Source: Candidatus Deianiraeaceae bacterium (GTDB lineage: Bacteria > Pseudomonadota > Alphaproteobacteria > Rickettsiales > Deianiraeaceae). From it: a stretch of DNA of 24,585 nucleotides. The DNA lies in the NCBI GenBank assembly GCA_044347825.1, contig JBIKUA010000001.1:1-24585 (forward strand), in the 5' to 3' direction. The notes beneath the pieces were generated by a model that saw nothing but the letters and a program-made list of their open reading frames with translations, ran no database searches and had not been told where the DNA came from. Shown one piece after another: positions 1 through 24,585 of the stretch. A program made the translations under genes and the position numbers. The stretch's first letter is position 1; every line of letters starts with the position of its first letter.

Positions 1-351
1 GCAGAATTTTTAGCAGAGCATAACAAGGCAAAATCTATTGCCGAGTCTGTAAAATCTTCTATTGATGGAAAAGTTTTATTAATGGAAAGAGCTGTAAATG
101 ATGCAGGAAATTTCTACGCCGTTTTATCTTCTAATGAGGTTGCGGAAGAATTGAATTCTCAATTCAAGCACGAAAGTTTTCAATTTAATAAAAATCAAAT
201 TTTAATTTCAAGTAAAATTAGAAATTATGGAATTTATGACTTCACAATTATTCTTTATAACGGAGTAATTGCTAAAATGAAAGTTTCCATAGCCCTAAAT
301 AAAACTTTAGCTGGTGAATATGTGACAAAACTTGAATCAGAGAAAAAATAA
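1..351 (+). CDS. rplI: 50S ribosomal protein L9, C-terminal part (5'-truncated by window edge)
   Basis: Frame is open from base 1 (AEFLAEHNKAKSIAESVKSSIDGKVLLMERAVNDAGNFYAVLSSNEVAEEL...IRNYGIYDFTIILYNGVIAKMKVSIA). This matches the linker helix and C-terminal domain pattern of L9 (R.A...G.LYGSV...DIA...IK..G...V.I.L). Confidence 0.8.
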   Translation, partial: AEFLAEHNKAKSIAESVKSSIDGKVLLMERAVNDAGNFYAVLSSNEVAEELNSQFKHESFQFNKNQILISSKIRNYGIYDFTIILYNGVIAKMKVSIALNKTLAGEYVTKLESEKK

Positions 352-355
352 ATTT

Positions 356-451
356 ATGATATTTGGCATTGCGATATATAAAGTTGCTTTTGGTATAGTA
401 GCTATAACAGTTATTATTGCTGCAATCTTTACTTTTAAAAATGGTCGCTAA
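356..451 (+). CDS. Putative small single-pass membrane protein, 31 aa (MIFGIAIYKVAFGIVAITVIIAAIFTFKNGR), not in the ORF track
   Basis: ATG at 356 and TAA at 449-451. Fills the rplI-dnaQ gap (4 nt after the rplI stop, 10 nt before the dnaQ GTG). Has an 18-residue hydrophobic stretch followed by a basic tail. Confidence 0.6.
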   Translation: MIFGIAIYKVAFGIVAITVIIAAIFTFKNGR

Positions 452-461
452 TAATAAGTAA

Positions 462-1127
462 GTGAGGCACGTTTTTTTTGATACCGAAACAACTGGCACT
501 TCTGTAAGAGATGGTCACAGAATTATTGAAATCGGTTGCGTAGAAACCATAAATTTCAAAAAAACTGGTAAAATATTTCACACCCTTCTCAACCCTGAGC
601 GGGAAATTGATGAAGGAGCAACTAAAGTGCATGGAAAAACTTATGAAATGCTTAAAAGTGAGCCAAAGTTTTTTGAAATTGCTGATGAGTTCAATGCATT
701 TATTGAAGGATCTGAACTTGTAGCACATAATGCTGGTTTTGATGTTAATTTTACTAATTATGAGCTTTCTCTTGCTTCCAAACCTACCCTTAGAAACGAA
801 GTAACGGATAGTTTAACAATTGCAAGGAGGTTTTTCCCAGGTCAACCTGCTTCTCTTGACGCGCTTTGTAAAAGATTCAATATAGACAATTCTAGTAGAA
901 CTTTTCATGGTGCCTTACTTGATGCAGATTTGTTGTGTGATATGTTTTGTAAAATGATTGATTTTTTAGAAAATCAAAGTGGAATTGGAGGGTCGTTTGA
1001 TTATAAAATAAAAAAACAGGAAATTGGAGGGATAAAAAGACAGATGAATTTTGCATATCGTAAATTTTCTGTTTCTAATGGAGATATGCAAAAGCATATG
1101 GAGTTTTTGAAAGATTTAGGTTTTTAA
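462..1127 (+). CDS. dnaQ: DNA polymerase III epsilon subunit (DEDDh 3'-5' exonuclease)
   Basis: FFDTETTG (ExoI), LVAHNAGFD (ExoII) and HGALLDA (ExoIII); GTG start. Confidence 0.95.
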   Translation: MRHVFFDTETTGTSVRDGHRIIEIGCVETINFKKTGKIFHTLLNPEREIDEGATKVHGKTYEMLKSEPKFFEIADEFNAFIEGSELVAHNAGFDVNFTNYELSLASKPTLRNEVTDSLTIARRFFPGQPASLDALCKRFNIDNSSRTFHGALLDADLLCDMFCKMIDFLENQSGIGGSFDYKIKKQEIGGIKRQMNFAYRKFSVSNGDMQKHMEFLKDLGF

Positions 1128-1129
1128 AT

Positions 1130-1630
1130 ATGGATATCTTTAACTTACGAGTTGGCAATGGTGTTGATTTTCATAAGTTTGCGCCTGAGGAAGGAAATTT
1201 CAGTATCGCATTAGGGGGATTGATAATTCCTTTTCAAAAAAAACTTTTAGCTCACTCTGATGGAGATGTAATTTTACATTCAATTTGTGATGCAATTTTT
1301 GGAAGTTTAGGAAATGGAAATATAGGAACTCACTTTCCACCCTCTGATATAAAATGGAAAGATGCTAAGTCAGAAATTTTCTTAGAATATGCAATAAATT
1401 TGCTTACTAACACAGGAGGTAAGTTGATAAATATAGATACAACGGTAATTTGTGAAGAGCCAAAAATTATGCCATTTGCAATTCAAATAAAGCAAAATAT
1501 AGCTAAAATTACAGGACTTGAAATGGCAAAAATTTCCATAAAAGCAGTTACAACGGAAAAGATGGGTTTTTTAGGAAAAAAGGAAGGTATTGGGGCTATT
1601 ACAACCATACTTTCATATATTCACTCCTAA
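1130..1630 (+). CDS. ispF: 2-C-methyl-D-erythritol 2,4-cyclodiphosphate synthase (stand-alone)
   Basis: RVGNGVDFH, LGG, HSDGDVILHSICDA, IGTHFPPSD and KAVTTEKMGF motifs. Confidence 0.95.
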   Translation: MDIFNLRVGNGVDFHKFAPEEGNFSIALGGLIIPFQKKLLAHSDGDVILHSICDAIFGSLGNGNIGTHFPPSDIKWKDAKSEIFLEYAINLLTNTGGKLINIDTTVICEEPKIMPFAIQIKQNIAKITGLEMAKISIKAVTTEKMGFLGKKEGIGAITTILSYIHS

Positions 1631-1898
1631 TTAGACTTCTTTTATATTCTTTATCCAGCTTTTCCTCTTCTGTTTGAGAAAATTCATTTAACACCTTTAA
1701 TGCAAAACGCAAATTAAATAAAATGTGCAGAGTGAAAAAACATGAAAACAATGCAACCAAACCTTCAAAAATTCCATCTTCATAAACTATATAAAAAACC
1801 GAATTTAACATTATAAGTCCTGTTAAAAAAGAATAATTTGTTAACATATTTGTAATGTTTGCGAAATTGAAATACCTATAGTTAAAAAAATTTTTCAT
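1599..1898 (-). CDS. Hypothetical small membrane protein (two hydrophobic segments, charged C-terminal helix)
   Basis: 99-aa ORF occupying otherwise empty space. Convergent with ispF, 32-nt overlap. No family recognised. Confidence 0.5.
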   Translation of the reverse strand: MKNFFNYRYFNFANITNMLTNYSFLTGLIMLNSVFYIVYEDGIFEGLVALFSCFFTLHILFNLRFALKVLNEFSQTEEEKLDKEYKRSLIRSEYMKVWL

Positions 1899-1986
1899 AA
1901 TGAAAATATATATTATTAATTGAATAATACAACTTTTTATAATAAAAGTAAAGAATTTATTTTGACATAAATAAAAGACTTCTTAA

Positions 1987-2004
1987 ATTTCTTTATAAAG
2001 AAAT
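1987..2004. repeat. 18-bp perfect palindrome ATTTCTTTATAAAGAAAT
   Basis: Read directly from the sequence. Overlaps a possible TTGACA(1962-1967)-N16-TAAATT(1984-1989) promoter. Confidence 0.6.
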
Positions 2005-2205
2005 CGAGGTTTTACGATAATTCTACTGCAATAAAAGTTCGATTTTACAGAATAAATAAAGATGTGAATATAAATAATGCAAAATAAAATTTACATATTC
2101 AAAAAGAAATGAATATATAGGGGAAACTATATTATAATAAATTTAAAAGAGCAAATATACTTGCTGTAGTTAAATTCAAATTTGTCATTTGAATCAATAT
2201 ATCAC

Positions 2206-2234
2206 TTGACACTGCCAAACATAAGCATTATTAA
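2206..2234 (+). promoter_or_regulatory. Putative sigma70 promoter for ispH-lysS
   Basis: cTTGACA(2206-2211)-N17-TATTAA(2229-2234), 24 nt upstream of the ispH ATG. Confidence 0.5.
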
Positions 2235-2258
2235 CTTTATATTAAAATTATTGATTTT

Positions 2259-3194
2259 ATGGAAGTTATTTTGGCAGAACCTAGGGGATTTTGTGCTGGA
2301 GTTAGAAGGGCAATTTTAATTGTTGAAAAGGCAATTCAAAAATTTGGTACTCCAATTTATGTAAAACATGAGATAGTTCACAATAAAATTGTAATTGAAA
2401 GTTTAAAATCTAAAGGGGTAATTTTTACTGACGAAGTCTCGCAAATTCCACAAGGAAGCGTAGTAATTTATTCTGCACACGGAGTTTCCGATGCTGTAGA
2501 AAGTGAAGCAGAAAGATTGCAGTTAATTCCAATTGATGCAACCTGCCCTCTTGTAAAAAAGGTTCACAAAGAAGTTATTCAATATGATGAAGAGGGGTTT
2601 CAAATAATTTTAATAGGTCATAAAAATCATCCTGAAATTGAAGGCACATCAGGTAAATTGAAAAAAGGTAAGGCGATTATCGTTCAAAATGTGGAAGAGG
2701 CAAAAACTGTGCAAATAGAGAATGACCAAAAGCTTGCAATTGCAACGCAAACAACTCTTAGCCTTGATGATACTAAGGAAATAATTGAAATTCTAGAAGC
2801 TCGCTTTCCTGTTCTTAAAGGTAATGTTAAAAATGATATTTGCTATGCAACTCAAAATAGACAAACTGCAGTTTATGATTTAATTCAAAATTATCAAATT
2901 GATGGTTTAATTGTTGTAGGTTCGCAAAATAGTTCAAACTCAAATAGATTAAAGGATATAGGCACGCAAAGAGGCATACCATCATTTCTTATTAATGAAC
3001 CTGACGAATTAGACTTAAAGAATGTTTTAAATTTAAAAAAAATAGGAATTACAGCAGGAGCCTCCGCTCCAGAACATTTAATTGAAAAACTTGTAGATTT
3101 CTTTAAAAAGAAGGATAACAACTTAAAAATCACAATAATGGACGGCGTAAAAGAAGATACAGTCTTCCATCTACCAAAACAACTAAGAGATTAA
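2259..3194 (+). CDS. ispH: 4-hydroxy-3-methylbut-2-enyl diphosphate reductase
   Basis: PRGFCAGV, HEIVHN, DATCPLV, DICYATQNRQ, SSNSNRL and TAGASAPE; all three Fe-S Cys present. Confidence 0.97.
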   Translation: MEVILAEPRGFCAGVRRAILIVEKAIQKFGTPIYVKHEIVHNKIVIESLKSKGVIFTDEVSQIPQGSVVIYSAHGVSDAVESEAERLQLIPIDATCPLVKKVHKEVIQYDEEGFQIILIGHKNHPEIEGTSGKLKKGKAIIVQNVEEAKTVQIENDQKLAIATQTTLSLDDTKEIIEILEARFPVLKGNVKNDICYATQNRQTAVYDLIQNYQIDGLIVVGSQNSSNSNRLKDIGTQRGIPSFLINEPDELDLKNVLNLKKIGITAGASAPEHLIEKLVDFFKKKDNNLKITIMDGVKEDTVFHLPKQLRD

Positions 3195-3197
3195 TTT

Positions 3198-4763
3198 ATG
3201 GAAACAAGAGATATTTACAAAAAATCAAAGGCTTGGGCTTTTGAAGAAGCGTTTAAAATTTTAGAAAAAATAGGAGGTAAAACTCCAAAAAAAGGGTATG
3301 TTCTTTTTGAAACAGGGTATGGACCTTCTGGTCTCCCTCATATTGGCACATTTGGGGAAGTAGTGCGAACTTGCTTTGTGAAATTTGCATTTGAGCAAAT
3401 CACAGAAGGCAAAATTCCAACAAAACTCATTTGCTTTTCTGACGATTTAGACGGGCTTAGAAAAGTTCCAGATAACATTCCAAACAGGGATATGGTGAAA
3501 GAACATTTAGGAAAGCCATTAACAAGTGTGCCTGACCCTTTTGGCACTCATGAAAGCTTCGGTCATAATATGAACGCAAGGTTAAGAGCTTTTTTAGATA
3601 GTTTTGGGTTTGAATACACTTTTATTAGTGCTCTTGAAAAATATAAAAGTGGTGAATTTAACGAAACATTACTTAATGTTGTAAAAAATTATGAGAAATT
3701 GATGGATTTAATGCTTAAAAATTTAGGTGAAGAAAGGCAAGAAACCTACAGCCCAATAATGCCAATTTGCCCTAAAACTGGGAAGGTTTTAGCAGAAGGC
3801 GTGAAGGCAGTGAATAAGGAAAAAGGCACGGTAATTTATGTAAACGAATTTGGAGAAGAGGTGGAAACTGAAGTGACAAACGGAAAGTGCAAACTTCAGT
3901 GGAAAATAGATTTTGGTGCAAGATGGCAAGCTTTAGATGTAGATTACGAGATTTTTGGAAAAGAACACGCTCCAAATGCTAAACTTTATCAACAAATATG
4001 CAAAATTTTAGGAGGTGAAGGACCTATTAATTTTGTCTACGAACTTTTCTTAGGTGAAGATGGTGCAAAAATTTCTAAATCCAAAGGTAATGGAATATCA
4101 GTTGAAGAATGGCTCTCTTTTGCTCCGCAAGAAAGTTTGAAATTATTTATGTTTCAAAAGCCAAAAACGGCAAAAAGAATGTTTTTTGATGTTATACCCA
4201 AAAATGTAGATGAATACATTAAATATGTGGCAAGTTATGGCAAACAAACAGAGGAGCAAAAGCTTGAAAATCCTGCTTACTTCGTGCATTTTGGAAATGT
4301 GCCAGATTTCAACTTAGGAGGTATTGATTTTAGTTTGATACTTCATCTTGTTTCCGCTTCTAGCGCTGAAAATAGTGATATTTTATGGGGTTTTGTCAAT
4401 AAATATAATTCTTCTCTTAAAAAGGGCGATATACCATTTTTAGATAACCTTCTTGAATGCGGAATTAGGTATTTTGAAAAGTTCATAAAACCTTATAAAT
4501 CCTTTAGAAAAGCAAGTGAAATTGAGGTAAAGGGGCTTTTAATGTTTAAAGAATTTTTAAGTGAAAATTTGGAAGCAACTGCAGAGGAAATTCAAAATAA
4601 AGTCTATTCAATTGGTATGGAGCTTGGGCTTGAGTTGAAAGCTTGGTTTGGAGGGATTTATCAGGTTCTACTAGGGCAAAACGAAGGTCCTAGAGTTGGA
4701 AGTTTTACAAAACTTTACGGAGCTTTAAATATGATAAAATTAATAGAGGAAAAATTAAGATAA
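3198..4763 (+). CDS. lysS: Lysyl-tRNA synthetase, class I (LysK type)
   Basis: FETGYGPSGLPHIGTFGE (HIGH), KLQWKIDFGARW, and KISKSKGN (KMSKS); 521 aa. Confidence 0.95.
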   Translation: METRDIYKKSKAWAFEEAFKILEKIGGKTPKKGYVLFETGYGPSGLPHIGTFGEVVRTCFVKFAFEQITEGKIPTKLICFSDDLDGLRKVPDNIPNRDMVKEHLGKPLTSVPDPFGTHESFGHNMNARLRAFLDSFGFEYTFISALEKYKSGEFNETLLNVVKNYEKLMDLMLKNLGEERQETYSPIMPICPKTGKVLAEGVKAVNKEKGTVIYVNEFGEEVETEVTNGKCKLQWKIDFGARWQALDVDYEIFGKEHAPNAKLYQQICKILGGEGPINFVYELFLGEDGAKISKSKGNGISVEEWLSFAPQESLKLFMFQKPKTAKRMFFDVIPKNVDEYIKYVASYGKQTEEQKLENPAYFVHFGNVPDFNLGGIDFSLILHLVSASSAENSDILWGFVNKYNSSLKKGDIPFLDNLLECGIRYFEKFIKPYKSFRKASEIEVKGLLMFKEFLSENLEATAEEIQNKVYSIGMELGLELKAWFGGIYQVLLGQNEGPRVGSFTKLYGALNMIKLIEEKLR

Positions 4764-5717
4764 ATTTAAAAATCCGTATCTATCTCGTGAGGTTTTTGCA
4801 AGCTCTTTTACTTGTAAAAATTCATCTTCCGTCAATCCTAAATCTTGAAAGCACGAAGGCATTTGAAGATAGGTAAAAGCTTCTTTTAAAATATCTTCAC
4901 TTTTTTGAATTTTCAACATCTCGCAAGTGAAAGCAGAAATTTGAAGTCCGTGTAAAAATTTACGAACTTGAGGGAACTTAGCTTCCGCAACATGTGCCAT
5001 TGCATGCTCCCCTCCACTAGCAGGGAAGCTAGAACCAAATAAATGCATGGCAAGCCCAGCAAAAAGGGTATTTTCTAGCAATTCAAGCATAAATTCATCA
5101 TCTTTTTCAGGTAGTTTTTTATAATTTTCAAGTAAGAATTTTTCTGATGGAATGCGAAAAGAAAATAGTGCCTCGTCATAAAAAGTGCCCTTGGTTTGAC
5201 TAGAAAGTTTGCAGTCATTTTGAGCCGTTATTCTTGCCATTGCATCTCCAAAACCTGCTTTTGTTAACTCTATTGGCGCTTCTTCCAAAATTTTTAAATC
5301 AAAATAAAGCGCCTTTGGGAGATGGCATTTAAAGCTTTCCTTCATCCCAGAAGAGCCTAAAATTGAAGCATTACTTGAAAGGTATCCGTTCATTGAAAGT
5401 GCAGTGCCAAAAGCAATAAATGGTTTTTTTGCCTTAAAACTTGCAAATTTAGTTGCATCGCACACGGTTCCAGAGCCTACTGCAAAAATTCCATCATAAT
5501 TTTGTAATTCTTTTTCTAGCTCATCAATTTTACTTAAAACAAAAGGCTTATCCGTAAATTTTAATGCTATATACTTAGTTCCTTCATCACAAACAACAAG
5601 AAAGTTTTTTGGTGGAGAGATTTTTTCTTCATATCCTAAAAAAATATCGCAAATTTCTTTTTGAAAAATCCCACCAGACTTAAATTCAAGTGTGCGGGAA
5701 AAATTGATTAATGTCAT
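4755..5717 (-). CDS. sn-glycerol-1-phosphate dehydrogenase-like protein (EgsA/AraM; DHQ-synthase/Fe-ADH superfamily)
   Basis: VGSGTVCDATK (NAD-binding), GTALSMNGY, AGFGDAMAR, PASGGEHAMAH and LHG metal-ligand motifs. ATGA overlap with the murD stop. Confidence 0.75.
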   Translation of the reverse strand: MTLINFSRTLEFKSGGIFQKEICDIFLGYEEKISPPKNFLVVCDEGTKYIALKFTDKPFVLSKIDELEKELQNYDGIFAVGSGTVCDATKFASFKAKKPFIAFGTALSMNGYLSSNASILGSSGMKESFKCHLPKALYFDLKILEEAPIELTKAGFGDAMARITAQNDCKLSSQTKGTFYDEALFSFRIPSEKFLLENYKKLPEKDDEFMLELLENTLFAGLAMHLFGSSFPASGGEHAMAHVAEAKFPQVRKFLHGLQISAFTCEMLKIQKSEDILKEAFTYLQMPSCFQDLGLTEDEFLQVKELAKTSRDRYGFLNLS

Positions 5718-6961
5718 AACGAATTTACAAGATTTTTAAATACATCTCCTCTTTCTTCAAAATTTTTGAATTGGTCAAGGCTTGAGCAGGTGGGAGAGAG
5801 TAAAACCACGCTATTTTTAACTTTTTTAGCAGATTTAAATGCTAAAGGAACTGCCTTTGCTAGGCTTGCAGGAATGCAGTAATTTAGAGGGTTTTGAGGA
5901 TTTGTCTTGTTATGCTCTATTATGCGTTTTGCAAAAATTCCACTTGCTTCCCCAATTAGCAAAATTTCCTTTATAAAAGCACTTTCCTGCCTTCCCAAAA
6001 TTGCCTCAATTCCATCTTCCTTCGCTCTTCCTCCTGCAATTAAAAAAATAGGAGTTTTAGGAAACGCCCTCAAGGCAGTTAATGTTGCTTCTATGCTAGT
6101 TGCCTTGCTATCGTTGATAAACCGCACTCCTTCAAATTCTCTTACAAATTCAATTCTATGAGGAAGTGATGAAAAACTAGAAACTGCAGGAATAATTTGC
6201 TCTATTGGTATTTTAGAAAAATCCATACAAATTGCAATGGCAACGAGAATATTTTTTAAATTATGCTCTCCTTTTAAATTTGCAAAATCTGGCAATTCGC
6301 AAATTACTTCACCATTTTTATAAAGCAAATTTTGAAGGATGGAATATCCCTTTGGTAAGATTTCACTTACGCTAAAATCATTAGGAGAAAGCTTAAAACC
6401 CTCCCCACGCAATATTTTTTGCTTTACTTTTATATAGCCCTCCATACCTCCGTGACGCCCTAAATGATTGCTAGAAATGTTAAGCAAAATTCCTGCATCA
6501 AAGCTAAAATTTGTAATTTCAAGTTGATAGGAAGAAACCTCTAAAATGCAATACTCCGCCTCAAACGCCTCTTTTGTAAGTGGGCTTTTACCAATATTAC
6601 CTCCTAAAAAAGCTCTTTTGCCTACATTTTTTAAAATATGATAAACAAGAGAGCAAGTGGTGGACTTTCCGTTTGAGCCTGTAATACCAATAATTTTAAC
6701 ATCCTTAGGGGAAAACTTTTTAAATAACTCTAAATCAGAAATAATAGGTAAGAGAGCCTCTTTTGCTTTTAAAACTATTTGGTGAGAAAGACTAATTCCG
6801 GGGCTTAATATCATTGCATCAAACTTTGAGAAATCTTTTATTTCACCATCCGATTTAGAAGGGTCGTCATCATAAACAGTTGTATTAATGCCTCTCTCTT
6901 TGCAAAAATCAAGCACACCTTTTCCGCTTACTCCAAGCCCAAAAATAAGGAGATTTTTCAT
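5714..6961 (-). CDS. murD: UDP-N-acetylmuramoyl-L-alanine--D-glutamate ligase
   Basis: [48 protein letters not shown] and [12 protein letters not shown]. Confidence 0.95.
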
Positions 6962-7602
6962 TTTACAGCTTTATTATAATCGTTTAGAAAAATCTCAATT
7001 CCTTTGTCTGTAAGAGGGTGAGAAACTAACTTTGAAAATAAATCAACGGGTATCGTTCCAACATCTGCACCTATTTTAATAGCTTCTGCAAAGTGTATTG
7101 GAGTTCTTATAGAAGCGGCTAAAATTTCAGTTTCAAACCCATAATTGTTAAATACAAGCCTTAAATCTGCAATTAAATCCATACCATTAATCCCTATATC
7201 ATCCCATCTTCCAATAAAAGGAGAAACAAAAGTTGCCCCCGCTTTTGCTGCCATTAAACCTTGAGAGGCAGTAAAACATAGTGTGACATTCGTTTGAACC
7301 CCCTTATCTGCAAGCACCCTGCATGCTTTTAAACCCTCCATCGTTAAAGGAAGTTTGATACATACATTTGAAGCAATTTTAATAAGTTCATTTGCCTCTT
7401 TTAGCATACCCTCAGTATCAAGGGCAATAACCTCCGCACTAACGGGGCCTTTCACTAAACTGCAAATTTCTGCAATTACTTCCTCAAATTTACGCCCAGA
7501 TTTTGCAATAATACTAGGATTTGTTGTAACTCCATCAATAAGCCCTGTTGAAGCAAATTCCTTAATTTTTACAACATCTGCTGTGTCTAAAAAAATTTTC
7601 AT
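6958..7602 (-). CDS. tal: Transaldolase, short TalC/Fsa-type
   Basis: [17 protein letters not shown] (Schiff-base Lys), TNVTLCF and SPFIGR. Glu in VSAEV and Phe in SPF favour transaldolase over FSA. Confidence 0.88.
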
Positions 7603-7605
7603 ATT

Positions 7606-8232
7606 TTAAATCATTGTTTTCTTAAAATTCTTATCTACTTGTTTTTGAACATCTTTCGCAAGTGCCATACTTATTATTATATCAGGCTCCGATACAATTC
7701 CATTAGACCCAGTTTTTGCCTTTTTTATCTCGTCTACAAATTCCATTCCTGATACAACTCTACCCCAAACTGTGTATTTTCCATCTAAAAATTCAGAATC
7801 TGCCAAAACTATAAAAAATTGACTATCCGCACTTGCAAGGTCGTTTGCTCTTGCCATGCTTACTATACCTCTTTTATGAGAAATTTTAGAAAATTCTGGT
7901 TCCAGTTTTGTACCACTACCCCCTCTTCCAGTGCCTGTTGGGTCACCCGTTTGAGCTACAAAACCATCTATTACTCTAAAAAATTTATTTCCATCATAAA
8001 AGCCTTGTCTAACAAGTGTTTTAATATGTTCAATATGTTTTGGGGCAATATTTGGAAAAGTTTCAATAACTACGATACCATCTTTTAATTTTAAATAAAT
8101 TAAGTTTTCAATAGGGACATCAATAAGTTTTGCATTCAATTTTTTTAGCCTAACTTCCTGCCAAAGAACAATAAAAGCAAATATAAATACAATGCTTGAA
8201 AAAAGTGTTTTAATAGTTTTAACATTTAGCAT
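7606..8232 (-). CDS. Cyclophilin-type peptidyl-prolyl cis-trans isomerase with N-terminal membrane anchor or signal
   Basis: APKH, GFYDG, FFRVIDGFVAQTGDP, RGIVSMAR, SQFFI and LDGKYTVWGRV; hydrophobic N-terminal segment. Confidence 0.93.
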   Translation of the reverse strand: MLNVKTIKTLFSSIVFIFAFIVLWQEVRLKKLNAKLIDVPIENLIYLKLKDGIVVIETFPNIAPKHIEHIKTLVRQGFYDGNKFFRVIDGFVAQTGDPTGTGRGGSGTKLEPEFSKISHKRGIVSMARANDLASADSQFFIVLADSEFLDGKYTVWGRVVSGMEFVDEIKKAKTGSNGIVSEPDIIISMALAKDVQKQVDKNFKKTMI

Positions 8233-8254
8233 AGACTTACAAAAAACAATAGGG

Positions 8255-8290
8255 CTTTAGTATAATACAAATATACATACTATACTAAAG
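8255..8290. repeat. Perfect 10-bp inverted repeat CTTTAGTATA-N16-TATACTAAAG
   Basis: Read directly; lies in the divergent region between the cyclophilin gene and rplM. Confidence 0.65.
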
Positions 8291-8374
8291 TAAACAGCTT
8301 TTAAAGGAGGTATATCTTATTTGCGATAGATTTTTTTAAATGTCAATAAAATATTGGAAAAATCTTTATAATTT

Positions 8375-8434
8375 AAAAAAAATAAAAAAAAATAAAAAAA
8401 GTATTTGACAAAAATAAAAAATAGGTTAAATAAT
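8375..8434 (+). promoter_or_regulatory. Putative promoter of the rplM operon with phased A-tracts (UP-element-like)
   Basis: A-tracts at 8375-8400 with a 10-nt period, TTGACA at 8405-8410, and an AT-rich -10 candidate (AATAAT 8429-8434). Confidence 0.55.
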
Positions 8435-8466
8435 TGTTTCTATATGAGAGATATATTTTAAATATA

Positions 8467-8940
8467 ATGCATACAAAAAGTACAAAGTTCATCACCCAGA
8501 GTGATGTTGAGCAAAAATGGATACATATTGACGCTAAAGATTGCGTTCTTGGTAGACTTGCCGTTATAATAGCAGATTTACTGAGAGGTAAAAATCAAGT
8601 TACATTCACTCCAAACGCAGACACAGGTCATTTTGTAGTTATTACAAACGCTAGAGAAATTCATATGACAGGGGCTAAAGATGTAAAAGAGAATATGTAT
8701 TGGCACACAGGTCACCCCGGAGGAATTAAGTCTGTTACAAGAAAACAAGCTTTAAGAAACCAAAAATATCAAATGGTTTTAAAAAGAGCAGTTAAAGGTA
8801 TGCTTCCTAGTGGACCTTTAGGATACGCAATGATGAAAAAGTTGTTTATTTACGAAACATCTGACCACCCTCATGTTGCACAAAAACCAGAGGTTTTGGA
8901 TATTCAATCCCTAAGTATAAAGAATAAAAAGAATAGTTAA
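8467..8940 (+). CDS. rplM: 50S ribosomal protein L13
   Basis: KWIHIDA, LGRLA, FTPNADTGHFVVITNA, YWHTGHPGGIK and KGMLP. Start reassigned to ATG 8467 because the track's TTG at 8434 overlaps the promoter. Confidence 0.97.
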   Translation: MHTKSTKFITQSDVEQKWIHIDAKDCVLGRLAVIIADLLRGKNQVTFTPNADTGHFVVITNAREIHMTGAKDVKENMYWHTGHPGGIKSVTRKQALRNQKYQMVLKRAVKGMLPSGPLGYAMMKKLFIYETSDHPHVAQKPEVLDIQSLSIKNKKNS

Positions 8941-8943
8941 GAT

Positions 8944-9468
8944 ATGATATACTCTACAGGTAAAAGAAAAACTTCAATTGCAAAAGTTTGGCTAGATGAA
9001 AAAGCAAAAACTACCGCAGTAAATGATAAAGCTATAGAAACTTACTTTCCAGTTGCTAATTTAAGACAAAAAGTTCTACTTCCGCAATCAGTTCTAGTAA
9101 CAATATTAAAGAAAAGACAGGTTGACGCTATTAATGAAGATGTAATTGTAGGAATTGCAAGTATTAAGGGAAATCAAATACCAGCAAGTTTTTATGAATA
9201 TGTCAACAGCTTTTCAAGTGAAGCGGTTGCAAGCTTAATTGGTGCTATTTCAAACATCAACTTTAAAGTGCAAGCAATTGGCGGAGGCATTAGAGGGCAA
9301 GCTGAAGCCGTTATGTATGGTATTTCAAAATGCCTTGCAGAATTCAAGCCAGAAGTTCAAAAAATTTTAAAAGACTTAGGTTTCTTAACAAGAGATTCAA
9401 GAATTGTTGAGAGGAAAAAACCTGGTCTTAGAAAGGCAAGAAAAAAAGAACAATACTCAAAACGTTAA
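8944..9468 (+). CDS. rpsI: 30S ribosomal protein S9 with an internal insertion
   Basis: TGKRKTSIAKV, GGGIRGQAEA, GFLTRDSRIVERKKPGLRKARKKEQYSKR. Confidence 0.96.
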   Translation: MIYSTGKRKTSIAKVWLDEKAKTTAVNDKAIETYFPVANLRQKVLLPQSVLVTILKKRQVDAINEDVIVGIASIKGNQIPASFYEYVNSFSSEAVASLIGAISNINFKVQAIGGGIRGQAEAVMYGISKCLAEFKPEVQKILKDLGFLTRDSRIVERKKPGLRKARKKEQYSKR

Positions 9469-9483
9469 TATTACTAGAATTTT

Positions 9484-9927
9484 ATGTCCACTGCTAAAAC
9501 AGAAACTCAAAATCAAGGTCTTGCTAGTCTTAAGAAGAGATCTGCAAGTGTTGACTTTCGTGTAGAAGGTGTATCCCTTGAAAACAAAAGAATTTGCATA
9601 GCTCTTACCAAGATATATGGAATTGGAAACACAGTTGCTTTAAAAATTTGTCAAGATTTAAACATAAATCCTGATAAAAGACCTTCCGACATGACAGATG
9701 AAGAAAAAACTGCAATTCGTGATTACATTAAAACAAACCTAAAGGTTGAAGGTGAATTGAAAAAAGTTGTTATTTCTAACATTCAAAGAAAAATCAACAT
9801 TCAATGTTACCAAGGTTTAAGGCATAGATATAAACTTCCTGTTAGAGGTCAAAGAACCAAAACTAATGCAAGAACAAGAAAAGGGAAGTCAAACCCAATT
9901 GCAAATAAAAAGAAAGTTACTAAATAA
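9484..9927 (+). CDS. rpsM: 30S ribosomal protein S13 with an N-terminal extension
   Basis: IALTKIYGIG, VEGEL, CYQGLRHRYKLPVRGQRTKTNARTRKG. Confidence 0.97.
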   Translation: MSTAKTETQNQGLASLKKRSASVDFRVEGVSLENKRICIALTKIYGIGNTVALKICQDLNINPDKRPSDMTDEEKTAIRDYIKTNLKVEGELKKVVISNIQRKINIQCYQGLRHRYKLPVRGQRTKTNARTRKGKSNPIANKKKVTK

Positions 9928-9933
9928 TAAAAT

Positions 9934-10338
9934 ATGGCAAATAAGGCATCATATAATAAAAAAAGCAAAAAAAATATTAAGGTTGTTAGCGTTGCTGAAA
10001 TACATGTGCTTTCAACATTTAATAATATTATCATTTCACTTACAGACCCAAGCGGAAATTTACTTTCTCAGTGTTCTTCAGGTATGGTTGGGGCAAGTGG
10101 TTCCAAAAAAGCGAGTTCATATTTTGCAAGTATGGTAATTAATAGAATTTTAGATTCTGCAAGAGCCTTTAATGTGAAAGCTCTATCTGTTATCTTTAAA
10201 GGTCCTGGAATTAATGGAAGAGATGCAGTTGTAAAAGTGTTGAATGAAAATGCAAACAACTTTGCTATCACCTCTTTAAAGGATTTTACGCCAGTTCCGC
10301 ACAACGGTTGTAGAGCTCGTAAGAGAAGAAGGGCGTAG
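9934..10338 (+). CDS. rpsK: 30S ribosomal protein S11
   Basis: STFNNIIISLTD, KGPG and DFTPVPHNGCR. Confidence 0.96.
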   Translation: MANKASYNKKSKKNIKVVSVAEIHVLSTFNNIIISLTDPSGNLLSQCSSGMVGASGSKKASSYFASMVINRILDSARAFNVKALSVIFKGPGINGRDAVVKVLNENANNFAITSLKDFTPVPHNGCRARKRRRA

Positions 10339-10365
10339 AGCATACTTCGTAGAACATAATATATA

Positions 10366-11364
10366 ATGCTTATGCAAATAAAAGATTCTTACACTTCTTT
10401 AAGTTTTCCTCGCTCATTCGAGCAGACTGTAGTAAAAGATGGTTACAAGTCTATCTTCACTACATATCCAATCCAGCGAGGCTTTGGTATAATAATTGGC
10501 AATGCATTCAGAAGAATTTTACTTTCTTCAATAAGAGGTGTTGCTGTTGTTGCAGTAAAATCAAGTAAATTTGTTAATCTTTACGCAACCGTAGAAGGTG
10601 TAAAAGAAGAATGTTTTTCAATTATTGTCAACATATCCAAACTTGTGGTTAAAATGGATATGACCGAGTCTGCGGTTCTAAAACTTTCTGCAACAAAATC
10701 TGGTAATGTATATGCAGATAGCATTAAAGCACCTGGAGGAGTTGAAATTTTAAATAAAGATTTACATTTATTTACCTTAAATGAAGGTCATTCAATTGAT
10801 ATAGAAATTGAAATTGAAGCTGGCATAGGTCAAAAAAAAGCACAAGGAGTTGATATTATTGGAGGCAGAATAGAAGTTGATAGAATTTACAGTCCAGTTG
10901 AAAAAGTTAGCTTTGATGTCTCAACTATTAATGATACAACGAGTTATGGTAGTAAGAGTACTTACGATAAACTTGATATAACTGTTGAAACAAATGGTTC
11001 CGTTCATCCTAAGGAAGCAGTGGGAATGTCTGCAACTATTGCACGCGAATTTTTTGCTTGCTTTATTGATTTTCCAGAAAAAAGCATTAATATTATTTCC
11101 ACAGGTCAGGCAACGGTTAAAAATATCAATCATTATCTAAACATTCAAATTGATGACTTAGAACTTTCTGTAAGGTCTGCAAACTGCTTAAAGGCGGAAA
11201 AAATACTTTACATTGGTCAGCTTGTTACAAAATCTGAATCTGAGATGTTAAAAACTCCAAACTTTGGTAAAAAATCCTTGGAAGAAATCAAGGCCATTTT
11301 AATAAGTATGGGGCTTTCTCTTGGAATGTCAAAAATAAACTGGGAACCACCAGTAGAAAATTAA
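10366..11364 (+). CDS. rpoA: DNA-directed RNA polymerase subunit alpha
   Basis: [32 protein letters not shown] and the alphaCTD motif [12 protein letters not shown]...[12 protein letters not shown]. Confidence 0.97.
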
Positions 11365-11384
11365 TAGGAATAATTATTATTTAT

Positions 11385-11774
11385 ATGAAACACGGAATTA
11401 ATGGAAGAAAATTTGGTAGAGACACAAAACACAGAAATGCTTTACTGAGAAATCTAGCTACATCCTTAATTTTGCACGGTAGAATAATAACTACTTTACC
11501 AAAAGCGAAAGATTTAAGACCTTATATTGAAAAATTAATCACAAAAGCAAAAAATAAAAGTCTTCACAATATTAGACAAATTGAAAGCGTTCTTTATACA
11601 GAAGAAGCTAGAAAAAAGCTTTTTGAAGTTGTTGCCCCAAAAATGGAAGGTAGAAATGGTGGATATGCTAGAATTTATAAATATGGATTTAGAAAAGGGG
11701 ACGGTGGTGCAAGAGCGATAATTGAGCTTATTGATTGTTATTCTCAAAATCAGGAGGCTGTTGAAACAAATTAA
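11385..11774 (+). CDS. rplQ: 50S ribosomal protein L17
   Basis: MKHG...RKFGR...HRNALLRNLATSL...ITTLPKAK, RNGGYARI and RKGDG. Confidence 0.97.
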   Translation: MKHGINGRKFGRDTKHRNALLRNLATSLILHGRIITTLPKAKDLRPYIEKLITKAKNKSLHNIRQIESVLYTEEARKKLFEVVAPKMEGRNGGYARIYKYGFRKGDGGARAIIELIDCYSQNQEAVETN

Positions 11775-11781
11775 CAAATAT

Positions 11782-11939
11782 AAGAAGGCGTCTAATTAAA
11801 GACGATTAATAAGAGCTTTATTTTTCAAACACTACTAGTTATGCACTAAAATCTTGCGAGGAAACTTCTTATGAGCGAATTTTTACTTTCAACGAGATAA
11901 CCTTCTTTTTTTCTTATAATTAAATTACCTAAGGAGGTT
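11782..11939 (+). other. Candidate structured RNA region with alternative pairing (AAGAAGG / CCTTCTT / AAGGAGG)
   Basis: CCTTCTT (11901-11907) is complementary to AAGAAGG (11782-11788) and, with one G-U pair, to AAGGAGG (11931-11937). Internal hairpins: CGTCT-N6-AGACG and ATCTTG...CGAGAT. Confidence 0.3.
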
Positions 11940-11946
11940 TTATAAA

Positions 11947-12000
11947 ATGCATTCCTATTTATCAACAGTGATTAACAATTATTTCAAGAACTTAGCATAA
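11947..12000 (+). CDS. Possible 17-aa small ORF (MHSYLSTVINNYFKNLA) with a perfect SD
   Basis: AAGGAGGT at 11931-11938, 8 nt upstream of ATG 11947; TAA ends at 12000. Confidence 0.25.
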   Translation: MHSYLSTVINNYFKNLA

Positions 12001-12110
12001 ATAATGGAAAACCTCTTTGTTAATGATTAATAGAGGAATTACATCTATATTAATCTACTTTTAAATGTAATTTAGCAACCATAACCTCAAATTCAAAATA
12101 AAAATTATTC

Positions 12111-12138
12111 TTGATTTTTTTATAAATCGTTTTATACT
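12111..12138 (+). promoter_or_regulatory. Putative sigma70 promoter for the hss leader
   Basis: cTTGATT(12111-12116)-N16-TATACT(12133-12138). Confidence 0.45.
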
Positions 12139-12161
12139 TATATATATAAATAATTTTAAAA

Positions 12162-12270
12162 ATGCTATCCAAAGCACAAATTTCGGTAAAAAAATATATA
12201 AGCCAGATGAGAGTTCACGCTTTCACTGGCTTAACAAATATCTTCTAAACATTCCCGCAGATGCGGGTAT
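12162..12270 (+). promoter_or_regulatory. hss 5' leader: 28-aa uORF (12162-12248) plus two GC-rich hairpins
   Basis: uORF MLSKAQISVKKYISQMRVHAFTGLTNIF. Hairpin 1 at 12199-12233 (TAAGCCAG-a-TGAGAG/TTCACG/CTTTCA-CTGGCTTA, 14 bp). Hairpin 2 CCCGC-AGAT-GCGGG at 12254-12267. Confidence 0.45.
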
Positions 12271-12310
12271 CTCTAATTAAACCAAATCTACTAACCTAAA
12301 TATTAATAAT

Positions 12311-13705
12311 ATGAAACCTAATTTTAATGGAAAATTCGTTTTACTAGGGTTTGGCTCTGTTGCCTCTTCCCTTATGCCTCTACTTTTTAAACATTTTGAG
12401 ATAAATCCTCAAAATTTAATTATTATTTCAAGCGATGAAAGAAATAGTAAAATAGCCTCTCATTATGGGGTTAAAATCAATGTTTGCCCATTAAATAGAA
12501 CTAACTACAAAAAGATTTTATCTCAATATCTAGAAAAAGGAGATTTTTTGGTGAACTTATCAGTAGATGTTAGTAGTTTAGATTTAATTCGCTTTTGCAA
12601 TGAAATTGGAGCTTTATATCTTGATACCTGCATTGAACCATGGCCCGGATTTTACACAAATGAAGAGCTTTCCCCTTCTCAAAGATCTAACTTCTTTTTA
12701 AGAAAAGAGGTGTTAGATTTAAGGGGCAATCTTGCTAAAAATAGCCCTACTGCCGTTGTTTGTCATGGAATGAACCCTGGAACGATTTCTCATTTTGTTA
12801 AGCAAGCACTTGTGAATATGGCAAAAGATGCAGGAATTGAGACGAACCCTCAAACTAGTGAAGACTGGGGAAAGCTTGCAAAAATGCTTAAAATCAAGGT
12901 AATTCATATTGCGGAAAGAGATACTCAAATTGCAAACACACCTAAAAGGCAAGATGAATTTCGCAACACTTGGAGCGTGGACGGATTTTTAAGTGAGGGT
13001 AGTCAGCCTGCAGAAATGGGGTGGGGAAGCCACGAAAAAGAAATGCCAAAAGATGGCGTAAAACCTCATTCTAATGCCCCTTCTATTATACTTACAACTC
13101 CAGGATTAAAAACAAAAGTAAAAACATGGACTCCAATATCGGGCTCTTGTGAAGCGTTTGTAATAACTCACAATGAAGCGATTAGTATTTCTGAGTATTT
13201 TAGCTATAAAGCAGGAGATGGCTCTGTTTATAGACCAACCTGCCATTATGCTTACCGTCCTTGTAATGACACAGTTTTGAGCCTTCAAGAATATGCAGAT
13301 AAAAATTTTGAGAAGCATCCAAAACAGCTTATTTTAACTGATGAAATCGTAGATGGTGTTGATGAATTGGGAGTTCTTTTAATGGGAGGAGAAAAAGCTT
13401 ACTGGTTTGGAAGTTTGTTAGATATACATGAAGCTAGGAAGTTAGCACCTTTTAACACGGCAACATCTCTTCAAATTACATCTGGTGTGCTTTCTGCTAT
13501 TGTTTGGGCGATTAACAATCCTCAAAGAGGGATAGTTGAGGCGGAGGATATGGATTATAACGAGGTTTTGTCCGTTTCTAGTCAATATCTAGGTATGCTT
13601 GAAGGATTTTACACAGATTTCACACCACTAAAAAACAGGCAAAATTTATTTGAGGAAGATTTAGATAAAAGTTGTCCTTTTCAGTTTAAGAATTTTAGAG
13701 TTTAA
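12311..13705 (+). CDS. hss: Homospermidine synthase
   Basis: LLGFGSV, VNLSVD, YLDTCIEPW, HGMNPG, IHIAERDTQ, NTWSVDGF, THNEAISI, YRPTCHYAY, DELGVLL and NTATSLQ. Confidence 0.93.
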   Translation: MKPNFNGKFVLLGFGSVASSLMPLLFKHFEINPQNLIIISSDERNSKIASHYGVKINVCPLNRTNYKKILSQYLEKGDFLVNLSVDVSSLDLIRFCNEIGALYLDTCIEPWPGFYTNEELSPSQRSNFFLRKEVLDLRGNLAKNSPTAVVCHGMNPGTISHFVKQALVNMAKDAGIETNPQTSEDWGKLAKMLKIKVIHIAERDTQIANTPKRQDEFRNTWSVDGFLSEGSQPAEMGWGSHEKEMPKDGVKPHSNAPSIILTTPGLKTKVKTWTPISGSCEAFVITHNEAISISEYFSYKAGDGSVYRPTCHYAYRPCNDTVLSLQEYADKNFEKHPKQLILTDEIVDGVDELGVLLMGGEKAYWFGSLLDIHEARKLAPFNTATSLQITSGVLSAIVWAINNPQRGIVEAEDMDYNEVLSVSSQYLGMLEGFYTDFTPLKNRQNLFEEDLDKSCPFQFKNFRV

Positions 13706-13721
13706 TTTAGGAAATTAGTTT

Positions 13722-15872
13722 TTAATAAAAACTAATAGGGTCAACATCTGTTTTAATTGTGATGGACTTAGGTAATTTTAGCCCATCTAAAACCTTTAAA
13801 ATACGGTCTTGAAGATTAAAATATTTAGTGCTTAAAATTAAAATTCTAAATCTATATCTATTTCTCAAAAATGAAATGATTGGCACGGAAGGACCAAATA
13901 GAGAAAACCCCTCAAGTCCTTTAAATTCCTCTTCCAATGCTACGCTAAATTTTTTAGCAAATTCTAGAGTTTCTAACTTTTCATCACCCGCAACAACAAA
14001 CGCTACTTGTTTAGAAAATGGGGGTAGTTTGAACTTTTTTCTTGCTTCTATTTCCAAATTATAAAATCCCGTTTTATCATAATTTACAATTGAAAATAAG
14101 ACTTTATTCTTAGGGTCAAAAGTTTGAATATACACTTCACCATCCGCCCTTTCTCTCCCTGTTCTTCCTGCCACTTGATACAAAAGTTGAAAGGTCTTCT
14201 CAAAAGCACGAAAGTCCTCAATATTAAGGCCAAAATCAGCATCTAAAACTCCTACAAATCTTAAATTAGGGAAGTGATAACCTTTGGATACAACCTGTGT
14301 GCCTACTATAACTTTTGCCTCTCCACTTTCAATTTTTGCAATTACCTCACGGGTTTTAATAGGGGATGATAGTGTATCGCTTGTAAGTAAAACAACCTGA
14401 TTTTTTGGTAAAATTTGACATAACTCCTCTTGTATTCTTTCCACTCCTGCACCCATAACCTTCATAGTGTCCTCTCCAGCACAGGCTTCACACATTTTTG
14501 GTTTTTCCCTCACATATCCGCAATGATGGCATTTTAATTTTCCTTCAACTCTATGTTCTGTTAAATGCACATCGCAAAATTTACACTTTATTCTTTCTCC
14601 ACAACAAGAGCATAAGACTATTGGAGCATAACCTCTACGATTTAAAAAAAACATTGCCTGACCTCCTGAATTTACAACCTCCATCATTTTTGTTTTTAAG
14701 CTTGTAGATATAAACTGTGTTTTTGGCATTTTTTCTTGCTTCATATCAACTATCGTGATTTTTGGCATTTGTTTAACAAAAAAACGATTTTCCAGCTTTA
14801 TTTCCGTATATTTACCATTTTGCGTATTATTGTAAGTTTCCACCGATGGAGTTGCAGAACCTAAAATAACAGGTATTTCAAAAATAAAACCCCTCATAAC
14901 TGCCATATCCCTACCATTGTAAATTATAGTCTCTTCTTGCTTGTAAGAGCCGTCGTGTTCTTCATCTACAATTATGAGTTTTAAGTTTTTAAAAGGAAGA
15001 AAAATAGAGGACCGTGTTCCAATTATAACCTTTGCTTCACCGCTTACAATTTGCATAAAGCTTAAAGTTCGCTTTTTTTCAGAGACGCTGGAGTGCCATA
15101 AAATAGCATTAAAGCCAAATCTTTCTTTAAATCGGTTAAGTATAGCGGAAGAAAGAGCGATTTCTGGAAGAGTTAAAAGAACTTGCCCCCCCTTACTTAT
15201 AACATCATTAATGAGATGGAAGTAGACTTCGGTTTTCCCGCTTCCTGTTTCTCCATTTAAAAGGAAGGTTTTAAAGCCTTTATTGAGATAATGTTTTATA
15301 CTCTCAAAAGCTTCCACCTGAGTGCTTGAAAGTTTAGCAAGTTTAGTTGGGGGTGCAATTTTTTCTTCCGATTTAGTAAGCTCTAGCAAACCTTTTTTTG
15401 TAATTTTTGCAAGCTCAGAAGGGGGAATTTTAATTGAATTTAAAGCAATTTTAGAACCATTTTTTAAAGCTTCCCATAATTCTTTCCAAAGTTTTGATTT
15501 AAGTGAATTTTCACTTGCTTGAGAAGAAAGGGAAACATCAAATTCAACCTCTTCTTTTATTTCAGGTATGCGAAACTTAGAAAACGGAAAACATAACCTT
15601 AAAAACATGCCTACGCTACCAGAGTGATACTTACTTGCCGTTTGCACAAGTTTTATTAGTTTAGCACTAAAAATGCCTTTTAAAAGCACAAAATTAACCT
15701 CTTTTAAGGCAAATTCCGTTTTTTCTGGCACTTCTAAAACTTCCAAAACAACGCCATATGTTGCAATTTTACCAAATTGAATTGAGACAACGTCTCCTTC
15801 GGATACATCTTCAAAGCAAAGATAATCAAAAGTTTTAGAAAATGGCAACAGAGGAAGAATTTTCACTAGCAT
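13722..15872 (-). CDS. priA: Primosomal protein N' (replication-restart helicase)
   Basis: GETGSGKTEVY, DEEHD, ILGSATPS, LNRRGY, Cys-rich CxxC clusters, and QVAGRTGR. Confidence 0.96.
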   Translation of the reverse strand: MLVKILPLLPFSKTFDYLCFEDVSEGDVVSIQFGKIATYGVVLEVLEVPEKTEFALKEVNFVLLKGIFSAKLIKLVQTASKYHSGSVGMFLRLCFPFSKFRIPEIKEEVEFDVSLSSQASENSLKSKLWKELWEALKNGSKIALNSIKIPPSELAKITKKGLLELTKSEEKIAPPTKLAKLSSTQVEAFESIKHYLNKGFKTFLLNGETGSGKTEVYFHLINDVISKGGQVLLTLPEIALSSAILNRFKERFGFNAILWHSSVSEKKRTLSFMQIVSGEAKVIIGTRSSIFLPFKNLKLIIVDEEHDGSYKQEETIIYNGRDMAVMRGFIFEIPVILGSATPSVETYNNTQNGKYTEIKLENRFFVKQMPKITIVDMKQEKMPKTQFISTSLKTKMMEVVNSGGQAMFFLNRRGYAPIVLCSCCGERIKCKFCDVHLTEHRVEGKLKCHHCGYVREKPKMCEACAGEDTMKVMGAGVERIQEELCQILPKNQVVLLTSDTLSSPIKTREVIAKIESGEAKVIVGTQVVSKGYHFPNLRFVGVLDADFGLNIEDFRAFEKTFQLLYQVAGRTGRERADGEVYIQTFDPKNKVLFSIVNYDKTGFYNLEIEARKKFKLPPFSKQVAFVVAGDEKLETLEFAKKFSVALEEEFKGLEGFSLFGPSVPIISFLRNRYRFRILILSTKYFNLQDRILKVLDGLKLPKSITIKTDVDPISFY

Positions 15873-15878
15873 AAAACC

Positions 15879-16337
15879 TTAAAATCCAAAACGATTTTGA
15901 ATTTCTATATAAATTTTATCCGCTACATCTTGCGAAGCATTTTCGCTTGCAGATTTTTGAGTGAAAAAGTCTGCTATTACATTCTCTCTTGCAGAAAGAT
16001 AGTTTGTATAACTAGAAGCAGAGCCAGTAAATATAACTTTACCTGTTTCAAACTCCATTAATTTAAAACTAACATTAATTGTAAGCACAAAATTTGCAGT
16101 AATTGCATCACTTCCAAGCCCAGAACCTCCAATTGTCTCTTTTTTTTCAATCAAAAGCTTATAATTTGGATTAGATGAAGTTTCAAATTTATCTTCCAAA
16201 AATCTCTTTATAATAAATGCATTGTTATCCATTTTATTTGGTATAACAACAACATTTTTAATTTTATCTTCTCTTTTAACTTCTTCTAAATTACAAGCAA
16301 AAACAAGAAGGCAAAATATTATTAAAAGTTTCTTCAT
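15879..16337 (-). CDS. Lipoprotein, probable LPS-assembly LptE family
   Basis: Signal peptide with lipobox (MKKLLIIFCLLVFAC). Size and beta-rich pattern (YKLLI...FVLTINVSFKL...GKVIFTGSA...A.DI) fit LptE. Not in the usual leuS-lptE-holA context. Confidence 0.55.
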   Translation of the reverse strand: MKKLLIIFCLLVFACNLEEVKREDKIKNVVVIPNKMDNNAFIIKRFLEDKFETSSNPNYKLLIEKKETIGGSGLGSDAITANFVLTINVSFKLMEFETGKVIFTGSASSYTNYLSARENVIADFFTQKSASENASQDVADKIYIEIQNRFGF

Positions 16338-17245
16338 AATTTTAACATCTCATCAACTATTTTTTCTTGAATTCTAATTCCATAAAGTTCGTTTATCAGG
16401 CAAAATCCAGTTGGTGAAGTTACATTAATTTCTGTTATATTATCATCTATTACATCAATACCAACTAAAAATAGCCCCAATTCCTTAAACTTTAAAAAAA
16501 ACTCCCTGCACATTTCCTTTTCTCTTTCCGTTAAAGTAGTTTGAAAGTACTTCCCTCCAACTGCAGTGTTAGAAATTGCATAATCTTCCGCCTGAACTCT
16601 GTTTAATGCACCTGCAAATTCTCCATTTATAAAGAGAATTCTTTTATCCCCCTTTCTCACATTTGGTAAATATTTTTGAGCTATAATTGGTAATCCGTTA
16701 TAGCTTTCCTTTAAAACCCTAAAAGCATTAAAGAGGTTTTTATCATTTTTAGGAATATAAAACACTCCCATACCTCCGTGAGCGTAAAGAGGTTTTAGTA
16801 TAATTTCATTATGCTTTTGCCAAAATTCTCTAACCTCTGCCTCACTATTTGTAATTATTGTTTCTGGCATAAATTTTGCAAAATCTAAAACAAATAGCTT
16901 TTCTGGGCAGTTTCTAACCGAAGTTGGGTTATTTAGTACTTTTGCCTTTTTAAGTCTTTCAAGTAAGTATGTTGTTGTTATATAATTCATATTAAATGGA
17001 GGGTCTTGCCTTAGAAATATAAAATTAAAGTCATCTAAGTTCTTCTTCTCCATTACGCCTTCCTCTTGCTCTCCTTCAAAGGCAAAACCCTCGGCGTAAA
17101 TTTCACCATTTTCATACCTTAGAGTTTCAGGATAGTAAAACCAAACATCAAAGTCTCTTGCATAACATTCGTGCATAATTAGTAAAGATGTATCTGTTTT
17201 TGGTTTTAAAGTGGTTATTTTATCTATTTGAAAGGCAATTTTCAT
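16334..17245 (-). CDS. gshB: Glutathione synthetase
   Basis: MKIAFQID, DTS, FLRQDPPFNMNYI, RNCPEKL, LKPLYAHGG, GDKRI, SNTAVGG and EINVTSPTG. Start set at ATG 17245. Confidence 0.95.
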   Translation of the reverse strand: MKIAFQIDKITTLKPKTDTSLLIMHECYARDFDVWFYYPETLRYENGEIYAEGFAFEGEQEEGVMEKKNLDDFNFIFLRQDPPFNMNYITTTYLLERLKKAKVLNNPTSVRNCPEKLFVLDFAKFMPETIITNSEAEVREFWQKHNEIILKPLYAHGGMGVFYIPKNDKNLFNAFRVLKESYNGLPIIAQKYLPNVRKGDKRILFINGEFAGALNRVQAEDYAISNTAVGGKYFQTTLTEREKEMCREFFLKFKELGLFLVGIDVIDDNITEINVTSPTGFCLINELYGIRIQEKIVDEMLKL

Positions 17246-17268
17246 AATACTTTTGTTAAATTTATAAT

Positions 17269-17297
17269 AATATAAAAGCAAATAAACTAAATGTCAA
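17269..17297 (-). promoter_or_regulatory. Putative sigma70 promoter for gshB-lptE-priA
   Basis: Minus strand TTGACA(17297-17292)-N17-TATATT(17274-17269). Confidence 0.6.
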
Positions 17298-17305
17298 AAG
17301 TAAAA

Positions 17306-18493
17306 TTACTTAACTTCCAAACTCTTAAAATTTGCCATATTTTTAAAATCTTGATACGCCTCGTCAAAAGAAGAACTCTCGGATAAAATCTTGCCAGCAA
17401 TTTCTCGAAGACTTTTAGACCAGTCTAAAACATCTCCCTCTTTAACTAAAAACTCAATATTATATTTACTTTTTAATTCAGGTTTTTTCAAATTTAAAAC
17501 AACTCCTTTAGTAAAAGGTATTATACCGCTAAAACAATATGATTTTACTTTAAAATCTGTATTTTTTACTAAATTAAAGTGGTTGAGTAAATCTAGATTA
17601 GGTATATTAATACCAAATTGCTTATTATACATTGGAATTGCTAAACCTCCCGCAGTTCTACCACCTATTTCAAGAAATACAAATTCATCATTAGGAGTGA
17701 TAAAAAATTCAAGATGAGTAGCACCCGTTATGTATCCAAGAGCTGTTATTACATTTTTTGCCAATATTGAAGCTCTTTGAGAAATTTCACTTTCTCTTGG
17801 CAGAGGCACTGTAAGAAGGGTCTTACCTGATTTAAAATCTGCATTTGGATAAGAATATTCATTGCATACTTCAAATATAACATTACCATCGTTATAAATG
17901 CCGTCAATATGATAAAGCTTGCCAAAAATAAAGCTTTCACATTCAAAATCTTCTTTGCGTTTTATATACTTTATAGCACATTCAAAATCCTCCTCTGTTT
18001 TAATAATATTAACATCTTTGGATGCAAATTCACTTTTAGGCTTTAAAACAAAAGGTATACCAAATTCTTCTTGTAACTCATTAAAGCTATTAAAATCAGC
18101 TAATTCCCCAAACTTAGGAACTAAAACCCCAAATTCTTGTAATTTTTGCTTCATTTTTACTTTATCTCTAAGTAGAATTGCTGTATGTGGCTTTACGCCA
18201 ATTATATTAAAATATTCTCGTAGTTCTGCAACATAAAGCATATTATCCTCCGAGATACAAATAAACCTAATATCTGATTTATTGTAAGATTGCAAAACTT
18301 TACCGAGTTCCTCTTTTATGTTAGAATAAGTTAAAATGCGTGTAAAAACATTTCCAAATTCTTTTTTAGTTAATTCAAATTCATCTTCATTTACAACCGC
18401 AATGAAGTGAAAGTTAGTCTCTTTTTTAAGAACATTAAAATCATATGTTTTTAGTTTAATAAATGTATTAAATAGAACTGCTATTTTTGTCAT
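17306..18493 (-). CDS. ATP-grasp ligase, L-amino-acid-ligase/peptide-ligase-like
   Basis: RDKVKMK, PFVLKPK, ECESFI.G, HLEFF and FLEIGGRTAGG; 395 aa with an N-terminal alpha/beta domain and a short C-terminal domain. Confidence 0.85.
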   Translation of the reverse strand: MTKIAVLFNTFIKLKTYDFNVLKKETNFHFIAVVNEDEFELTKKEFGNVFTRILTYSNIKEELGKVLQSYNKSDIRFICISEDNMLYVAELREYFNIIGVKPHTAILLRDKVKMKQKLQEFGVLVPKFGELADFNSFNELQEEFGIPFVLKPKSEFASKDVNIIKTEEDFECAIKYIKRKEDFECESFIFGKLYHIDGIYNDGNVIFEVCNEYSYPNADFKSGKTLLTVPLPRESEISQRASILAKNVITALGYITGATHLEFFITPNDEFVFLEIGGRTAGGLAIPMYNKQFGINIPNLDLLNHFNLVKNTDFKVKSYCFSGIIPFTKGVVLNLKKPELKSKYNIEFLVKEGDVLDWSKSLREIAGKILSESSSFDEAYQDFKNMANFKSLEVK

Positions 18494-19631
18494 ATAATTG
18501 ATAAAAAATTAAAAATACTGCACTGCAAATTAAGCATATAATTAAACATAAAATCCAAAGTAAATTTGGGTTAATTTGGTAAAAAAAACTTCCAAATATA
18601 GGTGAAAAGAAAACACCTAAAGAAAATGAAGCTTGATAAATACCCATCGTCTTACCTTTTTTGTAAATACTTGTATTTAAAATATAAGGTAGCATAATTG
18701 GAAAGAGTATCATTTCTGAGAATGTCCAAAATGCACAAAGCAATACACCAATAAAAAAATTATCAACCAAAAAGGTAAGACCAATTCCAATTGCAAGCAT
18801 TATAGAACCTATAAAACATCCAATTGATGGCTTTATTTTATCACAAACAAACCCTACAGGAATTTGAAATATTAAAATAAGAACGCCATGTATTGTAAAT
18901 AGAAACGAAACTTCAAAGACTGTAAAATTTGCATAATCTTGAAGAAACATAACATAAGTTGTTTTATACTGCTCAAGAACCATAATTCCAAGCAATAACA
19001 TCAAATTTAAGATGCAAAATATAAAAAAGCTTGAATGAGGTGGCTTAACTTCCCCTTCTTGTTGAGCTTTATGACATTTTATTTTTTTTAAAAACAAGGA
19101 AAGTATAAAATTTAAGAAAAAAACAAAACCAATTATAACAAAAGCAAACTGATGTTGTTTTTGAAACAAAAATCCAAAGACAACCGAGGAGACGCTAAAT
19201 CCAAAATTTAAAACCACCCTCCTAAAGGAAAGAGCCGTTGACTTACTAACGCCTCCCATTCTTTCAAACATTAGTAAAATGGCAGAAGGTCTAAAACTAC
19301 TATTAAAAAACCCAGCACAAAACATACATATTGCTATTGCGAAAGAGCTTTTAAAAAGTCCCAGTAAGGTTATAAAAATAGCATTTCCCATTATAGAAAA
19401 AGATACTATCCCTTTAGATGAAAAATAATCTACCATTTGCCCACCTATATAACCTCCTAAAAACCCCCCTACGCCAAATAAGGCTATAAAAAAACCGATT
19501 TCTTTTACATCAAATCCTATTTCTTTTAAAAACATCGTGATAAGTATGGGTAGCATACCTCCGCTAGCATTAAAGAAAATAAGGATTAGAACAAGCAAAA
19601 AACCTTTTGGTAATTTAGTAAATTCAGTCAT
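18468..19631 (-). CDS. MFS transporter (probable exporter)
   Basis: About 12 hydrophobic segments, with motif-A variants GGYIGGQMVDYF and GFVCDKI. Likely start ATG 19631, overlapping the upstream stop (ATGACTGA). Confidence 0.88.
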   Translation of the reverse strand: MTEFTKLPKGFLLVLILIFFNASGGMLPILITMFLKEIGFDVKEIGFFIALFGVGGFLGGYIGGQMVDYFSSKGIVSFSIMGNAIFITLLGLFKSSFAIAICMFCAGFFNSSFRPSAILLMFERMGGVSKSTALSFRRVVLNFGFSVSSVVFGFLFQKQHQFAFVIIGFVFFLNFILSLFLKKIKCHKAQQEGEVKPPHSSFFIFCILNLMLLLGIMVLEQYKTTYVMFLQDYANFTVFEVSFLFTIHGVLILIFQIPVGFVCDKIKPSIGCFIGSIMLAIGIGLTFLVDNFFIGVLLCAFWTFSEMILFPIMLPYILNTSIYKKGKTMGIYQASFSLGVFFSPIFGSFFYQINPNLLWILCLIICLICSAVFLIFYQLYDKNSSSI

Positions 19632-20634
19632 CTTGAAACCATGGTTCATATATTCTGCCTCTAAGAACTTTTATGCGATAGAAGGATGATATGTCACGAG
19701 ATACGAAAACTCTTTGAATCCATCTATCTGGTCTTCCATCTACCGAGTACTCTGGCGTAAAAGATTCTCTAGCATGCAAAGTATATTTGTTATTAAGTAA
19801 AAGCAATTTACCTGCCGTTAGCACTTCATAGCAAGCAAGTTCATTCACTTTATTGCGAAATTGCAATAAAGATTTACCCGCCTGTTCCGAAAGTGGCTTT
19901 ACAACATCAGAATAAAATGCAAAAAAAACCCTCGGATTCTGCAAATTACCAGAAACCATAGGTACGGGCTTCATTATCAATTTATCTTTAGGAAGGTAGC
20001 TTCGCCATCTATATGGCACAGATATAGTAAAATTTTCTCCTCTCAATAATTTTATGTCCTCTTTTTCCATTAAACTCAATACTTTTCTAGCATCTACAAA
20101 TTTTGTTTTAACAGGGTTGCCGTGATTTGAAGCAATTCCAAGTAATAAAAGAGCGGAAGGAGATAAATTATCATATTTAAAGAGAAAATTAAGAGCTGAA
20201 TTTTCTATATGAAAATCAAGCTCGGACTCGGAGCCAAGCCCCGTATAATCATATTTTGTTTCTTTATAAGGTATAAGGTTATTTACCACACTATCACCTT
20301 CGGCTGAAATAGAATATGGTTCACCAATTACTGATGCAAAGGCTAAAATGATATTTTCTGAGATAAAATCTTTCTCAAATACTTCACCTTTGAATGGAAT
20401 TTTTTCTACATTTGAAGAAGGTAAATTTTCCACAATTACAGCATATATCTCATTATTGTTAAGTAAATTTAGAGTATCAAGAACCCTATCAGGAAAGTTC
20501 TTGTAAGCTATTTTTCGCAAGCTTTGAATATAATTGGGGCTACCAATTGGATCATATTTCACATCAAGTAAAGCATTATACACTACATCTTTTTCACTTT
20601 CCGTCAGTATTATTTTACTAGAAAGCTCACTCAT
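19624..20634 (-). CDS. Fe(II)/2-oxoglutarate-dependent oxygenase, clavaminate synthase/AsnO/VioC family
   Basis: GSESELDFHIEN (H142-x-E144), then TLHARESFTP (H287) and DRWIQRVFV. This H-x-E...H triad plus DRW..R tail is characteristic of the family. Confidence 0.85.
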   Translation of the reverse strand: MSELSSKIILTESEKDVVYNALLDVKYDPIGSPNYIQSLRKIAYKNFPDRVLDTLNLLNNNEIYAVIVENLPSSNVEKIPFKGEVFEKDFISENIILAFASVIGEPYSISAEGDSVVNNLIPYKETKYDYTGLGSESELDFHIENSALNFLFKYDNLSPSALLLLGIASNHGNPVKTKFVDARKVLSLMEKEDIKLLRGENFTISVPYRWRSYLPKDKLIMKPVPMVSGNLQNPRVFFAFYSDVVKPLSEQAGKSLLQFRNKVNELACYEVLTAGKLLLLNNKYTLHARESFTPEYSVDGRPDRWIQRVFVSRDISSFYRIKVLRGRIYEPWFQDD

Positions 20635-20662
20635 AAATAATAATAATTATTAGTGCGAAGGT

Positions 20663-20690
20663 ATTATACTTATAAAAAATAATGCGTCAA
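20663..20690 (-). promoter_or_regulatory. Near-consensus sigma70 promoter of the oxygenase-MFS-ATP-grasp operon
   Basis: Minus strand cTTGACG(20690-20685)-N16-TATAAT(20668-20663), 28 nt upstream of the ATG. Confidence 0.65.
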
Positions 20691-20803
20691 GCTTTCCTTT
20701 TGAAAAATATAAAATTTTATTCTAAAATTACATTACAATCTATTTCCCATCTTATTAGAAGCAATATTATTTATTATTTTATTTTAATAAAAAGACTTAC
20801 GAT

Positions 20804-21790
20804 TTATTCAAATAAATGCTTCATTCTTTCTTCTTTAACCTTTAAATAACTCTCGTTATATTCATTAACCGCAAAGACAGTGCGTATTGTGGAGTGAACT
20901 TCTACACCTAATTTTTTTAAATCTTCCATTTTTTTTGGATTATTAGTGATAAGGGAAATTTCACTTATATTTAAAAATTTTAACATCTTAACCGCAGGGG
21001 AAAAATTTCTCTCATCGTCTTTAAATCCTACTGCCAAGTTGCTATCCACAGTATCAAGCCCTTCACATTGTTGCAAGCGATAAGCTTTTATTTTGTTTGC
21101 AAGACCTATTCCCCTACCTTCCTGCATTAAATAAAGAACATATCCTCCGTTAAAGCCTTCCGCATTTTCAATAAATTTAATACTTTCCTGAAGTTGATCC
21201 CTACAATCACATCTCAAAGAAGCAAGTAAATCACCTGTATAACAAGAAGAATGTATTCTTACAAGAGGGTATTTATCTTTTTCTGGCTCACCAATTTTAA
21301 TTATGTAATGCTCTATAGCTAAAAGTGGAGTTCTAAAAACAAAAAACTCACAATTTTTTGCCATTTTTAGTTGAATTGGTGCCTTAGAAATAAATCGTAA
21401 ATCGTAAATAAAATTTTTGCAAAATTCTTCCATTTCATCTATTAAAACCTCAACTAAATTTACATTTTCAAACTCATTTGGTAAAGCTGGAGTGCAAATT
21501 AATGTAGGTTCAAATTCGGCAATTTTTAACAAATTTATTATACCTTCCTCTTCTTTAGATTGAGGTGTGCTTGCATCTTGCAATTCCTTATTATGCTTTT
21601 TTGCCTCCTCTGTTGTAATAATTTTAAACGAAAGTTTACTTAATATCTCGGGGTTGATGGCTTCTTTTGCAAAGTAAAAATTTTTACTTGAAGTTTCAAA
21701 AGGTTTGTGTTTTAATATAGAAAATATAGGAAGTCCGTTTTTTAAATCAGAAATGGCTCTTATAATGTTTATATTTTTATAAAAAGACAT
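20804..21790 (-). CDS. ribA: GTP cyclohydrolase II with a degenerate N-terminal domain
   Basis: PLVRIHSSCYTGD, SLRCDC, LYLMQEGRGIGLANKIKAY, DTVDSN and LITNNPKK. Likely start ATG 21790 (MSFYKN); the track's 21835 is an alternative. Confidence 0.92.
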   Translation of the reverse strand: MSFYKNINIIRAISDLKNGLPIFSILKHKPFETSSKNFYFAKEAINPEILSKLSFKIITTEEAKKHNKELQDASTPQSKEEEGIINLLKIAEFEPTLICTPALPNEFENVNLVEVLIDEMEEFCKNFIYDLRFISKAPIQLKMAKNCEFFVFRTPLLAIEHYIIKIGEPEKDKYPLVRIHSSCYTGDLLASLRCDCRDQLQESIKFIENAEGFNGGYVLYLMQEGRGIGLANKIKAYRLQQCEGLDTVDSNLAVGFKDDERNFSPAVKMLKFLNISEISLITNNPKKMEDLKKLGVEVHSTIRTVFAVNEYNESYLKVKEERMKHLFE

Positions 21791-23561
21791 GCAAAACACT
21801 AAAAATAATAATAAAAATATCATCCTTGCAAGCATTATATCTTTAATATTCTTATTACTTTGGCAATATTTCTACGAAATTCCAAGGCAACAAAAAATAG
21901 TAAGCTCGCAAGATAGTAAAGAGACTAAAGCGGAAATTTTAGAAAAGCAAGAGGAAAATACTAAGGCATTATCAAAATCTGCTACAAATGAAGAAAAATC
22001 AATTTTTATACCAACTGATTTAGCTTTATCCGCCTCCCCTGAAAGAGTAGAGTTTGAAAACAATAATATTAAGGGGTCTATAAACCCCATCGGTCTTAAA
22101 CTTGATAATTTAACTTTAAAAAATTACAAAACCGAAGGTATGCCAACCACCCTTCTTTCTCCTAGCGAAACAAAAGAAGCTTATTTTATTCAATTTGGAT
22201 TTAACTCAAGTGAAGATGGTATTAAAATGCCTAACAATAAGACAATTTGGAGCATTGGAAAAACAGGGGGCAATTCCTTTAAAGCAACATGGAAAAATGG
22301 ACAAGGTTTAATTTTTTATCTGATTTTTGAGCTAGATGAGAACTATATGTTTAATGTATCTTCTAGTGTAATAAATGAAAAGCAAGAGGAAGTTCCTGTA
22401 TCAACATTTGTGCGTATTTTAAGAACAGAGCCTACAAATCCTGAAGCAACCTTGATTTCTCACGAAGGTTTTGTTTATAATATAGGTAAGACATTTCACG
22501 AGTTAAAATATAGCAAAATGAAGGATAAAAAACGCCTTAACTACAACGGAGAAAAAGAGCTTTTTTGGGGTGGATTTACAGATAAATACTGGCTGACATC
22601 ATTTTTTTATAACAACACTGTTTGCATTGATAATAAATGCTCTTTTGGTGCATCAGATGTTTCCGTAAATCATTTTAGAGAAAGCGGGCTAGATAGGTAT
22701 CAAGTAGATTTTATTACAGAAGAAGTTAAGTTAAAACAAGGTCAATCTCTTGCCGTTCCTTTCAAGTTATTTGCAGGAGCAAAAGAGTTGAAGCTTTTGG
22801 ATGAATATGCAAGTCAAGGATTTGATTTTAATGGTAAAAAATATCAATTTTCAAATTTTGATAAAACAGTTGATTTTGGAATTTTCTACTTTCTAACAAA
22901 GCCTATATTTTTGCTTATTACATTTTTGAATTCATTTTTTCATAATTTTTGTTTTTCTATAATTTTACTAACGATTATTGTTAAATTAATACTTTTCCCA
23001 ATTGCTACAAAATCTTATATTTCAATGGGAAAAATGAAGTTACTTGCACCGCAAATAAAAAGTATTAGAGAGAACATAAAAGATAAAATGGAGCAAAACC
23101 GCAAAATTATGGAGCTTTATAAAGAAAAACAAGTAAATCCACTTTCTGGATGCTTACCAATTATGCTTCAAATACCTGTGTTTTTTGCCCTTTATAAGGT
23201 GCTTTACATATCTCTTGAAATGAGGGGGGCGGAGTTTATTTGGTGGATAAAAGACTTGAGTATGAAAGACCCTACATCAATGTTTAACCTATTTGGATTA
23301 CTTCCATTTGATGTGCCAAGCTTTTTGCAAATAGGAGTTTTACCTATTTTGATGGGTGTTACAACCTACCTACAACAATCGCTTTCCCCTCGTTCAAATG
23401 ACCCAACGCAGGATATGATAATAAAAACGATGCCTTTCTTTTTAATTTTCATTTTTGCGAGCTTTCCAGCAGGAATAGTGCTTTATTGGGTTGTGAATAA
23501 TATTCTTTCAATTTCGCAACAGTTTTACATTGAAAAAGTAATCTTAAAGAAACATTTTTAA
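21789..23561 (+). CDS. yidC: Membrane protein insertase YidC
   Basis: N-terminal TM (NIILASIISLIFLLLWQYFY), large periplasmic domain, TDKYW, VDFGIFYFLTKP, VNPLSGCLPIMLQIPVFFALY, WIKDLS and GIVLYWVVNN. Confidence 0.96.
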   Translation: MQNTKNNNKNIILASIISLIFLLLWQYFYEIPRQQKIVSSQDSKETKAEILEKQEENTKALSKSATNEEKSIFIPTDLALSASPERVEFENNNIKGSINPIGLKLDNLTLKNYKTEGMPTTLLSPSETKEAYFIQFGFNSSEDGIKMPNNKTIWSIGKTGGNSFKATWKNGQGLIFYLIFELDENYMFNVSSSVINEKQEEVPVSTFVRILRTEPTNPEATLISHEGFVYNIGKTFHELKYSKMKDKKRLNYNGEKELFWGGFTDKYWLTSFFYNNTVCIDNKCSFGASDVSVNHFRESGLDRYQVDFITEEVKLKQGQSLAVPFKLFAGAKELKLLDEYASQGFDFNGKKYQFSNFDKTVDFGIFYFLTKPIFLLITFLNSFFHNFCFSIILLTIIVKLILFPIATKSYISMGKMKLLAPQIKSIRENIKDKMEQNRKIMELYKEKQVNPLSGCLPIMLQIPVFFALYKVLYISLEMRGAEFIWWIKDLSMKDPTSMFNLFGLLPFDVPSFLQIGVLPILMGVTTYLQQSLSPRSNDPTQDMIIKTMPFFLIFIFASFPAGIVLYWVVNNILSISQQFYIEKVILKKHF

Positions 23562-23728
23562 CTTATACAGACTTTCAAAATGAAGTGATAAAAGAAAATG
23601 AGGATTATGATGGTGTTTTATTTTTAGGAGTTTCCCTTAATCAAATTTATATAAAGTATGATATACTTTTTGAAACCCTTCTAAAGGGGGAAGAGGTAGA
23701 GGGTTTAAGTGCGATTTTAGAGAAGTGA
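23561..23728 (+). pseudogene. Possible gene remnant with no ATG (TYTDFQNEVIKENEDYDGVLFLGV...LSAILEK*) abutting the yidC stop
   Basis: 55 open codons with protein-like composition and no ATG (GTG at 23585 possible). No family recognised. Confidence 0.3.
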
Positions 23729-23891
23729 ATTGCTTAGAGGGTAAAAATAATCAAGAATTAGCAATCGCAGGGCGGAGGTAGAAGGACTTTAAATGTTCTA
23801 CGAGAAACAAGCTAATATAGTTATAAAGTTTTTGAATTCATCTTGATTTATTAGATATACTTTTCAGTTTTATAAAATAAATTTAATTAAA

Positions 23892-24585
23892 ATGGAAATG
23901 AGGCAAGAAAATTTATCCATCATAAGTCATAATAGGGATGAAATAGAATTAAAAATTGAATATAAAGATTATTTAACTCCAGAACAACTATCTAACTTTT
24001 ATGTTGCTCTTAATCAGATATTAACATTTCATAATATAAAGGATGTTGAGGTGAATGCAAAGGAAGGTAGCTTGATAACTATATTAAAAAAATTTGCTAT
24101 CGCCTCTCTTCCTTTACTTTTGGGTAGTTTTAGTAATCCAGAACCTCAAAATTTAAAATTTACGGCAAAAATAGCAAATTCTTTCAATAACAATAATTTT
24201 ATTAATTTTATTATAAACAAAACAACAATTTACAATGAAGATAATATAGCTCAAAAAAGTAAAGAGCTTGATGAAAAATTGAAAGAAGTTGACCTAATAG
24301 AAGAAGTTGAGATGCTTCAAATGAGAATTGCAGGAGGGGTGCAATTGGATAAAAAAACAAATAAAAAAGGTTGTGTTACGGAAAAAACAAAATGTGAATT
24401 TATAGCTGATTTTGATGATAGTAGATACAATCAAACGAAACCGCTTAAAATAATTATAGGTTATGAAGATATTGAAGAATATTTTGAAGAAATTCCAATA
24501 AAAGATGCTGACAAATACTACTTCATAGCAGATGGTAAGCTTACGAAAGATAGAGGTAAATATATTAAATTTGAAATCACAAAAA
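23892..24585 (+). CDS. Hypothetical protein, 3'-truncated by the window edge (at least 231 aa), not in the ORF track
   Basis: ATG 23892 and open to the end of the window: MEMRQENLSIISHNRDEIELKIEYKDYLTPEQLSNFYVALNQ...NAKEGSLITILKK...YYFIADGKLTKDRGKYIKFEITK. Confidence 0.75.
   Translation, partial: MEMRQENLSIISHNRDEIELKIEYKDYLTPEQLSNFYVALNQILTFHNIKDVEVNAKEGSLITILKKFAIASLPLLLGSFSNPEPQNLKFTAKIANSFNNNNFINFIINKTTIYNEDNIAQKSKELDEKLKEVDLIEEVEMLQMRIAGGVQLDKKTNKKGCVTEKTKCEFIADFDDSRYNQTKPLKIIIGYEDIEEYFEEIPIKDADKYYFIADGKLTKDRGKYIKFEITK

Follow-up and report, generated by a model that had tools for sequence, protein, structure and literature searches.

Why does the small-subunit ribosomal protein uS9 of an uncultured bacterium carry 48 additional residues in the middle of its core domain, and are they a lasting part of the protein? 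Bacterial ribosomal proteins are usually treated as near-constant; terminal tails on them are familiar, large folded insertions within a core domain much less so. The window, by which we mean the whole stretch of DNA analysed here, comprises 24,585 nucleotides with a GC content of 31.6%. The host belongs to an uncultured lake-water lineage of Rickettsiales (Deianiraeaceae) with a reduced, AT-rich and fast-evolving genome. The nearest named record is the S9 of a ‘Candidatus Deianiraeaceae bacterium’ MAG from Lake Mendota, which is 87% identical to the S9 of the window. It assigns the window to the Rickettsiales within the Alphaproteobacteria, the class in which the initial annotation had proposed to compare S9. 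The features on which the question turns are:

8434–8940, + strand: rplM, encoding uL13 (Pfam PF00572, E 4e-37), directly 5' of rpsI
8944–9468, + strand: rpsI, encoding uS9 of 174 aa (Pfam PF00380, E 2.4e-35, matched in two stretches)
8944–9093, + strand: N-terminal part of the uS9 core, residues 1–50, aligned to residues 4–52 of the S9 chain 7jil_n
9094–9240, + strand: the 48-aa insert, about residues 51–99, placed by Pro-to-GGG spacing with edges good to about 3 aa either way
9241–9465, + strand: C-terminal part of the uS9 core, residues 100–174, aligned to residues 54–128 of 7jil_n
9484–9927, + strand: rpsM, encoding uS13 (Pfam PF00416 over residues 27–131 of 147), adjoining the 3' side of rpsI

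The genes rplM and rpsI are the usual bacterial operon pair, and in the ORF list only 3 nt lie between the rplM stop codon and the rpsI ATG. The gene order across window positions 8434–11774 is rplM-rpsI-rpsM-rpsK-rpoA-rplQ, so that the uL13-uS9 pair is fused straight onto genes of the alpha operon, with rpsD absent between rpsK and rpoA. In g7 and g5, too, the uS13 gene directly follows that for uS9, whereas g2 lacks this arrangement.

The rpsI product is readily recognized as uS9. It scores 122 bits against PF00380 (cut-off 22.5), and phmmer matches it to S9 chains in the PDB with E-values as low as 5e-25. Residues 1–50 form strands 1–3 and two short helices in the AlphaFold2 secondary structure and include the conserved Pro47, and there is no N-terminal extension, unlike in other Rickettsiales. 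Residues 100–174 supply strand 4, the GGGxxGQ loop, two helices and a basic tail with an SKR end. The C-terminal end reads RKARKKEQYSKR, and the tail is nearly invariant within the insert-bearing clade described below. We found one uS9 match in the host genome G000 (840 kb and 76% complete, which strictly leaves room for a second rpsI copy) and one in G002, a genome of the same genus. No S9 match at all was found in G001, another genome of the genus that is 82% complete. Given a single S9 match per genome, and an insert with no second copy, the protein studied here is the cell's only detectable uS9.

The size of the insert follows from its flanks. In the phmmer alignment, residues 2–50 and 100–174 match residues 4–52 and 54–128 of the 128-aa protein 7jil_n, which are contiguous there. 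Across an alignment of 80 sequences, 57 proteins have 17 residues between Pro47 and the GGG motif and one has 18; of the others, 21 have 65 and one has 66. The window uS9 has 65, against 17 in 57 of the 58 S9 proteins that lack the insert, and the insert is thus 48 aa long. The initial annotation had singled out positions 9085–9255 (+), which encode exactly the 57 residues that it quoted (residues 48–104 of the 174-aa ORF), and had described an in-frame insertion of about 47 aa. The reading frame is as it stated, and the length by Pro-to-GGG spacing is slightly above its estimate. The S9 alignment that it proposed as a check separates the proteins cleanly, with spacings of 65–66 in the insert clade and 17–18 elsewhere among the 80 sequences. 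It was also right that the surrounding S9 motifs and the tail are intact; TGKRK, GGGxxGQ and the SKR-ended C-terminus are all retained.

The insert differs in character from the protein that houses it. Its net charge averages -0.35 across 23 insert-bearing clusters, with a range from -2 to +1, whereas the remaining 125 residues carry +16. About 45% of its residues are hydrophobic. The GC content is 32% in the insert and 34% in the remainder of rpsI.

How widespread is this segment? A search of 5.8 billion protein clusters returned 23 insert-bearing clusters with identities of 53–100%, and all matches at ≤40% identity are without the insert. The insert is 48 aa long in 22 of the 23 clusters and 49 aa in the other. 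A scan of a 401-genome sample of the order, with the insert alone as the query, detected it in two genomes only, G000 and G002. The uS9 ORFs read in ten further Deianiraeaceae genera and in six other families of the order are without it. G000 and G002 are 98.9% identical in 16S rRNA, and their 16S identity to other genera of the family is ≤86%. We computed a maximum-likelihood tree from 127 columns of the core, leaving out those of the insert as well as the C-terminally truncated P0023. All 22 full-length proteins with the insert group together in a single clade (support 100/100). The stem branch of this clade is long (1.06 changes per site). The tree and the distribution are consistent with one gain in one Deianiraeaceae lineage and, judging from these sequences, the insert clade appears to have since diversified well past the two genomes G000 and G002. 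The suggestion in the initial annotation of a lineage-specific expansion is thus borne out by a single fully supported clade, by 2 of 401 genomes in the order and by the lack of the insert in sister genera. The segment is neither widespread nor described in the literature that we searched.

Where the sequence came from is less apparent. No Pfam family matches the insert, neither the PDB nor Rfam contains a match to it, and the ESM Atlas has no usable match. When 1.84 billion representatives were searched with an insert profile, nothing convincing turned up beyond the insert-bearing S9 clade; besides an S9 representative, the hits were two long repeat proteins, at E of about 1e-4. The two repeat proteins have no informative Pfam domain and show a weak helical-repeat likeness (33% over 46 aa), which we regard as compositional, and we rejected them as homologues. 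An origin by duplication was likewise set aside, as tblastn and blastn detected no similarity to the rest of uS9 or elsewhere in the genome. No repeats were found flanking the insert.

Other departures from the canonical protein occur in related uS9 sequences. In other Deianiraeaceae genera (L009, L014, L018, L020, L025 and others) uS9 has N-terminal extensions of about 60–140 aa that are rich in lysine, alanine and serine, with open frames of up to 278 aa. At the Pro-to-GGG site itself, genus g5 (L022, L023) shows 6 inserted residues. P0022 and P0023, two divergent members of the insert clade, both have N-terminal extensions, and they also have additions in the strand 2-3 hairpin (5 residues in P0022, 27 in P0023); the main insert sits at this end of the domain as well.

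Coding DNA comprised three insert-bearing genes (those of the window, G002 and L109), and dN/dS is interpretable for the window-G002 pair only, since synonymous sites of the insert are saturated in comparisons with L109. This pair has a dS of about 0.9, itself near saturation, and its dN/dS comes to 0.11 within the insert, compared with 0.06 in the core. Seven insert residues are invariant across the 23 clusters (S73, K75, G76, N77, S82, F83 and N88), and all fall within one short stretch:

9160–9207, + strand: S73–N88, the most conserved stretch of the insert (S-I-K-G-N-x-I-P-x-S-F-Y-E-Y-V-N)

Mean column entropy is 1.30 bits in the insert and 0.9–1.0 bits in the globular core. The helix at residues 81–88, at 0.66 bits, is the lowest within the insert and more conserved than the core, whereas the other insert helices are its most variable parts (1.6 bits). 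On this comparative evidence the insert is kept under purifying selection, and selection at the amino-acid level shows that it is translated.

Might the segment nevertheless be missing from the mature protein, as an assembly artefact, an intron, an intein or a stretch skipped by translational bypass? The insert-bearing clusters stem from NCBI, JGI, ENA and Logan assemblies, four independent sources, and the recurrence of the same insert in them and in a second genome argues against an artefact. Against bypass or an intron, the frame is open and has no stop codon, and the amino acids are conserved at near-saturated synonymous divergence. No Rfam match was found at E up to 1 across window positions 8200–10000 on both strands, which removes a self-splicing intron or other structured RNA from consideration. 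An intein can be dismissed too: there is no Pfam intein or Hint match, 48 aa compares with more than about 130 aa for an intein, and neither a Cys/Ser start nor a His-Asn end is present. Together, the conserved open frame and the lack of Rfam, repeat and intein features lead us to reject all four forms of this explanation, which we regard as extremely improbable. This agrees with the initial annotation, which had seen no intein features, and the Pfam and Rfam searches gave no sign of splicing of either RNA or protein.

AlphaFold2 modelling, proposed at the outset as a further check, predicts a helical module on a canonical core. The full uS9 model, built with the 80-sequence alignment, has a mean pLDDT of 87 and a pTM of 0.80; pLDDT over the insert is 79–94, with about 79–86 in the loop at residues 61–80. 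In the model, the helix that follows Pro47 is prolonged to residue 60 (residues 46–60), the loop at 61–80 carries the conserved K-G-N motif, and helices at 81–88 and 92–103 return into strand 4. The modelled core superimposes on solved uS9 with Z 15.0 and an rmsd of 1.8 Å over 103 residues, and about 50 residues of the model are unpartnered in every listed solved uS9 chain, be it bacterial, chloroplast or mitochondrial. Residues 44–106 modelled alone give four short helices (pLDDT 81, pTM 0.66). A Foldseek search with this insert-alone model found no match at E ≤ 0.001, and its best fold matches are of PadR, AphA and Reb1 type (helix-turn-helix or winged-helix), with VIA Z of 5.0–5.2, below the level common for small helical models. 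The insert is thus confidently predicted to be a small module of three to four short helices on a canonical uS9 core.

In which direction might such a module point? The fold of uS9 is of the S5-domain-2-like type, with a parallel arrangement of strands 1, 3 and 4. As the insert enters just before strand 4, this topology implies that it exits opposite the TGKRK and GGGxxGQ RNA-binding loops. By the textbook fold, the exit would share its end of the domain with the N-terminus and the strand 2-3 hairpin. The same end is the site of the N-terminal extensions of relatives and of the insertions in P0022 and P0023, and it appears to be permissive and outward-facing. Given this shared exit, the modelled module most likely protrudes on the solvent-facing side of the 30S head.

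Our preferred reading is that the insert is probably a permanent, translated expansion segment of the sole uS9 that serves as a structural or protein-contact module on the solvent side. It was apparently gained once and has been retained under purifying selection, leaving the uS9 core and the tail that reaches the P site unchanged. The neutral charge, together with the conserved polar loop and short helix, favours a protein-contact or structural surface over an rRNA-binding arm. Possible partners are the enlarged neighbouring head proteins of the genus, or a lineage-specific factor. The extra surface domain on the 30S head that the initial annotation had envisaged is a reasonable proposal, of which the analysis bears out a part.

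Comparison with solved ribosomes places the insert among known types of ribosomal protein enlargement. Canonical uS9, as in E. coli and T. thermophilus (6ztj_AI, 1fjg_I), has the same fold (Z 13.6–15.0, rmsd 1.8–1.9 Å over 102–103 residues), and shares with Deianiraeaceae uS9 the TGKRK and GGGxxGQ motifs, the basic Arg-ended tail and the rplM-rpsI pair, but lacks the 48 residues that this lineage has between the conserved Pro and strand 4. None of the matched solved uS9 chains has extra residues at the insert site. Mitochondrial uS9m (5mrc_II, 3j9m_AG), chloroplast uS9c (5mmj_i) and the Cutibacterium acnes protein (8cvo_J) likewise have lineage-specific enlargements on an unchanged core; however, their extra residues are N-terminal to the core, whereas in this genus they are internal. 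The other Deianiraeaceae genera follow the N-terminal, lysine-rich pattern, in place of which this genus has its internal module. Taxonomic markers include conserved signature indels of ribosomal proteins, which usually involve only a few residues. The uS9 insert resembles them in being clade-defining, of fixed length and, it seems, gained once, but it is 48 residues long and predicted to fold by itself. The insert is a lineage-specific expansion, specific to its clade, and a variant of known ribosomal protein expansion.

Does the rest of the head show corresponding changes? uS9 is located in the 30S head, and its C-terminal tail, with an invariant Arg, reaches the P site (PMC6344880). It contacts uS7, and uS10 binding needs uS9 (PMC10931766). 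The 16S head domain of G000 and G002 has no genus-specific indel. The only genus-specific 16S indel, of 3–5 nt, is near G000 position 794 in the central domain, and the remaining small indels are common to g7 and g5, both of which are without the uS9 insert. Genus-specific substitutions affect 9 of 325 conserved columns in the head, 15 of 363 in the 5' domain and 13 of 226 in the central domain, i.e., there is no enrichment in the head.

Several head proteins, by comparison, are large. uS7 (176 aa; G000:C32:3537-4067, - strand) has about 17 extra residues between two helices relative to g7. The same site is expanded by 7–13 residues in g3, g4, g5, g8, g9 and g10, six genera that all lack the uS9 insert; we therefore rejected a specific co-expansion of uS7 and uS9, and the argument from co-expansion is weak. 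uS14 (about 122 aa; G000:C110:5868-6245, - strand) is about 20 aa longer than that of E. coli, with the extra residues in its N-terminal helical half, and has the longest uS14 open frame in the family. uS13 (147 aa) has an N-terminal extension of about 25 aa (window 9484–9560) ahead of the Pfam S13 domain; the protein is 99% identical between G000 and G002, and the extension is partly alignable in g7 and absent from most other genera of the family. uS10 and uS19 of the genus are ordinary. As judged from its gene sequences, the genus has an unusually protein-rich 30S head, and the evidence gives no causal link among the enlargements.

Could the insert then be compensating for lost or destabilized rRNA? 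In mitoribosomes, the ‘structural patching’ model holds that protein additions make up for the ablation or expansion of rRNA (Petrov et al. 2019, PMC6367999), and it is the known explanation of many mitoribosomal protein expansions. There, as here, extra protein mass is added to conserved proteins of a fast-evolving ribosome, and a Rickettsiales host with an AT-rich, fast-evolving genome would be a plausible setting for an insert that binds head 16S rRNA; K75, moreover, is an invariant basic residue. Unlike in mitoribosomes, there is no matching indel in the 16S head, which also lacks a genus-specific excess of substitutions, and the insert is not basic but electrically neutral in all 23 clusters, unlike typical rRNA-binding extensions. 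We consider an rRNA-binding role distinctly unlikely. A further alternative is that the insert is one part of a remodelled, protein-enriched 30S head, in which S73–N88 would be a docking site among the enlarged head proteins or for a lineage-specific translation or hibernation factor. The uS7 and uS14 of the genus are the largest in the family, uS13 is N-terminally extended and the 16S head is unchanged, all of which would fit; we think such a concerted arrangement unlikely.

A less elaborate alternative is that the segment is a passenger, a chance sequence that landed in a permissive, exposed loop and has no function of its own, as in constructive neutral evolution. It would then be kept only since it must fold without disturbing uS9. 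The failure to trace an origin among 1.84 billion representatives or a paralogue in the genome is in keeping with this, as are the plasticity of Deianiraeaceae uS9 (the lysine-rich N-terminal extensions of 60–140 aa, and the 6-aa insertion of g5 at the same site), the high variability of most insert helices and the long stem branch of the clade. The lower overall conservation of the insert relative to the core also fits a module that is merely tolerated and, like the fact that the uS7 enlargement is not genus-specific, counts against our preferred reading. What speaks for a role of its own is the pattern within the insert: seven invariant, mostly polar residues of the loop and short helix persist despite divergence to 53–60% identity, a degree of constraint beyond what is usually required for folding alone. 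The uniform length (48 aa in all but one cluster) and the insert dN/dS also argue against a passenger. We find this alternative somewhat doubtful, and favour a structural or protein-contact module.

The insert offers a test case for how new structural modules arise on an essential machine, and whether they create contact surfaces. It combines a site of near-fixed length with no detectable ancestor sequence, a stable 48 residues and invariant polar positions. As a clean single-origin marker, it may be used to spot the lineage in metagenomes. Should the head indeed prove to be remodelled as a whole, this would be a case of a bacterial ribosome accreting protein without losing rRNA, in an order, the Rickettsiales, that is often discussed alongside mitochondrial origins.

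Two further features of the translation apparatus came to light. In a cluster of S10-spc type (G000:C115:2255-2899), a putative rpsQ (uS17) starts 7 nt after a putative rplP (uL16), both genes being assigned from N-terminal sequence alone; this gap is too short for rpmC (uL29) to lie where it normally does. In 16S rRNA, 12 of 13 Deianiraeaceae genes (L189–L201) have GTACACACTGCCCGTCA in place of the usual bacterial GTACACACCGCCCGTCA, at G000 positions of about 1339–1357, and the usual C at this site is kept only in g4 (G005). We take this to be a change from C to U within the decoding centre, close to position 1400 in E. coli numbering.

Follow-up and report, generated by a model that had tools for sequence, protein, structure and literature searches.

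A co-conserved oxygenase, MFS transporter and ATP-grasp ligase cassette with a probable role in small-peptide biosynthesis in a reduced Deianiraeaceae genome

The bacilysin and rhizocticin pathways of Bacillus subtilis make a dipeptide with a non-proteinogenic residue by means of a stand-alone ATP-grasp ligase (BacD/YwfE, with the exporter BacE, and RizA/RhiM), and an MFS-type exporter is encoded in their loci. Small NRPS-free ligase cassettes are missed by standard mining tools, which are keyed to NRPS, PKS or RiPP cores. Among the clavaminate-synthase-like (CSL) Fe(II)/2OG oxygenases of free amino acids, AsnO is the L-asparagine 3-hydroxylase of the CDA pathway and KDO1 is an L-lysine 3-hydroxylase. 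In the fuscazine pathway a CSL/VioC-type oxygenase, the Arg hydroxylase FuzA, acts on the free amino acid and is followed by ATP-grasp ligases, giving a short peptide without an NRPS (PMC13149037). The mangotoxin mbo operon of Pseudomonas syringae is likewise small and encodes an amino-acid-oxidizing enzyme, two ATP-grasp amide ligases and a transporter; its product is a dipeptide antimetabolite (PMC13725569).

Here we analyzed a window of Candidatus Deianiraeaceae DNA (the whole stretch of 24,585 nucleotides under study) with a trio of genes for a CSL oxygenase, an MFS transporter and a stand-alone ATP-grasp ligase. The trio is a co-conserved set of ligase, precursor-tailoring enzyme and transporter, as found in NRPS-independent ATP-grasp dipeptide clusters of the bacilysin, rhizocticin, tabtoxin, dapdiamide and mangotoxin type. 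The window ligase shares 17-19% identity with RizA, BL00235 and BacD, and the bacilysin and rhizocticin warhead genes (bacA-G, phosphonate genes) are absent from the window, which has a single CSL oxygenase instead. Fuz has a four-gene hydrazine cassette, a tRNA deacylase and arginine as substrate, whereas the window cassette consists of three genes only and its oxygenase pocket (P-Y-R/A/Y) lacks the Asp residues for basic side chains. The mbo oxidase is a heme-oxygenase-like protein plus an oxidoreductase rather than a CSL Fe/2OG enzyme, and mbo, with its two ligases and a deiminase, shows no orthology to the window genes. The cassette most likely represents a known pathway style (oxidase, ATP-grasp ligase and transporter are an established class) built from new enzyme subfamilies. 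It is a concrete and inexpensive experimental handle on two uncharacterized enzyme groups, the CSL G6 oxygenases and a large L-amino-acid-ligase subfamily.

The earlier note on this DNA had described three intact, overlapping genes behind a near-consensus promoter, with catalytic motifs in the oxygenase and the ligase, and every one of these features was recovered (Table 1 and below). The MFS start ATG overlaps the oxygenase stop codon by 8 nt (19631-19624 reads ATGACTGA), and orthologous cassettes have the same overlap; between the MFS gene and the ATP-grasp gene the overlap is 26 nt. In the AT-rich region the total of promoter-like sites is not above chance (37 vs 37.8 expected from shuffling). 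The -35 (CTTGAC) and -10 boxes have aligned counterparts in front of the L001 and L003 cassettes, where the surrounding DNA has diverged, and the L006 cassette has a looser, weaker match; overall the boxes recur upstream of three of the four orthologous cassettes. In the explanation that we favor, the cassette genes are translationally coupled and under their own promoter.

Table 1. Coordinates of the cassette genes, their promoter and the downstream neighbor.
Feature	Position	Strand	Remarks
Sigma-70-like promoter, TTGACG-16 nt-TATAAT	20663-20690	minus	11/12 consensus positions; ends 29 nt upstream of oxygenase ATG
Oxygenase gene	19624-20634	minus	336 aa, intact ORF
MFS transporter gene	18468-19631	minus	387 aa from ATG at 19631, intact
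MFS longest ORF	18468-19649	minus	alternative ATG at 19649, giving 393 aa
Stand-alone ATP-grasp gene, L-amino-acid-ligase fold	17306-18493	minus	395 aa, intact ORF
gshB, glutathione synthetase, neighbor outside the cassette	16334-17245	minus	NCBIfam glutathione synthase 333 bits vs 272-bit cut-off

The AF2 model of the oxygenase (pLDDT 86) matched AsnO, KDO1, VioC, OrfP, NapI and CmnC in Foldseek (E 1e-19 to 5e-25, TM 0.74-0.81), and the PDB profile search matched AsnO at 1e-27. Identity to AsnO, KDO1 and VioC is ~20%, whereas the CSL double-stranded beta-helix fold (TM ~0.8), the HxE...H triad, the 2OG Arg and the two contacts diagnostic of free-amino-acid enzymes, an Arg to the alpha-carboxylate and a Glu to the alpha-amine, are all shared. 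The score against Pfam TauD (PF02668) was 22.4 bits, under the 27-bit cut-off; since most of the ~40%-identical homologues carry PF02668, the oxygenase is a divergent CSL member and not a non-member. The iron triad H142, E144 and H287, aligned with AsnO H155, E157 and H287, is invariant among 30 homologues, and the D303-R304-W305 motif is present. Also invariant are R304 (2OG C5 carboxylate, P18; AsnO R301), R308 (substrate alpha-carboxylate, P19; AsnO R305) and E112 (alpha-amine, P2; AsnO E125), the CSL positions being defined as in PMC6224419 (P2 Glu/Gln, P18 Arg, P19 Arg, P12-P16). Because E112, R308, R304 and the triad are invariant, the oxygenase should act before ligation.

The side-chain sub-pocket, which is PPSD in AsnO and DSDD in VioC, is PYR+A with an invariant Tyr in the window family: P207-Y208-R209, A239 and Y241 are conserved in 30/30 sequences, with rare H or F at Y208 and Val at A239 in some. 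When mapped by HMM alignment to AsnO PPS...D rather than by structural superposition, these residues fit the motif of CSL group G6, P-Y-R-(A/V) (P12-P15) plus Tyr (P16). Group G6 is without reported activity, and Glu or Asp has been proposed as its substrate (Bastard et al., 2018, PMC6224419). The positively charged pocket points to an acidic substrate (Glu, Asp or a larger analogue), a call based on the HMM alignment to AsnO and on that published hypothesis for an uncharacterized group. The reaction is most likely a beta-hydroxylation; desaturation or cyclization may also be considered, and the profile scores do not divide the three since the oxygenase falls under the TauD cut-off and under that of every NCBIfam equivalog. 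Assignment as a VioC, AsnO, GntD or clavaminate synthase equivalog was ruled out, with scores far under the curated cut-offs (GntD 62 vs 345 bits, CS1 54 vs 450, VioC 48 vs 419; the AsnO equivalog was likewise missed).

G6-type oxygenases with an invariant pocket have a wide distribution across Legionella, Burkholderia, Pantoea and Bacillus. The ~40%-identical oxygenases (38-42%) of Fluoribacter gormanii, Legionella sainthelensi, Burkholderia cenocepacia and a Pantoea replicon adjoin MFS genes and genes for ATP-grasp ligases that either bear LAL_C2 or resemble DdaF. Of 5 loci sampled for the wider oxygenase family, 4 show linkage to ligase and MFS genes. The oxygenase pocket residues in these clusters are identical to those of the window, but their ligases and MFS proteins are non-orthologous to the window proteins (20-25% identity), and the clusters are larger, containing a racemase, a flavin reductase, extra ligases, an aminotransferase and regulators. 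In Burkholderia and Pantoea the clusters around this oxygenase family carry several ligases together with LysR or TetR regulators, as is typical of biosynthetic loci.

The trio itself is kept as a unit, with the same order and overlaps and with different flanks, in at least five further lineages. Its hosts are a congeneric Deianiraeaceae MAG, two related metagenome lineages and Thiotrichales MAGs. Amino acid identity to the window drops in parallel across the oxygenase, the MFS protein and the ligase: 76/63/63% in L001/L011, 62/57/55% in L003/L004, 56/49/53% in L006, 38/34/32% in L013 and ~31/28/29% in L014, where the oxygenase is frameshifted. The trio-linked oxygenases form one clade (support 100/100), and of 25 genomes from the family only 2 carry the ligase. 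Decayed copies are present in Fastidiosibacter lacustris, where only oxygenase residues 1-81 are left, and in L036, which has fragments of all three genes; L009 has the MFS and ligase genes without the oxygenase. The oxygenase is thus dispensable in some lineages (L009, Fastidiosibacter), which counts against the pathway that we favor, and the ligase can act on a substrate that has not been modified. Our best overall explanation, which we consider probable, is that of a self-contained, horizontally mobile cassette.

The earlier note had read the trio as modifying an amino acid, ligating it and exporting the product in a probably host-associated bacterium. The first part of this reading gains support from the co-conservation, from the predicted folds and from the closest relatives, which are biosynthetic (RizA, BL00235 and BacD; AsnO, KDO1 and VioC), no catabolic or uptake pathway having surfaced. 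The second part fits the reduced genome (~1 Mb, from lake water) of this Deianiraeaceae (Rickettsiales) MAG. In a Rickettsiales genome of this size each retained accessory gene likely matters for eukaryotic host association or against competitors. A secreted secondary metabolite in a ~1 Mb genome is unusual, though not unknown.

We favor, with some confidence, a biosynthetic cassette in which a free amino acid is oxidized and ligated and a small modified peptide is exported. In the first step the CSL Fe(II)/2OG oxygenase would oxidize a free L-amino acid, as the conserved substrate contacts suggest. The RizA/BacD-like ligase, judged by its fold and family, would then activate a carboxylate as an acyl-phosphate and join this to another amino acid at its amine, yielding a dipeptide or small amide with the modified residue. 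Export by the DHA-like MFS pump would be the third step, and it is the weakest of the three. In a more specific form, which we put forward tentatively and consider rather doubtful, G6 would receive its first function, the hydroxylation of free acidic amino acids (Glu/Asp type), and ligation of the product would give a dipeptide for secretion. Bacteria with reduced genomes that live with protists (Deianiraeaceae, Fastidiosibacteraceae relatives, Legionellales) would use this dipeptide as an antimetabolite or as a glutamate/aspartate mimic aimed at the host, and horizontal transfer between them would spread the cassette. Hydroxylation of free Glu or Asp, if borne out, would make the oxygenase valuable as a biocatalyst and would account for a recurrent set of orphan clusters.

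The transporter matches MFS_1 (3e-36, 125 bits) and has ~12 TM segments by hydropathy. Its best NCBIfam matches are drug/H+ antiporters (with Tet and Cmx among the efflux pumps), all far under the cut-offs, and its sole PDB sequence match is the efflux pump NorA (1e-8). The protein is probably an exporter, transport direction being a property that is not readable from sequence. Of the antiporter motifs, canonical motif A was not found and one C-like motif only is present, in the C-terminal half. The MFS protein could instead take up a host-derived or environmental amino acid or small peptide, with the oxygenase and ligase making an intracellular metabolite (for example a compatible solute, a storage substance or something like a cofactor) that is not secreted. 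The lack of a clear antiporter motif A or C is compatible with import, Rickettsiales with reduced genomes depend strongly on importers, two more MFS genes, of the sugar/ProP type, flank the L001 cassette, and G000 encodes a stand-alone MFS paralogue 50% identical to the cassette protein. We nevertheless regard import as unlikely: the best matches are the efflux pumps named above, in the free-living, metabolite-rich Burkholderia and Pantoea the oxygenase family belongs to the multi-ligase clusters of biosynthetic layout described above, and the patchy, cassette-like distribution is more in keeping with an accessory trait than with core metabolism.

For the ligase, the closest solved structures are L-amino-acid ligases and not Ddl, PurK, PurT or biotin carboxylase. 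The profile search matched RizA (4wd3) at 9e-39, BacD and BL00235 at ~1e-18, and Ddl at 1e-10 or weaker, and the six best Foldseek matches of the AF2 model (pLDDT 92) were RizA, BL00235 and BacD/YwfE. The motifs RDK..MK (R109-K115), LKP (K151-P152), HLEF (H260-E262) and LEIGGR (E275, R279) are present, with K111, K151, E184/E186, E262, E275, R279 and G282 invariant or nearly so; this set covers the ATP-binding Lys residues, the Mg-binding acidic residues and the catalytic Arg-x-x-Gly. R279 and G282 correspond to BacD R328 and G331 in the alignment, and the position of BacD W332 is Gly or Ala, as in RizA. Pfam ATP-grasp_4 was matched at 41 bits (27-bit cut-off), the Pfam search did not detect the LAL_C2 domain (PF18603), and every NCBIfam equivalog threshold was missed widely (BacD, 26 vs 850 bits). 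On these sequence comparisons the ligase is a member of a separate, uncharacterized L-amino-acid-ligase subfamily, for which 1303 representatives were counted at E<=1e-30. Fusions to aminotransferases or to NRPS A-PCP-TE modules, present in some members, characterize the subfamily as biosynthetic.

ATP-grasp enzymes are broad carboxylate-amine ligases, and the window ligase might join its carboxylate to a non-amino-acid amine (a polyamine or an envelope precursor), giving an acyl-polyamine or an envelope modification and no dipeptide. A saccharopine-dehydrogenase/homospermidine-synthase-like gene, a possible source of the polyamine, lies 3.6 kb off (12311-13705), but it adjoins no other cassette locus examined; weak D-Ala-D-Ala ligase matches also speak for this alternative, but they are far weaker than the RizA match. 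With the best sequence and fold matches falling specifically on L-amino-acid ligases, we judge this alternative quite improbable.

Downstream of the cassette, gshB starts 60 nt away on the same strand. No terminator-like site was found 3' of the ATP-grasp gene, so read-through into gshB is possible. The ATP-grasp enzyme might stand in for a missing glutamate-cysteine ligase and feed a (hydroxy)glutamyl dipeptide to GshB, an idea that agrees with the acidic substrate suggested by the oxygenase pocket; glutamate-cysteine ligases of PF04262 and PF04107 were not found in G000 (76% complete). We consider this very improbable. The adjacency is seen in the window only: gshB is on another contig in the congeneric G002 and is not beside the cassette in L001, L003, L006 or L012-L014, and the likewise congeneric G001 has gshB but yielded no ligase match. 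A promoter-like site of gshB (17297-17269, 11/12) lies inside the 60-nt spacer, upstream of the likely gshB start ATG at 17245, and the MFS gene would be left without a role.

Contigs ~92% identical to the oxygenase and ligase genes were found in an estuary metatranscriptome, where contigs from an RNA library do not prove transcription. Decay is evident in Fastidiosibacter lacustris, L036 and the frameshifted L014 oxygenase, but it is highly unlikely that the window cassette is itself an inactive remnant of horizontal transfer decaying in a shrinking genome: all its ORFs are intact, the catalytic residues, translational coupling and promoter are kept, the changes relative to the ~92%-identical relative are mostly synonymous or conservative (19 of the 32 changed codons are synonymous), and its sequence recurs unchanged in two more lake metagenomes that are independent.

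The earlier note had described an operon of an oxygenase, an MFS transporter and an ATP-grasp ligase that would modify an amino acid, ligate it and export the product. The three ORFs are indeed intact and overlapping: the oxygenase stop and the MFS start share ATGACTGA at 19631-19624, and the MFS and ligase genes overlap by 26 nt. Since orthologous cassettes keep the identical 8-nt overlap at the first junction, the MFS start is more likely at 19631 than at that of the longest form. Every catalytic motif listed in the note was found and is invariant among homologues. Its near-consensus promoter-like site is also present. The 11/12 match is weak on its own because the number of promoter-like sites in this AT-rich DNA equals the shuffled expectation, but the -35 and -10 boxes align at equal position upstream of the cassettes of a congeneric MAG (L001) and of a metagenome lineage (L003), and more loosely in a second such lineage (L006), amid diverged sequence. 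This supports a promoter that travels together with the cassette. No terminator-like site was found downstream of the ligase gene.

Features of the cassette and its surroundings in the window
Feature	Position	Strand	Remarks
Class-I lysyl-tRNA synthetase (tRNA-synt_1f)	3198-4763	plus	fits alphaproteobacterial or Rickettsiales origin
152-aa ORF	15879-16337	minus	
gshB, bona fide glutathione synthetase	16334-17245	minus	likely start 17245
ATP-grasp ligase ORF	17306-18493	minus	395 aa, intact
MFS ORF, longest form	18468-19649	minus	393 aa, intact
Oxygenase ORF	19624-20634	minus	336 aa, intact
Promoter-like site TTGACG-16-TATAAT	20690-20663	minus	11/12 positions matched

Co-conservation of the three genes, on which the operon reading depended, was found at several loci with different flanks. 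The same order is kept in the congeneric MAG (L001/L011; 76/63/63% amino acid identity for oxygenase/MFS/ligase) and in the metagenome lineages L003/L004 (62/57/55%) and L006 (56/49/53%). The latter two are probably related Rickettsiales, because the housekeeping proteins flanking their cassettes are 60-86% identical to the counterparts in the source MAG. More distant trios occur in a Thiotrichales MAG (L013; 38/34/32%, oxygenase divergently placed) and in another MAG (L014; about 31/28/29%, oxygenase frameshifted). The trio-linked oxygenases form one clade with support of 100/100. One locus, L009, carries a two-gene variant with MFS and ligase only; its Lyase_1/ADSL_C gene was considered as an alternative first enzyme and rejected, being purB-sized and separated from the MFS gene by 219 nt, and is most likely a housekeeping neighbour. 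In Fastidiosibacter lacustris (L012:4629-7251, NZ_QLIR01000007) the MFS and ligase (40% identity) are preceded by an oxygenase stub of residues 1-81 only; this cultured isolate thus offers a natural oxygenase-less variant in a growable strain. A proteobacterial MAG (L036:4014-6396) holds only fragments of the three genes (oxygenase 125-331, MFS 2-163, ligase 263-394), the remains of a decayed cassette. The differing flanks at each compared locus, the identity that drops in step across the three proteins, the reduced or decayed copies and the presence of the ligase in only two of the 25 family genomes searched (the source MAG and its congener G002) are together what an accessory cassette spreading by horizontal transfer would show, with the MFS-ligase pair as its core. 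At L003:5115-5240, immediately upstream of the intact oxygenase gene, there is a short additional match to oxygenase residues 170-211, which may be a duplication remnant or an insertion scar.

The oxygenase scores 22.4 bits against Pfam TauD, under the 27-bit cut-off, and falls far under the GntD, CS1 and VioC equivalog cut-offs. A profile built from 30 homologues matched AsnO at 1e-27 and KDO1 at 4e-20, and the AF2 model (pLDDT 86) matches, at a TM-score of about 0.8, AsnO, KDO1, VioC, OrfP, NapI and CmnC. All six of these enzymes act on free amino acids. In the HMM alignment to AsnO the iron triad corresponds to H142, E144 and H287, the 2OG-binding Arg to R304, the alpha-carboxylate Arg to R308 and the alpha-amine Glu to E112, and all six residues are invariant among the oxygenase homologues. 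Because the alpha-amine and alpha-carboxylate contacts are both kept, we infer that the oxygenase would work on a free amino acid, ahead of ligation. The side-chain sub-pocket differs from those of two of these enzymes: where AsnO has PPS...D and VioC has DSDD, the same alignment gives P207-Y208-R209...A239 and an invariant Y241, a pocket that is essentially identical in 30/30 homologues from Rickettsiales to Bacillus. This is exactly the motif, PYR(A/V) plus a conserved P16 Tyr, of group G6 of the clavaminate-synthase-like (CSL) oxygenases. Bastard et al. (PMC6224419) have proposed that the group takes acidic substrates, Glu or Asp for example, possibly up to the size of arginine. No bacterial CSL enzyme acting on free Glu is listed in a 2022 review (PMC11611013). 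It is a reasoned hypothesis from the pocket residues that the substrate of the window oxygenase is acidic, and the cassette provides a testable link to the uncharacterized G6 oxygenases.

Wider oxygenase neighborhoods were sampled one by one at five loci with homologues of 38-42% identity; among 400 genomes sampled from the phylum only the source MAG matched, which left no basis for neighborhood statistics. The homologue of Fluoribacter gormanii and of Legionella sainthelensi is the first gene of an operon that also encodes a flavin reductase, an Asp/Glu-type racemase, an unknown protein, a LAL_C2-bearing ATP-grasp ligase and an MFS transporter. The Burkholderia cenocepacia homologue has two ATP-grasp ligases as neighbors, one of them DdaF-like, together with two MFS genes, a LysR regulator and an amino-acid-binding protein. 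Downstream of the homologue on a Pantoea replicon lie an MFS gene, three ATP-grasp ligases and an aminotransferase. The Bacillus pumilus homologue has just an MFS gene next to it. Since the ligases and transporters at these loci are not orthologous to those of the window (20-25% identity), the oxygenase has been combined repeatedly with different amino-acid ligases and pumps, as expected if its role is to provide a building block of small peptides destined for export.

An MFS_1 domain was found in the transporter, along with about 12 TM segments. Among curated families it best matches drug/H+ antiporters, and NorA is its sole PDB sequence match. Export of the product would be the weakest link in the proposed chain, because the canonical antiporter motifs are not evident in the MFS sequence. 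An MFS protein may run in either direction, and the opposite arrangement, in which it imports and the product is used inside the cell, is unlikely but the most serious of the alternatives. A second MFS, about 50% identical to that of the cassette, is split over two contig ends of the source MAG (C103:4638-5411 and C104:1-331) and stands alone, with neither ligase nor oxygenase as a neighbor.

The ligase passes the Pfam ATP-grasp_4 threshold and reaches no curated equivalog. A profile of 14 homologues matched RizA (4wd3) at 9e-39 and BacD and BL00235 at about 1e-18, with D-Ala-D-Ala ligases far behind, and the six best Foldseek matches of the AF2 model (pLDDT 92) are RizA, BL00235 and BacD/YwfE. 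This specific resemblance to L-amino-acid ligases makes a non-amino-acid acceptor improbable. The catalytic R279 and G282 align with BacD R328 and G331. At the position of BacD W332, the YwfE Trp that restricts the N-terminal substrate to small residues, the ligase has Gly or Ala, as does RizA; as a lead only, the pocket may be open for the N-terminal substrate. The ligase at first seemed to belong to an extremely rare family, with 15 relatives in a word-based search, but an exhaustive profile search (E<=1e-30) gave 1303 representatives of an uncharacterized subfamily, and the rarity is limited to near-orthologues. Members P0138 (2122 aa), P0139 (1736 aa) and P0143 (1544 aa) are fused in tandem and carry AMP-binding/PCP/thioesterase modules or aminotransferase domains, forming hybrid ATP-grasp/NRPS-like megaenzymes, which argues for a biosynthetic subfamily. 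The fused top profile matches (P0136, P0138) are about 27% identical to the window ligase and were rejected as orthologues; they are informative on the subfamily only. A distant ligase relative (32% identity) lies at L008:5228-12145 in a cluster comprising two ATP-grasp ligases, an MFS gene, a DAO-type flavoenzyme and a cupin/methionyl-tRNA-synthetase-like fusion, a gene set resembling hydrazine (N-N bond) synthetase cassettes.

By analogy, the cassette logic is that of the NRPS-independent ATP-grasp dipeptide pathways: bacilysin, rhizocticin, tabtoxin, dapdiamide, the more recent mangotoxin (PMC13725569) and fuscazine, in which a VioC-like free-arginine hydroxylase is combined with ATP-grasp ligases (PMC13149037). 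The trio had not been recognized as a characterized pathway, and this still holds: none of the three proteins belongs to a characterized equivalog, and our literature search found no characterized cluster of these families and no paper on the cluster type. The Pantoea PNP-1 cluster (PMC4010436) was considered and is unrelated.

The cassette adjoins gshB, and the glutamate-cysteine ligase families PF04262 and PF04107 were both not found in the source MAG (840 kb, 76% complete), which would fit a glutathione-type role of the cassette ligase. This role is very improbable: the adjacency is not kept even inside the genus, and in the congeneric genome G001 gshB is present but the ligase is not. Each of the three genomes of the genus carries gshB, and PF04107 matched in none of them; the 60-nt spacer before gshB holds its own 11/12 promoter-like site. 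The 152-aa ORF has no Pfam or NCBIfam match; it lies directly upstream of priA, and its overlap with the gshB stop is 4 nt. Decay of the window cassette is just as hard to sustain, with all catalytic residues and the translational coupling intact.

The exact cassette sequence is contained in no RNA run. In one estuary metatranscriptome, contigs from a relative match the oxygenase (378 nt) and ligase (145 nt) genes at about 92% identity; 19 of the 32 changed codons are synonymous and the remainder mostly conservative. These contigs may be DNA carry-over in the library; the pattern is compatible with, and no more than suggestive of, a relative's cassette that is expressed and under selection.

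What is notable about the cassette is that it sits in a reduced Rickettsiales genome. Placement in this order, to which the family Deianiraeaceae belongs, is consistent with the class-I lysyl-tRNA synthetase and the ribosomal and housekeeping genes of the window; the congener G002 is of the same genus. The GC content of the trio (30.4% vs 31.6% for the window) gives no compositional sign of recent acquisition. Several studies yielded lake-water metagenomes that contain the stretch, in two of them with an identical sequence.
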